Source: Escherichia coli (GTDB taxonomy: Bacteria > Pseudomonadota > Gammaproteobacteria > Enterobacterales > Enterobacteriaceae). Taken from it: a DNA stretch of 64,000 nt. How positions within the stretch are numbered: the first letter of the stretch is position 1; every line of letters begins with the position of its first letter. The stretch lies in the NCBI RefSeq assembly GCF_003790525.1, contig NZ_CP033635.1, one strand, 5' to 3'. Positions 1-64,000 of this stretch are shown piece by piece. The translations under genes were made by a program, and so were the position numbers. The notes beneath the pieces were generated by a model. The model had not been told where the DNA came from. It did not search any database and saw only the letters and a list, made by a program, of their open reading frames with translations.

Positions 1-434
1 CCTCGTATGACGAACTCAGTACCATGCTCGACCAGCGACAGCAAACCCTGCTATTGCCAGAGAGCGCCGCCGACATCACCGTTCAGGGTGATGCAACCCT
101 GCTGCGGATGTTATTGCGAAACCTGGTAGAAAACGCCCATCGTTACAGCCCGCAAGGCAGCAACATTATGATTAAGCTGCAAGAAGATGGCGGAGCAGTC
201 ATGGCCGTTGAAGATGAAGGACCGGGTATTGATGAGAGTAAATGCGGGGAGTTGAGTAAAGCGTTTGTACGTATGGACAGCCGTTATGGCGGGATTGGTC
301 TGGGGTTAAGTATTGTCAGCCGCATTACACAGTTGCATCACGGGCAGTTTTTCCTGCAAAACCGGCAAGAGACTTCCGGCACGCGGGCCTGGGTACGGCT
401 GAAGAAAGATCAGTACGTGGTAAACCAGATATAA
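1..434 (+). CDS. basS: Sensor histidine kinase BasS/PmrB, C-terminal fragment (5' end lies outside window)
   Basis: ORF track 24..434, open in frame to window start; HATPase_c-type motifs ([25 protein letters not shown]); convergent with proP and overlapped by pmrR as in E. coli. Confidence 0.8.
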
Positions 435-499
435 AGAAAGCTGCTGACCACCAGCACGCTGAACACGGTAGTTAAACTTTCATAAACACGGTTTTTCAT
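410..499 (-). CDS. pmrR: Small membrane peptide PmrR (29 aa)
   Basis: Read by eye: ATG..TGA ORF translating [29 protein letters not shown] with GGAGGAGAG RBS just upstream; overlaps basS 3' end on the opposite strand; coordinates +/- 1-2 nt. Confidence 0.55.
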
Positions 500-569
500 T
501 GCACTCTCCTCCGTTAACCTGGAGGAGAGTATGCGCGTCAGAGATTAAGTGAACCTTAAGAGTTCAATT

Positions 570-600
570 GGCCTGATAAGACAGCGTCACATCAGGCCAT
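570..600. repeat. REP-like palindrome (GCCTGATAAGAC...CATCAGGC) between basS/pmrR and proP; probable bidirectional terminator
   Basis: Inverted repeat read by eye just downstream of proP stop. Confidence 0.45.
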
Positions 601-610
601 CCGTTTCAGC

Positions 611-2113
611 TTATTCATCAATTCGCGGATGTTGCTGCACCAGGCGGGTACGTTTCGCCTGCAAATCGGCAATCTCGTGGTCAATATCATCGATTTTCTG
701 CTCGATATTATCGTAATGCTCGACGAGAATTTCCTTCGCTTCCTGTATATCTGACGCCGCCGGTGTCGCACCTTTCAACGGACGATTTGCCGTCTCTTTC
801 ATGGTTACGCCGGTGATTAAACCAACCACCGCCACTACCATCAGGTAATAGGCAGGCATCATCAGATTCTGCGAGCTTTCGACCAGCCAGGCCGCCAGTG
901 TTGGCGTCAGACCGGCAACCAGCACCGAAATATTAAATGCCGCCGCCAGCGCGCTGTAACGGATATGCGTCGGGAACATCGCTGGCAAGGTAGAAGCCAT
1001 AACGCCCGTAAAGCAGTTAAGGATCACCGCCAGCATCAGTAACCCGGCAAAAATCAGGCCGATGACGTTACTGTTAATCAGAATAAACGCCGGGATCGCC
1101 AACACAAACAGTGCAACACTACCAAGTAGCACAAACGGACGACGGCCAAAACGGTCACTCAGCAAGCCCATCACCGGCTGGACAAACAGCATACCGATCA
1201 TAATGGCGATAATAATCAGCACCCCGTGGTCTTCGGAGTAATGCAGGTTATGCGACAAATAACTCGGCATATAGGTCAGCAACATGTAGTAAGTCACGTT
1301 GGTGGCAATTACCAGACCAATACATGTCAACAGGCTGCGCCAGTATTTAGTGGCAATCTCTTTAAACGAGACTTTCGGGCCATCCTGCAAACCTTCGCGG
1401 TCGCCCTGTTCCAGTTTATCAACATGCTGCTGGAACGCCGGAGTCTCTTCCAGCGCATGGCGCAGGTAAAGCCCGATAATCCCTAACGGCAGAGCGATAA
1501 AGAACGGAATACGCCAGCCCCAGTCGAGGAAGTTCTCTTCGCCGACAATGGTCGAAATTAACACCACCACGCCAGCACCCAGCACAAACCCGGCAATAGA
1601 ACCGAAGTCCAGCCAGCTGCCCATAAATCCACGTTTACGGTCAGGGGAGTATTCCGCAACAAATATCGACGCCCCGGTATATTCACCGCCGACCGAGAAA
1701 CCTTGTGCCATCTTACAGATCAACAGCAGAATCGGTGCCCAAATACCAATCGTGTCGTAGGACGGTATTAAGCCAATACAGAACGTACTGATCGACATAA
1801 TCACAATAGTGATAGCGAGGATCTTCTGGCGACCATATTTATCGCCCAACATACCAAAGAAGAGCCCGCCAAGCGGTCGAATCAGAAAGGGAACGGAGAA
1901 AGTGGCAAGTGCAGCAACCATCTGCACGCTGGGGTCAGCCCCCGGGAAAAAAACTTTACCTAATGCGTAAGCAACAAAACCATAAACACCAAAATCGAAC
2001 CATTCCATTGCATTACCCAGTGATGCTGCGGTAATGGCTTTACGCAGTTTACCGTCATCAATAATAGTGACATCACGAAGGGTAATCGGTTTTACTTTTT
2101 TCCTTTTCAGCAT
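611..2113 (-). CDS. proP: Proline/glycine betaine:H+ symporter ProP (MFS osmosensor), 500 aa
   Basis: ORF track 611..2146 trimmed to MLKRKKVKPITL start; 12-TM MFS protein with C-terminal coiled-coil tail. Confidence 0.95.
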   Translation of the reverse strand: MLKRKKVKPITLRDVTIIDDGKLRKAITAASLGNAMEWFDFGVYGFVAYALGKVFFPGADPSVQMVAALATFSVPFLIRPLGGLFFGMLGDKYGRQKILAITIVIMSISTFCIGLIPSYDTIGIWAPILLLICKMAQGFSVGGEYTGASIFVAEYSPDRKRGFMGSWLDFGSIAGFVLGAGVVVLISTIVGEENFLDWGWRIPFFIALPLGIIGLYLRHALEETPAFQQHVDKLEQGDREGLQDGPKVSFKEIATKYWRSLLTCIGLVIATNVTYYMLLTYMPSYLSHNLHYSEDHGVLIIIAIMIGMLFVQPVMGLLSDRFGRRPFVLLGSVALFVLAIPAFILINSNVIGLIFAGLLMLAVILNCFTGVMASTLPAMFPTHIRYSALAAAFNISVLVAGLTPTLAAWLVESSQNLMMPAYYLMVVAVVGLITGVTMKETANRPLKGATPAASDIQEAKEILVEHYDNIEQKIDDIDHEIADLQAKRTRLVQQHPRIDE

Positions 2114-2320
2114 AGCTTTCCTCGCAGAGTTGGCCCATTTCCGCAAACGCCAGAAAAATCAGCGCGACGGCCGCAAAAGGGGAGCGGGAATTGCAGGATG
2201 CAATCTCTGTAACAAGCGTAGCGGGTTTGCTTACACCCTCCGGTTAAGGAATGTACAATCAAACCAGTTGACGCCTGAATTGGGCAGTTAATGACCTTTT
2301 TACCCTACCAGTGTTTAAAT

Positions 2321-2340
2321 TTGTGATCAACTTCACACAT
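2321..2340. promoter_or_regulatory. CRP-like site (TGTGATCAACTTCACA) in proP promoter region
   Basis: Near-perfect TGTGA-N6-TCACA palindrome read by eye about 200 bp upstream of proP start. Confidence 0.45.
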
Positions 2341-2376
2341 GTATTTCGTTTAGGACTCATTGGTGTAACTGATTAT

Positions 2377-3255
2377 TTACACCAAATTTACAGAGAAGAT
2401 TTCCTCGACCATTGCCCCCGCCAGACGCTGCGCTGAACAGAGTCGTGGCATCCCCAGCGCGACAGTTTGCCAGCGTTGGGTCACTGACCAGCAAACGGGT
2501 TGTTTATCTGCCGTGGTCCACTTTCCCAGCCAACTTAAAAAATCAGCATGATCCCCGCCCGTCGAAACGGTCGAAGAGGCAAACCACTGATGGTAATAGT
2601 GACGCGTGGTCGGGGCCGCATTGATACTCTCTGCCAGATGTTGTGTCGCTTTCACGCGCAAATCACCCAGCAACAACGCCACCGCTTGCGGGCTTCCCAG
2701 ACGGCAGGCATCGCCAAATGCCCCCCAGCGCAACTCCTCCAGAACGATAAAACAGCGCCCAGGCAACGACCAGGCGTTATACGCCCCAGCACGCCAGCGG
2801 GTAAAAATTTGCTCGCTCTGTTCACCCGCCTGCACCAGTAGGCCTCGTTGCGTTAACGCCTTTTCCTTCCAGCGACAACGGGCTGAAAACCACTCATACA
2901 AGGCGGCAATTTGCTGGGGGAGCTCAGGGAAAGCAGAGTGCTGGCGGTGATCCATTTTTTGCAGCAGCGCCAGATGTTGCGCGATCTGCGTCAGCGCCAG
3001 ATGACCGGGATCCAGCATCGACGCCAGTTTTTCCACCAATGTCAGACGCAGGCTAAGCGGCGCATTTAACATCCCGCTGTTCGTCCATGCCTGAAGCTGC
3101 ACACGCGCAAGAAGTTCCTGCATCAGTCGTTCACGAAACTGCTGCTGATGGGCTTGTGGATGGCGGGCATCATCGCCCTGCGCCAGATCCACTAAAAAGC
3201 GCGGATGAACCGACTCCAGCACGCGACCGGGGCCGTCCAGTAACGTCTTGGTCAA
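2377..3255 (-). CDS. yjcZ: Uncharacterised protein YjcZ, 292 aa
   Basis: ORF track 2377..3255; overlaps crfC stop by 4 nt (operon partner); length and synteny match E. coli yjcZ. Confidence 0.85.
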   Translation of the reverse strand: MTKTLLDGPGRVLESVHPRFLVDLAQGDDARHPQAHQQQFRERLMQELLARVQLQAWTNSGMLNAPLSLRLTLVEKLASMLDPGHLALTQIAQHLALLQKMDHRQHSAFPELPQQIAALYEWFSARCRWKEKALTQRGLLVQAGEQSEQIFTRWRAGAYNAWSLPGRCFIVLEELRWGAFGDACRLGSPQAVALLLGDLRVKATQHLAESINAAPTTRHYYHQWFASSTVSTGGDHADFLSWLGKWTTADKQPVCWSVTQRWQTVALGMPRLCSAQRLAGAMVEEIFSVNLV

Positions 3256-5480
3256 TATCGTTCTGCCGTGAAAAGTGTTTGAATATCATCGCGTAACAGC
3301 TGAGCGTCGGTGTAAATCCAGCTGTGAGTCATCACAGCCTGCTGCAATTGCTGCTGCATCAGCCTGACCACCGATTCATTTTGTTGACGCAGAGCCAGGC
3401 TTTCGCGTAAACGCGTCTGTAATTCCGTCAAACATGAAGCGAACTCAGCGAAAAAAGTATTCATGCCTGCCGTAACAGATTCATCGACCTGCTCTGCCAG
3501 AACTTTAGCCATTTGTTGGCAATAAAGATCGACTTCTGCGCTTAATGCTCGTTGCAACACACTGTAATCAACCGTCTCTGTCGGGGATTTCTCATTTCCC
3601 CGTCCCCAGTCGGGCTGATTCAACCAGCGCGAAAAAGTCTCACGCACAACGCCTAAACGCGTGCTCTGCTCGTCCATTGCGTCCTGGCGCGAAATGACTT
3701 CACTGAACAGCTGGCGAGTGTTGAAGTGGGGAACTGCGCTGTGAAAAACAGGAAAATGAAACCCAGGACGAAACCCTGACTCGCTCAATTCCATTTTGAC
3801 TTGTTGCTCAATGGGCCGAATAACATCGGTTAACACCCGGCAAAGGGTGGATTCAAGCTCGGCAAAACGCAGCGTAAAGTCGCGACTGATGGTGTTCTGC
3901 GCCGTCTGTAACAGTGTCTCACAGCAGGTACGAATCTCGCTTAATGACCCCGAATCATCCTGAAACAACGCGGCTAACTGGGCATTCACCGCATCTTGCT
4001 GTTGACGCAGAAAGAGGTTGGCGGAGGTCAGGGCCAGCTCGATTTCATGTTTAATCTCGCCGCTCACCTGAGCCTGATTGAGTTGAAATAGCTGCAAACT
4101 TTCTTCGATCTGGTGGATATTTTGCCGCAATTGTTCACAAGCGACGTTTAACCCGTGCGCACGAAAATCCAGGTATTCCCGCGCCTGCTGCGCGTAATTC
4201 AACAGTTTATGCGCGGCAGATCGCAGAGCATACAACGAGGCGTTAGCGTAAGCGGCATGAAGCAACGCCTGAATTGGCTTGGCGAACAGCGAATCTTCCC
4301 ACAACTGATCGGCAGCATGACGAATATGTTCGAGGTTCGCCAGGTCGGCATGACGCCAGCGCCTGCCGAGCGCGGCATGGGCAAAATCTTCCACCCAGCG
4401 TTGTTGCTCTGGCGCGGGTAACTTACCGCTGTTGGCTAACTCATTACGCGCCCGATTCGCCAGGTAGCCCCACATCGACGACACTGGAAATATCTGCTGT
4501 GGCGTAATACAGCCTTTCATCAGCGTCCCGGAAATCAGTGCCCGCACCTGGTCGGCGTCGTCACTGTTACGATCCTGTTGATCGAACTTATTGACCAGCA
4601 CATACAACGGCACCGATTGCCCCACCGCCAAAATCGCCTCACGGACCTCTTCATCGGAGATCGATTTCAGTTGCGTATAATCCAGCACCGCCAGTACCGC
4701 CGAGGCGCGTGCCAGCTGCTGGTTAAGCATTTTTTGCAGATGCGGTTGCCCGGCTTCATTTGGCCCGGGGGTATCCAGTAACGTCAATTGGCCGGGATAA
4801 CTCTCCAGCCCCGCCAGATGGACAAACTCCACTTCAATCACGGGAATATGCTCAATGGCGGCGTAAGCAGAAAAAGGAAAATCGACGTCCAGCGCCTTCG
4901 CCAGTCGCACCAAATCATTCAAACTTTTCAGACAATGAAAAATAGGCTGGGCACCCAGATAATATTTTTCGAAAGCGACGCCATTTTCGATCCGCTGCAT
5001 AAGCGCACGCATATCTTTATCTATTTCCAGCACATCGGTCAGATGCTTAATATCGCAATCACGCAGGCGCTGTTGTAATTTTTGAATTAAACAATCGATT
5101 GGCGCGACATGTGAAAAATGCAGTACCGGTTCTTTTTGCCCGGGCGTATGGCGAATAAGCGTCGGCAGCGCAGTCATTGGGCGATTGCGATTAGGCAGAA
5201 CCTCCGTACCAACAATGGCATTAATGGTGGTTGATTTCCCTGCTTTCATGGTACCGACAATCGCCAGCACCATTTCCAGTCGGGAAATTTTACGCAACTC
5301 ATTATTCAGCATCGCGTGACGTTCGGCGATATTAGGCTGACTCCAGGGTAAAGCCAGTTGTGGCGCATCGTCTCCGGGTACAGAGAGAGGCATTTTTTCC
5401 AGTAACTGCAACTGTTGGCGAGAAAGCTGTAACAGGCGTTCAGCCTCCTGACTTAACTCATACAGGGTCTGTGTGTACAT
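3252..5480 (-). CDS. crfC: Dynamin-like GTPase CrfC (YjdA), 742 aa
   Basis: ORF track 3252..5480; GTPase P-loop GTMKAGKST and DTPG motif; synteny with yjcZ. Confidence 0.9.
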   Translation of the reverse strand: MYTQTLYELSQEAERLLQLSRQQLQLLEKMPLSVPGDDAPQLALPWSQPNIAERHAMLNNELRKISRLEMVLAIVGTMKAGKSTTINAIVGTEVLPNRNRPMTALPTLIRHTPGQKEPVLHFSHVAPIDCLIQKLQQRLRDCDIKHLTDVLEIDKDMRALMQRIENGVAFEKYYLGAQPIFHCLKSLNDLVRLAKALDVDFPFSAYAAIEHIPVIEVEFVHLAGLESYPGQLTLLDTPGPNEAGQPHLQKMLNQQLARASAVLAVLDYTQLKSISDEEVREAILAVGQSVPLYVLVNKFDQQDRNSDDADQVRALISGTLMKGCITPQQIFPVSSMWGYLANRARNELANSGKLPAPEQQRWVEDFAHAALGRRWRHADLANLEHIRHAADQLWEDSLFAKPIQALLHAAYANASLYALRSAAHKLLNYAQQAREYLDFRAHGLNVACEQLRQNIHQIEESLQLFQLNQAQVSGEIKHEIELALTSANLFLRQQQDAVNAQLAALFQDDSGSLSEIRTCCETLLQTAQNTISRDFTLRFAELESTLCRVLTDVIRPIEQQVKMELSESGFRPGFHFPVFHSAVPHFNTRQLFSEVISRQDAMDEQSTRLGVVRETFSRWLNQPDWGRGNEKSPTETVDYSVLQRALSAEVDLYCQQMAKVLAEQVDESVTAGMNTFFAEFASCLTELQTRLRESLALRQQNESVVRLMQQQLQQAVMTHSWIYTDAQLLRDDIQTLFTAERY

Positions 5481-5882
5481 AGAAAATTCTTCCTTAAAGC
5501 AAATTTTATTACTTTTATTTAGCCAGATTGCTTTTGAGTTCTGTTTTCGGCTTTTATAATTACTGCAAGAAATAATTTTATATTTAGAGTGTTATTTTTT
5601 ATTAGAATAAATAACGTCTTCCGATACGTTTAAAACGTCAGAAAGATAAAAAATATCATTTGAATTAAAAAAAGAACAAGTAGAGCATTAACCTTATCTT
5701 AAATAATAAATGGAGGCAAAAAGATTATTTTCTTTTTGCGTTTCCTTTCAAATGAAAACGATCGTCGTCTAAAATCAGCAGTACCCCCGACAAACTCAGG
5801 GATTTTGTGTATAATTGCGGCCTTTTTCGGCAATCTGCCGTTTTTTGGCGCTTTTGCCCTGCTGACTTTTGAGGAAATCCAC

Positions 5883-6218
5883 ATGTCATTACCACACTGC
5901 CCAAAATGCAACTCCGAATACACCTACGAAGATAACGGCATGTACATCTGCCCGGAATGTGCCTACGAATGGAACGACGCAGAACCTGCACAGGAAAGCG
6001 ACGAGCTGATCGTTAAAGATGCTAACGGCAATCTGCTGGCTGACGGCGACAGCGTTACCATCATTAAAGATCTGAAGGTGAAAGGTAGCTCTTCGATGCT
6101 GAAAATTGGCACCAAAGTGAAAAACATCCGCCTGGTTGAAGGCGACCATAACATCGATTGCAAAATCGACGGTTTTGGTCCGATGAAACTGAAATCTGAG
6201 TTTGTGAAAAAGAACTGA
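5883..6218 (+). CDS. yjdM: Zinc-ribbon protein YjdM (PhnA), 111 aa
   Basis: ORF track 5736..6218 trimmed to [13 protein letters not shown] start; CxxC...CxxC zinc ribbon. Confidence 0.9.
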
Positions 6219-6234
6219 TTGTATTGTGATCGGT

Positions 6235-6312
6235 AAGCCGGATAAGGCGCTCGCGCCGCATCCGGCAACGATGCCGACTGCCTGATGCGACGCTGACCGC
6301 GTCTTATCAGGC
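6235..6312. repeat. REP cluster between yjdM and yjdN
   Basis: GCCGGATAAGGCGC...GCATCCGGC and GCCTGATGCGACGCTG...TCTTATCAGGC palindromic units. Confidence 0.6.
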
Positions 6313-6377
6313 TTCCCTCTCATCTGTATAAATTTCGAACTACACTTAACTGGCTTCTCTTAACTGAGGTCACCATC

Positions 6378-6821
6378 ATGCCGTTAAGTCCCTACCTCTC
6401 TTTTGCCGGTAACTGTGCCGACGCAATTGCTTATTATCAACGTACGTTGGGCGCTGAACTGCTCTATAAAATCAGCTTCGGCGAAATGCCAAAATCAGCG
6501 CAGGATAGCGCCGAGAACTGCCCTTCCGGAATGCAATTTCCCGATACCGCCATCGCTCATGCCAACGTGCGCATTGCAGGAAGCGACATCATGATGAGCG
6601 ATGCTATACCGTCAGGAAAAGCCAGCTACTCCGGCTTTACGCTGGTGCTCGATTCGCAACAGGTCGAAGAAGGAAAACGCTGGTTTGACAACCTTGCCGC
6701 TAACGGAAAAATCGAAATGGCCTGGCAGGAAACTTTCTGGGCGCATGGCTTCGGCAAAGTCACCGATAAATTTGGCGTACCGTGGATGATTAATGTCGTC
6801 AAACAACAACCAACGCACTAA
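6378..6821 (+). CDS. yjdN: VOC/glyoxalase-family protein YjdN (PhnB), 147 aa
   Basis: ORF track 6378..6821; directly upstream of phnC. Confidence 0.9.
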   Translation: MPLSPYLSFAGNCADAIAYYQRTLGAELLYKISFGEMPKSAQDSAENCPSGMQFPDTAIAHANVRIAGSDIMMSDAIPSGKASYSGFTLVLDSQQVEEGKRWFDNLAANGKIEMAWQETFWAHGFGKVTDKFGVPWMINVVKQQPTH

Positions 6822-6845
6822 CCCGCCGGGAGGGCCGCCCTCCCG

Positions 6846-6915
6846 CACTGTCATCGAAATCTCGTTAACTCTTCATCCGTTAGTCACTTTTAGTTAACAA
6901 AATCGTCACAATAAT
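6846..6915 (+). promoter_or_regulatory. Pho-box array (PhoB sites) of the phnC promoter
   Basis: Run of 7-bp CTGTCAT-like half-sites at ~11-bp spacing (CTGTCAT, ATCTCGT, TCTTCAT, TAGTCAC, AGTTAAC, TCGTCAC) 40-110 bp upstream of phnC ATG. Confidence 0.5.
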
Positions 6916-6953
6916 CCGCCACGATGGAGCCACTTTTTTAGGGAGGCTGCATC

Positions 6954-7742
6954 ATGCAAACGATTATCCGTGTCGAGAAGCTCGCCAAAACCTTCAATCA
7001 GCATCAGGCGCTGCATGCGGTTGATCTGAACATTCATCACGGTGAAATGGTGGCTCTGCTTGGGCCGTCGGGTTCCGGCAAATCCACCCTTTTACGTCAC
7101 TTAAGCGGTTTGATTACCGGCGATAAATCTGCCGGTAGCCATATCGAGCTGCTGGGCCGCACAGTCCAGCGCGAAGGCCGCCTGGCCCGCGATATCCGCA
7201 AAAGCCGCGCCAACACCGGCTACATCTTCCAACAATTCAACCTGGTGAATCGCCTGAGCGTACTGGAGAACGTGCTGATTGGCGCGCTCGGCAGCACGCC
7301 GTTCTGGCGCACCTGTTTTAGCTGGTTCACCCGCGAGCAGAAACAGCGCGCGTTACAGGCGCTGACCCGCGTTGGCATGGTGCATTTTGCCCATCAGCGC
7401 GTTTCCACCCTCTCCGGCGGCCAGCAGCAGCGTGTGGCGATTGCCCGCGCGCTGATGCAGCAGGCGAAGGTGATTCTGGCCGATGAACCCATCGCCTCGC
7501 TGGACCCGGAATCGGCGCGCATCGTGATGGACACCCTGCGCGACATTAACCAGAACGACGGCATTACCGTGGTCGTCACGCTGCATCAGGTGGATTACGC
7601 CCTGCGCTACTGCGAACGCATCGTCGCCCTGCGCCAGGGGCACGTCTTCTACGACGGCAGCAGCCAACAGTTTGATAACGAACGTTTTGACCATCTCTAC
7701 CGCAGCATTAACCGCGTCGAAGAGAACGCGAAAGCTGCCTGA
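6954..7742 (+). CDS. phnC: Phosphonate ABC transporter ATP-binding protein PhnC
   Basis: ORF track; Walker [13 protein letters not shown] signature LSGGQQQR, Walker B ILADEP. Confidence 0.95.
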
Positions 7743-7766
7743 CATCCCCATCATTGAGGAAAACGA

Positions 7767-8783
7767 ATGAACGCTAAGATAATTGCCTCGCTGGCCTTCA
7801 CCAGCATGTTCAGCCTCAGCACCCTGTTAAGCCCGGCGCACGCCGAAGAGCAGGAAAAGGCGCTGAATTTCGGCATTATTTCAACGGAATCACAGCAAAA
7901 CCTGAAACCGCAATGGACGCCGTTCTTACAGGATATGGAGAAGAAGCTGGGCGTAAAGGTCAACGCCTTCTTTGCCCCGGACTACGCGGGCATTATCCAG
8001 GGGATGCGCTTCAATAAAGTGGATATCGCCTGGTACGGCAACCTGTCGGCGATGGAAGCGGTGGATCGCGCCAACGGTCAGGTCTTCGCCCAGACAGTCG
8101 CGGCGGATGGATCGCCAGGTTACTGGAGCGTGTTGATCGTCAACAAAGACAGCCCGATCAACAACCTGAACGATCTGCTGGCGAAGCGTAAAGATCTCAC
8201 CTTTGGCAATGGCGATCCTAACTCCACCTCTGGCTTCCTCGTCCCCGGTTACTACGTCTTTGCCAAAAACAATATCTCCGCCAGCGACTTCAAGCGCACC
8301 GTCAACGCCGGGCATGAAACCAATGCGCTGGCCGTCGCCAACAAGCAAGTGGATGTGGCGACCAACAATACCGAAAACCTCGACAAGCTGAAAACCTCCG
8401 CACCAGAGAAGCTCAAAGAACTGAAGGTGATCTGGAAATCGCCGCTGATCCCAGGCGATCCGATCGTCTGGCGCAAAAATCTTTCCGAAACTACCAAAGA
8501 CAAGATCTACGACTTCTTTATGAATTACGGCAAGACGCCGGAAGAGAAAGCGGTGCTGGAACGCCTGGGCTGGGCCCCGTTCCGCGCCTCCAGCGACCTG
8601 CAACTGGTGCCGATTCGCCAGCTCGCACTGTTTAAAGAGATGCAGGGCGTGAAAAGCAATAAAGGGCTGAATGAGCAGGACAAGCTGGCGAAAACCACCG
8701 CGATTCAGGCGCAGCTGGATGACCTGGACCGCCTGAACAACGCGTTAAGCGCGATGAGTTCGGTAAGTAAAGCGGTGCAGTAA
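7767..8783 (+). CDS. phnD: Phosphonate ABC transporter periplasmic binding protein PhnD
   Basis: ORF track; N-terminal signal peptide; operon position. Confidence 0.95.
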
Positions 8784-8847
8784 TGGTTTTCTCCCTCTCC
8801 CCGAAGGGGCGAGGGAACCGATCGAGCACACAATCACGGAGCCAAAC

Positions 8848-9627
8848 ATGCAAACCATCACCATCGCCCCACCCAAGCGCAGCTGGTTCTCGCTTCTGAG
8901 CTGGGCCATTGTTCTCGCCGTGTTGGTCGTCTCGTGGCAGGGCGCGGAAATGGCCCCGCTTACGCTGATCAAAGACGGCGGCAACATGGCGACGTTCGCT
9001 GCCGACTTCTTCCCGCCCGATTTCAGCCAGTGGCAGGATTACCTCACCGAAATGGCCGTCACGCTGCAAATCGCCGTCTGGGGCACCGCGCTGGCGGTGG
9101 TTCTCTCCATCCCCTTCGGTCTGATGAGCGCCGAAAACCTGGTGCCGTGGTGGGTTTACCAGCCCGTACGCCGCCTGATGGACGCCTGCCGCGCCATTAA
9201 CGAAATGGTCTTCGCCATGCTGTTCGTGGTCGCCGTCGGCCTTGGCCCGTTCGCTGGCGTGCTGGCGCTGTTTATCCACACCACCGGCGTGCTCTCCAAG
9301 CTGCTTTCCGAAGCGGTAGAAGCGATCGAACCCGGCCCGGTGGAGGGCATTCGCGCCACCGGTGCCAACAAGCTGGAAGAGATCCTCTACGGCGTGCTGC
9401 CACAGGTGATGCCGCTGCTGATCTCCTACTCCCTCTATCGTTTCGAATCCAACGTCCGCTCGGCGACCGTCGTCGGCATGGTCGGTGCAGGCGGGATCGG
9501 CGTCACCCTGTGGGAAGCGATTCGCGGTTTCCAGTTCCAGCAAACCTGCGCCCTGATGGTGCTGATTATCGTCACGGTCAGCCTGCTGGATTTCCTCTCT
9601 CAACGGTTGCGTAAGCACTTTATCTGA
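8848..9627 (+). CDS. phnE: Phosphonate ABC transporter permease PhnE (intact allele)
   Basis: Single uninterrupted 259-aa ORF in track; multi-TM permease; GGAG RBS upstream. Confidence 0.9.
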
Positions 9628-9647
9628 TAAGCGAGGCATTGATATCT

Positions 9648-10373
9648 ATGCACTTGTCTACACATCCGACCAGCTACCCAACACGCTATCAGGAGATAGC
9701 CGCAAAACTTGAGCAGGAGCTTCGTCAACACTACCGCTGCGGCGACTATCTTCCCGCCGAGCAGCAACTGGCGGCGCGCTTTGAGGTGAACCGCCACACC
9801 CTGCGCCGCGCCATCGACCAACTGGTGGAAAAAGGTTGGGTACAGCGCCGTCAGGGCGTCGGCGTGCTGGTGCTGATGCGCCCGTTCGATTACCCGCTCA
9901 ACGCCCAGGCGCGTTTTAGCCAGAACCTGCTGGACCAAGGCAGCCATCCCACCAGCGAAAAATTGCTATCGGTGCTGCGCCCCGCCTCCGGTCACGTCGC
10001 TGACGCATTGGGGATTACCGAGGGCGAGAACGTTATCCACCTGCGCACCCTGCGTCGGGTCAACGGCGTCGCGCTCTGTTTAATCGACCACTACTTTGCG
10101 GACCTCGCCCTCTGGCCGACGCTGCAACGCTTCGACAGCGGCTCGCTGCACGATTTTCTGCGCGAGCAAACCGGAATTGCGCTGCGCCGCAGCCAGACGC
10201 GGATCAGCGCCCGCCGCGCCCAGGCCAAAGAGTGCCAGCGTCTTGAAATCCCGAATATGTCGCCGCTGCTGTGCGTGCGCACCCTTAACCACCGTGACGG
10301 TGAAAGCAGCCCGGCGGAGTACTCCGTCAGCCTGACGCGCGCCGACATGATTGAATTCACTATGGAGCACTGA
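9648..10373 (+). CDS. phnF: GntR-family repressor PhnF, 241 aa
   Basis: ORF track 9639..10373 trimmed to MHLSTHPTSYP start; N-terminal wHTH, UTRA-like C-terminus. Confidence 0.9.
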   Translation: MHLSTHPTSYPTRYQEIAAKLEQELRQHYRCGDYLPAEQQLAARFEVNRHTLRRAIDQLVEKGWVQRRQGVGVLVLMRPFDYPLNAQARFSQNLLDQGSHPTSEKLLSVLRPASGHVADALGITEGENVIHLRTLRRVNGVALCLIDHYFADLALWPTLQRFDSGSLHDFLREQTGIALRRSQTRISARRAQAKECQRLEIPNMSPLLCVRTLNHRDGESSPAEYSVSLTRADMIEFTMEH

Positions 10374-10826
10374 ATGCACGCAGATACCGCGACCCGCCAG
10401 CACTGGATGTCCGTACTGGCGCACAGCCAACCGACTGAGCTGGCAGCCCGCCTGAACGCGCTGAACATCACCGCCGACTATGAAGTAATCCGCGCCGCTG
10501 AAACCGGCCTGGTGCAGATTCAGGCGCGGATGGGTGGCACCGGCGAACGCTTTTTTGCTGGCGACGCCACGCTCACCCGCGCCGCCGTACGCCTGACTGA
10601 CGGCACGCTCGGCTACAGCTGGGTGCTGGGGCGCGACAAACAGCACGCCGAACGCTGCGCGCTGATCGACGCGCTGATGCAGCAAACCCGCCATTTTCAA
10701 AACTTATCAGAAACTCTTATTGCCCCGCTGAACGCTGACCGTATGGCACGCATTGCCGCACGCCAGGCCGAAGTAAACGCCAGCCGGGTCGACTTCTTTA
10801 CGATGGTTCGCGGAGATAACGCATGA
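10374..10826 (+). CDS. phnG: C-P lyase core complex subunit PhnG
   Basis: ORF track, 150 aa; operon position. Confidence 0.93.
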
Positions 10827-11407
10827 CCCTGGAAACCGCTTTTATGCTTCCCGTGCAGGATGCCCAGCACAGTTTTCGTCGCCTGTTAAAGGCCATGAGC
10901 GAGCCGGGCGTGATTGTCGCCCTGCATCAGCTCAAACGCGGCTGGCAGCCGCTGAATATCGCCACCACCAGCGTGCTGCTGACGCTGGCCGATAACGACA
11001 CGCCGGTGTGGCTTTCTGCGCCATTAAGTAACGATATCGTCAGCCAGAGCCTGCGTTTTCATACCAACGCGCCGCTGGTCAATCAGCCGGAACTGGCGAC
11101 CTTCGCGGTAACGGATGAGGCGATTTCCAGCGAACAGCTTAACGCCCTTTCCAGCGGCACCGCTGTTGCGCCAGAAGCGGGCGCGACGCTGATTTTACAG
11201 GTCGTCAGCCTGAGCGGCGGGCGCATGCTGCGCCTTACTGGCGCGGGTATTGCCGAAGAACGAATGATCGCCCCGCAGCTGCCGGAGTGCATTCTGCACG
11301 AACTTACCGAGCGCCCGCACCCGTTCCCGCTCGGCATCGACCTGATCCTGACCTGCGGCGAGCGCCTGCTGGCTATCCCGCGAACCACTCATGTGGAGGT
11401 GTGCTGA
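10823..11407 (+). CDS. phnH: C-P lyase core complex subunit PhnH
   Basis: ORF track, 194 aa; 4-nt overlap with phnG stop. Confidence 0.93.
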
Positions 11408-12471
11408 TGTACGTTGCCGTGAAAGGGGGCGAGAAGGCGATCGACGCCGCCCACGCCCTGCAAGAGAGCCGACGCCGGGGCAATACCGATTTGCCTGAAC
11501 TGAGCGTCGCCCAGATTGAACAGCAGCTTAATCTTGCAGTAGATCGCGTGATGACCGAAGGCGGCATTGCCGACCGCGAACTGGCGGCGCTGGCGCTGAA
11601 ACAGGCCAGCGGCGATAACGTCGAAGCGATTTTCCTGCTACGCGCCTACCGCACCACGCTGGCGAAGCTTGCGGTGAGCGAGCCGCTCGACACCACGGAG
11701 ATGCGTCTCGAACGGCGTATTTCAGCGGTTTATAAAGATATTCCCGGCGGCCAGCTGCTTGGCCCAACCTACGACTACACCCATCGCCTGCTCGATTTCA
11801 CCCTGCTGGCAAACGGCGAAGCGCCGACGCTGACCACAGCCGACAGCGAACAACAGCCGTCGCCGCACGTTTTCAGCCTGCTGGCGCGTCAGGGGCTGGC
11901 GAAGTTTGAAGAAGATAGCGGCGCACAGCCGGACGACATCACCCGCACGCCGCCGGTTTACCCCTGCTCACGCTCCTCCCGCCTGCAACAATTAATGCGC
12001 GGCGACGAAGGCTATTTGCTGGCGCTGGCCTACTCCACCCAGCGTGGTTACGGACGCAATCATCCGTTCGCAGGCGAAATCCGCAGCGGCTATATCGACG
12101 TGTCGATTGTGCCGGAAGAGCTGGGATTTGCGGTGAACGTCGGCGAACTGCTGATGACCGAATGTGAAATGGTCAACGGTTTTATCGACCCGCCGGATGA
12201 GCCGCCGCACTTCACGCGCGGCTACGGGCTGGTGTTCGGCATGAGCGAGCGCAAAGCGATGGCGATGGCGCTGGTTGACCGCGCTCTACAAGCCCCGGAG
12301 TACGGCGAGCACGCGACAGGCCCGGCGCAGGATGAAGAGTTCGTGCTGGCGCATGCCGACAACGTCGAAGCCGCAGGCTTTGTCTCGCACCTTAAACTCC
12401 CGCACTACGTCGATTTCCAGGCCGAACTGGAGCTACTCAAACGTCTGCAACAGGAGCGGAACCATGGCTAA
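11407..12471 (+). CDS. phnI: C-P lyase core complex subunit PhnI, 354 aa
   Basis: ORF track 11287..12471 trimmed to [16 protein letters not shown] start overlapping phnH stop. Confidence 0.93.
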   Translation: MYVAVKGGEKAIDAAHALQESRRRGNTDLPELSVAQIEQQLNLAVDRVMTEGGIADRELAALALKQASGDNVEAIFLLRAYRTTLAKLAVSEPLDTTEMRLERRISAVYKDIPGGQLLGPTYDYTHRLLDFTLLANGEAPTLTTADSEQQPSPHVFSLLARQGLAKFEEDSGAQPDDITRTPPVYPCSRSSRLQQLMRGDEGYLLALAYSTQRGYGRNHPFAGEIRSGYIDVSIVPEELGFAVNVGELLMTECEMVNGFIDPPDEPPHFTRGYGLVFGMSERKAMAMALVDRALQAPEYGEHATGPAQDEEFVLAHADNVEAAGFVSHLKLPHYVDFQAELELLKRLQQERNHG

Positions 12472-13309
12472 TCTGAGCGGCTACAACTTTGCCTACCTCG
12501 ACGAGCAGACCAAACGCATGATCCGCCGCGCCATCTTAAAAGCGGTGGCGATCCCCGGTTATCAGGTGCCGTTTGGCGGGCGCGAGATGCCGATGCCGTA
12601 CGGCTGGGGAACTGGTGGTATCCAGCTTACCGCCAGCGTGATTGGCGAAAGCGACGTGTTGAAGGTGATTGACCAGGGTGCGGATGACACCACCAACGCG
12701 GTGTCGATCCGTAACTTCTTTAAGCGCGTGACCGGGGTAAACACCACTGAACGTACGGACGATGCGACGCTTATCCAGACGCGCCACCGCATCCCCGAAA
12801 CGCCGCTGACCGAAGATCAGATCATTATTTTCCAGGTGCCGATCCCCGAACCGCTGCGCTTTATCGAGCCGCGCGAAACGGAGACCCGCACCATGCACGC
12901 GCTGGAGGAGTACGGCGTGATGCAGGTGAAACTGTATGAAGATATCGCCCGCTTCGGTCATATCGCCACCACCTACGCCTATCCGGTGAAGGTAAACGGG
13001 CGCTACGTAATGGACCCGTCGCCGATCCCGAAATTCGATAACCCAAAAATGGACATGATGCCCGCCCTGCAACTGTTCGGCGCGGGGCGCGAGAAGCGCA
13101 TCTATGCGGTGCCGCCGTTTACCCGCGTGGAAAGCCTCGATTTCGACGATCACCCGTTCACCGTTCAGCAGTGGAATGAGCCATGCGCCATCTGCGGATC
13201 GACCCACAGCTATCTCGACGAAGTGGTACTGGATGACGCCGGAAACCGCATGTTTGTCTGCTCCGATACCAATTATTGCCGCCAACAGAGCGAGGCAAAA
13301 AACCAATGA
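12464..13309 (+). CDS. phnJ: Alpha-D-ribose 1-methylphosphonate 5-phosphate C-P lyase PhnJ, 281 aa
   Basis: ORF track 12275..13309 trimmed to MANLSGYNFAYLDEQ start; C-terminal Cys cluster (CAICGSTHSYLDE...CSDTNYC). Confidence 0.93.
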   Translation: MANLSGYNFAYLDEQTKRMIRRAILKAVAIPGYQVPFGGREMPMPYGWGTGGIQLTASVIGESDVLKVIDQGADDTTNAVSIRNFFKRVTGVNTTERTDDATLIQTRHRIPETPLTEDQIIIFQVPIPEPLRFIEPRETETRTMHALEEYGVMQVKLYEDIARFGHIATTYAYPVKVNGRYVMDPSPIPKFDNPKMDMMPALQLFGAGREKRIYAVPPFTRVESLDFDDHPFTVQQWNEPCAICGSTHSYLDEVVLDDAGNRMFVCSDTNYCRQQSEAKNQ

Positions 13310-14064
13310 ATCAACCGTTACTTTCGGTCAATAACCTGACCCACCTTTACGCGCCGGGCAAAGGCTTTAGCGATGTCTCTTTTGATTTATGGCCGGGGGA
13401 AGTGCTGGGCATCGTCGGGGAATCCGGCTCCGGGAAGACCACGCTGCTGAAGTCGATCTCCGCGCGCCTGACGCCGCAGCAGGGGGAGATTCGCTATGAA
13501 AACCGCTCCCTCTATGGCATGAGCGAAGCCGACCGCCGCCGTTTACTGCGCACCGAATGGGGCGTGGTACATCAGCATCCGCTCGACGGCCTGCGCCGCC
13601 AGGTATCGGCAGGCGGCAATATCGGCGAGCGGCTGATGGCGACCGGGGCGCGTCATTACGGCGACATCCGCGCCACCGCGCAGAAGTGGCTGGAAGAGGT
13701 GGAGATTCCCGCTAACCGGATCGACGACCTGCCGACCACCTTTTCCGGCGGCATGCAGCAGCGTTTGCAGATTGCCCGCAACCTGGTGACGCATCCGAAG
13801 CTGGTGTTTATGGACGAGCCAACCGGCGGGCTGGATGTGTCGGTGCAGGCGCGCCTGCTCGACCTGCTGCGCGGCCTGGTGGTGGAGCTGAACCTGGCGG
13901 TGGTGATTGTCACCCACGATTTAGGCGTCGCCCGCCTGCTGGCGGACCGTTTGCTGGTGATGAAGCAGGGGCAGGTGGTGGAGAGTGGGTTAACCGACCG
14001 CGTGCTCGACGACCCGCATCATCCGTATACCCAGCTGCTGGTGTCATCGGTTTTGCAGAATTGA
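13306..14064 (+). CDS. phnK: C-P lyase accessory ABC-type ATPase PhnK, 252 aa
   Basis: ORF track 13276..14064 trimmed to [11 protein letters not shown] start; Walker [10 protein letters not shown]. Confidence 0.93.
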
Positions 14065-14065
14065 G

Positions 14066-14158
14066 CCGGTGCCGGATGCGGCGTAAACGCCTTATCTGGC
14101 CTACAAATGCGCTCCCCGTAGGTCGGATAAGACGCGTCAGCGTCGCATCCGACACCCG
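14066..14158. repeat. REP cluster inside the phn operon, between phnK and phnL
   Basis: GCCGGATGCGGCGTAAACGCCTTATC... and GGTCGGATAAGACGCGTCAGCGTCGCATCCGAC units. Confidence 0.6.
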
Positions 14159-14174
14159 AACCACGAGGCGAAAA

Positions 14175-14855
14175 ATGATTAACGTACAAAACGTCAGTAA
14201 AACCTTCATCCTGCATCAGCAAAACGGCGTACGCCTGCCCGTCTTACAACGTGCCTCGCTCACCGTCAACGCAGGCGAATGCGTGGTGCTCCACGGTCAC
14301 TCCGGCAGCGGCAAATCAACCCTGCTGCGCTCGCTGTACGCCAACTATCTACCCGACGAAGGTCAAATCCAGATCAAACACGGTGACGAGTGGGTAGACC
14401 TGGTCACCGCGCCAGCGCGCAAAGTGGTGGAAATCCGCAAAACCACCGTCGGCTGGGTGAGCCAGTTTCTGCGCGTCATCCCGCGTATCTCAGCACTGGA
14501 AGTGGTGATGCAGCCGCTGCTCGATACCGGCGTTCCGCGTGAAGCCTGCGCCGCTAAAGCCGCGCGTCTTCTCACCCGCCTGAACGTGCCGGAACGCCTG
14601 TGGCACCTGGCACCATCGACATTTTCCGGTGGCGAACAGCAGCGCGTCAACATCGCCCGCGGCTTTATCGTCGACTACCCCATTCTGCTGCTTGACGAAC
14701 CTACCGCCTCGCTGGACGCCAAAAACAGCGCCGCGGTGGTGGAACTGATTCGCGAAGCCAAAACCCGTGGCGCAGCCATCGTAGGCATCTTCCATGACGA
14801 AGCTGTACGTAATGACGTCGCCGACCGCCTGCACCCAATGGGAGCCTCTTCATGA
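14175..14855 (+). CDS. phnL: C-P lyase accessory ABC-type ATPase PhnL, 226 aa
   Basis: ORF track 14061..14855 trimmed to [11 protein letters not shown] start; Walker [10 protein letters not shown]. Confidence 0.93.
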
Positions 14856-15988
14856 TTATCAATAACGTTAAGCTGGTGCTGGAAAACGAGGTGGTGCACG
14901 GTTCGCTGGAGGTGCAGGATGGCGAAATCCGCGCCTTTGCCGAAAGCCAGAGCCGCCTGCCAGAAGCGATGGATGGCGAAGGCGGCTGGCTGCTGCCGGG
15001 GCTGATTGAGCTGCATACCGATAATCTGGATAAATTCTTCACCCCGCGCCCGAAGGTTGACTGGCCCGCCCACTCGGCGATGAGTAGCCACGACGCGCTG
15101 ATGGTGGCGAGCGGCATCACCACCGTGCTGGACGCGGTGGCGATTGGCGACGTGCGCGACGGCGGCGATCGGCTGGAGAATCTGGAGAAGATGATCAACG
15201 CCATCGAAGAGACGCAGAAACGCGGCGTCAACCGCGCCGAGCACCGTCTGCATCTGCGCTGCGAACTGCCGCATCACACCACGCTGCCGCTGTTTGAAAA
15301 ACTGGTGCAGCGCGAACCGGTGACGCTGGTGTCGCTGATGGATCACTCGCCGGGCCAGCGCCAGTTCGCCAATCGCGAGAAGTATCGCGAATATTATCAG
15401 GGCAAATATTCCCTCACCGATGCGCAGATGCAGCAGTACGAAGAGGAACAGCTGGCGCTTGCCGCACGCTGGTCACAGCCTAATCGCGAAACTATCGCCG
15501 CAATGTGCCGCGCGCGACACATTGCCCTCGCCAGCCACGATGACGCCACGCACGCCCACGTTGCCGAATCCCACCAGCTTGGCAGCGTGATCGCCGAATT
15601 TCCCACCACGTTCGAAGCGGCAGAAGCCTCGCGCAAGCATGGCATGAACGTGCTGATGGGCGCGCCGAATATCGTGCGCGGCGGTTCGCACTCCGGCAAC
15701 GTGGCGGCCAGTGAACTGGCGCAGCTTGGCCTGCTGGATATCCTCTCTTCCGACTACTACCCCGCCAGCCTGCTCGATGCGGCATTTCGCGTCGCCGATG
15801 ACGAGAGCAACCGCTTTACGCTGCCGCAGGCGGTGAAGCTGGTGACTAAAAATCCGGCGCAGGCGCTTAATCTTCAGGATCGCGGGGTGATTGGCGAGGG
15901 CAAACGCGCCGACCTGGTGCTGGCGCATCGCAAGGGCAACCACATTCATATCGACCACGTCTGGCGTCAGGGTAAAAGGGTGTTCTGA
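14852..15988 (+). CDS. phnM: RPnTP diphosphatase PhnM (amidohydrolase fold), 378 aa
   Basis: ORF track; 4-nt overlap with phnL stop. Confidence 0.93.
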
Positions 15989-16545
15989 TGACGGGAAAAC
16001 TGATTTGGTTAATGGGGGCCTCTGGCTCCGGAAAAGACAGTCTGTTGACGGAACTCCGCCAGCGGGAACAAACTCAGCTACTGGTAGCGCATCGCTACAT
16101 CACGCGCGCCGCCAGCGCCGGAAGTGAAAACCATATCGCCCTGAGCGAGCAGGAGTTTTTTACCCGCGCGGGGCAGAACCTTCTGGCCTTAAGCTGGCAC
16201 GCTAACGGTCTGTATTATGGCGTCGGCGTCGAGATTGACCTCTGGCTGCACGCTGGATTTGACGTGGTGGTCAACGGCTCACGCGCCCATCTGCCGCAGG
16301 CGCGGGCGCGCTATCAATCGGCGCTGCTGCCCGTTTGTTTACAGGTTTCGCCAGAGATCCTGCGCCAGCGCCTGGAAAACCGTGGTCGTGAAAATGCCAG
16401 TGAAATTAACGCCCGGCTGGCGCGCGCTGCCCGCTATACTCCTCAGGATTGTCTTACGCTCAATAATGACGGCAGCCTGCGCCAGTCGGTCGACAAGCTG
16501 CTGACGCTGATTCATCAGAAGGAGAAACACCATGCCTGCTTGTGA
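15988..16545 (+). CDS. phnN: Ribose 1,5-bisphosphate phosphokinase PhnN, 185 aa
   Basis: ORF track; P-loop GASGSGKDS. Confidence 0.93.
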
Positions 16546-16966
16546 GCTTCGCCCGGCTACGCAGTACGACACCGACGCAGTTTACGCGCTGATTTGTGAG
16601 CTAAAACAGGCGGAGTTTGACCACCACGCGTTTCGCGTGGGGTTTAACGCCAATCTGCGCGATCCGAACATGCGCTACCATCTGGCGCTGCTGGATGGCG
16701 AAGTTGTCGGCATGATCGGCCTGCATTTGCAGTTTCATCTGCATCATGTCAACTGGATCGGCGAAATTCAGGAACTGGTGGTGATGCCGCAGGCGCGCGG
16801 TCTGAATGTCGGCAGCAAATTACTGGCATGGGCAGAAGAAGAAGCCCGCCAGGCCGGGGCCGAAATGACTGAGCTTTCCACCAACGTGAAGCGCCACGAC
16901 GCGCACCGTTTCTATCTGCGCGAAGGCTACGAGCAGAGCCACTTCCGCTTCACCAAGGCGCTGTAA
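16532..16966 (+). CDS. phnO: Aminoalkylphosphonate N-acetyltransferase PhnO (GNAT), 144 aa
   Basis: ORF track; GNAT fold; overlaps phnN 3' end. Confidence 0.93.
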
Positions 16967-16967
16967 C

Positions 16968-17726
16968 ATGAGCCTGACCCTCACGCTCACCGGCACCGGC
17001 GGCGCACAGGGCGTTCCGGCATGGGGCTGCGAGTGCGCGGCCTGCGCCAGAGCACGACGCTCGCCGCAGTATCGCCGCCAGCCATGCAGCGGCGTAGTAA
17101 AGTTTAACGACGCAATCACCCTGATCGACGCCGGGCTGCACGATCTCGCCGATCGCTGGTCGCCAGGATCGTTCCAGCAGTTTTTGCTGACGCATTATCA
17201 TATGGATCACGTCCAGGGGCTGTTTCCGCTGCGCTGGGGCGTGGGCGATCAGATCCCGGTCTACGGCCCGCCGGATGAACAGGGCTGCGACGATCTGTTT
17301 AAACATCCGGGCCTGCTTGATTTCAGCCACACGATGGAACCGTTTGTGGTGTTTGATTTACAAGGGTTACAGGTCACGCCCCTGCCGCTCAACCACTCAA
17401 AACTGACCTTCGGTTATCTGCTGGAAACGGCACACAGCCGGGTGGCGTGGCTGTCTGACACCGCTGGCTTGCCGGAAAAAACGCTGAAATTTTTACGCAA
17501 TAATCAGCCGCAGGTAATGGTGATTGATTGCAGCCACCCGCCGCGCGAGGATGCACCGCGTAATCACTGTGATTTAAATACCGTGCTTGCGCTGAATCAG
17601 GTTATCCGCTCGCCACGGGTGATTCTGACCCATATCAACCACCAGTTTGATGCGTGGCTGATGGAAAACGCACTGCCGTCGGGGTTTGAGGCGGGGTTTG
17701 ATGGGATGGAGATTGGGGTGGCGTGA
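16968..17726 (+). CDS. phnP: Phosphoribosyl 1,2-cyclic phosphate phosphodiesterase PhnP (MBL fold), 252 aa
   Basis: ORF track; metallo-beta-lactamase motif HYHMDH; last gene of phn operon. Confidence 0.93.
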
Positions 17727-17760
17727 TGGGTGAGGGGCGATGCCTGCTCTAAACTCAACA

Positions 17761-18090
17761 TCAACGCCCATACTCATCTTCCATTCTCCGCTCTTCATCT
17801 TCTAGCTGCCGACGCTCCTGATCCAGCTGGCGCTGGCGATCGTCCAGCTGCCTGCGGCGATCTTCAAACTGGCGGCGGCGATCGTCATATTGTCTGCGCC
17901 GATCGTCGTTCACTTCACGCTGCCAGCCGTCGTCGCGCGAATCTTCATAGTCTCGCCCACGGTCAGGGTTATAAGCGGCGTTAATCGCCTGCTGAATATT
18001 GCCAATGGTGTCATCGATAATATCGGCCTGGGCCGGAACGGTGGACAGCGTGAACAGGGTGAATAAAAGAAATAGCGGAAAGCGTTTCAT
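17761..18090 (-). CDS. yjdP: Secreted charged repeat protein YjdP, 109 aa
   Basis: ORF track; signal peptide MKRFPLFLLFTLFTLSTVPAQA; Arg/Gln/Asp/Glu-rich repeats (RRRQYDD, RRRQFED, RRRQLDD). Confidence 0.85.
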   Translation of the reverse strand: MKRFPLFLLFTLFTLSTVPAQADIIDDTIGNIQQAINAAYNPDRGRDYEDSRDDGWQREVNDDRRRQYDDRRRQFEDRRRQLDDRQRQLDQERRQLEDEERRMEDEYGR

Positions 18091-18158
18091 TAGCCAACCT
18101 CAAAAAGAAACTCTATCCACATTAGTCATTACTCATCCATGCAAGTAGTGGATGAATC

Positions 18159-18608
18159 TCAATTTCTCCGCTGCTCTATTGCCGTAATCGCCTCCACGCG
18201 TTGTTGATGACGACCGCCTTCGTACTGTGCGCCCAGCCACGCATCGACAATCATTTTTGCCAGTTCGAGGCCAACCACTCGTGAACCAAAAGCCAGCACG
18301 TTGGTATCGTTATGCTGCCGCGAAAGTTGCGCGGAATAAGGTTCGCTACAAACGACGGCGCGAATTCCGGCAAACTTGTTCGCCGCTATCGAAATACCGA
18401 CGCCAGTGCCACAAATCAAAATCCCGCCATCAGCCTCTCCGCCAGCAACGACCAGTGCGACTTGACTGGCGTAATGCGGATAATCAGTACGCTCTGACGA
18501 CCAGGTTCCTTTATCAATCACTTCAACGCCACGCTCAACTAAATGTGCCACTATTTCATGTTTTAAAATGAAACCGACATGATCACAGCCAAATGCAATC
18601 TTTTTCAT
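18159..18608 (-). CDS. rpiB: Ribose-5-phosphate / allose-6-phosphate isomerase B
   Basis: ORF track, 149 aa; RpiB/LacAB family; divergent from rpiR-als operon. Confidence 0.95.
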   Translation of the reverse strand: MKKIAFGCDHVGFILKHEIVAHLVERGVEVIDKGTWSSERTDYPHYASQVALVVAGGEADGGILICGTGVGISIAANKFAGIRAVVCSEPYSAQLSRQHNDTNVLAFGSRVVGLELAKMIVDAWLGAQYEGGRHQQRVEAITAIEQRRN

Positions 18609-18966
18609 TCATCTTCCCCGCCCGCGCAAAACTTCACAATCAAAAAACATTTGTGATGTAAATGAATTAAAAACACCCAAAATCGATGAAACCCGCCTTC
18701 CCTATCTGTTTTACAGAGTTACATCTGGCAGCGCAATAGCGTTAAAGACACTCACTATCCAGCAACATCTATCATCCAATAAACCAGAAAAACAAATAAC
18801 ATCATGTTTTTAAAGTGATTAAATGAAATGAAATTTTAAGCCACTCTCCATTATTCACAACAAAACAAACTTTATAAATTTTATTTTTTTGTGAAGTTGC
18901 CAGCATCTTTTCTGTTCTTGCTGTGGTGATATAGTGGCGTCTTCAATTCAAGGACAAGAGAACGTG

Positions 18967-19857
18967 ATGAGCCAGTCAGAGTTTGATTCAGCGCTTCCGA
19001 ACGGTATCGGGTTAGCGCCTTACCTGCGAATGAAGCAGGAAGGAATGACAGAAAACGAAAGCCGCATCGTGGAGTGGTTACTCAAACCCGGTAACCTGAG
19101 TTGTGCACCCGCAATTAAAGATGTCGCAGAAGCTCTGGCGGTATCTGAAGCGATGATCGTTAAGGTATCAAAGCTGCTGGGGTTTAGCGGCTTTCGTAAC
19201 TTACGCAGTGCGCTGGAAGATTATTTTTCTCAGTCAGAACAAGTATTGCCTTCCGAGTTGGCTTTTGATGAAGCGCCGCAGGATGTGGTGAATAAGGTAT
19301 TTAACATCACTTTACGCACCATTATGGAAGGTCAGTCGATCGTCAACGTTGATGAGATCCACCGTGCCGCCCGCTTTTTCTATCAGGCCAGACAGCGGGA
19401 TTTGTACGGTGCCGGAGGATCAAATGCTATCTGTGCTGATGTACAGCACAAGTTTTTACGCATTGGCGTACGCTGCCAGGCCTATCCGGACGCTCACATC
19501 ATGATGATGTCTGCTTCGTTGTTACAGGAAGGAGATGTGGTGCTGGTGGTGACCCATTCCGGGCGAACCAGTGATGTAAAAGCGGCTGTAGAACTGGCAA
19601 AAAAGAACGGGGCAAAGATTATTTGTATAACGCATAGCTACCATTCACCGATAGCGAAGCTGGCCGATTATATTATTTGCTCACCGGCCCCGGAAACACC
19701 GTTATTAGGTCGTAATGCCTCGGCAAGAATATTACAACTAACTTTGCTGGACGCGTTTTTTGTCTCTGTCGCCCAGCTCAACATTGAACAAGCTAATATT
19801 AATATGCAAAAAACCGGCGCAATTGTTGATTTCTTCTCACCAGGCGCGCTGAAATAA
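18967..19857 (+). CDS. rpiR: RpiR-family transcriptional repressor RpiR/AlsR, 296 aa
   Basis: ORF track 18934..19857 trimmed to MSQSEFDSALPNG start; N-terminal HTH plus SIS domain. Confidence 0.9.
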   Translation: MSQSEFDSALPNGIGLAPYLRMKQEGMTENESRIVEWLLKPGNLSCAPAIKDVAEALAVSEAMIVKVSKLLGFSGFRNLRSALEDYFSQSEQVLPSELAFDEAPQDVVNKVFNITLRTIMEGQSIVNVDEIHRAARFFYQARQRDLYGAGGSNAICADVQHKFLRIGVRCQAYPDAHIMMMSASLLQEGDVVLVVTHSGRTSDVKAAVELAKKNGAKIICITHSYHSPIAKLADYIICSPAPETPLLGRNASARILQLTLLDAFFVSVAQLNIEQANINMQKTGAIVDFFSPGALK

Positions 19858-19915
19858 GAAAAAGGTAATTCCGCCATCGCGGAGTTACCTCTCCCCTTAC
19901 CGTGAGAACATGATT

Positions 19916-20851
19916 ATGAATAAATATCTGAAATATTTCAGTGGCACACTCGTGGGCTTAATGTTGTCAACCAGCGCTTTTGCTGCCGCCGAATATGCTG
20001 TCGTATTGAAAACACTCTCCAACCCATTTTGGGTAGATATGAAAAAAGGCATTGAAGATGAAGCAAAAACGCTGGGCGTCAGCGTTGATATTTTTGCCTC
20101 TCCTTCAGAAGGCGATTTTCAATCTCAATTGCAGTTATTTGAAGATCTCAGTAATAAAAATTACAAAGGTATCGCCTTCGCGCCATTATCCTCAGTAAAT
20201 CTGGTCATGCCTGTCGCCCGCGCATGGAAAAAAGGCATTTATCTGGTCAATCTCGATGAAAAAATCGACATGGATAATCTGAAAAAAGCTGGCGGTAATG
20301 TGGAAGGTTTTGTCACCACCGATAATGTTGCCGTCGGGGCGAAAGGCGCGTCATTCATTATTGACAAGCTGGGTGCCGAAGGGGGTGAAGTCGCAATCAT
20401 TGAGGGTAAAGCCGGTAACGCCTCCGGTGAAGCGCGTCGTAATGGTGCCACCGAAGCCTTCAAAAAAGCAAGCCAGATCAAGCTTGTCGCCAGCCAGCCT
20501 GCCGACTGGGACCGTATTAAAGCACTGGATGTCGCCACTAACGTGTTGCAACGTAATCCGAATATTAAAGCGATCTATTGCGCGAATGACACGATGGCAA
20601 TGGGTGTTGCTCAGGCAGTCGCAAACGCCGGAAAAACGGGCAAAGTGTTGGTCGTCGGTACTGACGGCATTCCGGAAGCCCGCAAAATGGTGGAAACCGG
20701 ACAAATGACCGCGACGGTTGCCCAGAACCCGGCGGATATCGGTGCAACGGGTCTGAAGCTGATGGTTGACGCTGAGAAATCCGGCAAGGTTATCCCGCTG
20801 GATAAAGCACCGGAATTTAAACTGGTCGATTCAATCCTGGTCACTCAATAA
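19916..20851 (+). CDS. alsB: D-allose ABC transporter periplasmic binding protein AlsB, 311 aa
   Basis: ORF track 19910..20851 trimmed to MNKYLKYFSG start; signal peptide. Confidence 0.93.
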   Translation: MNKYLKYFSGTLVGLMLSTSAFAAAEYAVVLKTLSNPFWVDMKKGIEDEAKTLGVSVDIFASPSEGDFQSQLQLFEDLSNKNYKGIAFAPLSSVNLVMPVARAWKKGIYLVNLDEKIDMDNLKKAGGNVEGFVTTDNVAVGAKGASFIIDKLGAEGGEVAIIEGKAGNASGEARRNGATEAFKKASQIKLVASQPADWDRIKALDVATNVLQRNPNIKAIYCANDTMAMGVAQAVANAGKTGKVLVVGTDGIPEARKMVETGQMTATVAQNPADIGATGLKLMVDAEKSGKVIPLDKAPEFKLVDSILVTQ

Positions 20852-20857
20852 AACTGA

Positions 20858-20948
20858 ATGATGCCGGATGGTGATGCTAATGAAGTGTCTTATCCGGCCA
20901 ACAAAATAACCTGAACGTAGACCTGATAAACGTAGCCCATCAGGCAAT
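20858..20948. repeat. REP cluster between alsB and alsA
   Basis: GATGCCGGATGG...CTTATCCGGCC and GACCTGATAAACGTAGCCCATCAGGC units. Confidence 0.6.
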
Positions 20949-20978
20949 AATACGATATTTCGTGCAGAGAGGTTATTT

Positions 20979-22511
20979 ATGGCCACGCCATATATATCGA
21001 TGGCGGGGATCGGCAAGTCCTTTGGTCCGGTTCACGCATTAAAGTCGGTTAATTTAACGGTTTATCCTGGTGAAATACATGCATTACTAGGAGAAAATGG
21101 TGCAGGTAAATCTACGCTAATGAAAGTGTTATCCGGAATACATGAGCCGACCAAAGGCACCATTACCATTAATAACATCAACTATAACAAACTGGATCAT
21201 AAATTAGCGGCACAACTCGGTATCGGGATTATTTATCAGGAACTCAGCGTTATTGATGAATTAACCGTACTGGAAAATTTATATATTGGTCGTCATCTGA
21301 CGAAAAAAATCTGCGGTGTCAATATTATCGACTGGCGAGAAATGCGTGTCCGCGCCGCCATGATGTTATTACGCGTGGGCTTGAAAGTTGATTTAGATGA
21401 GAAAGTGGCGAACTTATCTATCAGCCACAAGCAGATGCTGGAAATTGCCAAAACGCTGATGCTCGACGCCAAAGTCATCATCATGGATGAACCCACCTCC
21501 TCACTCACCAATAAAGAGGTGGACTATCTGTTTCTGATCATGAATCAGTTGCGTAAGGAGGGTACGGCTATCGTCTATATCTCGCATAAATTGGCGGAAA
21601 TTCGCCGTATTTGCGACCGCTATACGGTGATGAAAGACGGCAGCAGCGTTTGCAGCGGCATGGTGAGCGATGTGTCAAATGACGATATCGTCCGTCTGAT
21701 GGTAGGCCGCGAACTGCAAAACCGTTTTAACGCGATGAAGGAGAATGTCAGCAACCTTGCGCACGAAACGGTTTTTGAGGTGCGGAACGTCACCAGCCGT
21801 GACAGAAAAAAGGTCCGGGATATCTCATTTAGCGTCTGCCGGGGAGAAATATTAGGCTTTGCCGGACTGGTCGGTTCCGGACGTACTGAACTGATGAACT
21901 GCCTGTTTGGCGTTGATAAACGCGCTGGCGGAGAAATCCGTCTTAATGACAAAGATATCTCTCCACGCTCACCCCTGGATGCCGTGAAAAAAGGGATGGC
22001 TTACATCACTGAAAGCCGCCGGGATAACGGTTTTTTCCCCAACTTTTCCATCGCTCAGAACATGGCGATCAGCCGCAGTCTGAAAGACGGCGGCTATAAA
22101 GGCGCGATGGGCTTGTTTCATGAAGTTGACGAGCAACGTACCGCTGAAAATCAACGCGAACTGCTGGCGCTGAAATGTCATTCGATAAACCAGAATATCA
22201 CCGAACTCTCCGGGGGGAATCAGCAGAAAGTCCTGATCTCCAAATGGCTGTGCTGTTGCCCGGAAGTGATCATTTTCGATGAACCTACCCGCGGCATCGA
22301 CGTTGGCGCGAAAGCCGAAATTTACAAAGTGATGCGCCAACTGGCGGACGACGGAAAAGTCATCCTGATGGTGTCATCTGAACTACCTGAAATTATCACC
22401 GTCTGCGACCGCATCGCCGTGTTCTGCGAAGGACGACTGACGCAAATCCTGACGAATCGCGATGACATGAGCGAAGAGGAGATTATGGCATGGGCTTTAC
22501 CACAAGAGTAA
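20979..22511 (+). CDS. alsA: D-allose ABC transporter ATP-binding protein AlsA (duplicated ABC domains), 510 aa
   Basis: ORF track; Walker A GENGAGKST and second ABC domain. Confidence 0.95.
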   Translation: MATPYISMAGIGKSFGPVHALKSVNLTVYPGEIHALLGENGAGKSTLMKVLSGIHEPTKGTITINNINYNKLDHKLAAQLGIGIIYQELSVIDELTVLENLYIGRHLTKKICGVNIIDWREMRVRAAMMLLRVGLKVDLDEKVANLSISHKQMLEIAKTLMLDAKVIIMDEPTSSLTNKEVDYLFLIMNQLRKEGTAIVYISHKLAEIRRICDRYTVMKDGSSVCSGMVSDVSNDDIVRLMVGRELQNRFNAMKENVSNLAHETVFEVRNVTSRDRKKVRDISFSVCRGEILGFAGLVGSGRTELMNCLFGVDKRAGGEIRLNDKDISPRSPLDAVKKGMAYITESRRDNGFFPNFSIAQNMAISRSLKDGGYKGAMGLFHEVDEQRTAENQRELLALKCHSINQNITELSGGNQQKVLISKWLCCCPEVIIFDEPTRGIDVGAKAEIYKVMRQLADDGKVILMVSSELPEIITVCDRIAVFCEGRLTQILTNRDDMSEEEIMAWALPQE

Positions 22512-23470
22512 AAAGCGAAGCGAGCGAGAAGAAACCGTTCAACTTTGCGCTGTTCTGGGATAAATACGGCACCTTTTTTATCCTGGCGATCATCGTCGCC
22601 ATCTTTGGTTCGCTGTCACCAGAATATTTTCTGACCACCAATAATATTACCCAGATTTTTGTGCAAAGCTCCGTGACGGTATTGATCGGCATGGGCGAGT
22701 TTTTCGCTATCCTGGTCGCTGGTATCGACCTCTCGGTTGGCGCGATTCTGGCGCTTTCCGGTATGGTGACCGCCAAACTGATGTTGGCAGGTGTTGACCC
22801 GTTTCTCGCGGCGCTGATTGGCGGTGTACTGGTTGGCGGCGCACTGGGGGCGATCAACGGCTGCCTGGTCAACTGGACGGGGCTACACCCATTTATTATC
22901 ACCCTTGGTACCAACGCCATTTTCCGTGGGATCACGCTGGTGATCTCCGATGCCAACTCGGTATACGGCTTCTCATTTGACTTCGTGAACTTCTTTGCCG
23001 CCAGCGTAATTGGGATACCTGTTCCCGTTATCTTCTCGCTAATTGTCGCGCTCATCCTTTGGTTTCTGACAACGCGTATGCGGCTCGGACTCAACATCTA
23101 CGCACTGGGCGGCAACAAAAACTCGGCGTTCTATTCCGGGATTGACGTGAAATTCCACATCCTGGTGGTGTTTATCATCTCCGGTGTTTGTGCAGGTCTG
23201 GCAGGCGTCGTCTCAACTGCACGACTCGGTGCCGCAGAACCGCTTGCCGGTATGGGTTTTGAAACCTATGCCATTGCCAGCGCCATCATTGGCGGCACCA
23301 GTTTCTTCGGCGGCAAGGGGCGCATTTTCTCTGTGGTGATTGGCGGGTTGATCATCGGCACCATCAACAACGGTCTGAATATTTTGCAGGTACAAACCTA
23401 TTACCAACTGGTGGTGATGGGCGGATTAATTATCGCGGCTGTCGCCCTTGACCGTCTTATCAGTAAGTAA
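22490..23470 (+). CDS. alsC: D-allose ABC transporter permease AlsC, 326 aa
   Basis: ORF track; multi-TM permease; overlaps alsA 3' end. Confidence 0.95.
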   Translation: MGFTTRVKSEASEKKPFNFALFWDKYGTFFILAIIVAIFGSLSPEYFLTTNNITQIFVQSSVTVLIGMGEFFAILVAGIDLSVGAILALSGMVTAKLMLAGVDPFLAALIGGVLVGGALGAINGCLVNWTGLHPFIITLGTNAIFRGITLVISDANSVYGFSFDFVNFFAASVIGIPVPVIFSLIVALILWFLTTRMRLGLNIYALGGNKNSAFYSGIDVKFHILVVFIISGVCAGLAGVVSTARLGAAEPLAGMGFETYAIASAIIGGTSFFGGKGRIFSVVIGGLIIGTINNGLNILQVQTYYQLVVMGGLIIAAVALDRLISK

Positions 23471-23480
23471 GGAATTGAAC

Positions 23481-25089
<1,609 letters not shown>

Positions 25090-25361
25090 GTAAAGCGTTG
25101 GCACCGTAACGCAATGTCCCGCTGTGCCAACGACAAGTACAATATATATAATAAACACATAAAACAGCTCATATTATTTTCAGCAATGATAGTTCTACTG
25201 TAATTTCCCCTCTTCAGCACAAATGCCTAATAAAATGGCGCGTTCCGCTCACACTTCCACTTATTAAAATCGCAAATTCCCAATTATGATAACGCCAGCT
25301 TCAAATGACGTATTTTGCATGGATTACATATTTACGACATAAATGATAAATGGAGATTTAT

Positions 25362-27347
25362 ATGAATAACTCTCGGTTATTCCGTTTGAGCAGGATTGTT
25401 ATTGCGTTAACTGCCGCCAGCGGCATGATGGTAAATACCGCTAACGCAACAGATGAAGCGAAAGCCGCCACTCAATATACCCAACAGGTTAATCAGAATT
25501 ACGCCAAATCATTACCGTTTAGCGATCGTCAGGATTTTGACGATGCTCAGCGTGGATTTATCGCTCCGCTGCTGGATGAAGGTATTCTGCGCGATGCTAA
25601 TGGCAAACCATATTATCGCGGAGAAGATTATAAATTTGATATCAATGCGCCCGCGCCCGAAACCGTTAACCCAAGCCTGTGGCGTCAGTCGCAGATCAAC
25701 GGCATTTCTGGCCTGTTTAAAGTCACCGACCGCATGTATCAGGTGCGCAGCCAGGATATCTCGAACATCACCTTCATTGAAGGCGATACGGGCATCATCG
25801 TCATTGACCCGCTGGTGACGCCAAATGCAGCAAAAGCCAGCCTTGATCTCTATTTCAAACACCGCCCACAAAAACCGATTGTGGCCGTTATCTACACCCA
25901 CAGCCACACTGACCACTATGGCGGCGTAAAAGGTATTGTCTCAGAAGCCGATGTAAAAGCAGGCAAAGTGCAGATCATCGCCCCGGCAGGCTTTATGGAC
26001 GAAGCCATCAGTGAAAACGTGCTGGCGGGTAATATCATGAGTCGCCGTGCATTTTACTCTTACGGCCTGCTACTCCCGCATAATGCACAGGGAGATATCG
26101 GCAACGGGCTGGGTGTTACGCTTACTACCGGCGGCCCGACAATTATCGCGCCGACGCGATCTATCACCAAGACAGGAGAGAAACTCAATATCGACGGGCT
26201 GGATTTCGAATTCCTGATGGCTCCAGGCAGCGAAGCGCCGTCTGAAATGCACCTCTATATTCCGGCGTTGAAAGCCCTGTGCACAGCGGAAAACAGCACC
26301 CATACCCTGCATAACTTCTACACCCTGCGTGGCGCGAAAACCCGTGATACCGCGAAGTGGACCGATTACCTGAATGAAACGCTGGATAAGTGGGGATCAC
26401 AAGCAGAAGTGCTGTTTATGCCACATACCTGGCCAGTATGGGGTAATCAACATATCAATGATTATATTGGAAAATATCGCGACACCATTAAGTATATTCA
26501 CGACCAGACCCTGCACCTGGCGAACCAGGGTTACACCATGAATGAAATCGGCAACATGATTCATCTGCCGGAAACGCTGGATAAAAACTGGGCCAGCCGT
26601 GGCTATTATGGCTCCGTCAGTCATAACGCTCGCGCGGTATATAACTTTTACCTCGGCTACTACGACGGTAACCCAGCAAACCTGAATCCGTATGGCCAGG
26701 TCGATATGGGTAAACGTTATGTCAAAGCGCTGGGAGGTTCCGCACATGCTATCAATCTGGCGCGTGAAGCCTATAACCAGGGCGACTACCGCTGGGCCTC
26801 TGAACTGCTGAAACAGGTGATTGCTGCCAATCCGGGAGACCAGGTGGCGAAAAACCTACAGGCCGATACCTTCGAACAATTGGGTTATCAGGCCGAATCA
26901 GCCACCTGGCGCGGCTTCTACCTGACGGGAGCGAAAGAACTGCGTGAGGGCGCGAAGAAAATCGAACACGCCAGCACCGCCTCTCCTGACACCATCAAGG
27001 GTATGACCGTCGAGATGCTGCTTGATTACATGGCTGTTCGTCTGAACAGTGAGAAAGCCGCGGGCAAATCCATCAGCCTGAACTTCAATCTCTCTGACAA
27101 CGATAACCTGAACCTCTCACTCAACAATAGCGTATTGAACTACCGTAAAGTACTGCAACCGAAGGTAGACGCATCGTTTTACATGAGCCGCAGCGATCTG
27201 CACGACGTGCTGGTCGGACAAGCCAAAATGGCGGATCTGGTAAAGGCGAAGAAAGCCAAAATTATTGGCAATGGCGCAAAACTGGAAGAAATTATTGCCT
27301 GTCTGGATAATTTCGATTTGTGGGTGAATATCGTAACCCCAAATTAA
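25362..27347 (+). CDS. yjcS: Putative alkyl sulfatase YjcS (MBL fold), 661 aa
   Basis: ORF track 25350..27347 trimmed to [13 protein letters not shown] start; signal peptide; metallo-beta-lactamase motif [11 protein letters not shown]. Confidence 0.9.
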
Positions 27348-27354
27348 TGCCACT

Positions 27355-27395
27355 CGCTTTTGGGGGCGCTGAAGCCCCCAAAAGCATTTATTTTA
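27355..27395 (+). terminator. Rho-independent terminator downstream of yjcS
   Basis: CTTTTGGGGGCGCTGAAGCCCCCAAAAG hairpin followed by T-rich tract. Confidence 0.6.
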
Positions 27396-27555
27396 AAAAT
27401 ATATACAGACAATTAATAAATAAAATATATAAGTTATGAATGCGGTGGCTGAATAAAGCTATTTTTATTCATCGAGAAAATAGCCATACTGACGCCTTCA
27501 ATGGATATTGATATTCACTACAGATATTGTTCGCAGCAGACAGGATGTATTTAAT

Positions 27556-27831
27556 ATGCCAACAGTTCTCTCTCGCATGGCGATGCAACTCAAAAAAACA
27601 GCCTGGATAATTCCCGTCTTCATGGTTTCGGGATGCTCATTATCTCCGGCAATCCCGGTGATCGGCGCTTATTATCCCAGCTGGTTTTTCTGCGCCATTG
27701 CCAGCCTTATTTTGACGCTCATCACGAGGCGAATTATTCAGAGGGCAAATATCAATCTGGCATTTGTCGGAATTATTTATACCGCCCTTTTTGCTCTCTA
27801 CGCCATGCTGTTCTGGCTGGCATTTTTCTAA
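27556..27831 (+). CDS. ytcA: Small lipoprotein YtcA, 91 aa
   Basis: ORF track 27508..27831 trimmed to MPTVLSRMAMQL start; lipobox MVSGC; precedes mdtN. Confidence 0.8.
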   Translation: MPTVLSRMAMQLKKTAWIIPVFMVSGCSLSPAIPVIGAYYPSWFFCAIASLILTLITRRIIQRANINLAFVGIIYTALFALYAMLFWLAFF

Positions 27832-27849
27832 TCTATTTGAGACGCGCTC

Positions 27850-28881
27850 ATGGAAAGTACGCCGAAAAAAGCTCCTCGCAGTAAATTCCCTGCTCTGTTA
27901 GTGGTTGCGTTGGCGCTGGTTGCCCTTGTTTTCGTTATCTGGCGCGTAGACAGTGCGCCATCAACTAATGACGCCTACGCGTCAGCAGATACCATTGATG
28001 TGGTGCCGGAAGTCAGCGGTCGCATTGTAGAACTGGCGGTCACCGACAACCAGGCGGTGAAACAGGGCGATTTGCTGTTCCGCATCGACCCGCGCCCGTA
28101 CGAAGCCAATCTGGCGAAAGCCGAAGCCTCCCTCGCGGCGCTGGATAAGCAAATTATGCTCACCCAACGTAGCGTTGACGCGCAACAGTTTGGTGCCGAC
28201 TCGGTTAATGCCACGGTAGAAAAAGCCCGTGCCGCCGCGAAACAGGCCACAGATACATTACGCCGCACCGAGCCATTACTGAAAGAAGGTTTTGTCTCAG
28301 CGGAAGACGTTGACCGTGCAAGAACTGCGCAGCGCGCCGCAGAAGCCGATCTTAATGCCGTATTGTTGCAGGCGCAGTCAGCCGCCAGTGCCGTCAGCGG
28401 CGTCGATGCGCTGGTCGCCCAACGTGCGGCGGTCGAAGCGGATATTGCCCTGACCAAACTGCATCTGGAAATGGCGACCGTTCGCGCGCCGTTTGATGGC
28501 CGGGTCATTTCCCTCAAAACCTCCGTCGGACAATTTGCTTCTGCCATGCGCCCTATTTTTACCCTAATCGACACTCGTCACTGGTACGTGATCGCCAACT
28601 TCCGCGAAACCGATCTGAAAAATATTCGCTCAGGTACACCCGCAACGATTCGCCTGATGAGCGACAGCGGCAAAACCTTCGAGGGTAAAGTGGATTCGAT
28701 TGGCTACGGCGTGCTACCGGATGACGGCGGCCTGGTGCTGGGCGGCCTGCCGAAAGTGTCTCGTTCTATTAACTGGGTCCGCGTTGCCCAGCGTTTTCCG
28801 GTCAAAATCATGGTTGAAAAACCTGACCCGGAAATGTTCCGCATCGGCGCTTCGGCAGTCGCTAATCTTGAGCCACAATAA
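27850..28881 (+). CDS. mdtN: Efflux pump membrane-fusion protein MdtN (HlyD family), 343 aa
   Basis: ORF track; N-terminal TM anchor plus coiled-coil periplasmic domain. Confidence 0.92.
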   Translation: MESTPKKAPRSKFPALLVVALALVALVFVIWRVDSAPSTNDAYASADTIDVVPEVSGRIVELAVTDNQAVKQGDLLFRIDPRPYEANLAKAEASLAALDKQIMLTQRSVDAQQFGADSVNATVEKARAAAKQATDTLRRTEPLLKEGFVSAEDVDRARTAQRAAEADLNAVLLQAQSAASAVSGVDALVAQRAAVEADIALTKLHLEMATVRAPFDGRVISLKTSVGQFASAMRPIFTLIDTRHWYVIANFRETDLKNIRSGTPATIRLMSDSGKTFEGKVDSIGYGVLPDDGGLVLGGLPKVSRSINWVRVAQRFPVKIMVEKPDPEMFRIGASAVANLEPQ

Positions 28882-30932
28882 TGAGCGCGCTCAACTCCCT
28901 GCCATTACCGGTGGTCAGGCTGCTGGCGTTCTTTCATGAAGAGTTAAGCGAGCGGCGGCCAGGTCGTGTGCCGCAGACCGTGCAACTCTGGGTAGGCTGC
29001 CTGCTGGTGATTCTGATCTCGATGACCTTCGAGATCCCCTTTGTGGCGTTATCGCTGGCGGTGCTGTTTTACGGTATTCAGTCCAACGCGTTTTACACCA
29101 AATTTGTCGCGATCTTGTTTGTGGTTGCCACGGTGCTGGAGATCGGCAGCCTGTTTTTGATCTACAAATGGTCATACGGCGAACCGTTGATCCGATTGAT
29201 CATCGCAGGGCCGATCCTGATGGGATGTATGTTTTTGATGCGCACCCATCGGCTGGGACTGGTCTTTTTCGCTGTCGCCATTGTCGCCATTTACGGGCAA
29301 ACCTTCCCCGCCATGCTCGACTATCCGGAAGTGGTCGTGCGCTTAACGCTGTGGTGTATCGTTGTTGGCCTCTATCCAACCTTGCTGATGACGTTAATCG
29401 GCGTGCTGTGGTTTCCCAGCCGCGCTATCACGCAGATGCATCAGGCGCTTAATGATCGGCTTGATGATGCCATTAGCCACCTGACGAACAGCCTCACACC
29501 GCTACCCGAAACGCGGATTGAAAGAGAGGCGCTGGCGCTGCAAAAACTCAATGTCTTTTGCCTCGCGGACGATGCCGACTGGCGTACTCAGAGCGCATGG
29601 TGGCAAAGCTGTGTGGCAACGGTAACCTACATTTACTCGACGCTGAATCGCTACGATCCCACCTCTTTTGCTGATTCTCAGGCAATTATTGAATTCCGGC
29701 AAAAATTAGCCTCAGAAATCAACAAGCTGCAGCATGCCATTGCCGAAGGTCAGTGCTGGCAAAGCGACTGGCGGATCACTGAAAGTCAAGCGATGGCGGC
29801 ACGGGAATGTAACCTGGAGAATATCTGCCAGACATTGTTGCAACTGGGTCAGATGGACCCGAATACGCCGCCAACGCCCGCCACCAAACCGCCATCAATG
29901 GTCGCCGACGCTTTTACCAATCCAGACTATATGCGCTACGCGGTAAAAACGCTGCTCGCCTGTTTGATCTGTTACACCTTCTACAGCGGCGTGGACTGGG
30001 AAGGCATTCACACCTGTATGCTGACCTGCGTGATCGTCGCTAATCCAAATGTCGGTTCGTCGTACCAGAAGATGGTGCTGCGTTTTGGCGGGGCCTTTTG
30101 CGGTGCGATTCTGGCGCTGTTATTCACGCTACTGGTCATGCCCTGGCTGGACAATATTGTCGAATTGCTGTTTGTGCTGGCACCGATTTTCCTGTTGGGC
30201 GCATGGATTGCCACCAGCTCTGAACGCTCTTCTTATATCGGCACACAGATGGTGGTCACCTTCGCGCTCGCCACGCTCGAAAATGTTTTTGGCCCGGTGT
30301 ACGACCTGGTGGAAATTCGCGATCGCGCCCTGGGTATCATCATTGGTACCGTGGTGTCCGCGGTGATTTACACCTTTGTCTGGCCTGAAAGTGAAGCGCG
30401 CACCCTGCCGCAAAAACTGGCTGGCGCGCTGGGTATGTTAAGTAAAGTAATGCGGATCCCACGCCAGCAGGAAGTCACGGCTCTGCGCACTTATCTGCAA
30501 ATTCGCATAGGTCTGCATGCGGCGTTTAATGCCTGTGAAGAGATGTGCCAACGCGTGGCGCTGGAGCGTCAACTGGACAGCGAAGAACGCGCCTTACTGA
30601 TTGAACGTTCGCAAACGGTTATTCGTCAGGGTCGCGATATTCTTCACGCCTGGGATGCAACCTGGAACTCGGCGCAGGCGCTGGATAACGCACTACAGCC
30701 GGACAGAGCTGGTCAGTTTGCCGACGCCCTGGAGAAATACGCTGCCGGTCTGGCAACCGCACTCAGTCGTTCTCCTCAAATAACGCTTGAAGAAACACCC
30801 GCCTCGCAGGCCATCCTGCCGACCTTATTAAAACAGGAGCAACACGTCTGCCAGCTTTTCGCCCGCTTGCCAGACTGGACAGCCCCGGCATTAACGCCCG
30901 CCACGGAACAGGCACAAGGAGCCACGCAATGA
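28881..30932 (+). CDS. mdtO: Efflux pump inner-membrane protein MdtO, 683 aa
   Basis: ORF track; start overlaps mdtN stop; multi-TM. Confidence 0.92.
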   Translation: MSALNSLPLPVVRLLAFFHEELSERRPGRVPQTVQLWVGCLLVILISMTFEIPFVALSLAVLFYGIQSNAFYTKFVAILFVVATVLEIGSLFLIYKWSYGEPLIRLIIAGPILMGCMFLMRTHRLGLVFFAVAIVAIYGQTFPAMLDYPEVVVRLTLWCIVVGLYPTLLMTLIGVLWFPSRAITQMHQALNDRLDDAISHLTNSLTPLPETRIEREALALQKLNVFCLADDADWRTQSAWWQSCVATVTYIYSTLNRYDPTSFADSQAIIEFRQKLASEINKLQHAIAEGQCWQSDWRITESQAMAARECNLENICQTLLQLGQMDPNTPPTPATKPPSMVADAFTNPDYMRYAVKTLLACLICYTFYSGVDWEGIHTCMLTCVIVANPNVGSSYQKMVLRFGGAFCGAILALLFTLLVMPWLDNIVELLFVLAPIFLLGAWIATSSERSSYIGTQMVVTFALATLENVFGPVYDLVEIRDRALGIIIGTVVSAVIYTFVWPESEARTLPQKLAGALGMLSKVMRIPRQQEVTALRTYLQIRIGLHAAFNACEEMCQRVALERQLDSEERALLIERSQTVIRQGRDILHAWDATWNSAQALDNALQPDRAGQFADALEKYAAGLATALSRSPQITLEETPASQAILPTLLKQEQHVCQLFARLPDWTAPALTPATEQAQGATQ

Positions 30933-32395
30933 TCAATCGTCAACTTTCACGCCTGCTGTTGTGCAGCATTCTCGGCAGCACGACGCTGATTTCCGGCTGT
31001 GCCCTGGTACGTAAGGATTCTGCGCCTCATCAACAGCTCAAACCGGAACAAATCAAACTGGCCGATGATATTCATCTTGCCAGCTCCGGCTGGCCGCAGG
31101 CGCAGTGGTGGAAACAACTCAATGACCCGCAGTTGGATGCTTTGATCCAACGGACGCTAAGTGGTTCACACACCCTCGCCGAAGCGAAACTGCGGGAAGA
31201 AAAAGCGCAATCGCAGGCCGATTTGTTAGATGCCGGTTCACAGTTGCAGGTGGCAGCGTTAGGGATGCTTAACCGCCAACGCGTCTCGGCGAACGGCTTT
31301 TTAAGCCCTTATGCGATGGATGCGCCCGCACTGGGGATGGACGGGCCGTACTATACGGAAGCCACAGTAGGTTTGTTTGCCGGACTGGATCTCGATTTGT
31401 GGGGTGTGCATCGCTCAGCGGTTGCCGCCGCCATTGGCGCGCATAATGCAGCGCTGGCAGAAACCGCAGCAGTAGAGCTATCGCTGACCACGGGCGTAGC
31501 GCAGCTTTATTACAGTATGCAGGCCAGCTATCAGATGCTCGATCTGTTAGAACAAACACGCGATGTGATTGATTACGCGGTGAAAGCGCACCAAAGTAAA
31601 GTGGCGCACGGTCTGGAAGCGCAAGTGCCTTTCCACGGCGCGCGGGCGCAAATTCTGGCCGTCGATAAACAAATTGCCGCCGTCAAAGGGCAAATCACTG
31701 AAACGCGGGAATCTCTGCGCGCATTGATTGGCGCGGGCGCCAGCGATATGCCGGAGATCAAACCGGTGGCATTACCGCGAGTCCAGACCGGCATTCCGGC
31801 AACACTCTCTTATGAGTTGCTCGCCAGACGCCCGGATCTGCAAGCCATGCGCTGGTATGTTCAGGCGTCATTAGATCAGGTGGATTCCGCGCGGGCGCTG
31901 TTCTATCCGAGCTTTGATATCAAAGCGTTTTTCGGCCTGGATTCTATCCACCTGGATACCTTATTCAAAAAAACCAGTCGCCAGTTCAACTTTATCCCAG
32001 GTCTGAAATTGCCGCTGTTTGACGGTGGACGGTTGAATGCCAATCTCGAAGGCACGCGCGCCGCCAGCAACATGATGATTGAACGTTACAACCAGTCAGT
32101 ACTGAACGCGGTGCGCGACGTTGCCGTCAACGGCACGCGTCTGCAAACGCTTAACGACGAGCGAGAGATGCAGGCTGAACGCGTGGAAGCAACGCGCTTC
32201 ACCCAGCGCGCTGCCGAGGCCGCCTATCAACGCGGCTTAACCAGCCGCTTACAGGCCACCGAAGCCCGGTTGCCAGTGCTTGCCGAGGAGATGTCATTAC
32301 TGATGCTGGACAGCCGCCGGGTGATCCAAAGCATTCAGTTGATGAAATCGCTGGGCGGCGGGTATCAGGCGGCTCCCGTCGTCGAGAAAAAATAA
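30929..32395 (+). CDS. mdtP: Efflux pump outer-membrane factor lipoprotein MdtP, 488 aa
   Basis: ORF track; lipobox LISGC; TolC-like OMF. Confidence 0.92.
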   Translation: MINRQLSRLLLCSILGSTTLISGCALVRKDSAPHQQLKPEQIKLADDIHLASSGWPQAQWWKQLNDPQLDALIQRTLSGSHTLAEAKLREEKAQSQADLLDAGSQLQVAALGMLNRQRVSANGFLSPYAMDAPALGMDGPYYTEATVGLFAGLDLDLWGVHRSAVAAAIGAHNAALAETAAVELSLTTGVAQLYYSMQASYQMLDLLEQTRDVIDYAVKAHQSKVAHGLEAQVPFHGARAQILAVDKQIAAVKGQITETRESLRALIGAGASDMPEIKPVALPRVQTGIPATLSYELLARRPDLQAMRWYVQASLDQVDSARALFYPSFDIKAFFGLDSIHLDTLFKKTSRQFNFIPGLKLPLFDGGRLNANLEGTRAASNMMIERYNQSVLNAVRDVAVNGTRLQTLNDEREMQAERVEATRFTQRAAEAAYQRGLTSRLQATEARLPVLAEEMSLLMLDSRRVIQSIQLMKSLGGGYQAAPVVEKK

Positions 32396-32429
32396 AATGT
32401 CTACCGCGTGATGGCTGTCACGCGGTATT

Positions 32430-32462
32430 TCGTTTCGTCACGTCAAAACTGACGACAGCCTG
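32430..32462 (+). promoter_or_regulatory. Putative FhlA upstream activating sequence for fdhF
   Basis: Inverted repeat TCGTCACGTCAAAACTGACGACA about 100 bp upstream of the sigma54 promoter. Confidence 0.35.
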
Positions 32463-32523
32463 TTTTTCGTCAGAGTTTTGAATAAATAGTGCCCGTAATA
32501 TCAGGGAATGACCCCAAATAAAA

Positions 32524-32543
32524 TGTGGCATAAAAGATGCATA
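32524..32543 (+). promoter_or_regulatory. Sigma54 (-24/-12) promoter of fdhF
   Basis: TGGCAT-N6-TGCA matches the TGGCAC-N5-TTGCA consensus, about 50 bp upstream of fdhF ATG. Confidence 0.6.
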
Positions 32544-32592
32544 CTGTAGTCGAGAGCGCGTATGCGTGATTTGATTAACTGGAGCGAGACCG

Positions 32593-34740
32593 ATGAAAAA
32601 AGTCGTCACGGTTTGCCCCTATTGCGCATCAGGTTGCAAAATCAACCTGGTCGTCGATAACGGCAAAATCGTCCGGGCGGAGGCAGCGCAGGGGAAAACC
32701 AACCAGGGTACCCTGTGTCTGAAGGGTTATTATGGCTGGGACTTCATTAACGATACCCAGATCCTGACCCCGCGCCTGAAAACCCCCATGATCCGTCGCC
32801 AGCGTGGCGGCAAACTCGAACCTGTTTCCTGGGATGAGGCACTGAATTACGTTGCCGAGCGCCTGAGCGCCATCAAAGAGAAGTACGGTCCGGATGCCAT
32901 CCAGACGACCGGCTCCTCGCGTGGTACGGGTAACGAAACCAACTATGTAATGCAAAAATTTGCGCGCGCCGTTATTGGTACCAATAACGTTGACTGCTGC
33001 GCTCGTGTCTGACACGGCCCATCGGTTGCAGGTCTGCACCAATCGGTCGGTAATGGCGCAATGAGCAATGCTATTAACGAAATTGATAATACCGATTTAG
33101 TGTTCGTTTTCGGGTATAACCCGGCGGATTCCCACCCAATCGTGGCGAACCACGTAATTAACGCTAAACGTAACGGGGCGAAAATTATCGTCTGCGATCC
33201 GCGCAAAATTGAAACTGCGCGCATTGCTGACATGCACATTGCATTGAAAAACGGCTCGAACATCGCGCTGTTGAATGCGATGGGCCATGTCATTATTGAA
33301 GAAAATCTGTACGACAAAGCGTTCGTCGCTTCCCGTACAGAAGGCTTTGAAGAGTATCGTAAAATCGTTGAAGGCTACACGCCGGAGTCGGTTGAAGATA
33401 TCACCGGCGTCAGCGCCAGTGAGATTCGTCAGGCGGCACGGATGTATGCCCAGGCGAAAAGCGCCGCCATCCTGTGGGGCATGGGTGTAACCCAGTTCTA
33501 CCAGGGCGTGGAAACCGTGCGTTCTCTGACCAGCCTCGCGATGCTGACCGGTAACCTCGGTAAGCCACATGCGGGTGTAAACCCGGTTCGTGGTCAGAAC
33601 AACGTACAGGGTGCCTGCGATATGGGCGCGCTGCCGGATACGTATCCGGGATACCAGTACGTGAAAGATCCGGCTAACCGCGAGAAATTCGCCAAAGCCT
33701 GGGGCGTGGAAAGCCTGCCTGCTCATACCGGTTATCGCATCAGCGAGCTGCCGCACCGCGCAGCGCATGGTGAAGTGCGTGCCGCGTACATTATGGGCGA
33801 AGATCCGCTACAAACTGACGCGGAGCTGTCGGCAGTACGTAAAGCCTTTGAAGATCTGGAACTGGTCATCGTTCAGGACATCTTTATGACCAAAACCGCG
33901 TCGGCGGCGGATGTCATTTTACCGTCAACGTCATGGGGCGAGCATGAAGGCGTGTTTACTGCGGCTGACCGTGGCTTCCAGCGTTTCTTTAAAGCAGTTG
34001 AACCGAAATGGGATTTGAAAACGGACTGGCAAATCATCAGTGAAATCGCCACCCGTATGGGTTATCCGATGCACTACAACAACACCCAGGAGATCTGGGA
34101 TGAGTTGCGTCATCTGTGCCCGGATTTCTACGGTGCGACTTACGAGAAAATGGGCGAACTGGGCTTCATTCAGTGGCCTTGTCGCGATACTTCAGATGCC
34201 GATCAGGGGACTTCTTATCTGTTTAAAGAGAAGTTTGATACTCCGAACGGTCTGGCGCAGTTCTTCACCTGCGACTGGGTAGCGCCAATCGACAAACTCA
34301 CCGACGAGTATCCGATGGTACTGTCAACGGTGCGTGAAGTCGGTCACTACTCTTGCCGTTCGATGACCGGTAACTGTGCGGCACTGGCGGCGCTGGCTGA
34401 TGAACCTGGCTACGCACAAATCAATACCGAAGACGCCAAACGTCTGGGGATTGAAGATGAGGCATTGGTTTGGGTGCACTCGCGTAAAGGCAAAATTATC
34501 ACCCGTGCGCAGGTCAGCGATCGTCCGAACAAAGGGGCGATTTACATGACCTACCAGTGGTGGATTGGTGCCTGTAACGAGCTGGTTACCGAAAACTTAA
34601 GCCCGATTACGAAAACGCCGGAATACAAATACTGCGCCGTGCGCGTCGAGCCGATCGCCGATCAGCGCGCCGCCGAGCAGTATGTGATTGACGAGTACAA
34701 CAAGTTGAAAACTCGCCTGCGCGAAGCGGCACTGGCGTAA
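32593..34740 (+). CDS. fdhF: Formate dehydrogenase H (selenoprotein, molybdopterin enzyme), 715 aa with in-frame UGA at 33010-33012
   Basis: Track ORFs 32593..33012 and 33061..34740 are in the same frame, separated only by a TGA followed by a stem-loop (SECIS); N-terminal Fe-S motif CPYCASGC. Confidence 0.95.
33010..33055 (+). other. UGA selenocysteine codon plus bacterial SECIS stem-loop of fdhF
   Basis: In-frame TGA followed immediately by CACGGCCCATCGGTTGCAGGTCTGCACCAATCGGTCGG hairpin. Confidence 0.8.
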
Positions 34741-34752
34741 TACAGTCCTTTC

Positions 34753-34783
34753 TACAGCCTCCTTTCGGAGGCTGTTTTTTTAT
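34753..34783 (+). terminator. Rho-independent terminator of fdhF
   Basis: CAGCCTCCTTTCGGAGGCTG hairpin followed by TTTTTTT. Confidence 0.7.
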
Positions 34784-34833
34784 CCATTCGAACTCTTTAT
34801 ACTGGTTACTCCCTACCCAATCGTATTATCAAA

Positions 34834-35523
34834 ATGAAAAAAATTATCGCATTGATGTTGTTTTTGACATTCTTTGCCCACGCGAACGACTCCGAGCCTG
34901 GCAGCCAGTATTTAAAGGCAGCAGAGGCTGGGGACCGACGCGCACAATATTTTCTTGCCGACAGCTGGTTTAGCTCCGGCGATTTGAGCAAAGCCGAATA
35001 TTGGGCACAGAAAGCCGCCGACAGCGGTGATGCTGATGCCTGCGCGCTGTTAGCGCAGATCAAAATCACCAATCCGGTCAGTCTGGACTATCCACAAGCA
35101 AAAGTTCTTGCAGAGAAAGCGGCGCAAGCGGGCAGTAAAGAAGGTGAAGTAACGCTGGCGCATATTCTGGTAAATACGCAAGCGGGTAAACCGGATTATC
35201 CAAAGGCGATTTCGCTGTTAGAAAACGCCTCGGAAGATCTGGAGAACGACTCTGCCGTCGATGCCCAAATGCTGCTTGGTTTGATTTACGCCAACGGCGT
35301 GGGCATTAAGGCCGACGATGACAAGGCAACCTGGTATTTCAAACGCAGCTCTGCGATTTCCCGAACCGGTTATTCCGAGTACTGGGCGGGAATGATGTTC
35401 TTAAACGGTGAAGAAGGTTTTATCGAGAAGAACAAACAGAAGGCGCTGCACTGGTTGAATCTGAGCTGTATGGAAGGGTTTGATACCGGGTGTGAAGAGT
35501 TTGAAAAATTAACTAACGGTTAA
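34834..35523 (+). CDS. yjcO: Sel1-repeat protein YjcO, 229 aa
   Basis: ORF track; signal peptide; Sel1/TPR-like repeats. Confidence 0.88.
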   Translation: MKKIIALMLFLTFFAHANDSEPGSQYLKAAEAGDRRAQYFLADSWFSSGDLSKAEYWAQKAADSGDADACALLAQIKITNPVSLDYPQAKVLAEKAAQAGSKEGEVTLAHILVNTQAGKPDYPKAISLLENASEDLENDSAVDAQMLLGLIYANGVGIKADDDKATWYFKRSSAISRTGYSEYWAGMMFLNGEEGFIEKNKQKALHWLNLSCMEGFDTGCEEFEKLTNG

Positions 35524-35680
35524 TGTAGGCCTGATAAGACGCGTTAATCGTCGCATCAGGCGTTGATGTCGGATGCGGCGTAAACGCCTTATCCGACCTA
35601 CAAAATCACGCTAAATCAGGCTATTGCGCTGTCTGACGTAGGCCTGATAAGACGCGGCAAGCGTCGCATCAGGCATCCAC
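35524..35680. repeat. BIME: at least three REP units between yjcO and gltP
   Basis: Alternating AGGCCTGATAAGACGCG...GCATCAGGC and CGGATGCGGCGTAAACGCCTTATCCGACC units. Confidence 0.65.
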
Positions 35681-35714
35681 ACATTGCCGGGTGGATATCC
35701 CCGGCAATCTTCAA

Positions 35715-37028
35715 TTATTGATCCGCAGTTTTATCAAATTTGCCCAGCACTTCGCGCTCATAAGCCAGCGCTTTCTTACGGTCAAATTTGTGTTCCCACT
35801 TGGCAATCACCAGCACCGCCAGCGCATTACCCACCACGTTCAGCGCAGTACGCGCCATATCGAGGATACGGTCAACACCGGCAATAAATGCCAGACCTTC
35901 CAGCGGAATACCTACGCTACCCAGCGTTGCCAGCAGCACCACAAACGACACGCCCGGCACGCCAGCAATCCCTTTCGAGGTCACCATCAGCGTCAGCACC
36001 AGAATGATTTCCTGCCAGATGGACAGGTCAATGCCATACAACTGCGCGATGAAAATAGCGGCAATACTTTGATACAGCGTCGAACCATCAAGGTTAAAAG
36101 AGTAACCGGTCGGCACCACGAAACTGGTGATCGACGCCGGTGCACCGTAGGCTTCCATCTTCTCAATAATTCGCGGCAGCACGCTTTCAGAACTGGCAGT
36201 GGAGTACGCCAGAATCAGCTCATCTTTCAGAATACGAATCAGGATCCAGACGCTTAACCCGCACAGGCGCGCCACAATTCCCAGCACTACCAGCGCGAAG
36301 AACAGAATGGCGAAATGCACCAGCAGCACCAGTTTCGCCAGTGGCCACAGAGAAGAGAAACCAAAGTTAGCCACCGTCACCGCAATCAGCGCAAACACAC
36401 CCACCGGTGCATAACGCATCACCATGTGAGTCACTTTAAACATGGTTTCAGAGATGGAGCGGAACACGGTCACCAGCGGTTCACGATGCGTCGCGGGCAG
36501 GGATGAAAGCCCCAGACCAAACAGCACCGAGAAGAAGATGATCGGCAGCATTTCGCCTTTCGCCATCGACGCCACAATGTTCGTCGGCACCAGCGACAAA
36601 ATCGTGCCCATAATGCCGTGGGAACTGCTTTGTACCGCTTCCGTAGTGCTCTGATATTTCGAGATATCGACGGTCGCCAGCTGCGACATATCCACCCCGG
36701 CACCGGGCTGGAAGACGTTCGCCAGAGTAATCCCCAAAATGATGGCGACGGTGGTGATCACCTCGAAGTAAATAATGGTTTTCGCGCCAATACGCCCGAG
36801 CTGTTTGGCATCACCAACACCCGCGATACCCACCACCAGCGTGGAGATCACAATCGGCACAACAATCATTTTGATCAGATGGATGAAGATATCACCCGCC
36901 GGAGAGAGCAAATTGACGACCAGCCAGTCGCGACTGTCGCTATGGTAGTGCAGGTAGCTTCCCAGGAGAATGCCCAGCACCATAGCAAACAGAATCTGCC
37001 AGGCCAGGCTGAATTTTATATTTTTCAT
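35715..37028 (-). CDS. gltP: Proton:glutamate/aspartate symporter GltP, 437 aa
   Basis: ORF track; dicarboxylate/amino acid:cation symporter family. Confidence 0.95.
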   Translation of the reverse strand: MKNIKFSLAWQILFAMVLGILLGSYLHYHSDSRDWLVVNLLSPAGDIFIHLIKMIVVPIVISTLVVGIAGVGDAKQLGRIGAKTIIYFEVITTVAIILGITLANVFQPGAGVDMSQLATVDISKYQSTTEAVQSSSHGIMGTILSLVPTNIVASMAKGEMLPIIFFSVLFGLGLSSLPATHREPLVTVFRSISETMFKVTHMVMRYAPVGVFALIAVTVANFGFSSLWPLAKLVLLVHFAILFFALVVLGIVARLCGLSVWILIRILKDELILAYSTASSESVLPRIIEKMEAYGAPASITSFVVPTGYSFNLDGSTLYQSIAAIFIAQLYGIDLSIWQEIILVLTLMVTSKGIAGVPGVSFVVLLATLGSVGIPLEGLAFIAGVDRILDMARTALNVVGNALAVLVIAKWEHKFDRKKALAYEREVLGKFDKTADQ

Positions 37029-37369
37029 CAGAATAACTTCCTCAATGGAGCGCCGTTCCCCGTTCAGAAACGCGAGAACGTGACATACTGCCAGGGCATG
37101 AATTGTGTTGCGTTGGTTTGTAGATTTTTTTAACGCTTATGATCAGTATCATTTGCGCGGTATGTTGCGCAACCCTTTAACAACAGAGCTTTTCGCTGCA
37201 TTAATGCATAATAACGCGAGTTTATGGCAGGATTAATGAATAACCATTTGTTATAGAAAGATTTTTATTTGTTTAATTTGCAATAATACTGATTAGTGAT
37301 TATTTTGGGCATATGTTCATTCGATTATTTTTTATGCAGCTCAATAACATAATCTTCATCACCAGATGA

Positions 37370-37966
37370 TTAATCTGATCTCCGCTGCAACAGTTTCGCC
37401 AAATTAATCGACTCGACCAGCTGTGTCCGGTTGATCCGGGGTGAGTTGAGATCCATCACTTTTTGCCATAGTTCGATGGCTTGCGCGTAATTCGCCTGCA
37501 TAAACGCATCGGAAGCCAGCAGCATCAGAGCGGTGATTTCGTTAGAGTCCAGCGCGAGGGCTTTGTCGATCATTGCGCGAGTCTGGGCGGTCATATGCTG
37601 GCTGGCCTGGTAATAAAGCACCGTCGCCAGCGCCGCATACAGTTCAGCGTTCTCACCACGTAGTTGCAACGCCTGACGGTACGCCAGCAGCGAATTGCTG
37701 TAATCGTTTTGCCACAGATAATACTCGCCCAGTAACGCCCATTGTTCGCTGTTTTGTGGATTAGCGCGGATTTTATCCTGCAATGCCTGAAGCTGCGCTT
37801 CCGGGGTTTGCTGGCTGGCAAACTGATGTAGCGGATCGCGCTGACGTTGATACTCCGCACGTACCGCCTGCCATTTTGGGCTTAACAGATAACTGCCGAT
37901 ACAGAGAAATACCATCAAAATCGTGAGTGTTGTCAGCATTTTCACCGGTATTTGAGGCTGTTTCAT
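37370..37966 (-). CDS. nrfG: Nrf heme lyase TPR subunit NrfG, 198 aa
   Basis: ORF track 37370..38032 trimmed to [13 protein letters not shown] start; TPR repeats. Confidence 0.9.
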
Positions 37967-38346
37967 CGCTTCGCCCTCACTCGCCAGAGGATCAGTGCCA
38001 TCAGCAGTAACAACACCACTGGCAGAGCCCACAATACCAGCGTCTGACCCGTTAACGGTGGGTTATAGCGAACAAAATCTCCGTAGCGTTCGGTCATCCA
38101 GCCAATGATTTCGACTTCACTTTTCCCCTCTTCCACCATGCTGTAAACCTGATGGCGCATACTGACCGCCACCGGCGCATTGGATTCCAGTAAGTTCTGA
38201 TTCTGACACTGCGGACAACGTAACTGGCTGGCAATATTTAACGCCTGTTGCTGTTGTTGCGGATTGGCGAATTGCCAGGTGTCTACGACCTGAGCACGCG
38301 CAAAACAGGTAAATAACAGCAGTAGCGTGAGAAGTCCTTTATTCAT
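37963..38346 (-). CDS. nrfF: Nrf heme lyase subunit NrfF (CcmH-like), 127 aa
   Basis: ORF track; CcmH-like LRCPQCQNQ motif. Confidence 0.92.
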
Positions 38347-38391
38347 CGCGCTTCCTCCCCCGCCATCCGCTTAACAATGCGCCCGCAATCA

Positions 38392-39996
38392 TCAACAATC
38401 CTCCCCCCAGATCCAGCGCACACCGCTTTGTACATACAAACGAAAAGCGTAACGATCCGGCCCAGTTTTCTCCCCCATGACCGCATACCAGTCATGGATG
38501 CCGTTCCAGCGAATTGACGGTTCCATCATTTGCTGACGGCGTGCTTCATAAAAACGCCGCTCCGGCGTCAGTTCACCAATACGTTGCTGATGGTCAAACA
38601 GTGCCACTATCGCTTTTTCGCTGGTGTAATTGCCTCTGGCTTGCAGATCGAGACGCTCAAAACGGAAGGCGTATCCTGCCAGCGTCACCTGCTGACCCGG
38701 CTGTAAATTCAGGCTGATCTCCTGACGGCTGACGCTGGAGACCACGATCCCTGCGGCAAATAACAGCACGCCCGCATGCGCCAGCAGCGCCGGAAGCTGC
38801 ACGCGTTTGCCAGAGACAAACGTCGCCAGCACAATCACCACCAGCATCAACAGACCAAACGGTAACGTCGCACGGTTAAAATACGGCGCGCCAACGGAGA
38901 GGCGTCCCCAGCCCAGCAGGCCGTAAATCATCGGATAAAGCGTTCCCACCAGCACGATCAGTAGCACTGCGCAAAACAGCAACAGCGTAGCGAGGATTAA
39001 CATTTCCCGCGATAACCCCGAAAAACGCACCGCCGGGCCACCGTCCCGCGCTCGCCAGCCATACAGAGTCAGAGACGCAAGGCTAATCAGTGCAAACAGG
39101 CTGAACAACGGCACGGCGCGAACGTTATCCAGCGCGAACGCATGAACCGAAACCAGAATGCCAGAACGGACAATTAAGGTGCCCAGCAGCGACAGCATCA
39201 GAGTAACTATCGCCAGTAACAGCGACCAGTGGCGGAAAATCCCCCGCTGGCGTGTCAGGGACAAACTGTGCAGCAGCGCAGTGGCAGAAAGCCAGGGTAA
39301 TAAAGAGGCGTTTTCCACCGGATCCCAGAACCACCAGCCGCCCCAGCCCAGTTCGCAATAGGCCCACCAGGAACCGAGGATGATCCCCGCCGTTAATGCC
39401 CCCCAGCCTGGTAGTGCCCAGCGCCAGCAAATTCGGGCGCAGGTACCATCAAACTCGCCGCGCAGTAAACTCGCCAGCGCCACGCTCGCCGCCACCATCA
39501 AACCGCCGTAGCCGAGATAAAGCAGCGGTGGATGAAAGATAAGACCGGGATGTTGCAGCATCGGATTGAGATCGCGGCCTTCGATTGCTGGCGGAAATAT
39601 CCGCACGAAGGGATCGGACCACAGCACTACAAACAGTAGCAGTGCGGCGAGCATGAGAGATAAAACGGCTAGCGTCAGCGGAAATAGCGGATCGGTTTGC
39701 TGCCGATAATGCCAGGCAAACAGCGCGCTCCAGGCGGAAAGCAGCAGCACCCAAAGCAGCAGCGAACCTTCATGACCGCCCCACACCGCCGCCAGTTTGA
39801 GTTCCCACGACAGCAGGCTGTAGCTATGTTGGGCGACATAAATGACCGAGAAATCGCTGATGAGAAAACAATACGTCAGTACGCCAAAGGCGAGCAGCAG
39901 GAGCGCGAACTGCGCCAGAATGCCGATGCAAGTGAGTCGCATCATGGCAGGCCAGCGCAACCGCACTCCCGCAAAGGCCGTCAACGGGGTCAACAC
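38392..39996 (-). CDS. nrfE: Nrf heme lyase NrfE (CcmF-like), apparently C-terminally truncated by a frameshift; possible pseudogene or sequence error
   Basis: Track ORF 38392..40020 (TTG-called start) trimmed to in-frame GTG; WGGHEGSLLLW CcmF-type motif; ORF ends ...VRWIWGEDC while the expected hydrophobic C-terminus is encoded downstream in another frame. Confidence 0.75.
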   Translation of the reverse strand: MLTPLTAFAGVRLRWPAMMRLTCIGILAQFALLLLAFGVLTYCFLISDFSVIYVAQHSYSLLSWELKLAAVWGGHEGSLLLWVLLLSAWSALFAWHYRQQTDPLFPLTLAVLSLMLAALLLFVVLWSDPFVRIFPPAIEGRDLNPMLQHPGLIFHPPLLYLGYGGLMVAASVALASLLRGEFDGTCARICWRWALPGWGALTAGIILGSWWAYCELGWGGWWFWDPVENASLLPWLSATALLHSLSLTRQRGIFRHWSLLLAIVTLMLSLLGTLIVRSGILVSVHAFALDNVRAVPLFSLFALISLASLTLYGWRARDGGPAVRFSGLSREMLILATLLLFCAVLLIVLVGTLYPMIYGLLGWGRLSVGAPYFNRATLPFGLLMLVVIVLATFVSGKRVQLPALLAHAGVLLFAAGIVVSSVSRQEISLNLQPGQQVTLAGYAFRFERLDLQARGNYTSEKAIVALFDHQQRIGELTPERRFYEARRQQMMEPSIRWNGIHDWYAVMGEKTGPDRYAFRLYVQSGVRWIWGEDC

Positions 39997-40075
39997 GTTG
40001 ACCCCGAGACTTAACAACAACGCCAGAAAACCGACTTCAGGAAGGAATACGTCCAGAAACCACCTCTGTTCTGGC

Positions 40076-41032
40076 TTACGCCACCGTTAACTGCCCGGCG
40101 TAGAGAATGAAAAAGCGCAGCATCAACACGCCGACCAGGCTGGCCCCACACGCCGCCAGCACGGCAGGAATGCCGGAACTACGATTCACCCACGGTTTGA
40201 GCAACATTGGCACAATCAACCCCAGCCCGGCGACACCAAGCCAGAACCACCACGTCCAGAAACCGCCGCCCAATGCCGCCACCAGCGCACGCACTTTACC
40301 GTCATCGCCCAGCGCCAGACCGACAAAAAACGCCACCAGCAGGAAGATTTCGCCCCATACCACAGGGATCTCCATACGGTGTACAAAGTGCGCTTCCGTG
40401 GAATGCGGGTTACTGCGTTGGCGTATCGCCATGGCGATCAGCGCCACCGCCGCACCGGACGAGATGCCGGAGAAGAGGAACAGCACCGGCAGGATCGGGT
40501 TATTGAGGAACGGATACGATTTCAGCGCCGATAGCAGAAAGCCGGTATAAGCCCCCAGCAGCACCGCCAGCACCAGCATCAATGTTTCCAGTCCGCGATG
40601 AACGGGCGTCAGCAGGCTCAGAACCTTTTGCACGATCCCCAGCTTCGGCAACCAGCGTTGTTGCAGGGCAAGCAAATCATGTTCAAAGATTTTCGCCAGC
40701 CACAGCACCAGCACCACCATGTAAAGCTGAAACAGCATCACCCCCATCGACATCACCGAGGTAAAACTGTAGTGGAACATCAGCTTCCAGAAGGTCCACG
40801 GTCTTGTCAGGTGGAAGACGAGGATCAACAGACCGAGGATCACCGCGCCAGGTCCGACAATCAGCGTGGTGCGCAGCAACGTACTGTCTGCACCGCCCGC
40901 CTGCGGGTAGAAGCGACGTAACAGCACGGCCAGCGTCACCAGACCGGCAGAAATACCAATCAAAAACAGGTAGATGGCAATCGGCCAGTCCCACACCAGT
41001 GATTCAAAATGAAATGCGGAAGTCTGCGTCAT
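40076..41032 (-). CDS. nrfD: Nitrite reductase membrane quinol dehydrogenase subunit NrfD, 318 aa
   Basis: ORF track; NrfD/PsrC-type integral membrane protein. Confidence 0.93.
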   Translation of the reverse strand: MTQTSAFHFESLVWDWPIAIYLFLIGISAGLVTLAVLLRRFYPQAGGADSTLLRTTLIVGPGAVILGLLILVFHLTRPWTFWKLMFHYSFTSVMSMGVMLFQLYMVVLVLWLAKIFEHDLLALQQRWLPKLGIVQKVLSLLTPVHRGLETLMLVLAVLLGAYTGFLLSALKSYPFLNNPILPVLFLFSGISSGAAVALIAMAIRQRSNPHSTEAHFVHRMEIPVVWGEIFLLVAFFVGLALGDDGKVRALVAALGGGFWTWWFWLGVAGLGLIVPMLLKPWVNRSSGIPAVLAACGASLVGVLMLRFFILYAGQLTVA

Positions 41033-41700
41033 TGGCTCACCTCCCCGTATTTAAACGGTACGCGGTACAGCTTCGGTTTGGTTCCCAGCGCCAGCTTGTA
41101 GCGGTAAGTAGGCTTCTGGTGCAGCAGTTGCGAAATCTCACTGTTAGGATCGTCCAGATTGCCAAACGTCAGCGCCTTCGTCGGGCAAGCCTCAACGCAC
41201 GCGGGCAGCTTACCGGCCTGCAAATTGGTCTTACGGCAGAAATCGCATTTGTCCGCTGTCTTCGTGACCGGATGGATAAAGCGCACGCGGTACGGACAGG
41301 CGGCGATGCAGTACTGACAACCGACGCAGAGATCCGGATTTACATCGACAATCCCGCTGGCGGCATCGCGAAAAGACGCACCGGTCGGGCAGACGTCAAC
41401 GCACGGCGCACGATCGCAGTGCTGGCAAGACTTACGGAAGAAGCGATATTTCACATCAGGAAATTCGCCCTGCGGCTCGCTACGAATAATCGTCAGGCGC
41501 GAGACGCCTTCCGGCACCTTGTTCACTTTCCGACAAGCATCCATACAGGCGGTACAGCCGATGCATAACGACTCGTCATGCACCATGCCGTAACGCACAC
41601 CATTGATATTCAACGTTTTCGCCACCACGCGCCCTGCGGTGCCGCTGACGGCGGCCAGCACACCGACGCCGGTGAGAAACTGGCGACGTGACCAGGTCAT
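41029..41700 (-). CDS. nrfC: Nitrite reductase Fe-S subunit NrfC, 223 aa
   Basis: ORF track; Tat-type N-terminus (RRQFLTG); multiple 4Fe-4S Cys motifs. Confidence 0.93.
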
Positions 41701-42263
41701 GGCTGCTCCTTAAGCAACGGAACAGACGCTGGGTTAAAGTTCGGATTGGTGCGCTGATCGCTGTGGCAATCGACGCAAATCTTAATCCGTCCTTTGTCAC
41801 TTAACGTCTGCATCGTATCTTGCTGTGGATGCAGGGAATGGCAACTGGCGCACGCCACTTTGGTTACGTGGACATCGTGCGGCCAGAACGCTTTTTGCAA
41901 CTGTTCCGGCAGATGGCAGGACATACAGACGCTGTTCTGCTCTCCAACCTTGTACATCGGCTCGTTAAAGCGCATCACATCTTTCACCCCTTCGCGGTGT
42001 TGCGGTGATGGCTGGCCGTGACAGTTGGTGCAGGTGACCGGCAGTTTGTTATTCGGGTTGATAACGGAAGCATGTTTGCCATGCATACCTTCGGTATCTG
42101 GTTTATGACAGTCCAGACAGGCGGCATCCGGGTTACGCTGCTGGGTAACTTCATAGCGATCACCAGATGCCTGCGCCGCAGGGGTAGCGGTAATTCCGTT
42201 CAGGCTCCACAACAGGCCCGACGCCAGCACCCCGGCAGTTAATAACGAACGTAATACGCTCAT
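41697..42263 (-). CDS. nrfB: Pentaheme cytochrome c NrfB, 188 aa
   Basis: ORF track 41697..42269 trimmed to MSVLRSLL start; five CxxCH motifs. Confidence 0.93.
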
Positions 42264-42308
42264 ATTCACTCCATTGTGTTTTCCGCCCCTTGCGAGGCGG
42301 AACGGGGG

Positions 42309-43787
<1,479 letters not shown>

Positions 43788-43870
43788 TTATTGTTTTTCA
43801 CGACAGTAACCGCACCTACACTGTCATGACATTGCTCGCCCCTATGTGTAACAAATAACCACACTGTGAA

Positions 43871-43888
43871 TGTTGTCTTTAATCAATT
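43871..43888 (-). promoter_or_regulatory. Candidate FNR site in the nrfA promoter
   Basis: Minus-strand TTGATTAAAGACAA (one good TTGAT half-site) about 130 bp upstream of nrfA ATG. Confidence 0.3.
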
Positions 43889-44137
43889 GTAAGTGCATGT
43901 AAAATACCACTTTAGAGTTAGTCAGTATCTTCCTCTTTTTCAACAGCATGCATAACTGCATGTTCCTCAAAGAATTAATCAACTTTTGTTGCTGACCTTC
44001 AAAAATTACCCTGCCGTTTATTTGCACAATTCTACTTTTGCGTGATCTGTCGCCCAAATACTAAACAAAACTGCCAATACCCCTACATTTAACGCTTATG
44101 CCACATATTATTAACATCCTACAAGGAGAACAAAAGC

Positions 44138-46096
44138 ATGAGTCAAATTCACAAACACACCATTCCTGCCAACATCGCAGACCGTTGCCTGATAAACCCT
44201 CAGCAGTACGAGGCGATGTATCAACAATCTATTAACGCACCAGATACCTTCTGGGGCGAACAGGGAAAAATTCTCGACTGGATCAAACCTTACCAGAAGG
44301 TGAAAAACACCTCCTTTGCCCCCGGTAATGTGTCCATTAAATGGTACGAGGACGGCACGCTGAATCTGGCGGCAAACTGCCTTGACCGCCATCTGCAAGA
44401 AAACGGCGATCGTACCGCCATCATCTGGGAAGGCGACGACGCCAGCCAGAGCAAACATATCAGCTATAAAGAGCTGCACCGCGACGTCTGCCGCTTCGCC
44501 AATACCCTGCTCGAGCTGGGCATTAAAAAAGGTGATGTGGTGGCGATTTATATGCCGATGGTGCCGGAAGCCGCGGTCGCGATGCTGGCCTGCGCCCGCA
44601 TTGGCGCGGTGCATTCGGTAATTTTCGGCGGCTTCTCGCCGGAAGCCGTTGCCGGGCGCATTATCGATTCTAACTCACGGTTGGTGATCACTTCCGACGA
44701 AGGCGTGCGCGCCGGGCGTAGTATTCCGCTGAAGAAAAACGTTGATGACGCGCTGAAAAACCCGAACGTCACCAGCGTAGAGCATGTGGTGGTACTGAAG
44801 CGTACTGGCGGAAAAATTGACTGGCAGGAAGGGCGCGACCTGTGGTGGCACGACCTGGTTGAGCAAGCGAGCGATCAGCACCAGGCGGAAGAGATGAACG
44901 CCGAAGATCCGCTGTTTATTCTCTATACCTCCGGTTCTACCGGTAAGCCGAAAGGCGTACTGCACACTACCGGCGGTTATCTGGTGTACGCGGCGCTGAC
45001 CTTTAAATATGTCTTTGATTATCATCCGGGCGATATCTACTGGTGCACCGCCGATGTGGGTTGGGTTACCGGACACAGTTATTTGCTGTACGGCCCGTTG
45101 GCCTGCGGCGCGACCACGCTGATGTTTGAAGGCGTACCGAACTGGCCGACGCCTGCCCGTATGGCGCAGGTGGTGGACAAGCATCAGGTCAATATTCTCT
45201 ATACCGCGCCCACGGCGATTCGCGCGCTGATGGCGGAAGGCGATAAAGCGATTGAAGGCACCGATCGATCGTCGCTGCGCATTCTCGGTTCCGTGGGCGA
45301 GCCAATCAACCCGGAAGCGTGGGAGTGGTACTGGAAGAAGATCGGCAACGAGAAATGCCCAGTGGTCGATACCTGGTGGCAGACCGAAACTGGCGGTTTC
45401 ATGATCACCCCACTGCCTGGCGCTACCGAGCTGAAAGCCGGTTCGGCAACACGTCCGTTCTTCGGCGTACAACCGGCGCTGGTCGATAACGAAGGTCATC
45501 CGCTGGAGGGGGCCGCCGAAGGCAGTCTGGTGATCACCGACTCCTGGCCTGGTCAGGCGCGTACATTGTTTGGCGATCACGAACGCTTTGAACAGACCTA
45601 CTTCTCCACCTTCAAAAATATGTATTTCAGCGGCGACGGCGCGCGTCGTGATGAAGATGGCTATTACTGGATCACCGGGCGCGTGGACGACGTGCTGAAC
45701 GTCTCGGGTCACCGTCTGGGAACAGCGGAGATTGAGTCGGCGCTGGTGGCGCATCCGAAGATTGCCGAAGCCGCTGTCGTCGGTATTCCGCACAATATTA
45801 AAGGTCAGGCGATCTACGCCTACGTCACGCTTAATCACGGGGAGGAACCGTCACCAGAACTGTACGCAGAAGTCCGCAACTGGGTGCGTAAAGAGATTGG
45901 CCCGCTGGCGACGCCAGACGTGCTGCACTGGACCGACTCCCTGCCTAAAACCCGCTCCGGCAAAATTATGCGCCGTATTCTGCGCAAAATTGCGGCGGGC
46001 GATACCAGCAACCTGGGCGATACCTCGACGCTTGCCGATCCTGGCGTAGTCGAGAAGCTGCTTGAAGAGAAGCAGGCTATCGCGATGCCATCGTAA
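44138..46096 (+). CDS. acs: Acetyl-CoA synthetase, 652 aa
   Basis: ORF track; AMP-binding motif [11 protein letters not shown]. Confidence 0.97.
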
Positions 46097-46099
46097 CCC

Positions 46100-46222
46100 A
46101 CAATTGCCGGATGCGATCCGGGCAACAAGTCGGAAACGATTTGTAGGCCTGATAAGACGCGACAGCGTCGCATCAGGCATTGATTGCCGGATGCGGCATA
46201 TAACGCCTTATCCAGCCTACAT
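46100..46222. repeat. REP cluster between acs and yjcH
   Basis: TGCCGGATGCGATCCGGGCA, AGGCCTGATAAGACGCGACAGCGTCGCATCAGGC and TGCCGGATGCGGCATATAACGCCTTATCC units. Confidence 0.65.
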
Positions 46223-46308
46223 TCGGCGAGGGTTACCTGGGCGTTAACCCGCTCCCATAAGGGCGCGGGAATTAAAACAATCCCTACATTACCTCTGGAG
46301 AATCTGTG

Positions 46309-48269
<1,961 letters not shown>

Positions 48270-48299
48270 TCTCCACTAGCCTCTGGTCACCTGACCAAC

Positions 48300-48332
48300 G
48301 GTAAAAAGGTGCGATGTACTGCACCTTTTTAC
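48300..48332. terminator. Bidirectional terminator between convergent actP and yjcE
   Basis: AAAAAGGTGCGATGTACTGCACCTTTTT: hairpin flanked by A-run and T-run. Confidence 0.7.
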
Positions 48333-48350
48333 CGATTACACCGCCAAGCG

Positions 48351-50000
48351 TTATTGGTTCTCTTCAATCAGCAACGCTTCAAGCAAATCGAGATCGTGCA
48401 ATAATTTTTGCAGCGTTTCGTTACTGATCTCCCGCGTGGCGCGCAGGTGGTACAGTTCAGCACGTTCAGAACGCAATGCCGCCAGACGGAAGCGACGCTC
48501 CAGGTTCTCTTCCAGGATTGAACTTTCTACATCATTACGTCCATCGGCGCGACGACGCAGGTTACCAATGACGCGAGAACTAACCTCTGTGAGCAGCTGG
48601 TTATCGATATTCTCTTCGGTATCCGCCGCCAGACGCTCCTCCATTTTCTGGATCGCCACAATCGCCACTTCTGCCGTTGCCGCTCGCGCAATACGTTCCT
48701 CTTTCAATTGTTGCGAATGGTCCGCGACTTCAATGTGTTGTAGCAGAATAGGCAACATCACCACGCCGACAAACAGCGAGAAGAGAATGACACCAGCCGC
48801 CAGGAACACCAGCTCATAGCGCGCCGGGAAGACGTTACCATCCGGCAAGAGCAGCGGGATAGAGAGCACACCGGCCAGAGTGATCGCCCCACGCACCCCG
48901 GCGAAAGACGCGATCAGGATTTCTCGTGTAGTCCACGAACCAAACTCCATCGGCTTCTTCTTCAGGAAGCGGTTGCTGAACTTTTTCATCGTCCACAGCC
49001 AGCCGAAACGGACCAGCATCAGCGCCGCATAAATCAGAATGATATCGGTAAACAGCATCCAGATTTCGACGTTAGGGTCGATTTCTGCCGCCATCAGCGA
49101 CGTCTCCAGAATACCCGGCAGCTGCAGACCTAACAGCAGGAATACCATGCCGTTAAAGACAAATTCCAGCATCGCCCAGGTACTGTTTGCGCGCAGGCGC
49201 ATTGCCAGCGGCGCACGGCGCATCACACCGGAGCGGGTGATGGTCATCCCGGCGGCAACCGCAGCGAGGATGCCGGAAACGCCAATATGTTCGGCAATCA
49301 GATAAGAAGCGAATGGCAGCAAGAACAGTAGAACAATCTGCGTCGCGGGTTCATCACCGCCCCAGCGGCTGAGGAATCGCAGCGAGCGACCGTACAGCCA
49401 GCTCACCACAAAACCGGCGAGAATACCGCCAATGGCCACTTTCATAAATTCGACCGTCGCACCACCGACGGTGAAGATCATCGTCCCCATCGCCACTGCC
49501 ACGGCAAACTTCAACGACACCAGACCGGAGGCGTCATTCATCAACGCTTCGCCCTGCAAAATGCCCATGATTTTTTTCGGGATGCGCCCTTCGCCAACAA
49601 TCCCGGAGAGCGCCACAGCATCGGTCGGAGAAAGCACCGCCGCCAGCGCAAAGGCGGGGATCAGCGGAATGCCCGGCACCACCCAGTAAATAAGGAAGCC
49701 AATGCCGACCACGGTGACCACCACCAGCGCCAGCGCGAGGCCGAAAATCTCTCGCCCATGTTCGAGAAATTCACGGGTCGGCGTTTTCCAGCCATCAGCG
49801 AACAGCAACGGCGGGATAAACAAGACTAAAAAGAGTTCAGGATCAAACTCCACATGCAAACCAAACGTCGGCCACGCCAGTAGCGCACCGATGGCGATTT
49901 GCATAAGCGGAAGCGGGATCTGAAAGGGCATGACACGAGTGACCACCCCGGACAGCGAGACCACGAGGGTCATTATCAGTATGGTGAAGAAGATTTCCAT
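48351..50000 (-). CDS. yjcE: Putative Na+/H+ exchanger YjcE (CPA1 family), 549 aa
   Basis: ORF track; multi-TM with C-terminal cytoplasmic domain. Confidence 0.9.
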   Translation of the reverse strand: MEIFFTILIMTLVVSLSGVVTRVMPFQIPLPLMQIAIGALLAWPTFGLHVEFDPELFLVLFIPPLLFADGWKTPTREFLEHGREIFGLALALVVVTVVGIGFLIYWVVPGIPLIPAFALAAVLSPTDAVALSGIVGEGRIPKKIMGILQGEALMNDASGLVSLKFAVAVAMGTMIFTVGGATVEFMKVAIGGILAGFVVSWLYGRSLRFLSRWGGDEPATQIVLLFLLPFASYLIAEHIGVSGILAAVAAGMTITRSGVMRRAPLAMRLRANSTWAMLEFVFNGMVFLLLGLQLPGILETSLMAAEIDPNVEIWMLFTDIILIYAALMLVRFGWLWTMKKFSNRFLKKKPMEFGSWTTREILIASFAGVRGAITLAGVLSIPLLLPDGNVFPARYELVFLAAGVILFSLFVGVVMLPILLQHIEVADHSQQLKEERIARAATAEVAIVAIQKMEERLAADTEENIDNQLLTEVSSRVIGNLRRRADGRNDVESSILEENLERRFRLAALRSERAELYHLRATREISNETLQKLLHDLDLLEALLIEENQ

Positions 50001-50150
50001 GCGTTCCCTGTTTGCGATGTTTTTTATGATCTGAGAAAGGCGTTATGCCTGAATTCTCATTTTTTCAGAATATCGCAAAAGCTCACACAATGTGCGGAGA
50101 AAATAAAAACGGGCAGCCATTGCCACCCGTTTTCAGAATCCTATGTAAGA

Positions 50151-51500
50151 TTAGATAGCCCAGCCACCCGCATAGAAGGTCACCAGCGCCACGGCAATAA
50201 CGACCGTACCGATGTTCAACTTGCGCCATTCGCCGGAAACCAGACGACCAATCACCAGAGTCGCGAAGCCGATCATGATGCCTGTTACGATGTTACAGGT
50301 CAGCACGATGAATACCGCCGTAACCAGACCCGCCATCGCATCAACAAAATCAGCAAAGTCGATTTTCGCCACGTTGCTCAGCATCAGCAGGCCAACGTAC
50401 ATCAACGCCGGAGCCGTTGCGTACCCCGGAACGAGGTAAGAGAGCGGAGAGAGGAACAGAATCAGCAGGAACAGCACGCCAACGGTGATAGCCGTCAACC
50501 CGGTTTTACCGCCCGCCGCCGTACCCGCCGCAGACTCGATGTATACCGCTGCCGGAGCTGCACCCACCAGGCCAGAGAAAACGCTGCTCATGGAGTCAGT
50601 GGTCAGTGCTTTCCCGCCGTCGATGATCTGCCCGTCTTTATCCAGCAGGTTCGCCTGACCGGCGACGGCGCGGATAGTTCCGGTGGCATCAAATACTGCC
50701 GTCATCACCAGCGCCAGAACGCTTGGCAGGACTACAGGATTCAGCGCGCCCATAATATCCAGGCTGCCAATCAGTGAATTGCCGTTTTCATCGCTCAATG
50801 AAGGCATAGCGAAAACGCCGGAGAAATGGACGTTAGGATCGAAGATCAAACCGACAATTGAGATACCGATAATGGTCAGCAGAATGCCACCAGGGACTTT
50901 CAGTTTTTCCAGGCCGATGATCACCGCCAGACCTACCAGTGACATCATCACCGGAAAGGTCGTGAAATCACCCAGCGCAACGGGCAGACCATCAAGCGGG
51001 TTTTTAATCACCAGACCGACACCATTCGCAGCAATCAGCAGCAGGAACAGACCGATACCGATCCCCGTGCCGTGCGCCACACCGTGCGGCAAGTTGCGCA
51101 AAATCCAGCTACGGATACCCGTGGCAGAAATGACCGTAAACAGCACACCCATCAGGAACACGGCACCCAGCGCGACAGGTACGCTAATATGTTGCCCCAG
51201 CACCAGACTGAATGCGGTAAACGCCGTCAGGGAGATGGCGCAACCAATCGCCAACGGCAGATTAGCCCACAGACCCATCACGATAGAACCGAGTCCGGCA
51301 ACCAGACAGGTCGCAACGAAAACTGCCGCAGGCGGGAAGCCCGCTTTACCCAACATGCCTGGAACGACGATAACCGAGTAGACCATCGCCAGAAACGTTG
51401 TTAACCCGGCAACCACTTCCTGACGGACAGTGCTTCCACGTTGTGAAATTTTAAACCAGGCGTCGAGTGAACCGCCGGTACGCGCTGATGGCGTAGACAT
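50151..51500 (-). CDS. ghxP: Guanine/hypoxanthine permease GhxP (YjcD), 449 aa
   Basis: ORF track; NCS2/AzgA family; PurR-box-like site upstream. Confidence 0.92.
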
Positions 51501-51612
51501 AAGAAAACATCCCCTGAGAGTTTAATTTTCGTCAAGATGCGTGGCGGACAATCCCCTGCCAGCGAAACGTTATCTTCCTGCTCCAGGTTTGCGACAAATT
51601 GGTGCGTCGCAA

Positions 51613-51632
51613 AAAAGCAAACGTTTAGCTCC
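51613..51632 (-). promoter_or_regulatory. PurR-box-like operator upstream of ghxP
   Basis: AAGCAAACGTTTAGCT resembles the PurR consensus ACGCAAACGTTTTCTT; weaker copies near 51655 and 51755. Confidence 0.45.
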
Positions 51633-51899
51633 GCGCATACAAAACGGGTGGTAAAAAAGCAAACGATTATCCGGCGATCATAGCGGCTTTTTCAACCGAA
51701 GTTTGCTGCTTTTTTCTCTTTTATTGTCTTGACGATGAAAAACCAGGCAATTGATGCGCAAACGTTATCGTCGATGCGCAAGATTGCAGCGTTATCGAAC
51801 CGTATACCGTTCAGGATTGCGATAAAAAATCGCCTGAGATGACAAAAATATTGCGGCTAAAAAGTGTACTTTTACACTGGCGAAGAAACGCCGGTGACA

Positions 51900-52052
51900 T
51901 ACAATTAAAGCATCAACACCAACCGGAACCTCCACCACGTGCTCGAATGAGGTGTGTTGACGTCGGGGGAAACCCTCCTGTGTACCAGCGGGATAGAGAG
52001 AAAGACAAAGACCGGAAAACAAACTAAAGCGCCCTTGTGGCGCTTTAGTTTT
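51900..52052 (+). ncRNA. ryjA: Candidate small RNA RyjA convergent with soxR, ending at shared hairpin terminator
   Basis: K-12 has sRNA RyjA between soxR and ghxP; here a GC hairpin plus T-run (~52025-52052) reads as a terminator on the + strand; a TACAAT -10-like element near 51900; boundaries approximate. Confidence 0.3.
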
Positions 52053-52055
52053 GTT
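52023..52055. terminator. Hairpin terminator at soxR 3' end (shared with candidate ryjA)
   Basis: AAAGCGCCCTTGTGGCGCTTT hairpin with flanking T-run. Confidence 0.5.
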
Positions 52056-52509
52056 CATCTTCCAGCAAGCGTGCGCCTGTGCCTTCTTCTCCTAAGCGGT
52101 CGCCCGGGTTACGCAATGGGCAATCACTGCGCGAAAGGCAGCCACAACCAATACATCCGTCCAGTTCGTCACGCAGCGCCACTAAGGTATGAATGCGCCG
52201 ATCCAACTCTTCTCGCCATTGGGACGAAAGCTGTTTCCACTCTTTCGCACTTAATGTATGCCCTTCGGGCAACACGCCAAATGCTTCACGAATGGTCGCC
52301 AGCGGAATGCCAATACGCTGAGCAATTTTGATGATTGCGACATATCGCAACACATCACGTTTATATCGCCGCTGATTGCCACTATTACGGATACTGCTAA
52401 TCAACCCTTTGCTTTCATAGAAATGCAGCGCCGATACCGCCACACCGCTGCGTTTTGCCACTTCGCCGGGGGTTAGCAGCGCTTTAATGCGGGGTAATTT
52501 CTTTTCCAT
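52045..52509 (-). CDS. soxR: Redox-sensing MerR-family regulator SoxR, 154 aa
   Basis: ORF track; N-terminal HTH; C-terminal 2Fe-2S Cys cluster [12 protein letters not shown]. Confidence 0.97.
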
Positions 52510-52518
52510 AAATCGCTT

Positions 52519-52540
52519 TACCTCAAGTTAACTTGAGGAA
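52519..52540 (+). promoter_or_regulatory. SoxR operator within the soxS promoter
   Basis: Perfect palindrome CCTCAAGTTAACTTGAGG between soxR and soxS starts, followed by TATACT -10. Confidence 0.65.
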
Positions 52541-52594
52541 TTATACTCCCCAACAGATGAATTAACGAACTGAACACTGAAAAGAGGCAGATTT

Positions 52595-52918
52595 ATGTCC
52601 CATCAGAAAATTATTCAGGATCTTATCGCATGGATTGACGAGCATATTGACCAGCCGCTTAACATTGATGTCGTCGCAAAAAAATCAGGCTATTCAAAGT
52701 GGTACTTACAGCGGATGTTCCGCACGGTGACGCATCAGACACTTGGTGATTACATTCGCCAACGCCGCCTGTTGCTGGCCGCCGTTGAGTTGCGCACCAC
52801 CGAGCGTCCGATTTTTGATATCGCAATGGACCTGGGTTATGTCTCGCAGCAGACCTTCTCCCGCGTTTTCCGTCGGCAGTTTGATCGCACTCCAAGCGAT
52901 TATCGCCACCGCCTGTAG
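52595..52918 (+). CDS. soxS: AraC-family superoxide response regulator SoxS, 107 aa
   Basis: ORF track; divergent from soxR. Confidence 0.97.
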   Translation: MSHQKIIQDLIAWIDEHIDQPLNIDVVAKKSGYSKWYLQRMFRTVTHQTLGDYIRQRRLLLAAVELRTTERPIFDIAMDLGYVSQQTFSRVFRRQFDRTPSDYRHRL

Positions 52919-52920
52919 TT

Positions 52921-54507
52921 TTATTGCCCGCGCGTTAACTCCCGCGCGGGTAATTGCTCCATCCATTGCATAAACACCTGCGGCGGCATCGCCTTCGCAA
53001 AGAACCATCCCTGGCAATAGCGCACGCCGCGTTTGCGCAGCCAGTTAACCTGTTCCTCAGTTTCGACGCCTTCAGCGATCGTTTTTAACCCCAGACTGTG
53101 CGCCAGCTCGATGATGTGTTCCGCAATCAAATGACTGGTTTTATGGGTGGTCAGCGTCTCAACAAACGATTTATCGATTTTCAAAATATCGACATTCAAT
53201 GATTTAAGGTTATGCAAGTTAGAGTAGCCAATACCAAAATCATCAATTGCCACTTCGTAACCAGCCTGGCGGAAAGCCAGAATAATTGGTGTCATTTTGT
53301 CGACATCAAGAAATGCATGTTCAGTCACTTCAAATTTAATTTGCTGTGGACGCACCGCGTATTGCTCTGTTTTCTGATTGGTTCGCGCTATCAACCGTGA
53401 CGTATGAAAATCGGAGGCCGACAGGTTAATAGAAACATAGCGATCGGCATGTGTTGCCAGGTATGCGCCCAGATCGCGGAAGACATTATCAATAACATAA
53501 TCAGTTACCTGTCCGATCATCCCCTCCTTTTCTGCCAGCGGAATAAACTCTGCCGGATTCATTACTTGCCCCTGCTCACCAGGCCAACGTAACAATGCTT
53601 CAGCCCCGATACATTTTTCTGTTTTGATATCGATTATTGGCTGGTAATAAAGGCAAAGTTGATGTTTTTCGAGGGCGCGTTGCAATTTGCGTTTGGGAGA
53701 CAAATAGTTTTGTCGAATACGTAGCCAGAGTAATAGCAGAACAAGACTCCCCAAAATACCGGCGGGTAACGCAAAAATAAGATGATTATAAAAATGCGCT
53801 ATAAGACGTTGATATGAAGTCGCAACAATGGCCGCAATTGGGCGTTTTGTCGAATAAACTGTCGCATATAAATAGCCATTTCTTTGTACAGTTAAATCCT
53901 TCAAATGAATCAGTGGAGAAAACGTTGCTGCCGAGGCCTCGTTGCTTAACGAGAAAAAGGTTTTCGTTACCGTATCATATACACCCCATTGCAATGTCGG
54001 ATCATCAGACATCACTTCACTCCAGAAGAGAGGGTTGATGACCGCCACATAATTTCCCCGCTGCATATAGGTCATTTTATAGCCAGAGAAAAAAGGCGTA
54101 TCGCGGTAATAATAGATAGAAACGTTAGGTTCACGCTTATAATCGGCCGGTGCAATCGTATAGCCGTTTACAGGCGCTATCAGCGATGAGCATAAAAAAT
54201 GGTTATCACGGGCATAGATCAATTCATTAATATAAAGATAGCCACGAATAATATTCAACATTCGCTTTTGATGGGCTGGGGTGCAAACTTGCCCCTGATA
54301 GCGTTCAGCTGCATCGCTCACTAAATCTGCCTGACGAATGACCAGCTCAGATTTATCCAACGCCAGCTGAGCAAAGGTTCGGAGCTGATTATTCACTTCT
54401 GATTTTGCCCAAAAGAAGGCAATCCATAGCGACAGAATGATGGGAAAGAGAACTAAAAAGATAATGCCCGGCAACGCCAGTAATTGGTGTCGTGCACGAT
54501 GACTCAT
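52921..54507 (-). CDS. pdeC: c-di-GMP phosphodiesterase PdeC (YjcC; CSS-EAL), 528 aa
   Basis: ORF track 52921..54516 trimmed to [10 protein letters not shown] start; two TM helices flanking a periplasmic domain; C-terminal EAL domain. Confidence 0.9.
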
Positions 54508-54936
54508 TGCTATCAATTTCCTGCCTGTTTATACCCGGTCATTGCAAGGCGAGAACCCTGGTTATCGACGTCTTTAGATAAATCTTACGGTATAAATAGC
54601 ACTTTTGCCTGATTTGAAATTGATACCTTTTTAATCGTCACCTGAATAAAAATAATTCATTGATATTCAAAACTAATTTCCTACAGGAATGCAGAGGCGG
54701 TGGGAAGATATACCCTTAATGCCCCTGAAAAACCACATAATCTGTACAGCAATAAAAGTCACGTCCTAATATGGCTAACAAACAATCAATTGTGATATAG
54801 TTCACAAAATCAATGAAACAAAAAGAGTGTTTCATTTTTGTGTTCTGCAAGCCCCGCGATAGCCAGAGTGTACCACGCCTCCCGTGAACAACGCCGCGCT
54901 GTCCAGGGCATCGGCTCTTTTCAGAGGAATTGTTTG

Positions 54937-55218
54937 ATGGCTACCCTCACCACTGGCGTGGTTCTTCTTCGCTGGCAACTTCTTAGTGCCGTAATGATGT
55001 TTCTGGCCAGCACACTCAACATCCGTTTTCGTCGGTCTGATTATGTCGGGCTTGCAGTGATCAGCAGCGGTCTGGGCGTGGTTTCTGCCTGCTGGTTCGC
55101 AATGGGGTTGCTTGGCATCACAATGGCGGATATCACCGCCATCTGGCACAACATCGAGTCGGTGATGATAGAAGAGATGAATCAGACACCGCCACAATGG
55201 CCAATGATTTTGACTTGA
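54937..55218 (+). CDS. yjcB: Small inner-membrane protein YjcB, 93 aa
   Basis: ORF track 54838..55218 trimmed to MATLTTGVVLL start; two hydrophobic helices. Confidence 0.75.
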   Translation: MATLTTGVVLLRWQLLSAVMMFLASTLNIRFRRSDYVGLAVISSGLGVVSACWFAMGLLGITMADITAIWHNIESVMIEEMNQTPPQWPMILT

Positions 55219-55222
55219 TATG

Positions 55223-55256
55223 TAGAAGCCTCCATAACGGAGGCTTCTTTTTTATG
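55223..55256. terminator. Terminator between convergent yjcB and ssb
   Basis: GAAGCCTCCATAACGGAGGCTTC hairpin followed by TTTTTT. Confidence 0.65.
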
Positions 55257-55316
55257 GTTGGCAGATGCTTTAATCATCCACCTTAACACAATATAACCTA
55301 TTGTTTTAATGACAAA

Positions 55317-55853
55317 TCAGAACGGAATGTCGTCATCAAAGTCCATCGGCGGCTCGTTAGACGGCGCTGCCGGAGCGGACTGCTGCGGGCGAGACTGCGC
55401 GCCGCCGCTGAACTGATTGCCACCCTGCGGCTGCTGAGGCTGACCCCAACCGCCCTGCGGCTGACCACCACCGATATTGCCACCTGCCGGAGCGCCACCA
55501 CCCTGACGACCACCCAGCATCTGCATGGTGCCGCCAACGTTCACCACGACTTCTGTGGTGTAGCGATCCTGACCGGATTGATCGGTCCATTTGCGGGTAC
55601 GCAGCTGACCTTCGATATAAACCTGAGAACCTTTACGCAGATATTCGCTGGCTACTTCTGCCAGTTTGCCGAACAGCACAACGCGGTGCCATTCAGTCTG
55701 CTCTTTCATCTCGCCGGTCGCTTTATCACGCCAGGATTCGGAAGTAGCCAGCGTAATGTTGGCAACAGCGCCACCATTTGGCATGTAGCGTACTTCCGGG
55801 TCCTGACCCAGATTACCAACGAGAATAACCTTGTTTACGCCTCTGCTGGCCAT
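55317..55853 (-). CDS. ssb: Single-stranded DNA-binding protein, 178 aa
   Basis: ORF track; OB-fold N-terminus, Gly/Gln-rich linker, acidic C-terminal tip DFDDDIPF. Confidence 0.98.
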
Positions 55854-56004
55854 GTTCGTGTCTCCTGAAAAAAAATCGTTCTGAATAAGTGTAAACGCGC
55901 GATTGTACCATTACCAATAGCGCTTTTACTATGTTGTGACCTCGGTTCCGGGAAACAAACCTGGCCAGACATTGTTACACAACACTCCGGGTAATGCATT
56001 CCAA

Positions 56005-56024
56005 TACTGTATATTCATTCAGGT
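56005..56024. promoter_or_regulatory. LexA (SOS) box shared by divergent ssb and uvrA promoters
   Basis: CTGTATATTCATTCAG matches CTGT-N8-ACAG in the ssb-uvrA intergenic region. Confidence 0.65.
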
Positions 56025-56107
56025 CAATTTGTGTCATAATTAACCGTTTGTGATCGCCGGTAGCACCATGCCACCGGGCAAAAAAGCGTTTAATCCGGGA
56101 AAGGTGA

Positions 56108-58930
56108 ATGGATAAGATCGAAGTTCGGGGCGCCCGCACCCATAATCTCAAAAACATCAACCTCGTTATCCCCCGCGACAAGCTCATTGTCGTGACCGGG
56201 CTTTCGGGTTCTGGCAAATCCTCGCTCGCTTTCGACACCTTATATGCCGAAGGGCAGCGCCGTTACGTTGAATCACTTTCCGCCTACGCGCGGCAGTTTC
56301 TGTCACTGATGGAAAAGCCGGACGTCGATCATATTGAGGGGCTTTCTCCTGCCATCTCAATTGAGCAGAAATCAACGTCTCATAACCCGCGTTCTACGGT
56401 GGGGACAATCACCGAAATCCACGACTATTTGCGTTTGTTGTTCGCCCGCGTCGGCGAGCCGCGCTGTCCGGACCACGACGTCCCGCTGGCGGCGCAAACC
56501 GTCAGCCAGATGGTGGATAACGTGCTGTCGCAGCCGGAAGGCAAGCGTCTGATGCTGCTCGCGCCAATCATTAAAGAGCGCAAAGGCGAACACACCAAAA
56601 CGCTGGAGAACCTGGCAAGTCAGGGTTACATCCGTGCTCGTATTGATGGCGAAGTCTGCGATCTTTCCGATCCGCCGAAACTGGAACTGCAAAAGAAACA
56701 TACCATTGAAGTGGTGGTTGATCGCTTCAAGGTGCGTGACGATCTTACCCAACGTCTTGCCGAGTCGTTTGAAACCGCGCTGGAGCTTTCCGGTGGTACC
56801 GCGGTAGTTGCGGATATGGACGACCCGAAAGCGGAAGAGTTGCTGTTCTCCGCTAATTTCGCCTGCCCAATTTGCGGCTACAGTATGCGTGAACTGGAGC
56901 CGCGACTGTTTTCGTTTAACAACCCGGCAGGGGCCTGCCCGACCTGTGACGGCCTTGGCGTGCAGCAATATTTCGATCCTGACCGCGTGATCCAGAATCC
57001 GGAACTGTCGCTGGCTGGCGGTGCGATCCGTGGCTGGGATCGCCGCAACTTCTATTATTTCCAGATGCTGAAATCGCTGGCAGATCACTATAAGTTCGAC
57101 GTCGAAGCGCCGTGGGGCAGCCTGAGCGCGAACGTGCATAAAGTGGTGTTGTACGGTTCTGGCAAAGAAAACATTGAATTCAAATACATGAACGATCGTG
57201 GCGATACCTCCATTCGTCGTCATCCGTTTGAAGGCGTGCTGCACAATATGGAGCGCCGTTATAAAGAGACGGAGTCCAGCGCGGTACGCGAAGAATTAGC
57301 CAAGTTCATCAGCAATCGCCCGTGCGCCAGCTGCGAAGGGACGCGTCTGCGTCGGGAAGCGCGCCACGTGTATGTCGAGAATACGCCGCTGCCTGCTATC
57401 TCCGACATGAGCATTGGTCATGCGATGGAATTCTTCAACAATCTCAAACTCGCAGGTCAGCGGGCGAAGATTGCGGAAAAAATTCTTAAAGAGATCGGCG
57501 ATCGTTTGAAATTCCTCGTTAACGTCGGCCTGAATTACCTGACGCTTTCCCGCTCGGCAGAAACGCTTTCTGGCGGTGAAGCCCAGCGTATTCGTCTGGC
57601 GAGCCAGATTGGTGCGGGCCTGGTTGGCGTTATGTACGTGCTGGATGAGCCGTCTATCGGCCTGCACCAGCGCGATAACGAGCGCCTGTTGGGTACGCTT
57701 ATCCATCTGCGCGATCTCGGTAATACCGTGATTGTGGTGGAGCACGACGAAGACGCGATTCGCGCGGCTGACCATGTGATCGATATCGGTCCTGGTGCGG
57801 GTGTTCACGGCGGTGAAGTGGTCGCGGAAGGTCCACTGGAAGCGATTATGGCGGTGCCGGAGTCGTTGACCGGACAGTACATGAGCGGTAAACGCAAGAT
57901 TGAAGTGCCGAAGAAACGCGTTCCGGCGAATCCGGAAAAAGTGCTGAAGCTGACGGGTGCACGCGGTAATAACCTGAAAGACGTGACGCTAACGCTGCCA
58001 GTCGGTCTGTTTACCTGCATCACAGGGGTTTCAGGTTCCGGTAAATCGACACTGATTAACGACACACTGTTCCCGATTGCCCAACGCCAGTTGAATGGTG
58101 CGACCATCGCCGAACCGGCACCGTATCGCGATATTCAGGGACTGGAGCATTTCGATAAAGTGATCGATATCGACCAAAGCCCAATTGGTCGTACTCCGCG
58201 TTCTAACCCAGCGACCTATACCGGCGTGTTTACGCCTGTGCGCGAACTGTTTGCGGGCGTACCGGAATCCCGTGCGCGCGGCTATACGCCGGGACGTTTC
58301 AGCTTTAACGTCCGTGGCGGACGCTGCGAAGCCTGTCAGGGCGACGGCGTGATCAAAGTGGAGATGCACTTCCTGCCGGACATTTACGTACCGTGCGACC
58401 AGTGTAAAGGTAAACGCTATAACCGTGAAACGCTGGAGATTAAGTACAAAGGCAAAACCATCCACGAAGTGCTGGATATGACCATCGAAGAGGCGCGTGA
58501 GTTCTTTGATGCGGTGCCAGCTCTGGCGCGTAAGCTGCAAACGCTGATGGACGTTGGTCTGACGTACATTCGCCTGGGGCAGTCCGCAACCACCCTTTCA
58601 GGCGGTGAAGCCCAGCGCGTGAAGCTGGCGCGTGAGCTGTCAAAACGCGGCACCGGGCAGACACTGTATATTCTCGACGAGCCGACCACCGGTCTGCACT
58701 TCGCCGATATTCAGCAACTGCTCGACGTGCTGCATAAACTGCGCGATCAGGGCAATACCATTGTGGTGATTGAACACAATCTCGACGTGATCAAAACCGC
58801 TGACTGGATTGTCGACCTGGGACCGGAAGGCGGCAGTGGCGGCGGCGAGATCCTCGTCTCCGGTACGCCAGAAACCGTCGCGGAGTGCGAAGCTTCGCAT
58901 ACGGCACGCTTCCTCAAGCCGATGCTGTAA
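56108..58930 (+). CDS. uvrA: Excinuclease ABC subunit UvrA, 940 aa
   Basis: ORF track; two ABC ATPase modules ([18 protein letters not shown]); zinc-finger Cys pairs. Confidence 0.98.
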
Positions 58931-58933
58931 TCG

Positions 58934-58962
58934 TTAAGGCCGCTTTCTGAGCGGCCTTTTCC
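58934..58962. terminator. Bidirectional terminator between convergent uvrA and yjbR
   Basis: AAGGCCGCTTTCTGAGCGGCCTTTT hairpin. Confidence 0.7.
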
Positions 58963-58964
58963 TT

Positions 58965-59321
58965 TCAGAGTTGCACCAGCAATTTACGTTTTTCTTCCGG
59001 CAGCAAATTCACCGCCTGCTGATAAGACGCATCCACCAGATAATAGATTTGCGAATCCGGTAGCGATCCGTCGAGATAAACCGTGCTCCAGTGCGCTTTA
59101 TTCAGATGGCGGCTGGGGCGCACATCGCTGTGCTGCTGACGTAGCAGCTCCGCCAGCTCCGGGCTGGTTTTCAGCGAAACCGCCGGGCGATTTTCTACTT
59201 CTTTCACCATCGCAAACAGTACATCTTCCACTTTGATCTGCGTCGCTTTCCAGTCATTATGCACGCTCTGTTCTGCGCCTGGTTTTGCCATGCAATATTG
59301 TAGCAACTCCGAAATGGTCAT
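58965..59321 (-). CDS. yjbR: Uncharacterised protein YjbR, 118 aa
   Basis: ORF track; synteny downstream of yjbQ. Confidence 0.85.
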   Translation of the reverse strand: MTISELLQYCMAKPGAEQSVHNDWKATQIKVEDVLFAMVKEVENRPAVSLKTSPELAELLRQQHSDVRPSRHLNKAHWSTVYLDGSLPDSQIYYLVDASYQQAVNLLPEEKRKLLVQL

Positions 59322-59324
59322 TTT

Positions 59325-59741
59325 TTACTCCCCTTGTAGTGTCGCGATAATGCGACGCGATCCGCCGTGGATGCGATGTTCCCCCAGCCAGATGCCTTGC
59401 CAGGTGCCGGTCTGAATACGCCCTTTATGCACCGGCAATACAAGCGATGTTCCCAGCATTGAGGATTTGATATGAGAAGGCATATCGTCTGCTCCCTCAT
59501 AGTCATGCTCATAATTTCCGTTGTCGGGAACGGTGCGGAGGAAAAAACGCTCCATGTCGTGGCGTACGGTGGGATCGCAGTTCTCATTAAGTGTCAGAGA
59601 GGCGGAGGTATGTTGCAGCAACAGATGCAGTAAACCGATGTTAACGCGCGGCATATCAGCCAGCTGATTCAGAATTTCATCCGTTACCAGATGAAACCCA
59701 CGAGATTTGGCGCTAAGCGTGAGCGTCTTTTGATACCACAT
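59325..59741 (-). CDS. yjbQ: Uncharacterised protein YjbQ (UPF0047), 138 aa
   Basis: ORF track; synteny aphA-yjbQ-yjbR. Confidence 0.85.
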
Positions 59742-59851
59742 GTGCTGCTCCTTGATAAAACTCTCTTAATCAGTTTGCAGCAAGACAGAGAAAGGATAAA
59801 GGTGTGATTAAAAAAACAGCATTCGGGAGAGTGTCACGCTCTCCCGCTCTG

Positions 59852-60754
<903 letters not shown>

Positions 60755-60965
60755 TCAATGAAGGATACATTAATTTTACGTTTATTATGATGAATCCTCT
60801 GCAAATGAGCGAAATTTGATAGAACATTTATCTGCTGTACGATTTAATGAACTTAATGATACAGCATTACAAAAACAATCGAAGTTTATAAAGATGATTT
60901 CTGGTTGACCAGAACCCTACCCTACAATGGTGACTAATTTTATTACTCTCGAAGGAGATGATGAT

Positions 60966-61469
60966 ATGAATATATCATATGTGAATAGCAACAAAATGAC
61001 ATCTTTACCTGTTGAGCTAGATGCACTAAATAATAAAGATATCTCTTATTCCAAAGATTTTTCTTATGCCAGAGATTTCTTTTTATATATAGAAACACAG
61101 TTAAAAATTGCAAAAGATTTTTGTAGACCTGGAGAAGAAGTATCAAGTTCTATTGCAAGTACAGTTTTTCATGCATTTATTGATTTAGTTAACAAAATCA
61201 GAGGCAAGAAAGATTGTATGTATATTTGCACACTTTGCTGTTTTGCCGAGGAGGTTAAAGGTGATTATTCTCATTACAGGACCTTTTTATTTGATATTGG
61301 TAATCAATATAAGGTTAAACTTACACAAAGCGGAAAAAAAGAGTTCTCTTTAACATTAGAATTTAACGATACTATAATTGAATCTCAGAAAGTCACAGGC
61401 AATAAGGCAAAGCATATTCTTGAGGATATAGAAATATTCTATCGTAACAAACCCGATACTTATTATTAA
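60966..61469 (+). CDS. Hypothetical protein (~167 aa) in AT-rich islet, function unknown
   Basis: Track ORF 60927..61469 (180 aa); internal ATG at 60966 is preceded by GAAGGAG at RBS spacing; long stop-free frame in very AT-rich DNA; no recognisable motif; 6 Cys. Confidence 0.45.
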   Translation: MNISYVNSNKMTSLPVELDALNNKDISYSKDFSYARDFFLYIETQLKIAKDFCRPGEEVSSSIASTVFHAFIDLVNKIRGKKDCMYICTLCCFAEEVKGDYSHYRTFLFDIGNQYKVKLTQSGKKEFSLTLEFNDTIIESQKVTGNKAKHILEDIEIFYRNKPDTYY

Positions 61470-61691
61470 ATTTAATAATGGTTAGATGTGCAAAAATTAT
61501 TACTCCACACGAAAAAACAGGGAAAGGAATTCCAGATAATTGGGATAAACTTAACAATAAAAGAACTGACAACCTTTTATTATCCCTCACGTAAAACGAT
61601 GGCATCAAAAAAATCATCTATAAAGCAAGAGTGAAAGCGACGACAGTTTAATTTCACTGCAGGCTGGGTAGCTCCAGCCTGCTTTCCTGCA

Positions 61692-62885
61692 TTACATCAC
61701 CGCAGCAAACGCCTTTGCCACACGTTGTACATTTGCCGTATTTAACCCGGCGACACACATGCGCCCGCTAGTAATCAGGTAAACACCAAACTCCTCACGT
61801 AGTCGGTCAACCTGAGCGGCACTTAAACCGGTATAACTGAACATGCCGCGCTGATTAAGCAGATAATCGAAATTGCGTTCTGGCATCTCTGTGCTTAATA
61901 CCTTCACCAGTTCCTGACGCATTGCCAAAATGCGAGTACGCATCTCTTCTACTTCCGCCAGCCAGCTGGCTTTCAATGCCTCGTCATTCAGCACCGCTGC
62001 CACCACCTGCGCACCAAAATTCGGCGGGCTGGAGTAGTTGCGGCGAACTGTTGCTTTCAATTGCCCCAGTACGCGGTCTGCAGCTTCGGCATCTTCACAC
62101 AGAACAGAAAGTCCGCCGACGCGCTCGCCGTAAAGGGAGAAAATTTTCGAGAACGAATTGCTCACCAGAGCGGGTAATCCAGCGCTGGCAATGGCGCGAA
62201 TGGCGTAGGCATCCTCTTCCATACCGGCACCAAATCCTTGATAGGCAATATCAAGAAATGGGATAAGCTCGCGGGCTTTGAGAATTTCAATCACCGCATC
62301 CCACTGGTTATTAGTGAGATCGGCACCCGTTGGGTTGTGGCAACATGGATGCAGCAACACAATACTGCGGGCAGGTAATGTTTTCAGCGTCGCCAACAGG
62401 TCATTAAAGCGCACGCCGTTAGTCGCTTCGTCATACCAGGGGTAAGTACTTACTTCGAATCCAGCCCCGGCGAATATTGCTACGTGGTTTTCCCATGTAG
62501 GATCGCTGACCCAGACGCCTGATTCCGGGAAGTAGCGTTTCAGGAAATCTGCGCCCACTTTCAATGCCCCTGAGCCGCCAAGGGTTTGAATGGTTGCTAC
62601 GCGCTGTTGTTGCAGTACCGGATGGTCGGCACCAAACAGCAGCGGCGCAATGGCATGGCGATAGCTGTTAAGCCCTTCCATCGGTAAATAAAGCGAAGCG
62701 CCATGAGGCTGCGCATTCAGGCGCGCTTCTGCATCCGCCACGGCTTTCAGTTGTGGAATAATTCCCTCTTCGTTGTAGTACAGACCGATACTTAAATTCA
62801 CTTTGTCGCTGCGAGGGTCTTCTTTAAAACGCTCCATAAGCGTAAGAATCGGGTCGCCAGCGTAGGCGTCAACTTTTTGAAACAC
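61692..62885 (-). CDS. tyrB: Aromatic-amino-acid aminotransferase TyrB, 397 aa
   Basis: ORF track 61692..62927 trimmed to in-frame GTG ([14 protein letters not shown]); class I aminotransferase, PLP-lysine region [16 protein letters not shown]. Confidence 0.93.
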
Positions 62886-63079
62886 GCGATGGTTCTCCAG
62901 GTTTACGGGCAGGTGGTTAAAACACAATAAACCGGAAGAAGGCGAAGATCGAGTGGATGTTCAGGGGCGAACGGCAATTAGCAACAGAGTGAGACTCATG
63001 ACAAACGTACATCCGCCAGAGGCACGACCTTCATAAGAGCATGAAAGAATATCAACTTATTGAATTGGTAGGCTTTTAT

Positions 63080-63118
63080 TGGCCGGATAAGGCATTCACG
63101 CCGCATCCGGCACAGACA
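63080..63118. repeat. Single REP element between tyrB and alr
   Basis: GGCCGGATAAGGCATTCACGCCGCATCCGGC palindrome. Confidence 0.5.
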
Positions 63119-63137
63119 ATCAAATATTACAGAACGA

Positions 63138-64000
63138 TTAATCCACGTATTTCATCGCGACCCTTGAAGTCAGGCGCGTGATAAGTTCGTAAGCGCTTAC
63201 TTTCGTCATTTCAGCGATACGTTCTACGGGCAAACCTTCGCCCCATAAAATGACCGGGTCCCCGGCTTTATCCTGCGCCTGTGGACCTAAGTCTACGCAG
63301 ATCATATCCATCGCGACTCGCCCGACAATCGGCACTTCGCGACCGTTCACCAGCACTGGCGTACCGGACGGCGCGGCGCGCGGATAACCATCGCCATAAC
63401 CCATCGCGACTACGCCCAGGCGGGTATCACGTTCGCTTACCCAGGTTCCACCATAACCGACAGGCTCTCCGGCTTTGTGCTCACGCACGGCAATCAGGCT
63501 GGAGGTTAGTGACATCACTGGCTGACAGCCAAAATCGGCACCGGTGGAACGATCTTCCAGCGGCGAGACGCCGTAAAGAATGATGCCCGGACGCACCCAG
63601 TCAAAATGCGACTGTGGCCACAGCAGAATGCCACCCGATGCGGCAATGGAACGTTGACCTGGTTTGCCTTCGCAAAAGGTATTAAAGATAGCGAGTTGTT
63701 TCTCGGTTGCGCCGCATTTTGGTTCATCCGCGCGCGCAAAATGGCTGACGATATTCACCGGCTGACGAACGTTTTTACACTGGGTCAGGCGATGATAAAA
63801 CGCCTCAGCCTGTTCCGGCCTTACGCCCAGACGGTGCATACCGGTATCGAGTTTCATCCAGACGGTAACCGGCTCGTCCAGGCTGGCCTCTTCCAGCGCA
63901 GCCAGCTGTTCTTCGTTATGCACGGCGGTATGAAAATGTTGCGCAGAAATCGTCGGCAGATCTCTGGCATCAAAAAAGCCTTCGAGTAACAGTACAGGTT
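63138..64000 (-). CDS. alr: Alanine racemase Alr, C-terminal ~287 aa (5' end beyond window)
   Basis: Track ORF 63138..63923 starts at an internal Met; frame stays open to window edge; alanine racemase C-terminal domain; synteny alr-tyrB. Confidence 0.85.

Follow-up and report, generated by a model that had tools for sequence, protein, structure and literature searches.

The segment at 32593-34740 on the plus strand of the window (the whole 64-kb stretch of DNA that was analyzed) is almost certainly the Escherichia coli fdhF gene. Its predicted product is a 715-residue molybdenum and selenium enzyme, the formate-oxidizing subunit of formate hydrogenlyase, with an in-frame UGA read by means of a SECIS element. 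The arrangement is already known. It is the Sec140/SECIS arrangement of K-12 fdhF itself, found in another E. coli lineage, and no new biology is involved. For selenocysteine recoding in bacteria, fdhF is the founding case. The value of the case lies in annotation: a naive ORF track splits fdhF in two and could result in its being wrongly called a pseudogene or two separate, spurious genes, and recognition of the UGA and the SECIS restores the 715-aa selenoprotein.

Reading frame and predicted protein

The coding features were placed as follows.

32593..34740, plus strand: fdhF coding sequence, 715 codons and a TAA stop, encoding formate dehydrogenase H (FDH-H); one gene, not two
33010..33012, plus strand: UGA codon 140, predicted to be recoded as selenocysteine (Sec140) from the reading frame, residue X140 of the PDB FDH-H chain and homologues
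33061..33063, plus strand: internal ATG of Met157, the seeming start of a "second ORF" and an ORF-calling artifact; an internal residue in the FDH-H alignment

The ORF list contained two entries for this segment, 32593..33012 (+, 139 aa) and 33061..34740 (+, 559 aa, ATG start). A preliminary description of the sequence had stated that the two share one frame with a TGA between them. This agreed with a single translation of 32593-34740, which gave 716 codons in a common frame with two stops, the terminal one and an internal TGA at codon 140. Translation of the 48 nt that separate the listed ORFs (33013-33060, 16 codons) showed neither a second in-frame stop nor a frameshift. The peptide encoded there is HGPSVAGLHQSVGNGA. 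Beyond the TGA the frame is open for 575 codons. The ORF list splits fdhF because its ORFs restart at the next ATG, that of Met157.

The read-through product, with X at position 140, was identical at 715/715 positions to the chain common to PDB entries 1AA6, 1FDI, 1FDO, 2IV2, and 7Z0T ("formate dehydrogenase H"). This chain has a non-standard residue X at 140, which aligned to the UGA of the window. The NCBIfam equivalog TIGR01591 (Fdh-alpha) scored 1089 bits against a cut-off of 666.25, and its match was one stretch, residues 6-685, crossing the TGA. Cysteines C8, C11, C15, and C42 were present in the translation and are presumably the ligands of the [4Fe-4S] center in the FDH-H structure (the N-terminal cysteine cluster). 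Sec140 is a ligand of the molybdenum center of FDH-H. The residues before the TGA in the window translation are ...TNNVDCCARV, matching the published fdhF, for which a UGA at position 140 and the peptide ...NNVDCCARV-Sec were reported (PMC4513850). In the RefSeq annotation of E. coli SMS-3-5 the locus is a single 2148-nt CDS, "fdhF, formate dehydrogenase subunit alpha," between mdtP and yjcO. The PDB identity, the TIGR01591 match across the TGA, and this single RefSeq CDS bore out the earlier claim of one 715-aa selenoprotein.

The same data bear on a reading of the segment as two genes, in which a 139-aa protein is followed by a separately initiated 559-aa protein. The ATG at 33061 in the ORF list speaks for it, but the 16 intervening codons are in frame and conserved, corresponding to residues 141-156 of crystallized FDH-H, and a single family profile runs unbroken over residues 6-685 with Met157 internal. 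This reading was rejected on the intervening codons and the unbroken TIGR01591 match, and its probability is considered negligible.

SECIS element

The window was searched with Rfam models, and the element was numbered with the U of the UGA (33010) as nt 1. The following features were placed.

33005..33059, plus strand: SECIS element, match to Rfam SECIS_2 (RF01988), 87.1 bits against a gathering score of 70
33010-33049, plus strand: classical 40-nt SECIS hairpin (published extent)
33024..33040, plus strand: apical 17-nt mini-hairpin GGUUGCAGGUCUGCACC, nt 15-31, starting 11 nt past the UGA; a stem-loop in the predicted folds

The RF01988 match was full-length (model positions 1-55), with an E-value of 1.4e-18 for a 5-kb search and of 1.8e-17 for the 64-kb window. 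On the SECIS_3 model the element scored 35.8 bits against a gathering score of 63. It was the only SECIS match in the 64-kb window. The other selenoprotein genes of E. coli are fdnG and fdoG, for formate dehydrogenases N and O. In these molybdopterin enzymes too, an in-frame UGA of the coding sequence comes immediately before a hairpin that binds SelB. The hairpin sequence of their SECIS elements is unlike the window element, and neither gene is in the 64-kb window, as judged by the single SECIS match in the Rfam search.

A stable stem-loop directly after the TGA had been described. A hairpin starting at the TGA was indeed predicted, with a minimum free energy of -14.9 kcal/mol for 33010-33055, and of -19.7 kcal/mol for 33005-33059. 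The energy was not statistically unusual compared to shuffled sequences (z = -1.33 for the 46-nt and -1.23 for the 55-nt segment), and 22-25 of 200 shuffles folded equally well. The hairpin part of the description therefore stands, while the free energy does not set the SECIS apart from chance and the thermodynamic support for the word "stable" is weak. The SECIS is recognized by its specific sequence and shape, and sequence plus structure are far beyond chance.

An 11-nt spacer occupies nt 4-14 (33013-33023). The apical hairpin at nt 15-31 (33024-33040) was read as GGTTGCAGGTCTGCACC. U17 is the T at 33026, and in the predicted fold one of two neighboring U's is unpaired between two apical helices. 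The apical loop is GGUC, with G23 at 33032 and U24 at 33033. The published E. coli fdhF SECIS is 40 nt in total. Its upper stem-loop of 17 nt covers nt 15-31 and is separated from the UGA by 11 nt, and the bases U17, G23, and U24 are critical (PMC8659212). The predicted layout of the window element is exactly that of the published element. The RF01988 score and this layout mark the element as a bacterial fdhF-type SECIS, and the extent first given for the hairpin, 33010-33055, was essentially right compared to the Rfam and published extents.

Comparison to E. coli K-12 and other E. coli genomes

The fdhF coding sequence was compared to that of K-12 MG1655. There were 27 nucleotide differences (98.74% identity), of which 27 were synonymous and 0 non-synonymous. 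All 27 are past nucleotide 525 of the coding sequence, downstream of the TGA. With 27 silent changes and no replacements, the comparison shows purifying selection in the fdhF frame on the part downstream of the TGA. Since all of the differences are synonymous, fdhF is not a pseudogene, in agreement with the preliminary description. The 55-nt SECIS was identical at 55/55 positions to K-12, and with the TGA at codon 140 the proposed combination of Sec140 and SECIS held. K-12 fdhF (b4079) is like the window gene in codon 140, the 55-nt SECIS, the protein sequence, and the neighbors (mdtP upstream and yjcO downstream). It is unlike it in the 27 synonymous substitutions of the coding sequence and in two differences in the upstream 197 nt.

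A 2.5-kb fdhF region was found in 5419 of 5426 complete E. coli genomes and was 100% identical to SMS-3-5, KFu014, and others. At least 99% identity over the 2.5-kb region was seen in 2052 of the 5420 E. coli records carrying it, and the 55-nt SECIS was exact in 5411 of these 5420. The 25-kb flanks on both sides were 100% identical to E. coli. The window thus belongs to an E. coli lineage other than K-12, its fdhF region being 100% identical to that of SMS-3-5 and KFu014.

Seven of the 5426 complete genomes had no match to the fdhF region, though selAB and selD were each found in 5425. Four to six matches to fdhF or its SECIS in the E. coli genome collection were on records labelled as plasmids.

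Homologues in other species

The exact apical 17-mer was scanned in one genome per bacterial and archaeal species. At least 120 matches were obtained in approximately 6e11 positions searched. Among the 120 matches listed, 89 had a TGA exactly 11 nt upstream and SECIS-like flanks. The TGA-bearing loci among the matches listed were mostly from named Enterobacterales, including Citrobacter, Enterobacter, Klebsiella, Salmonella, Serratia, Budvicia, and Arsenophonus, and a few were from unclassified metagenome-assembled genomes (L020 and L035). The other 31 of the 120 listed had unrelated flanks and no TGA and came from unrelated phyla, which is the chance level for a 17-mer in approximately 6e11 positions. 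In all of the 89 TGA-bearing loci listed (89/89) the TGA was in frame, at the same position, inside an FdhF homologue of 69-100% identity. The frame past the TGA runs for 574-579 codons in every listed locus that reaches a stop codon, with one exception (L059).

These loci, together with the K-12 comparison, bear on whether fdhF is a pseudogene created by a nonsense mutation, with the 559-aa ORF as a decaying remnant. The sole support for this is the in-frame TGA that splits the ORF list. Against it, the TGA is at the same codon in K-12 and in the 89 listed loci of other species, the 27 of 27 K-12 differences downstream of the TGA are all synonymous, the downstream frame is open for 575 codons, and the full-length protein including residue 140 has been crystallized. 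The pseudogene reading was refuted by the synonymous-only divergence and the cross-species conservation, and its probability is almost negligible. An intact fdhF with a recoded UGA is the preferred reading.

The exceptional locus, L059, is a second copy in Cedecea neteri (NZ_BCTL01000022.1). Its frame past the TGA is open for 64 codons only, though the locus continues, and this copy may have a frameshift or have become a pseudogene. Two fdhF paralogues, each with a TGA and an identical apical hairpin, were seen in Pluralibacter gergoviae, Cedecea neteri, Silvania confinis, and Klebsiella oxytoca (locus pairs L030/L031, L059/L060, L071/L072, and L078/L079).

Cysteine-containing FdhF homologues and the engineered U140C form of FDH-H share the fold and active-site position of FDH-H. 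They differ from the window gene in having a UGC or UGU sense codon with no need of a SECIS or sel genes, where the window has a TGA and an intact SECIS. The cysteine form of FDH-H is presumably far less active.

Covariation was assessed in 33 distinct SECIS sequences from other species, with the apical 17 nt fixed by the search pattern. In these, 93.3% of cells were paired. There were 0 double-sided changes, the 20 changes seen being one-sided, with C/U variation opposite G, and the control with shuffles was flat. The alignment thus gives the pairing no support from covariation, as is to be expected of a conserved coding stretch in which the search itself had kept the apical nucleotides constant. 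Third-codon-position entropy was calculated for 83 distinct sequences, all of them chosen for carrying the apical hairpin. The mean was 0.56 bits in the SECIS codons outside the search pattern compared to 0.97 bits in 80 flanking codons (Mann-Whitney test, one-sided, p = 0.006). The paired fourfold-degenerate third positions of Gly142 (GGC), Ser144 (TCG), and Gly155 (GGC) were invariant, each in 83/83 sequences. Third positions predicted to be unpaired or weakly paired varied, with 1.46 bits at Pro143 (CCN) and 1.57 bits at Ala156 (GCN). Because paired synonymous sites were invariant and unpaired ones variable, there is apparently RNA-level constraint on top of the protein code in the SECIS region, in sequences selected for the apical hairpin. 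This supports the base pairing indirectly.

Selenocysteine insertion

Formate hydrogenlyase depends on selABCD. No tRNA genes were found in the 64-kb window by ARAGORN, and no sel genes were among the annotated genes of the window, which extend from the phn/proP region to uvrA. The K-12 copies of the sel genes were used as queries against the 5426 complete E. coli genomes. selAB was found in 5425, selD in 5425, and selC in 5424 of these. From this species-wide prevalence it is very likely that selA, selB, selC, and selD are present in the source strain.

In the proposed mechanism the mRNA just downstream of UGA140 would fold into the SECIS hairpin as the ribosome nears. The apical 17-nt stem-loop, with its bulged U and GGUC loop, would bind SelB with GTP and Sec-tRNA(Sec). 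This tRNA would come from selC, first receive serine, and then be converted by SelA with selenophosphate from SelD. Once it is tethered at the A site, the UGA would be decoded as selenocysteine and the 575 further codons would be translated. On ribosomes that fail to insert selenocysteine, RF2 would terminate translation and the 139-residue fragment would be released. In K-12 most full-length FdhF is known to have selenocysteine at residue 140.

The apical hairpin at 33024-33040 would be the SelB-binding part, given its identity with the K-12 element. The 55/55 identity to the K-12 element used in published experiments suggests that the window SECIS directs selenocysteine insertion (PMC4513850). 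Recoding of fdhF is approximately 30-40% efficient and RF2 acts on the failing ribosomes (PMC4513850). From established knowledge of the identical element we infer SelB binding, selenocysteine insertion, an efficiency of approximately 30-40%, and dependence of formate hydrogenlyase on selABCD. It is very unlikely that the fragment released by RF2 on approximately 60% of ribosomes is a functional product, such as an Fe-S-binding or selenium-reporting regulatory peptide, and not waste.

The UGA could also be passed mainly by SECIS-independent near-cognate read-through, for example with Trp or Cys, and not by SelB-mediated selenocysteine insertion. A background of approximately 5-8% SECIS-independent UGA read-through was reported in an fdhF reporter, but SECIS- and selenium-dependent recoding reached 30-40% in the same study (PMC4513850), and the window SECIS is nucleotide-identical to the element used there. 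The extra synonymous constraint on the SECIS would be pointless if it had no role, and the sel machinery is near-universal in E. coli. On the SECIS-dependent recoding, the SECIS identity, the constraint, and the prevalence of sel genes this reading was rejected as exceedingly improbable. SelB-mediated insertion of selenocysteine remains the favored account of UGA140.

Flanking regulatory and terminator-like features

Upstream and downstream of fdhF the following features were noted.

32433-32440 and 32465-32472, plus strand: repeated TTTCGTCA motifs, within 32433..32473, conserved with K-12
32449-32455 and 32467-32473, plus strand: inverted CTGACGA/TCGTCAG
32526..32541, plus strand: sigma-54-type -24/-12 promoter-like site TGGCATAAAAGATGCA, upstream of fdhF, identical in K-12
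34754..34775, plus strand: intrinsic-terminator-like hairpin of 9 base pairs, including 6 G-C pairs, with a T-run behind it, 14 nt past the fdhF stop, tail TTTTTTTATCC

Transcription of fdhF presumably starts at a sigma-54 promoter that FhlA and formate activate. The pattern TGGCAY-N5-WTGCW had one match in the 64-kb window compared to 0.61 expected by chance. The pattern alone is little proof of a sigma-54 site, and the putative assignment is based on identity with the K-12 promoter region. From the K-12 literature we take 32433..32473 to be a candidate for the upstream activating sequence of FhlA.

At 32402-32427, just past the mdtP stop codon, there is an inverted repeat with two perfect 10-bp arms, TACCGCGTGA / TCACGCGGTA, and a T-rich tract behind them. 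This element resembles a terminator on either strand and adjoins the fdhF regulatory region on its upstream side.

Other features of the window

In nrfE (minus strand, ORF 38392..40020) a C6 homopolymer is present at 38403-38408, compared to C7 in the SMS-3-5 RefSeq sequence and K-12 (G7 on the coding strand). This is the sole difference from SMS-3-5 in 14.5 kb. It causes a frameshift approximately 22 codons ahead of the normal end. The predicted NrfE ends in ...RWIWGEDC*, unlike the normal protein, and nrfE no longer has its usual overlap of 8 nt with nrfF. An 81-nt sequence with the C6 had exact matches in 54 of 5421 E. coli records. The strains concerned are scattered, a DH5alpha assembly being among them, which suggests either sequencing error in the homopolymer or repeated slippage.

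Matches to Rfam naRNA4 (RF02564), a family of REP/BIME-type palindromic intergenic repeats, were found at 35528-35598 and 35641-35706, between yjcO and gltP, and at 6236-6313 and 46146-46217. Three naRNA4 matches were above the gathering score. Two small-RNA genes, STnc630 (183 bits) and sraL (153 bits), were predicted by Rfam at 403-568 (-) and 51912-52052 (+).

Follow-up and report, generated by a model that had tools for sequence, protein, structure and literature searches.

A short BIME-2-type REP array between the 3′ ends of the converging genes yjcO and gltP in Escherichia coli

Introduction

What is the role of a row of palindromes lying between two genes that are transcribed toward each other? 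The question is raised by the yjcO/gltP junction in the window, the term used here for the whole 64,000-nt stretch of Escherichia coli DNA that was analyzed. A preliminary description of this junction is confirmed here as an observation, and its first interpretation is supported as essentially right except for one part, which concerns IHF. The element itself is already known: it is an ordinary member of the REP/BIME family, at a locus that has appeared in the literature before, and the sole notable property of the array is its copy-number polymorphism between strains. Since REP and BIME elements have been catalogued in E. coli from the 1980s-1990s onward, and the gltP-yjcO locus has already served as a biochemical substrate, the significance of describing one more allele is small. 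With considerable confidence, we regard the array as a short (one-and-a-half-unit) allele of the BIME-2 type in a shared 3′ region, with roles assigned to it from those of its family.

Organization of the yjcO/gltP junction

Positions 35400-35850 of the window are identical (100%) to positions 4641717-4642167 of the E. coli SMS-3-5 chromosome (NC_010498.1), and the allele is referred to below by the name of that strain. The convergence of yjcO on the + strand with gltP on the − strand, as originally proposed, is borne out by the ends of the two open reading frames (35523 and 35715) and by the RefSeq annotation, and positions 35524-35714 constitute exactly the intergenic region between them, 191 nt in length. 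The preliminary description placed three REP units in alternating orientation in this region, and all three could be located and oriented as Z2, Y, and Z2 (U1, U2, and U3; Table 1). Among the repeated palindromes of E. coli, the REP is the commonest.

Table 1. Features of the yjcO/gltP junction and other REP sites in the window
Feature	Position	Strand	Remarks
Single REP unit	~567		
REP325 orthologue, one Y/Z2 pair between yjdM and yjdN	6233-6316		top naRNA4 match in the window, 87.5 bits
REP pair, Y and Z2-like unit, tail-to-tail	14071-14153		
REP pair, degenerate	~20866-20945		
yjcO (Sel1-repeat protein)	34834-35523	+	ORF list and RefSeq annotation
yjcO stop codon, TAA	35521-35523	+	GTAG of U1 1 nt further on; first hairpin stem 5 nt further on
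U1, Z2-type REP, GTAGGCCTGATAAGACGCGTTAATCGTCGCATCAGGC	35525-35561	+ (GTAG on + strand)	imperfect palindrome, internal mismatch
Head-to-head (S-type) linker GTTGAT	35562-35567		6 nt, between U1 and U2
U2, Y-type REP, GTCGGATGCGGCGTAAACGCCTTATCCGACCTAC	35568-35601	− (GTAG on − strand; CTAC on +)	
Tail-to-tail linker	35602-35637		36 nt, unstructured, locus-specific
U3, Z2-type REP	35638-35674	+	direct repeat of U1
Non-REP hairpin, ATTGCCGGG-TGGATATC-CCCGGCAAT (N8 loop)	35683-35708		9-bp stem, 6 nt from gltP stop
gltP stop codon (TAA on − strand)	35715-35717	−	
gltP (glutamate/aspartate:proton symporter)	35715-37028	−	ORF list and RefSeq annotation
REP pair, Z2/Y, head-to-head	46143-46220		naRNA4, 69.8 bits

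The conserved REP tetranucleotide, located at the hairpin foot, is read as GTAG at 35525 and 35638 and as CTAC at 35598-35601, and the orientations alternate along the array (−, +, − as reported by the tail-motif scan). U3 is offset from U1 by 113 nt and is 92% identical to it. Folding of the RNA from both strands, which had been suggested as a check on the array, gave stable hairpins on each strand, well under the shuffled controls. U1 folds with −14.9 kcal/mol on the + strand and −17.5 on the − strand, U2 with −19.2 (+) and −17.4 (−), and U3 with −20.4 (+) and −21.3 (−). Across both strands this amounts to −15 to −21 kcal/mol with z values of −3.9 to −6.0, only 0 or 1 of 200 shuffles being as stable, and for the intergenic region taken whole z is −5.9 (+ strand) and −7.3 (− strand). 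All three units form two-part stems with an internal loop or mismatch, as is demanded of a REP palindrome of 30-40 nt. Alignment, the comparison that had been named beforehand as able to refute the assignment, likewise places them in the E. coli REP family.

The window as a whole holds 13 occurrences of the REP tail motif CTTATCMGRCCTAC, whereas 0.67 would be expected, and in each of 100 shuffles the count was lower. A REP-containing query finds a median of 9 matching places per genome. The array is both extragenic and a member of a high-copy family, as are E. coli REPs in general. It is also the largest REP array in the window, as had been claimed, every other site having at most 2 units (Table 1).

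Two classes of REP mosaic are distinguished in the literature: BIME-1, composed of z1 and y units around a long, conserved L linker with an IHF site inside it, and present in single copy, and BIME-2, composed of z2 and y units with a short S linker and present in tandem copies whose number varies between strains (Ton-Hoang 2012, PMC3333891). BIME-2 elements are further described as having a flanking or tail-to-tail motif of type s, l, or r, a class to which the 36-nt tail-to-tail linker may or may not belong. Because the yjcO/gltP array combines Z2 with Y units, joins their heads by a 6-nt linker, and occurs in tandem copies that vary in number between strains, it is by its sequence of the BIME-2 type.

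Several further elements were observed elsewhere in the window. At 63050-63062 there is an exact match to the IHF consensus (TATCAACTTATTG), with a single REP (63078-63117) some 15 nt away, and the stretch 63050-63117 could be an IHF-associated element of the BIME-1/RIP type. Among Rfam families, SECIS_2 matches at 33005-33059 (+) with 87.1 bits, which corresponds to the selenocysteine insertion element of fdhF, the gene just upstream of yjcO, and the small RNAs STnc630 (403-568, −, 183 bits) and SraL (51912-52052, +, 153 bits) both score over their gathering thresholds.

Copy-number variation among E. coli strains

A count of REP units across strains, also suggested at the outset, reveals the three units of SMS-3-5 to be one allele of a hypervariable array that ranges from 1 to at least 13 units. 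Of 5426 complete E. coli genomes, 5419 contain the flanking sequences once, while the distance between the flanks varies. Among the alleles that were fetched, in which REPs were counted by a Hamming scan for the tail motif, the locus contains 1, 3, 5, 7, 9, 11, or at least 13 REPs, and the steps in allele size are multiples of 113 bp throughout. One REP is found in strain 120899 and five in MS1050; three are found in SMS-3-5 and also in O157, there with a 12-nt deletion in the linker; and eleven are found in NC_000913.3 and RP437. A diverged lineage, in which the first Z2 unit is degenerate, contains 1 (FDAARGOS_1258), 7 (Eco-15), or 13 tail motifs (EcPF5, with an intergenic region of 827 nt). 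Viewed by lineage, the locus has 1 REP in many B1-like strains, 9-11 in K-12, and at least 13 in some B2 strains.

The frequency of these alleles was surveyed in a rank-spread sample of 60 genomes, which yielded 27 with 1 REP, 6 with 3, 2 with 5, 2 with 7, 8 with 9, and 2 with 11. The other 13 carried variant or longer arrays, 10 of them variants of the diverged lineage and 3 with flanks more than 722 nt apart. A single REP makes up the commonest sampled allele, and the additional Y and Z2 units are therefore dispensable. The 36-nt tail-to-tail linker was found in 2370 of the 5426 genomes, at 1-6 copies in each and 5638 in total; these per-genome counts mark it as locus-specific and therefore not a family-wide motif.

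The number of units also differs between closely related assemblies. In the K-12 lineage, an MG1655 assembly (CP010444) has 9 REPs and 4 linkers in 530 nt, and others have 11 REPs and 5 linkers in 641 nt, a difference that reflects either instability on a laboratory timescale or collapse of the repeat in assemblies. Derivatives of the B strain have 3 linkers. In the O157:H7-type allele (locus L009, positions 280-300, corresponding to approximately 35607-35618 of the window) the 12-nt deletion lies within the tail-to-tail linker, and the Y unit has two substitutions that disrupt pairs of its stem; decay of the middle unit appears to be under way in that lineage.

Strain SMS-3-5, a member of clade F, has a genomic REP count below 310, among the lowest in E. 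coli (Ton-Hoang 2012, PMC3333891). This published count fits the contracted alleles seen in the strain, which has 3 REPs versus 11 in K-12 at yjcO/gltP and 2 versus 12 in K-12 at REP325. The junction in E. albertii, represented by one outgroup genome, displays the same order of Z2, Y, Z2, and hairpin, which suggests, on the basis of that single genome, that the three-unit state is old in Escherichia.

The array would be expected to grow and shrink in 113-bp steps, through recombination or slippage between repeats or through cleavage and strand exchange by RayT (TnpAREP). The frequent one-REP allele is shorter by exactly 113 nt, as would also follow from simple recombination of U1 with U3. TnpAREP has been shown to cleave the MG1655 gltP-yjcO BIME (B319) in vitro at four linker sites, including GACC|TACA (Ton-Hoang 2012, PMC3333891). 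The same GACC|TACA is present in the SMS-3-5 allele at 35595-35602, at the left junction of the tail-to-tail linker, where U2 ends. In this strain rayT is annotated as intact at NC_010498.1 254577-255074 (locus L092, positions 19578-20075), beside yafL; its other neighbor is annotated as flhA, followed by a second flagellar gene cluster. The SMS-3-5 array has the features of a putative RayT substrate, namely a 5′ GTAG, a mismatch in the stem, a C|T site in the linker, and the gene for the enzyme in the same genome.

Proposed function of the array

By analogy with the rest of the family, the array is probably a 3′-end barrier that works in both directions and a partial Rho-dependent terminator between yjcO and gltP. 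In RNA transcribed from either gene, the REP hairpins would block 3′-to-5′ exonucleases, and they would favor pausing and partial Rho-dependent termination. Exonuclease block and termination together would set the 3′ ends of both transcripts and limit antisense read-through into the opposing gene. A further effect might be exerted on translation: U1 begins within 1-5 nt of the yjcO stop codon, a terminating ribosome would have to melt it, and YjcO output may be lowered as a consequence. Liang et al. (2015) reportedly found that a REP no further than about 15 nt from a stop codon stalls the terminating ribosome and triggers trans-translation.

The analogy draws on work in which REPs, without U-tracts, act as partial Rho-dependent terminators (preprint 10.64898/2026.03.23.713779). 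In that study REP325, which is also made of Z2 and Y units, is a partly Rho-dependent terminator as well as an mRNA stabilizer and cuts downstream transcription about 8-10-fold; expression is higher for pairs of converging genes that hold a REP between them; and REP hairpins stop 3′ exonucleases in some contexts, with genome-wide effects on half-life that are not uniform (preprint 10.64898/2026.03.23.713779). Within the supplement of the preprint, gltP and yjcO occur in the differential-expression tables only, and neither is significant there.

Data on Rho exist for the locus in K-12. A region of Rho termination in the gltP sense is listed with its best position at 4,296,545 (+) of NC_000913.3, a Rho score of 10.8, and p = 3e-17 (Adams 2021 supplementary file 2), a datum that pertains to the 11-REP allele, has a resolution of ~800 nt, and comes from a region with multi-mapping reads. 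The best position lies about 110 nt past the K-12 array, inside the 3′ end of yjcO and antisense to it. This suggests that gltP-sense transcription in K-12 crosses the whole array and is stopped by Rho inside yjcO. A curated 3′ end for gltP or yjcO was not found in the Term-seq supplement of Adams 2021, nor was one found in that supplement under the K-12 coordinate prefixes 42957-42960 and 42963-42964, which cover part of the array; multi-mapping of reads in the repeats may lie behind this absence.

At the level of DNA, the array is possibly a gyrase site, again by analogy. The Y unit would offer a preferred gyrase cleavage site at a place where converging transcription would accumulate positive supercoils. 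Gyrase cleavage sites are over-represented in BIME-2 elements, lie mostly in y units independently of transcription, and are found in a subset of the elements only (PMC6379681). The SMS-3-5 allele has one Y unit, and neither gltP nor yjcO is named in the supplementary text of that gyrase Topo-seq study (PMC6379681).

The variation in unit number invites a bolder reading, in which the copy number of the 113-bp Z2/Y repeat is a heritable and fast-evolving dial on gltP and yjcO expression across lineages, and the hairpin beside gltP is a relic Y unit co-opted as a gltP-proximal terminator stem. Such a dial would act through Rho-dependent read-through, protection of mRNA 3′ ends, and release of ribosomes at the yjcO stop codon. 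We consider this reading unlikely, and we favor a short BIME-2-type allele with the ordinary roles of its family. The alleles form a natural series in which one and the same gene pair is separated by 1 to 13 REPs, and in which the model of REPs as terminators and stabilizers could be tested. In practical terms, a 113-bp repeat of variable number can mislead genome assembly and could be used as a marker for typing.

The hairpin beside the gltP stop codon

The preliminary description also noted a separate hairpin abutting the gltP stop codon, and this element is indeed present as a distinct stem (Table 1). It starts after 8 nt from U3 and folds with −15 to −18 kcal/mol. Conservation of its stem extends from E. 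coli to E. albertii and, in part, to Citrobacter werkmanii, where ATTGCCGGATGGCG...CGCCATCCGGCAAT has the outer stem in common with the E. coli hairpin. In a covariance-model alignment of 46.7 bits, most of them contributed by U3, the hairpin takes the place of a Y unit's outer stem, in head-to-head orientation to U3. It may represent either a Y REP that has degenerated or an old, ancestral terminator stem.

An alternative for the junction as a whole is that its hairpins, and the one at 35683-35708 above all, are classical Rho-independent bidirectional terminators and that the REPs are passengers without a role. The conservation of the stem in E. albertii and partly in C. werkmanii would agree with this, as would the situation in other Enterobacteriaceae, in which a single strong hairpin follows directly after the gltP stop codon, often preceded by an A-tract and followed by a T-tract. 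Kluyvera and Pluralibacter gergoviae possess such hairpins, with yjcO converging 46-80 nt away, and there the hairpin is a classical intrinsic terminator with a T-tract and a bidirectional appearance. More generally, a scan gave at least 80 loci (Salmonella and E. fergusonii not being among the matches listed), and in other genera with yjcO and gltP in convergent order the junction measures 46-100 nt and contains a single strong hairpin. Just after the gltP stop codon, Enterobacter asburiae, Leclercia, and Pluralibacter sp. UBA7423 have REP-like units of their own, with CCTAC tails. Palindromes able to serve both strands have thus repeatedly occupied the gltP/yjcO junction.

The Escherichia hairpin, however, is flanked by tails, GTGTGGAT and CTTCAATT, that provide a T-tract on neither side, and a terminator scan of 35524-35714 found no intrinsic terminator signature on either strand, the hairpin and the REPs included. 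Because a T-tract is lacking, intrinsic termination was rejected both for the hairpin and for the REPs. Also against this alternative, read-through on the gltP-sense strand in K-12 is under strong Rho-dependent control beyond the array, and a REP is present at the junction in all E. coli alleles examined and in E. albertii. Taken together, these observations render terminators of the classical kind improbable at this locus and leave the BIME-2-type array, with Rho-assisted termination, as the preferred reading.

Assignment of the array within the REP family

The U1 and U2 pair matches the Rfam model RF02564 (naRNA4, a Y+Z2 pair) on the − strand at 35528-35598, with 69.0 bits against a gathering score of 59.5, and the alignment places both hairpins. 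Units of the array are only 1 or 2 bases apart from those of K-12 REP325: for U1 and U3 the differences from the REP325 Z2 units are confined to the loop, and U2 has an outer stem of GTCGG/CCGAC versus GCCGG/CCGGC in the REP325 Y unit, a double change by which pairing is kept. REP325 is composed of alternating Z2 and Y units between yjdM and yjdN, and its RNAs were reported to bind HU (PMC4550694). One could accordingly propose that the yjcO/gltP array encodes a nucleoid-associated small RNA resembling naRNA4, with HU binding and chromosome condensation as its function. The score above gathering and the reported HU binding are in keeping with such a proposal, but RF02564 is in effect a model of a Y+Z2 REP pair, which two other BIMEs of the window also match, and the true REP325 orthologue is located elsewhere in the window (Table 1). 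Ahead of the array, the only promoter-like site is a weak match within yjcO. The laboratories responsible for PMC4550694 reported in a 2026 preprint neither an effect of REP325 or naRNA4 on nucleoid compaction nor a stable ternary complex. An naRNA4 or REP325 identity for the array was rejected, as the Rfam score reflects similarity within the REP family and the REP325 locus is a different one; a small-RNA gene here is very improbable.

Least credible of all, to the point of being nearly negligible, is an IHF-recruiting element of the BIME-1/RIP type that would bend the DNA where transcription units end: the linker does contain a 12/13 match (AATCAGGCTATTG, 35614-35626) to the IHF consensus WATCAANNNNTTR, but its mismatch lies in the ATCAA core, the exact consensus is absent from the array in a consensus scan, one-mismatch matches in the window are at chance level (58 versus 46 ± 7 expected), the O157 allele has lost the stretch by deletion, and the z2 and y units, 6-nt head-to-head linker, and tandem amplification in other strains are unlike BIME-1. 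An IHF site in the array was rejected on the grounds that the exact consensus is absent and the 12/13 match occurs at chance frequency. Of the initial suggestion that BIMEs can bind gyrase and IHF, the gyrase half alone is relevant to the array, which is a BIME-2 without the IHF consensus.

Comparison with known systems

A comparison of the array with bidirectional intrinsic terminators shows that they occupy the same position and likewise consist of a palindrome serving both strands, and they represent the state of the junction in Kluyvera and Pluralibacter. They differ in possessing A- and T-tracts, whereas the Escherichia junction has neither, and termination there is probably Rho-assisted.

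BIME-1 (RIP/RIB) elements resemble the array in their location at transcription units' 3′ ends and in containing a pair of inverted REPs. Their z1 units, long L linker with an IHF site, and single-copy state are all absent at yjcO/gltP.

REP325, the source of naRNA1-6, is closer: it too consists of alternating Z2 and Y units as tandem hairpins, with near-identical sequence and a common Rfam model. Its period is 100 bp with linkers of 13 nt and 17 nt, versus 113 bp with linkers of 6 nt and 36 nt at yjcO/gltP, and it lies between tandem genes of one operon, in contrast to the convergent genes here. In K-12 it comprises 12 palindromic units in an intergenic region of 657 nt, and in SMS-3-5 it has 2 REPs.

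The closest counterpart is the gltP-yjcO BIME of K-12 MG1655, represented by oligonucleotide B319, which has the same flanking genes, Z2 and Y units, linkers, period, and GACC|TACA sequence. The two differ in the loop of U1 (TTAAT) and in the number of units, with 11 REPs in the 641-nt intergenic region of NC_000913.3 versus 3 in SMS-3-5.

Follow-up and report, generated by a model that had tools for sequence, protein, structure and literature searches.

Introduction

Does the long gap between nrfG and gltP in Escherichia coli conceal a gene of its own, or does it serve one of its two neighbours? In the window analysed here, a stretch of 64,000 nucleotides of E. coli DNA, the genes nrfE, nrfF, nrfG and then gltP follow one another on the minus strand, and the nrfG–gltP spacer covers positions 37029–37369 (341 bp). 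Its borders are as follows:

37370–37372, minus strand: nrfG stop codon TAA, upstream border of the spacer
37026–37028, minus strand: gltP start codon ATG (first base 37028), downstream border of the spacer

A sequence-only reading of this DNA had taken the spacer for the promoter and leader of gltP, with the reservation that it might hold a small RNA or a short peptide. We conclude that the spacer, read on the minus strand, is very probably the ordinary transcriptional and translational control region of gltP, which encodes the glutamate/aspartate transporter.

The nrfG–gltP spacer is AT-rich and unannotated

The borders of gltP and nrfG in the RefSeq annotation of E. coli SMS-3-5 match those of the window, and the spacer of K-12 MG1655 is also 341 bp long. 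The window spacer is identical (100%) to that of SMS-3-5, as is the wider interval 36929–37469, which was found in 5420 of 5426 complete E. coli genomes. RefSeq places no feature inside the spacer in SMS-3-5, in K-12 MG1655 or in any of the matches listed. The G+C content is 36.7%, compared with 52.9% for the whole window, and falls to 26% in the lowest 150-bp stretch of the spacer; only 0.35% of the window's 150-bp stretches are as low or lower. Runs of at least five A or T residues occur at 37125, 37262 and 37328. The initial description of an AT-rich, featureless tract of about 340 bp with runs of T/A, lying between the nrfG stop and the gltP start, therefore agrees with the borders, the base composition and the empty annotation.

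Between K-12 and the window, 8 of the 341 positions differ (98% identity), five of them in the distal half and three between the Shine-Dalgarno sequence and the ATG; the two sequences are the same throughout dyads 1 and 2, the proximal promoter, the GcvB site and the leader hairpin, all described below. Locus L003, labelled E. coli SCPM-O-B-8794, shares 92% identity with the window in the spacer and 93% in NrfG. Because it is far more divergent from the window than K-12 is (98%), it may represent a cryptic Escherichia lineage. Four of the roughly 5420 spacer copies in complete E. coli assemblies sit on records classed as plasmids.

Two further observations concern the neighbourhood. On the other side of gltP, the gltP–yjcO spacer (35524–35714) is 191 bp long with REP-like sequence, and is 641 bp in K-12 MG1655, about 450 bp more. 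In fdhF (32593–34740), an annotated gene of 2148 bp, the list of open reading frames starts the frame at 33061, presumably because an in-frame UGA selenocysteine codon splits it.

Most of the spacer is conserved with gltP across genera

We compared 80 loci encoding close relatives of GltP, one per species. Only Escherichia and Citrobacter, with 13 of the 80 loci, encode NrfG upstream of gltP. Blastn nevertheless aligned spacer positions 99–334 (window positions ~37271–37036) in about 60 loci belonging to many genera, and because these positions align whatever gene lies upstream, we assign them to gltP rather than to nrfG. The segment adjoining nrfG, from 37369 to ~37272, gave no alignment in genera that lack nrfG upstream. 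Read along the minus strand, the conserved blocks are an ATAAC-N5-GTTAT dyad (37254–37240), AAAGGgTTGCgc followed at a distance by GCAaATGaTACTGAT, then GCGTTAAAAA and AACGCAACACAAtTCATaCCCtTTCAGTATGT; a variable stretch follows, and a conserved CATTGAGGAAGT stands immediately before the gltP ATG.

Within E. coli, conservation is concentrated in a 65-nt core (37112–37176) that comprises the core promoter and the start of the leader. Of 5418 E. coli records, 5327 carry an identical core, but over the whole spacer only 227 of 5421 show at least 99% identity.

A weak extended −10 promoter precedes gltP

The core contains elements with the layout of a sigma-70 promoter with an extended −10, the hexamers lying 18 nt apart and a TG standing one base upstream of the −10:

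37167–37172, minus strand: −35 hexamer TTGCGC, separated from the −10 by 18 nt; its TTGC is the same in all 44 aligned taxa
37143–37151, minus strand: extended −10 TG-a-TACTGA, with TG at 37151–37150 and the hexamer TACTGA at 37148–37143
37029–37136, minus strand: predicted gltP 5′ UTR of about 108 nt, beginning at the conserved GCGTTAAAAA; its start is deduced from the −10

The −10 hexamer is weak, since the final T of the consensus is absent. The pattern TGnTAnT was found in 64 of 81 scanned loci (all but four of L003–L066, together with Yersinia and Erwinia), at distances from the gltP ATG that range from 104 to 145 nt. A consensus promoter scan requiring at least 9 of 12 matches called nothing in the spacer, as expected for so weak a hexamer, and so adds no independent support.

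Published mutations bear directly on this element. During evolution of K-12 in LB, 9 of 10 lines acquired gltP(A-115T) or gltP(-118ΔC), which the authors named promoter mutations (Knöppel et al. 2018, PMC5933015). The mutants grow on glutamate as a carbon source, and from this phenotype the authors inferred higher expression (PMC5933015). With positions numbered from the gltP ATG, −115 falls on the A at 37143 and −118 on the C at 37146, and the bases given by the authors agree with this numbering alone. A-115T converts TACTGA to TACTGT and -118ΔC converts it to TATGAT, both nearer to TATAAT in the same register. Because both changes shift TACTGA toward the consensus, we read them as repairs of a weak −10. 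The register TG-a-TACTGA is our own reading of these mutations together with the conservation. Transcription would start near 37136, at the conserved GCGTTAAAAA, as judged from the position of the −10.

The A-115T allele occurs in 0 of 5426 complete E. coli genomes. Its absence, and a core that is near-identical species-wide while the spacer as a whole varies, lead us to regard the weak −10 as maintained. One base change in the hexamer is enough to improve growth on glutamate, yet the weak form stands in about 5,400 E. coli genomes. That nearly all genomes of the species keep it suggests selection for low expression of GltP.

In two Citrobacter species, the gltP −10 element and the conserved GCGTTAAAAA are separated by an ERIC/IRU-like repeat, inserted exactly between the two. 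The insert is ~125 bp long in L012 (2266–2392, core CGCTCACCCCAGTCACTTACTGGCGTAAGCTCCTGGGAATTC) and ~60 bp in L028 (~2330–2390), and would become part of the gltP leader in both. It gave a weak Rfam match to V_AS5, of 33 bits, below the gathering score.

A dyad in the upstream half keeps a fixed distance to the promoter

Upstream of the core promoter, the following features were recorded:

37173–37369, minus strand: distal AT-rich half, 29.9% G+C, read here as upstream regulatory DNA
37240–37254: dyad 1, ATAACAAATGGTTAT, ATAAC-N5-GTTAT (also ATAA-N7-TTAT or T-N11-A), centred at about −111 from the predicted start
37211–37225: dyad 2, ATAAACTCGCGTTAT, one mismatch, 29 bp downstream of dyad 1 and centred at about −82
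37283–37312, minus strand: candidate distal promoter ATGCCC-18-TATTAT (ATGCCA in K-12), hexamers taken from a SELEX table

Dyad 1 was present with zero to two mismatches in all 64 loci that had a promoter anchor, and its central five nucleotides vary freely. In 63 of these 64 loci the start of the dyad and the promoter TG downstream of it are exactly 103 nt apart, though the length of the leader varies. The fixed spacing, the preserved half-sites and the free centre are characteristic of a dimeric protein that binds DNA in phase with the core promoter, and dyad 1 is probably the site of a dimeric regulator. Dyad 2 is conserved only in part across genera. Both dyads fall within a 26-nt imperfect direct repeat.

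Which regulator might bind here? For YdcI, a LysR-type protein, a ChIP-exo peak upstream of gltP is among those reported by Gao et al. (2018, PMC6237786). Read as ATAA-N7-TTAT, dyad 1 fits the motif as described in that paper, namely AT-rich inverted repeats 7 nt apart (PMC6237786). Of five other YdcI-bound spacers, three contain the dyad with one mismatch or none, where shuffled sequences would give 0.13 copies. The real 64-kb window is itself dyad-rich, with the dyad about six times commoner than in shuffles, so this enrichment is weaker than the shuffle P suggests. The ydcI–ydcJ spacer holds no copy, and nhaA none with fewer than two mismatches. We rate dyad 1 as the likely site of YdcI; it would fit equally well the ATA-N9-TAT consensus of Nac. 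IHF was also considered at dyad 1, where TAACAAATGGTTA is one mismatch from WATCAANNNNTTR, and was judged less likely because both half-sites are symmetrically conserved. For the study of YdcI control, a dyad so constantly placed relative to the promoter offers a concrete target for mutation.

The same dyad was seen elsewhere in the window. A perfect copy, ATAACTCTCGGTTAT, which shares its half-sites with dyad 1, is found at the opening codons of yjcS, an alkyl/aryl-sulfatase gene (25366–25380). Outside the gltP spacer, the 64-kb window holds six copies with at most one mismatch, where about one would be expected from shuffles of the whole window.

Other symmetrical sequences in the spacer were examined as operator palindromes and set aside. 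TGCATTAATGCA (37207–37196), GTTGCGCAAC (37173–37164) and the FNR/CRP-like TGATACTGATCA (37151–37140) are each specific to E. coli, their symmetry being lost in other genera.

The AT-rich half also appears to be a target of H-NS, the nrfG>gltP spacer being marked 'HNS' in genomic SELEX data (Shimada 2014, PMC3946193).

The same dataset raises the question of whether the main start of gltP lies further upstream. Shimada 2014 (PMC3946193) lists ATGCCA-18-TATTAT in the nrfG–gltP spacer as a 'constitutive' RpoD promoter, that is, a site bound by the holoenzyme in genomic SELEX in vitro. If this were the principal promoter, transcription would start near 37276 and the leader would be ~248 nt long, with the dyads and TTGCGC...TACTGA acting as RNA or roadblock sites. 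Besides the holoenzyme binding site with these hexamers (PMC3946193), such a start would be consistent with cross-genus alignable conservation, which begins near 37271, and with an AT-rich, TATTAT-like hexamer that is loosely kept in other genera. The hexamers of the SELEX table are, however, sequence picks inside a binding peak rather than mapped starts, the −35 differs between K-12 (ATGCCA) and the window (ATGCCC), and the consensus scan missed this promoter, whose conservation outside Escherichia is only loose. The up-mutations, moreover, improve TACTGA in a single register, as is the signature of a core promoter, and dyad 1 keeps its distance to the TG while the distance from TG to ATG varies between 104 and 145 nt, which is the architecture of a promoter acting at the DNA level. 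A main start at the distal site is, on this evidence, quite improbable, and we retain the proximal promoter as the principal one, beside which the distal site may act as a second promoter.

The distal half and the end of the nrf operon

The distal half could alternatively be mainly the end of the nrf operon, either a Rho-dependent termination zone or a 3′ UTR, rather than regulatory DNA of gltP. A scan for an intrinsic terminator after nrfG found none, and folding there is weak; because none follows nrfG, nrf transcripts must stop by another route or read into gltP. Both this result and the failure of the segment from 37369 to ~37272 to align where nrfG is not upstream favour an assignment to nrf. 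Rho loading sites are typically C-rich and G-poor, and this segment, being AT-rich, is unlike them. From ~37271 downstream, moreover, genera with another neighbour than nrfG have kept the sequence, dyad 1 included. We therefore consider it rather unlikely that the distal half mainly serves nrf. A role at the end of the nrf operon and a regulatory role for gltP are compatible, and we keep the latter as the preferred reading. An IS insertion in the nrfG–gltP spacer of heat-evolved E. coli appears in the section on IS10 expansion of one report (PMC10044804).

The gltP leader combines a predicted GcvB site, a hairpin and a strong Shine-Dalgarno sequence

Independent evidence that the gltP mRNA has a leader comes from small-RNA biology. 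In the account of Miyakoshi (2021, PMC9299463), gltP is a verified post-transcriptional target of GcvB, and repression of a gltP::sfGFP translational fusion needs the seed region R1. Such targeting implies that the mRNA must have a leader, in which we recognised the following features:

37093–37121 (−93 to −65), minus strand: CA-rich block ACAAACCAACGCAACACAATTCATGCCCT, predicted GcvB R1 pairing site, the best R1 duplex in the leader
37054–37080, minus strand: leader hairpin CGUUCUC-G-CGUU-UCUG-AACG-GGGAACG, −11.1 kcal/mol, separated by 10 nt from the Shine-Dalgarno sequence downstream
37037–37043, minus strand: Shine-Dalgarno sequence GAGGAAG, separated from the ATG by 8 nt; all 51 sequences compared share its AGGA

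For the duplex predictions, R1 alone was used as the query, full-length GcvB having given a meaningless long duplex with RNAduplex. The best duplex between K-12 GcvB R1 and the E. coli leader reached −23.0 kcal/mol, against about −18 for shuffled leaders. Over 51 taxa the margin is modest, with a mean of −20.8 kcal/mol against −17.5 for shuffled sequences. The sequence AACGCAACACAA is kept at the CA-rich block in most taxa, and the block is the best R1 site in most genera, with divergence in some, for example Kosakonia and Phytobacter. The exact GcvB site at 37121–37093 is accordingly given as a prediction. GcvB masks CA-rich translational-enhancer sites in other amino-acid transporter mRNAs, and the gltP block resembles these.

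Downstream of the CA-rich block, the hairpin of the E. coli leader has counterparts at the equivalent place in the leaders of other genera, where the stem sequences differ. Because MAFFT aligns the 3′ arms by sequence, two columns out of register between clades, we assigned a 9-bp helix by hand in a subset of 14 sequences. In this subset 88.9% of cells were paired, compared with 29–48% when the partner was slid, and six of the nine pairs had changes on both sides. A covariance-model alignment of 49 sequences, which was fitted to the model and so leans toward it, gave 89.7% paired against 25–52% slid, and 43 cells with double changes against 12.2 in shuffles. Of the E. coli sequence, the covariance model aligned no more than the Shine-Dalgarno part, and the E. 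coli hairpin itself therefore rests on single-sequence folding. RNAalifold on plain MAFFT alignments of the leaders returned no consensus structure, and folding of the whole leader was no better than that of shuffles (z = −0.21).

The hairpin is followed by GCGCTCCATTGAGG and has no U tract after it; for this reason we do not regard it as a terminator. We would guess at a role in stabilising the mRNA or in leaving the ribosome-binding site free of pairing. With the comparative support described, its effect on translation or stability could be tested.

No separate product is apparent in the spacer

The spacer is long enough, and contains enough short reading frames, to raise the possibility of a separate product, whether a small RNA, arising for instance from the 3′ end of nrfG or from the 5′ UTR of gltP, or a short open reading frame that is translated. 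The longest frame lying inside the spacer encodes 43 aa on the plus strand, followed by 36, 23 and 20 aa on the minus strand. The earlier statement that no frame exceeds 60 aa is accurate for frames inside the spacer. A 171-aa plus-strand frame (36618–37133), antisense to the gltP start, enters the spacer for 105 bp; it had no Pfam match above noise and was treated as spurious. The candidates on the gltP strand are

37300–37362, minus strand: 20-aa frame
37130–37201, minus strand: 23-aa frame
37042–37152, minus strand: 36-aa frame
in the leader, minus strand: 11-aa and 14-aa frames

Some features of these frames are suggestive. The 14- and 36-aa frames end in a TGA overlapping the Shine-Dalgarno sequence of gltP, and could thereby couple translation; the ATG within CAGTATGT is conserved in many genera; and a missing annotation is weak evidence of absence. 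The peptides themselves, however, are not conserved. The frame opened by the conserved CAGTATGT varies between 1 and 30 aa in length, and neither its peptide nor its reading frame is shared between genera. Across 60-odd loci, upstream frames in the leader range from 1 to 39 aa, again unrelated in sequence and frame, and some run into gltP. The 11-aa peptide MPWQYVTFSRF is confined to Escherichia, its ATG being ATA elsewhere. The 20-, 23- and 36-aa frames start upstream of the predicted transcription start, no Shine-Dalgarno sequence precedes any of the short frames, and a Pfam search with five short frames and the 171-aa frame matched none of them.

For a small RNA, a search of Rfam 15 at E values up to 10 gave no match in the spacer; over 36500–38000 the sole match was a chance miRNA (E 5.1) inside gltP. 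Neither strand carries a hairpin followed by a T run that could act as a terminator. The K-12 RefSeq record is empty here, yet it lists small proteins and small RNAs at other loci. With Rfam, terminator, Pfam and upstream-frame conservation all negative, the suggestion of a small RNA or short peptide was not borne out, and we regard a separate product as extremely improbable.

A model for gltP control

These results favour a reading in which the spacer serves gltP at two levels, as the sequence-only reading had proposed in taking it for promoter and leader; that proposal gains from the conserved promoter, the −10 up-mutations and the targeting of gltP by GcvB. In the model we propose, the AT-rich half would be bound by H-NS, with dyad 1 and the weaker dyad 2 most likely engaged by YdcI. 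Transcription would begin at the weak sigma-70 promoter TTGCGC-18-TG-a-TACTGA, near 37136, giving a leader of ~108 nt. On this leader, GcvB R1 would pair with the CA-rich block to repress translation; the conserved hairpin and a strong Shine-Dalgarno sequence would then follow.

In substance the control region of gltP is already known, through the published inputs of GcvB, YdcI and H-NS. What is added here is resolution: the register of the hexamers, the fixed spacing of the dyad and the covariation of the hairpin. A bolder interpretation would combine the dyad 103 nt from the TG, found from Escherichia to Yersinia and Erwinia, the weak −10 and the covarying hairpin beside the ribosome-binding site into a regulatory module of the glutamate/aspartate:H+ symporter that is undescribed at this resolution. 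We hold this to be doubtful. If it were true, a YdcI-type regulator might counter H-NS from far upstream, and the hairpin might gate translation or mRNA decay together with GcvB. For annotation, the spacer should be labelled as gltP regulatory DNA and leader and not as a candidate gene; beyond annotation its importance is small.

Comparison with known regulatory systems

The proposed organisation resembles several known ones. Like other AT-rich regions bound by H-NS upstream of promoters, that of gltP combines ~30% G+C over ~200 bp with a neighbouring weak promoter and an H-NS mark.

Activators of the LysR type typically bind in a −65/−35 arrangement. The gltP dyads, centred at about −111 and −82, lie further upstream than this. 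As in the YdcI regulon (PMC6237786) and LysR-type sites in general, dyad 1 has the T-N11-A form, and a weaker second site lies about three helical turns away.

At the RNA level, gltP shares with GcvB R1 targets such as gltI a CA-rich site upstream of the ribosome-binding site. It differs from them in that a conserved hairpin stands between the predicted site and the Shine-Dalgarno sequence.

Follow-up and report, generated by a model that had tools for sequence, protein, structure and literature searches.

The nrfE gene in this stretch of Escherichia coli DNA ends early, and it raises the question of whether the strain has lost the C-terminus of a haem lyase subunit or whether a single base is missing only from the assembly. 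NrfA depends on NrfEFG for the attachment of haem at its active-site CXXCK motif, and NrfE, a paralogue of CcmF, is thought to be the lyase core (PMC12285233, PMC3601427); in CcmF, a periplasmic beta domain sits over the haem (PMC10663686). We examined the gene within a window of 64,000 nucleotides, which is the whole stretch analysed and to which all coordinates refer. The window is chromosomal, and the operon context nrfABCD-E-FG is present on its minus strand, with each open reading frame matched by a single gene of the SMS-3-5 annotation. The features around the 3' end of nrfE are as follows:

38392-40056, minus strand: nrfE as written, the open frame from CTG 40056 to the premature TGA
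38403-38408, minus strand: G6 homopolymer (reference allele G7, one G missing), from alignment to the references
38410-38413, either strand: GATC, a target of Dam methylation, one base away from the G run on its 5' side (gene sense), read from the sequence
38389-38394, minus strand: tandem premature stops TGA TGA after the out-of-frame GEDC, read from the sequence
38339-38407, minus strand: orphaned C-terminal coding segment in the other frame, for a putative last transmembrane helix and basic cytoplasmic tail (6ZMQ alignment and hydropathy)
38354-38358, minus strand: Shine-Dalgarno sequence GGAGG of nrfF, 7 nt 5' of its ATG, read from the sequence
37963-38346, minus strand: nrfF, intact, 127 aa (open reading frames and annotation)
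37370-37966, minus strand: nrfG, intact (coordinates mapped from the SMS-3-5 annotation)

The 3' end of nrfE reads GTG CGC TGG ATC TGG GGG GAG GAT TGT TGA TGA. The frame before the two tandem stops (TGA TGA, 38394-38389) is ...YVQSGVRWIWGEDC, and the product ends ...VRWIWGEDC at 38392. A first-pass annotation of the DNA had given this end and a run of six C on the plus strand at 38403-38408; direct reading agrees with both, and the run is exactly six G in the sense of nrfE. The annotation had also proposed that a C-terminus lies in another frame and closes on a TAA overlapping the nrfF ATG by 8 nt. We could read the same arrangement: one added base leads into the frame of a conserved tail, which stops at TAA 38341-38339 and overlaps the nrfF ATG (38346-38344) by 8 nt. 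In intact NrfE the junction is WIW-GGG-LLM, with three glycines. By alignment to SMS-3-5 and K-12, the in-frame stop/start overlap of nrfE with nrfF is lost through the missing G.

The lengths of 534 aa for the encoded protein and 552 aa for the full-length one, given previously from the GTG start, were both reproduced: translation from GTG 39996 yields 534 aa as written and 552 aa once repaired. The 552-aa protein is the GTG-start model, and one correction is needed here, as the PGAP gene model has 572 aa; from its CTG at 40056, the product is 554 aa as written and 572 aa with 7 G. Public data annotate the start in three ways: CTG 40056 (PGAP, 572 aa, a candidate non-canonical start with GAGG 6 nt upstream), GTG 39996 (the UniProt/GenBank K-12 model, 552 aa) and TTG 39960 (Prodigal-type calls, 540 aa). 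The program-made list of open reading frames begins the gene at TTG 40020.

We then considered what the shift removes. Against the NrfE model NF007691, the window product scored 1120 bits (cut-off 394) and covered model positions 1-552 of 573; against TIGR00353 it scored 795 bits (cut-off 569). By whole-protein score it belongs to the NrfE family, and its coverage stops short of full length, the C-terminal transmembrane helix being absent. The repaired protein spanned positions 1-573 of NF007691 and gained 42 bits over the window product, and the tail added 32 bits with TIGR00353 and 18 bits with TIGR03145. The tail also aligned with the C-terminal helix of Thermus thermophilus CcmF (PDB 6ZMQ), VRWIWGGGLLMIAGALLSGW versus VFWMWVAGGLMALGTLYILW. 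These NCBIfam gains and the 6ZMQ alignment uphold the earlier impression that the lost hydrophobic C-terminus is conserved. Its hydropathy profile is that of a moderately hydrophobic Gly-rich stretch followed by RGRKRDE, a pattern that resembles a terminal membrane-spanning helix closed by basic residues on the cytoplasmic side. Judged by sequence, the lost tail is a genuine part of NrfE.

The remainder of the protein carries the expected motifs (HPP at 175, WWFWDPVEN at 241, LHS at 262, VHAF at 304 and AHAG at 426); the WWD motif and all four conserved histidines lie upstream of the shift, which follows residue 551. CcmF, the System I cytochrome c haem lyase seen in 6ZMQ, aligns with its paralogue NrfE over the WWD domain, the four histidines, the periplasmic beta domain and the final helix, with CcmF residues ~627-650 against NrfE 546-569. 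Unlike CcmF, NrfE is shorter, partners NrfF and NrfG and has the CXXCK motif of NrfA as its target; in the window, the copy as it stands further differs from CcmF in lacking the final helix.

Comparison with near relatives located the change precisely. Against SMS-3-5 and K-12, both of which have G7, nrfE shows a single 1-nt gap, inside the G run, and no other indel across the gene, as expected from the earlier proposal that one missing homopolymer base is the cause. No orthologue in the comparison natively ended in WIWGEDC. Two SNPs (7178 and 23091) and the nrfE indel are all that separates the window from SMS-3-5 over the whole 64 kb; with the two sequences otherwise the same, we do not regard the deletion as a chance difference. 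In the same lineage, at least 17 complete genomes align to 24,001 bases of the window across 24,002 bases of their own, the one extra base being the seventh G. The complete-genome collection held no record of 6 G on the nrfE haplotype of the window. All twenty A/T runs of at least 7 in the window agree with SMS-3-5. No G/C run in the window reaches 7, and with 7 G the nrfE run would be the longest G/C run of the 64 kb.

The two substitutions have different histories. The change at 23091 (G>T) is the only private substitution of the window relative to its nearest complete relatives, with KFu014 and SMS-3-5 having G; it lies in codon 201 of alsC on the plus strand (CGC to CTC) and gives R201L in the D-allose ABC permease AlsC. 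This private nonsynonymous SNP indicates that the strain has some real private divergence. At 7178, the third position of phnC codon 75, the T is private to SMS-3-5, and the C of the window is shared with KFu014 and other lineage members. We considered methylation-motif error as a source of both SNPs and found it uninformative, since 7178 is private to SMS-3-5 and no Dam or Dcm motif is present at 23091. Elsewhere in the window, the yjcE-actP interval (~48350-48450) holds no gene, as in SMS-3-5; K-12-like genomes have espX5/yjcF there, and B2-like genomes have a LysR-family regulator and lrgA/lrgB-like genes. Such variation in gene content between lineages is ordinary. An in-frame TGA at 33010-33012 is codon 140 of fdhF (32593-34740, plus strand), encoding formate dehydrogenase H, and is the known selenocysteine codon, no defect.

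To place the 6-G allele in the species, we ran exact-flank queries of 65-68 nt against 5,426 complete E. coli genomes. The run was 7 G long in 4,364 records, 6 G in 77 (of 5,321 records), 8 G in about 5 and 5 G in 1, a length spectrum that is strongly deletion-biased; 7 G thus accounts for about 98% of complete genomes and 6 G for about 1.4%. At least six nrfE haplotypes carry the 6-G allele; over 1,650 nt they differ from one another by 26-72 SNPs, which implies independent events. The 6-G accessions group by batch of submission (Olsztyn, CP1465xx; Perm, CP1272xx-CP1273xx; CDC, CP0273xx-CP0275xx; ETEC, CP1229xx), and the carriers within one batch are different lineages. In two of four batch genomes examined, a second gene within 40 kb was frameshifted, nrfG in A1.S1.18 and actP in APEC20/16. 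Further 1-nt homopolymer frameshifts were seen beside the 6-G nrfE, in yjcF of APEC20/16 as well and in nrfC, nrfD and gltP of other public 'complete' assemblies. Such neighbouring homopolymer frameshifts suggest that the 6-G assemblies concerned carry an unpolished long-read consensus.

The identical 6-G allele is already known. PGAP labels nrfE a "frameshifted" pseudogene in all seven 6-G records that we opened, and RefSeq annotates the allele in this way in dozens of genomes; each of the two candidate causes is textbook knowledge. The pseudogenes of IHE3034 (ECOK1_RS23615), DH5alpha (CP025520, CDN75_RS16330) and C600 (CM181231, AC5OFA_RS01605) share with the window the 6-G site, the ...WIWGEDC end and a 1,718-nt gene span, and in these genomes nrfE is usually the sole frameshifted gene for tens of kb. 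They differ from the window in haplotype and in bearing the pseudogene flag, whereas the window product is an ordinary nr protein. At least five 534-aa RefSeq accessions named 'heme lyase CcmF/NrfE family subunit' are 6-G truncated forms of different haplotypes (WP_263971958.1, WP_236922074.1, WP_249528239.1, WP_245394388.1 and WP_244404793.1). In the literature on nrfE frameshifts and pseudogenes, the sole E. coli case that we found is p.Gln471* (PMC12303837), which lies outside the G run; a Salmonella paper merely lists the name of the gene.

We next asked whether the missing base follows strains or assemblies. This base is the only difference between DH5alpha CP025520 (6 G) and NEB 5-alpha in 40,000 nt, and likewise between the C600 assemblies CM181231 (6 G) and CP031214 (7 G) in 10,001 nt. 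Nine other DH5alpha/DH1 records (two of NEB 5-alpha, two of DH5a and five of DH1) have 7 G, as do dozens of other K-12 derivatives. The 6 G of IHE3034 is likewise private: its 29 closest complete genomes, among the matches listed, all have 7 G. No clade sharing 6 G was found in the lineages tested (ST354-like, K-12 derivatives and ST95), where the allele is always private or terminal. A clean region from which only this G is missing therefore recurs assembly by assembly and does not follow clades.

The size of the contigs on which the truncated gene occurs pointed in the same direction. In a large protein and contig index, which calls nrfE from the TTG (540 aa intact, 522 aa truncated), blocks of the K-12 haplotype were distributed by their longest contig as follows:

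longest contig below 20 kb: 175 truncated, 11,616 intact
longest contig 20 kb to 1 Mb: 0 truncated, 4,447 intact
longest contig above 1 Mb: 57 truncated, 203 intact

For this haplotype, the truncated form thus makes up 22% of the blocks above 1 Mb against none of the 4,447 mid-size blocks (Fisher p = 4e-75), and its upper bound in the mid-size blocks is about 0.07%. The index states no platforms; mid-size contigs are probably the usual product of short-read isolate drafts. The recurrent -1 call is strongly associated with chromosome-scale, long-read-type assemblies. Within 5.6 kb, several chromosome-scale 6-G carriers contain more 1-nt indels in homopolymers, with nrfC, nrfD and gltP among the genes split, and a 175-kb draft carrier has two further 1-nt homopolymer indels. 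No further indel is seen over 3-4.5 kb in three short Logan contigs that have the 6-G run on a haplotype like that of IHE3034. Visible noise is absent from these short 6-G contigs, and this line of evidence does not discriminate error from mutation.

The truncated protein of the window was itself searched for by exact lookup of eight start variants (554, 542, 541, 534, 533, 524, 522 and 517 aa). On the SMS-3-5 haplotype, none of the eight turned up on an indexed contig; the 534-aa form alone is on record, as WP_263971958.1 in nr, with no contig attached. The intact allele of the same haplotype is on 943 contigs (572 aa) and 229 contigs (540 aa), mostly of 50 kb-1 Mb.

The first-pass annotation had left the choice between a homopolymer sequencing error and a genuine truncation. 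Both alternatives still stand, with the population evidence leaning towards assembly error. We consider an under-called homopolymer, that is, a consensus or basecalling error in the assembly, the most likely source of the missing G. On this account, the G7 run beside the Dam site would have been under-called by one base in the consensus, and the strain itself would keep a normal 7-G nrfE, with a full-length haem-lyase subunit and a stop overlapping the nrfF start. The adjacency of GATC, the Dam site, may be relevant to basecalling error at the G run. Among near-identical genomes, a single assembly has the variant, and miscalls of the same kind have arisen independently elsewhere, with a bias to deletion and a tie to error-prone or long-read assemblies; the window probably belongs to this class of recurrent -1 calls. 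Long-read errors are mainly homopolymer indels, most of them false deletions (PMC12007338). The nrfE 6-G calls share with the gene-fragmenting deletions of long-read (ONT, PacBio) and flow-chemistry data (PMC12007338) the loss of a single base in the longest local homopolymer, and they have the deletion bias, batch clustering, chromosome-scale enrichment and same-strain disagreement in common with such errors. Unlike long-read assemblies with these errors, the window shows no second one in 64 kb.

That absence of any other indel speaks against an under-call, yet DH5alpha CP025520 is equally clean. The private SNP at 23091 also counts against it, and G7 runs are genuine slippage hot spots too. 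A real -1 slipped-strand mutation in the nrfE G7 run, after which NrfE would end ...WIWGEDC in the periplasm without its last helix and basic tail, is a tentative alternative that we rate as rather unlikely. It has in its favour that the deletion is present in the sequence as the sole indel in 64 kb, that the strain carries at least one private SNP and that the motifs upstream of the shift are intact. The tail is conserved (42, 32 and 18 bits; 6ZMQ alignment), so its loss should matter, and NrfEFG is needed for haem attachment to CXXCK (PMC12285233, PMC3601427); loss of nrfE is nonetheless tolerated in laboratory culture, as Q471* arose in adaptive evolution (PMC12303837). The Logan contigs that have 6 G and no other indels, on another haplotype, also leave room for real 6-G variants. 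Several observations argue against such a mutation here: 6 G was never shared by a clade in the ST354-like, K-12 derivative or ST95 lineages tested, it was found in none of the 4,447 mid-size blocks of the K-12 haplotype, chromosome-scale and visibly noisy assemblies have more than their share of it, and assemblies of the same laboratory strains disagree at this very base. Were the source an Illumina draft, an artefact would become much less likely and a real mutation would be the better reading.

Two wider readings are less probable again. The G7 run may be a real, recurrent mutational hot spot that knocks out the Nrf haem lyase on terminal branches with occasional +1 reversion, which we regard as improbable. 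Still less credible, to the point of being very improbable, is a functional switch, either a phase-variable contingency locus that toggles Nrf activity or a site at which programmed -1 slippage, ribosomal or transcriptional, would yield some full-length NrfE from the 6-G allele. Alleles of both -1 and +1 type do exist in public genomes (77 with 6 G, about 5 with 8 G), and a P-site GGG on the G run could conceivably let tRNA-Gly slip by -1. The poly-G contingency loci of Neisseria, Haemophilus and Helicobacter likewise consist of a coding G tract whose change in length switches the frame. Unlike them, however, the nrfE tract has only 7 nt, a short length for such a locus, and no stimulatory element came to notice; its off allele is rare (6 G, ~1.4%), terminal in the tested lineages and never clonal, with no clade-level inheritance, and it is absent from the mid-size draft contigs (0 of 4,447 blocks, K-12 haplotype). 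With 7 G the gene is in frame in about 98% of genomes. Orthologues are in frame with 7 G and the family models are single-frame, which differs from programmed frameshifting of the prfB or dnaX type. Error explains the same-strain discordance more simply, and the population data, in the lineages tested and the mid-size blocks, gave no evidence of regulated switching at the tract.

If the deletion were real, the catalytic motifs would be kept, and a periplasmic beta domain of ~100 residues would be anchored on one side only. The NrfEFG lyase would then likely be misfolded, unstable or inactive, leaving NrfA without its CXXCK active-site haem, and formate-dependent nitrite reduction would probably be lost, a modest strain-level phenotype in a well-understood pathway. 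The downstream genes should be largely spared. Having its own GGAGG, nrfF can presumably initiate without coupling to the termination of nrfE, and because of this Shine-Dalgarno sequence and an untranslated gap of only 45 nt, little polarity on nrfF and nrfG would be expected; we considered strong Rho-dependent or translational polarity on nrfFG and, for the same two reasons, judged it to be minor. Were the run a true hot spot, a small fraction of natural and laboratory E. coli, among them this ST354-like strain, IHE3034 and some K-12 stocks, would silently lack respiratory nitrite ammonification.

Whether artefact or real, the 6-G deletion in nrfE is ordinary. If it is an under-call, as we favour, the nrfE G7 site yields a false pseudogene or a false 534-aa entry in ~1-2% of complete E. 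coli assemblies and might be used as a rapid check on how well homopolymers were polished. Neither pseudogene counts nor inferences on nitrite ammonification, be they pan-genomic or metabolic, should in that case rest on the nrfE G7 call.

Follow-up and report, generated by a model that had tools for sequence, protein, structure and literature searches.

The genes of the window (the whole 64-kb stretch of Escherichia coli DNA that was analysed) were assigned from its ORF list and from the annotation of the collinear FDAARGOS_497 record, which is identical to the window near the junction considered here and 98.94% identical across the 64 kb. On the plus strand lies the acs-yjcH-actP operon, composed of acs (44138..46096) as the first gene, yjcH (46309..46623; DUF485, a 315-nt gene in the FDAARGOS_497 record) and actP (46620..48269), which encodes a cation/acetate symporter of 549 aa scoring 1144.9 bits on NCBIfam TIGR02711 (cut-off 1099). 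On the minus strand lie yjcE (48351..50000), which encodes a CPA1 Na+/H+ antiporter of 549 aa (847 bits on NCBIfam TIGR00831), and the flanking gene ghxP (yjcD; 50151..51500). actP and yjcE are convergent, with the actP stop at 48269 and the end of yjcE at 48351, and are separated by a spacer of 81 bp (48270..48350), as stated in the initial annotation and borne out by both the ORF list and the sequence. This spacer, which contains neither yjcF nor the lysR-lrgAB module described below, is referred to as the empty allele of the actP/yjcE site. The junction was free of gene fragments, IS elements and repeats, and a tblastn search of the whole 64-kb window gave no YjcF-like sequence (best E-value 1.4); together with the ORF list and the length of the spacer, these results bear out the absence of yjcF between actP and yjcE that had been noticed at the outset. 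Over the 24 kb of the interval 36000-60000, E. coli SMS-3-5 (NC_010498.1) and about 20 other genomes match the window with 100% identity.

The spacer was folded on both strands. The main hairpin (48299..48334), with a stem of 15 bp, a loop of 6 nt and flanking A5 and T5 runs, was kept in the minimum-energy fold of both strands, and lies 29 nt past the actP stop and 16 nt past the yjcE stop; beside it stands a weak hairpin of 5 bp (48284..48297). The 97 nt around the two hairpins folded with a dG of -34.3 kcal/mol (z = -5.19), and none of 200 shuffled sequences folded as well. The GC core of the main hairpin comprises only 5 bp (GGTGC/GCACC), the remaining stem pairs being A-U, and the AAAAA and TTTTT runs that border this core on opposite sides place a T-run after it on either strand. 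Bidirectional intrinsic terminators between convergent bacterial genes are a known general class, and the hairpin resembles this class in being one stem-loop between convergent stops with an A-tract and a T-tract on opposite sides, but differs from it in the 5-bp GC core and in being left uncalled by a pattern scan. It is most likely, as predicted from its sequence, a bidirectional intrinsic terminator for the converging actP and yjcE transcripts. A promoter and terminator pattern scan of 48000-48600 called nothing, with 0 sites for the terminator consensus; the T residues of the T-run pair with the A-run in the extended stem, which is probably why the hairpin was missed. The clean bidirectional hairpin terminator of the initial annotation was therefore upheld as a stable stem on both strands, with its terminator activity standing as a prediction that the scan did not call.

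A REP/BIME-like repeat was ruled out by copy number, since a 97-nt query containing the hairpin matched one place per genome among the complete E. coli genomes and the 36-nt hairpin, with up to 3 mismatches allowed, matched the window once. The Rfam 15 covariance models gave 0 matches at E <= 1 in 47800-48800. A shorter version of the empty spacer, of 63 bp, was observed in E. coli HS-02 (NZ_CP172818.1; positions 5009-5071 of the extracted locus L005), which lacks the main hairpin's left arm together with 6 nt beside yjcE. This shortening would destroy the shared terminator and may reflect either a genuine secondary loss or a misassembly of the palindrome.

The weak hairpin was identified, from its fold and from a comparison of about 70 loci downstream of actP, as the decayed remnant of the conserved actP terminator hairpin. 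It reads TGGTC-ACCT-GACCA in the window, in place of the CCCCGGTC-N4-GACCGGGG found in K-12, Nissle and other genera. The latter hairpin is conserved downstream of actP across the Enterobacteriaceae, and is intact in the yjcF allele, decayed in the window-type empty alleles and missing in E. albertii. The older hairpin may have become redundant beside the main hairpin and then decayed.

For comparison with K-12, the corresponding region of the K-12 derivative W3110-P was used, in which a gene of 1,293 nt (430 aa), annotated as espX5 or yjcF (yjcF is b4066, and espX5 in the RefSeq annotation), lies between actP and yjcE. The yjcF of about 430 aa that the initial annotation placed at this site of K-12 was thus confirmed, and the direct adjacency of actP and yjcE is not the K-12 arrangement. 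acs, yjcH, actP, yjcE, ghxP and soxR are common to K-12 and the window in unchanged order, as is the AAAGGTGC...GCACCTTT hairpin just downstream of yjcE. What K-12 has and the window does not is a unit of 1.52 kb with yjcF and its AT-rich promoter region. The spacer between actP and yjcE is 1,623 bp in W3110-P and 81 bp in the window, a difference of 1,542 bp, and the distance from nrfA to soxR is shorter in the window by 1,530 bp, instead of the approximately 1.37 kb given in the initial annotation. The junction had also been described as scarless, which is correct in that gene fragments, IS elements and repeats are absent from it, but it does not correspond to a clean removal of the segment present in K-12: 12 differences between the window and K-12 were counted in the 31 bp after actP, where the actP hairpin is decayed in the window, unlike in K-12, and in the last 13 bp of yjcE four linked synonymous changes accompany the window-type empty allele in the table of variable sites. 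These four differences (window 48351-48363) fall within the last five codons of yjcE and form an unusually dense cluster of divergence; the same changes were observed in E2348/69, the flanks of which are otherwise Nissle-like.

The contents of the site were then recorded in a survey of 5,426 complete E. coli genomes. The yjcF allele was found in 4,114 genomes (K-12, O157:H7, O55:H7 and O111:H8 among them), an allele of 2,154 bp with genes for LrgB, CidA/LrgA and a LysR regulator in 1,038 genomes (Nissle 1917), and the empty allele, recorded as a contiguous junction, in 263-268 genomes (SMS-3-5, IAI39, APEC O78:H4 and E2348/69). The three counts total about 5,420 of the 5,426, so that the alleles are mutually exclusive and nearly exhaustive, which indicates, at the sensitivity of megablast, that yjcF has no other location in genomes of the empty type; yjcF was found in at most 2 places per genome. 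The search for a relocated yjcF that had been proposed at first accordingly found none, either by these counts or by tblastn of the window. The identical 97-bp junction occurs in about 180 genomes and near-identical versions in about 80 more. The actP/yjcE site is thus a gene presence/absence polymorphism, with constant orthologous flanks and contents that differ among genomes. The polymorphism proposed in the initial annotation is real, being seen in hundreds of independent complete genomes, but it has three states rather than two and is not specific to a strain, as E. albertii and two further lineages of Escherichia also have related versions of the empty junction.

This distribution excluded two explanations of the window junction. 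The first, a recent, strain-specific and scarless deletion of yjcF from a K-12-like allele, would agree with the absence of a yjcF remnant and of an IS element from the junction; it was considered very improbable on the ground that the junction is present unchanged in about 180 genomes and nearly so in about 80 more (including SMS-3-5, IAI39, APEC O78:H4 and E2348/69), that homologous empty spacers are present in other Escherichia species and that many positions of the spacer do not agree with either flank of K-12. The second, an assembly or collapse artefact at the palindrome, has nothing in its favour beyond the presence of the palindrome itself, and its probability was taken as negligible with 263-268 independently assembled complete genomes sharing the junction and the allele counts adding up to nearly all genomes. 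The empty junction is very probably an old, lineage-level allele of a multi-allelic site rather than a recent deletion. As such, the variation is ordinary gene-content polymorphism and can already be seen in annotated genomes; the papers found on yjcF/EspX5 and on yjcE, actP and phylogroup offered virulence-gene lists and a use of yjcF in H-NS ChIP, and none of them appeared, by title or abstract, to deal with the three-allele site.

For the determination of the ancestral content, one genome per species was selected by YjcE and the neighbouring genes were placed by tblastn, which gave 80 outgroup loci. The order yjcE-lysR-lrgA-lrgB-actP was found in most of these species-level loci (in Citrobacter, Enterobacter, Raoultella/Klebsiella, Cedecea, Mixta, Erwinia and E. 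whittamii), and a YjcF homologue was found by tblastn in 0 of the 80. E. coli Nissle 1917 keeps the same arrangement, as actP-lrgB-lrgA-lysR-yjcE. The Nissle-type lysR-lrgAB module is therefore the ancestral content of the site across the Enterobacterales. The flanks of Nissle 1917 and E. whittamii match those of the window, with near-identical ActP, and YjcE is the same RefSeq protein in Nissle and in the FDAARGOS_497 record. Both retain the 2,154-bp module and two GC-rich terminator hairpins, and lack the A5/T5 hairpin of the window. The core AAAGGTGC-N8-GCACCTTT of that hairpin was found only in the empty and yjcF alleles, with no occurrence in the ancestral allele or in any other genus, and these two derived alleles consequently share an origin.

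No remnant of the 3' end of the ancestral lysR or of its spacer was found in the spacers of K-12, the deep E. coli lineage L087, the window, L009 (Escherichia sp. MOD1-EC7003) or E. albertii by local alignment against Nissle. The best match of a spacer to Nissle was a 9-mer, TAAGTCGGG, in E. albertii, which was reached by 115 of 2,000 shuffles, and collinear anchors to Nissle that had been seen by eye were rejected, all alignments being within the range of the shuffles. In Klebsiella indica (L026) lysR-lrgAB is also missing, with yjcE and actP likewise close together, at about 76 bp, but, unlike in the window, the CCCCGGCC...GGCCGGGG actP hairpin is kept and the AAAGGTGC hairpin is absent; this loss of the module is independent and has a different junction. 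Outgroup loci of many genera (L012, L016, L017, L018, L020, L021, L029, L037 and L045) were observed to carry an extra 0.7-5 kb, either in the yjcE-lysR interval or in the one from lrgB to actP, which marks both edges of the module as insertion hot spots beyond Escherichia.

In Nissle 1917 (positions 6539-8619 of locus L003) the genes for a CidR-like LysR regulator and LrgA/LrgB-like proteins were observed directly beside the acs-yjcH-actP acetate operon. The best NCBIfam match of the regulator is CidR, at 286 bits under the cut-off of 415. The Cid/Lrg systems of Gram-positive bacteria are tied to pyruvate and acetate overflow, and by analogy a functional link between the Nissle-type module and the neighbouring acetate operon is plausible.

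Empty spacers of 82, 82 and 97 bp were found in E. albertii (L006), in the record titled E. coli SCPM-O-B-8794 (L008) and in Escherichia sp. MOD1-EC7003, respectively. All three carry the same hairpin as the window, from which their flanks have diverged by 4-10%. The K-12 spacer is composite in its matches: its left 34 bp match the ancestral allele at 91%, with the CCCCGGTC-N4-GACCGGGG hairpin included, and its right 45-69 bp match the empty spacer of E. albertii (86.7% over 45 bp). The empty allele of E2348/69 has 3 differences in 82 bp from that of the window, and its flanks are Nissle-like until 16 bp before the actP stop and again from 13-51 bp inside yjcE. These Nissle-like flanks, together with the four linked changes in yjcE, point to short recombination tracts, by which, to judge from the sequences, the alleles have been moved or their flanks eroded.

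The yjcF unit differs markedly in composition from its surroundings. The unit of about 1.52 kb (approximately 6529-8048 of the K-12 locus L001) has a GC content of 33-34%, as against 55.8% in actP and yjcE. In a search of 5.8 billion proteins, the homologues of YjcF were either at least 87% identical or at most 25% identical, with none between, and those of at least 87% were all named E. coli where the source gives a name. yjcF is not a recent arrival, as the deep lineage L087, the actP of which is only about 95% identical to that of other E. coli, has a divergent yjcF (94.2% DNA identity) at the same site. No convincing target-site duplication or terminal inverted repeats were found to bound the K-12 unit; an 11-nt AT-rich inverted repeat lies about 40 bp inside each border, which is approximately the level of chance by a rough estimate, and otherwise only a 3-nt AAT microhomology is present at the borders. 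A mobile-element scar, from an IS, a MITE or the excision of a transposon, was rejected for a unit without terminal repeats. No donor of the hairpin or of the yjcF unit was found among the 80 outgroup loci.

The YjcF of K-12 matched the pentapeptide-repeat families PF13599, PF00805 and PF13576 above their cut-offs. The label of an EspX-type T3SS effector was not supported, as even the best of the curated effector models scored far below their cut-offs (PipB2, 42.5 bits against 354; PipB, 36.3 against 274). A bioRxiv preprint (10.1101/559138) treats yjcF as a known H-NS-bound locus, and yjcF (espX5) appears in virulence-gene lists in E. coli genome surveys. Damage to yjcF was observed often. 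ATCC 98082 has an IS1B insertion in the gene, frameshifts are implied for MC4100, NEBExpress, 510016 and 2000-3039 by match lengths of 1,292 or 1,294 nt, and truncated YjcF proteins of 237-359 aa form large clusters. In E. coli USDA-ARS-USMARC-51688 (positions 4248-5202 of locus L086), an IS1A lies directly against the final 49 bp of yjcF and against a truncated pdeC, and this IS1-mediated rearrangement through yjcF parts yjcE from actP.

Two orders of events were weighed for the derived alleles, which differ in the sequence of steps and share the core claim of an old allele. In the order that was preferred, with a probability put at about even or slightly better, the lineage of the window never acquired yjcF. 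The ancestral site held the divergent CidR-like LysR regulator and lrgA-lrgB, as in most Enterobacterales; the 2.15-kb module would then have been lost in Escherichia, leaving a short spacer with the new A5-stem-T5 hairpin; and in a different branch yjcF would have been inserted into such a spacer of the empty type, at a point between the older actP hairpin and the newer one, to give the arrangement of most E. coli, in which the orphan pentapeptide-repeat gene yjcF (espX5), within its low-GC unit of 1.52 kb, stands just upstream of the new hairpin. This order draws support from yjcF being restricted to E. coli and foreign in composition, and from the occurrence of empty alleles in three other Escherichia lineages. 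It is disfavoured by the conserved actP hairpin, which the yjcF allele keeps and which is decayed or missing in every empty allele, by the presence of yjcF at this site in the deep lineage L087, and by the simpler reading of the new hairpin as the terminator of yjcF itself, remaining after a deletion.

The latter reading leads to the second order, which was given a substantial probability, although below even. Here lysR-lrgAB would have been replaced once by a foreign cassette comprising yjcF with a promoter and a terminator hairpin of its own, and the 1.52-kb unit would later have been lost at least twice, once in E. albertii and once in the lineage to which the window, L008 and L009 belong, with the terminator left behind. 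An ancient deletion of this kind gives the hairpin a natural source, and agrees with the ancestral-type actP hairpin being intact in the yjcF allele and decayed in the empty ones. The E. albertii spacer, which is nearer to the right flank of K-12 than to that of the window and has its own left junction, fits an independent deletion, and yjcF is often disrupted elsewhere, by IS1 or by length changes of 1 nt. The AAT triplet that borders the unit on either side in L087 and recurs at the junction of L009 can be counted on the same side, but a microhomology of three bases is within chance. An ancient deletion also demands that yjcF predate the split of E. coli and E. albertii, or else recombination across species; YjcF is found only in sequences that their sources label E. 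coli and in 0 of the 80 outgroup loci, and three events are needed against two for the insertion into an empty-type spacer.

A more far-reaching interpretation, regarded as speculative and improbable, is that the site is a long-lived, trans-species polymorphism of three alleles, which would be maintained by selection through acetate or pyruvate handling rather than by drift and would move by very short recombination tracts. Its contents would then be a CidR-LrgAB-like module beside the acs-yjcH-actP acetate operon in E. whittamii and in genomes of the kind of Nissle 1917, and an H-NS-bound orphan pentapeptide gene in most E. coli, whereas SMS-3-5, IAI39, E. albertii and some E2348/69-like strains would have lost the content completely.

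The actP/yjcE variant matters little overall, and what is added here is modest, namely a third, ancestral allele, a derived hairpin shared by the other two alleles, and the recognition that K-12 is not ancestral. Virulence-gene presence/absence tables are easier to interpret once yjcF is seen as one of three alternatives at a single site. The site is also a small, clean example of one terminator, its activity being predicted, coming to serve two convergent genes as an older terminator degenerates. At actP/yjcE the ancestral reference is not K-12, and it is the Nissle-type genomes that keep the original lysR-lrgAB beside the acetate-uptake operon.

Follow-up and report, generated by a model that had tools for sequence, protein, structure and literature searches.

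The intergenic spacer between ghxP and soxR in Escherichia coli is very probably composed of two independent and already described units placed back to back: the control region of ghxP, with its PurR operators, and the gene for the small RNA SraL/RyjA. The window, i.e., the whole stretch of DNA that was analyzed, is 64,000 nucleotides long, and the spacer occupies 51501..52044 of it (544 bp). It is flanked on one side by ghxP (50151..51500, minus strand), encoding a guanine/hypoxanthine transporter, and on the other side by soxR (52045..52509, minus strand), beyond which soxS is located. The window is inverted relative to E. coli MG1655, where the order is soxS, soxR, ryjA and ghxP; the length of 545 bp given in the initial annotation holds for MG1655 but not for this DNA. 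The spacer is 100% identical to that of E. coli SMS-3-5, and 5419 of 5426 complete E. coli genomes carry it with at least 80% coverage. Since the RefSeq annotation of SMS-3-5 has no feature within the spacer, it had been taken as unannotated. It does lack a CDS, as had been noticed, and its open reading frames are short and unconserved. Nevertheless, ryjA/sraL, the PurR-bound ryjA/yjcD region, repression of ghxP by PurR and the SraL terminator are all already annotated or published. The identities, matrix scores and conservation described below were computed in this work. For the comparison among species, a SraL-derived pattern applied to one genome per species gave 98 enterobacterial loci, and 74 of them, including the window and two E. 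coli reference loci, span from the ghxP start to the soxR end. It is also to be noted that a perfect inverted repeat, CCTCAAGTTAACTTGAGG, is present at 52519..52540 in the divergent soxR-soxS promoter region, and we take it to be the known site at which SoxR binds the soxS promoter.

The candidate small RNA in the spacer is RyjA/SraL. In a scan of 51000..53000 against Rfam 15 with E up to 1, the sraL family (RF01408) was matched over its full length, 1-142, with 153.3 bits, where the gathering score is 39 (E = 3.6e-36). This places a 141-nt gene at 51912..52052 on the plus strand, convergent with soxR, and MG1655 has the ncRNA ryjA (b4459, 4277926..4278066) at the homologous position; in both genomes, the gene overlaps the soxR 3′ end by 8 nt. 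A second Rfam match, with 23.7 bits and below threshold, arises from the terminator palindrome as seen from the other strand. In every one of the 98 enterobacterial loci recovered, sraL adjoins soxR. SraL/RyjA, a small RNA of 140 nt, was first found in E. coli in 2001. It lies on the opposite strand, between soxR and the gene that follows, and Northern and functional experiments in the literature showed a stable plus-strand RNA from this locus that accumulates in stationary phase, is directly dependent on RpoS in Salmonella, and represses tig (PMC3753932). The leader of rho is a second target of SraL (PMC6582626). Thus, expression, RpoS dependence and targets of this RNA have been shown in the literature, and the initial suggestion that the position fits RyjA is borne out by the Rfam match, the MG1655 gene and these experiments.

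The upstream region of sraL also has features expected for such regulation. A predicted -10 element, TACAAT (51900..51905, plus strand), is followed by an A/T-rich TAAA and is of the sigma-S type, with a poor -35 around 51877..51883. When 96 distinct upstream sequences were stacked without gaps, a TAnAnT -10 and TAAA were kept, together with a weak CTGGCA-like -35 and an A-run further upstream, and this consensus fits a sigma-S promoter. Thus, SraL, an Hfq-binding RNA of 141 nt, would be made from an RpoS-type promoter towards soxR, and would act in trans on tig and rho mRNAs and not on its neighbors. Might the same strand encode a small protein, instead of or besides the small RNA? An ATG-initiated ORF of 62 codons (51839..52027, plus strand) does overlap most of SraL. 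However, the start codon of this ORF precedes the SraL 5′ end by 73 nt and is outside the SraL promoter, conservation between genera is lost upstream of about -60, and the RNA matches a structured covariance model over its full length. We therefore regard a protein product as extremely improbable.

At the downstream end of sraL, a G+C-rich hairpin of 13 pairs (6 G-C) with a 5-nt loop lies at 52021..52051, and the soxR stop codon, TAA (52045..52047, minus strand), is located within its 3′ arm. Its folding energy is -21.2 kcal/mol on the plus strand and -22.4 kcal/mol on the minus strand, z being about -5.5 on both, and none of 200 shuffles matched the stability on either strand. The hairpin is nearly invariant among the 98 enterobacterial loci. 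On the plus strand, where TTGTTCATCTT follows the stem, it was called by the terminator scan, which requires five U in eight, and it is the Rho-independent terminator of SraL. The initial annotation had gone further and supposed that this hairpin terminates transcripts of both strands. The part concerning the plus strand agrees with the scan, and termination in the soxR direction is a plausible reading of the sequence: the tail on the soxR strand, GUUUUCCG / UUUAGUUUGUUUUCC (GUUUUCC), is supplied by a conserved A-rich run upstream of the SraL stem, but its U-tract is shorter and weaker, so that it fails the scan. SraL ends at the hairpin that holds the soxR stop, and soxR transcripts most likely terminate there coming from the other side. 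Published Term-seq tables and one transcription start table, as searched, had no entry for this locus. The soxR stop lies within the hairpin in Escherichia and Citrobacter amalonaticus, and elsewhere mostly a few bases from the U-run of SraL. Some genera have extra sequence between the hairpin and the soxR stop, and in some Enterobacter this sequence is REP-like. Such a REP-like element, GCCGGGTGGCG...CTTACCCGGCCTAC, was seen between the SraL terminator and the soxR stop in five loci of Enterobacter and Lelliottia (L025, L037, L053, L079 and L085), and the hairpin is not directly shared with soxR in these species.

Turning to the ghxP side, we built a log-odds matrix for PurR from 27 ChIP-chip motifs of Cho et al. 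(2011; PMC3159470), with the motif of this locus left out, and applied it to the full 64 kb on both strands. The two highest-ranking sites of the window are both in the spacer and on the minus strand: box A, AGCTAAACGTTTGCTT, at 51615..51630 with 19.5 bits, and box C, ACGATAACGTTTGCGC, at 51756..51771 with 18.6 bits. The published motifs score 12.1-25.2 bits on the same matrix, and the two boxes lie within this range rather than below a threshold. A weak box B, GGATAATCGTTTGCTT (51657..51672, minus strand), has 10.3-11 bits and rank 9, and overlaps the -10 element and the predicted start of ghxP; its 10.3 bits are below the weakest published motif, 12.1. A further weak PurR-like sequence, "box D", AAGATAACGTTTCGCT (51561..51576, minus strand), reaches only about 7 bits. 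The initial annotation had pointed to a good PurR box near 51615 together with weaker copies. The sequence it named, AAGCAAACGTTTAGCT, lies exactly at 51615..51630 and is box A, the top site in 64 kb, and weaker copies were found at 51657..51672 and 51561..51576. The published motif of this region is not the box which had been singled out but box C, at 51756..51771 on the minus strand, although box A scores as well and is equally conserved.

Could these boxes and the hairpin have arisen by chance in an A/T-rich intergenic region? It is true that terminator-like and promoter-like sites were no commoner than in shuffles when the whole 1.4-kb region was scanned. Yet the 544 bp have two PurR sites of at least 15 bits, and the remaining 63.5 kb have none, their best site reaching 12.5 bits; at 10 bits or more, the spacer has three sites against 0.07 expected. 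In addition, the boxes are conserved in 74 loci, the hairpin is conserved and has a z of -5.5, and occupancy by PurR has been published from ChIP (PMC3159470). Chance can thus be regarded as refuted. One matrix match elsewhere in the window, at 6954..6969 with 11 bits, was judged to be a chance match, and it coincides with the start codon of a plus-strand ORF of 262 codons. This ORF, whose first residues are MQTIIRVEK, is presumably the phosphonate transport gene phnC. As for the local sequence of the spacer, boxes A and B share a 19-nt context, AAAAAAGCAAACGNTTANC on the plus strand, 42 bp apart within 51603..51672, which has the look of a local direct repeat, and in the ghxP sense a run of six T comes after each of the two boxes.

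Binding of PurR to this region is an established fact. In the ChIP-chip study, the region "ryjA/yjcD" was occupied only with adenine, and the motif given for it was ACGATAACGTTTGCGC (PMC3159470). That ChIP-chip region spans the whole spacer and has a single motif assigned to it, so that the individual boxes are not resolved by it. Repression of yjcD/ghxP by PurR/adenine has also been reported (PMC3809563; PMC8376909). RegPrecise already has PurR sites for yjcD, and a weak box at -76, which is our box D, was newly predicted in the same work (PMC4576408); therefore, the picture of multiple boxes is not new in itself.

How are these boxes arranged around the promoter? A sigma-70 promoter of ghxP is predicted at 51666..51695 on the minus strand, with a -35 of TTGAAA (51695..51690), an 18-bp spacer and a -10 of GATAAT (51671..51666). 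It was the only promoter-like site found by the scan within 51300..52700, and both hexamers are invariant in 73 loci. From this, we infer that transcription starts near 51660, so that the 5′ UTR would measure about 160 nt. The Shine-Dalgarno sequence, AGGGGA (51510..51515, minus strand), lies 8 nt upstream of the ATG, in a CAGGGGA block invariant in 47 sequences. Relative to the predicted start, box B would lie at -12..+4, box A at +31..+46 and box C at -111..-96. In 74 loci, ranging from Escherichia to Klebsiella, Cedecea and Buttiauxella, all three are conserved with order and orientation unchanged: box A has 15.8-20.6 bits in 72 of 74 loci, box B is kept in 73 (10.3-13.4 bits in the other genera), and box C is present in all 74. 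The 73 promoter sequences, 71 of which are distinct, stack without a gap from -130 to +16 relative to the -10. Thus, the distance between B and C is exactly 99 bp in every locus that has both, including Mangrovibacter, even though the sequence from C to the -35 is largely variable. The distance between A and B, in contrast, is not fixed and lies between 42 and about 205 bp. Just upstream of box C, a TGTT-N7-TTGCGCA block (51774..51800, minus strand) is kept at fixed spacing in all genera, and TTGCGCA is directly repeated at box C, the copies being 23 bp apart. This block is not of PurR quality and has no recognizable promoter, and some other factor may bind there. A second promoter at box C was considered and rejected, as no acceptable -35/-10 pair was found in the block composed of TGTT-N7-TTGCGCA-N7-box C.

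It might be argued that the published box C is the sole genuine operator of PurR here, and that box A is simply an arm of an RNA helix and box B a -10 region. This would agree with the single motif given for the region (PMC3159470), with the participation of box A in helix P2 of the leader RNA described below, where it has a covarying partner, and with the low score of box B, 10.3 bits, below every published motif. On the other side, box A outscores box C, and its right half, TTTGC, is invariant though it is unpaired in the RNA model, which fits contact with a protein better than RNA pairing. In Shimwellia pseudoproteus (L011), box B has decayed to GGATAATCGCTGGCTT, yet a new box of 19.5 bits has appeared between B and C (spacer 116-273), which looks like operator turnover, and Erwinia typographi keeps boxes A and B but lacks C. 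We consider that box C being the sole operator is unlikely, and prefer the reading that all three boxes take part. In this arrangement, when purines are plentiful, PurR with hypoxanthine or guanine would bind three operators at ghxP, which is driven by the predicted promoter TTGAAA-N18-GATAAT. Box B, over the -10 and the start, would occlude RNA polymerase; box A, about 35 bp downstream, could act as a roadblock or help to load PurR onto the weak box B; and the strong box C would be placed about 100 bp upstream, 99 bp from box B. This assignment of a role to each box is a prediction from the sequence. For the fixed spacing between C and B, cooperative or looped binding of PurR may be hypothesized. 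PurR is a dimer and is not known to loop DNA.

The proximity of box C to SraL in E. coli raises another question: does PurR at box C regulate SraL? In E. coli, no more than about 148 bp separate box C from the SraL start downstream of it, and the label "ryjA/yjcD" in the ChIP-chip table names both genes. The answer seems to lie in the size of the spacer among genera. The spacer is 544-730 bp long in Escherichia, most Citrobacter, Kosakonia and Trabulsiella, and reaches about 1230-1840 bp in the other loci. The extra DNA of the long spacers is a glutathione S-transferase gene (Pfam GST_N) of 660 bp in the ghxP orientation, which corresponds to Salmonella STM4267 and ends just upstream of box C (for example, 1442-2104 in L103, 1506-2168 in L104 and 1342-2010 in L105). 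The gene is absent from Escherichia, most Citrobacter, Kosakonia and Trabulsiella; the stretch concerned in the window is 51772..51900. It is thus only where the spacer is short that box C and the SraL promoter are about 150 bp apart, which argues against control of SraL by PurR. In most genera, the GST gene puts box C more than 800 bp from sraL, whereas the 99 bp from C to the ghxP promoter is kept, and SraL is under the control of RpoS. Regulation of SraL by PurR is accordingly very improbable.

The transcribed leader of ghxP itself shows an unexpected feature. After initiation, the leader of about 160 nt would fold into a conserved RNA of four helices, whose structured core of 102 nt is at 51537..51638 on the minus strand. 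P1 is formed by 51638-51631 with 51544-51537; P2 by 51630-51620 with 51571-51561, i.e., the left part of box A with box D as its 3′ arm; the P3 hairpin by 51613-51605 with 51596-51588; and P4 by 51555-51552 with 51548-51545. When 47 short-form leaders were aligned by MAFFT, RNAalifold predicted the long-range helix of UAUGCGCGG with CCACGCAUA and a hairpin, with compensatory changes in both, and the four-helix model combines this prediction with the minimum-energy fold of the E. coli sequence. In the MAFFT alignment, pairing holds in 92.5% of the cells, and in 12 of the 30 pairs both partners have changed. On none of five measures did any of 500 column shuffles reach the observed value, and the covariation score is 0.223, compared with at most 0.105 when the partners are slid by 1-3 columns. 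In an alignment fitted to the model, which leans towards the model by its nature, 17 of the 30 pairs are compensatory. Frequent G-U pairs point to the sense strand of ghxP. A covariance model of the leader core gave full-length matches of 59-103 bits in all 23 long-form loci outside the training set, matches of about 30 bits (E about 2e-5) in Erwinia typographi and Mangrovibacter, and a single real match in the 64-kb window. The fold of the E. coli leader is no more stable than those of shuffles (z = -0.33); what supports the structure is covariation and not folding energy.

The covariation also bears on box D. Its median over 72 loci is -2.3 bits, so that it is not of PurR quality in most species, yet it covaries with box A (C-G 29, U-A 14 and U-G 4 in 47 sequences), and RNA pairing is therefore the better explanation of why it is conserved. 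In a distant locus, L105, a 17-bit PurR site is present at the box D position. It is to be noted that one helix of the leader, P2, is thus built from the PurR operator itself. No leader family was reported for 51000..53000 by the Rfam scan with E up to 1, where sraL was the only family reported. By blastn, the leader is single-copy per E. coli genome, and its covariance model found nothing upstream of ghxQ, xanQ, xanP, adeP and uacT in K-12. Neither an intrinsic terminator nor an obvious helix sequestering the Shine-Dalgarno sequence was seen in the leader. The P3 loop, CCCC, is complementary to the GGGG of the Shine-Dalgarno sequence, and in Mangrovibacter CCUC is opposite to GAGG; from this one case, an anti-Shine-Dalgarno role of the loop is just an idea. 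Two other possibilities for the leader were rejected. One is regulation by CsrA via the GGA motifs ACAGGGAG and CAGGGGAU: a CsrA CLIP-seq table gives ghxP without a peak, and in the CsrA data ghxP expression shifts along with other transporters of the PurR regulon, so that the effect of CsrA on ghxP is probably indirect. The other is a leader peptide from a 22-codon ORF, MRGAKRLLFCDAPICRKPGAGR, starting in P1; its ATG is not conserved, other genera having TAAGCG, TCAACG and TACACG, and the indels are not multiples of three.

What could this RNA do? We propose, rather tentatively, that the leader core is a cis-regulatory RNA not described before, which might sense a purine-related metabolite in the manner of a riboswitch or serve to dock a protein or a small RNA. 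A separate proposal, equally tentative, is that the 99 bp between C and B reflects cooperative or looped repression. In the literature searched, no description was found of the 99-bp operator spacing, of roles of the three conserved boxes or of a covariation-supported leader RNA. The features already published, re-identified here, serve as a check that such a sequence scan picks up real regulatory elements. If confirmed, a layout of three PurR operators with an invariant 99 bp would extend the view of how dimeric repressors of the LacI family act. Likewise, a regulatory leader in front of the main enterobacterial importer of guanine and hypoxanthine, if confirmed, would mean that purine salvage has a new point of control after transcription, so that uptake of these bases would be controlled at the RNA level on top of repression by PurR. 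Purine salvage is also relevant to sensitivity to purine analogues (PMC3809563).

Finally, the elements of this spacer can be compared with known systems. The small RNA belongs to the same family as known SraL/RyjA (RF01408, b4459), and has its length, its location convergent with soxR, its RpoS-type -10 and its Rho-independent terminator; the difference is in the neighbor on the promoter side, which is ghxP here and in E. coli generally, whereas in Salmonella and most genera the GST gene (STM4267) lies between. As in bidirectional terminators of convergent genes, one G+C-rich palindrome is bordered by an A-run and, at its other end, by a T-run, but here the soxR stop is inside the stem and the U-tract of the soxR strand is short. 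Among PurR operators, whose consensus is the 16-bp palindrome ACGNAAACGTTTGCNT, boxes A and C are near-palindromes of 16 bp with CG at the center and score like ChIP-validated motifs, and they are found at the promoter of a purine transporter gene repressed by PurR; binding of PurR within an ORF has been mentioned as well (PMC3159470). The usual operator is a single PurR box between -35 and -10, whereas here three conserved boxes are centered at about -104, -4 and +38, and box A, unlike the usual operator, sits in the transcribed leader. In this location, box A recalls the downstream operators of purR and purB. The fixed C-B spacing of 99 bp has no described counterpart among PurR operators. 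As for the leader, pbuG of Bacillus subtilis, a gene for a hypoxanthine/guanine permease, has an upstream guanine riboswitch. The two cases are alike in having a structured 5′ leader before a guanine/hypoxanthine permease gene that is under a purine repressor, but the ghxP leader has no match to the purine riboswitch in Rfam, and its predicted architecture is its own, with a long P2-P3 arm and a short P4 closed by P1.
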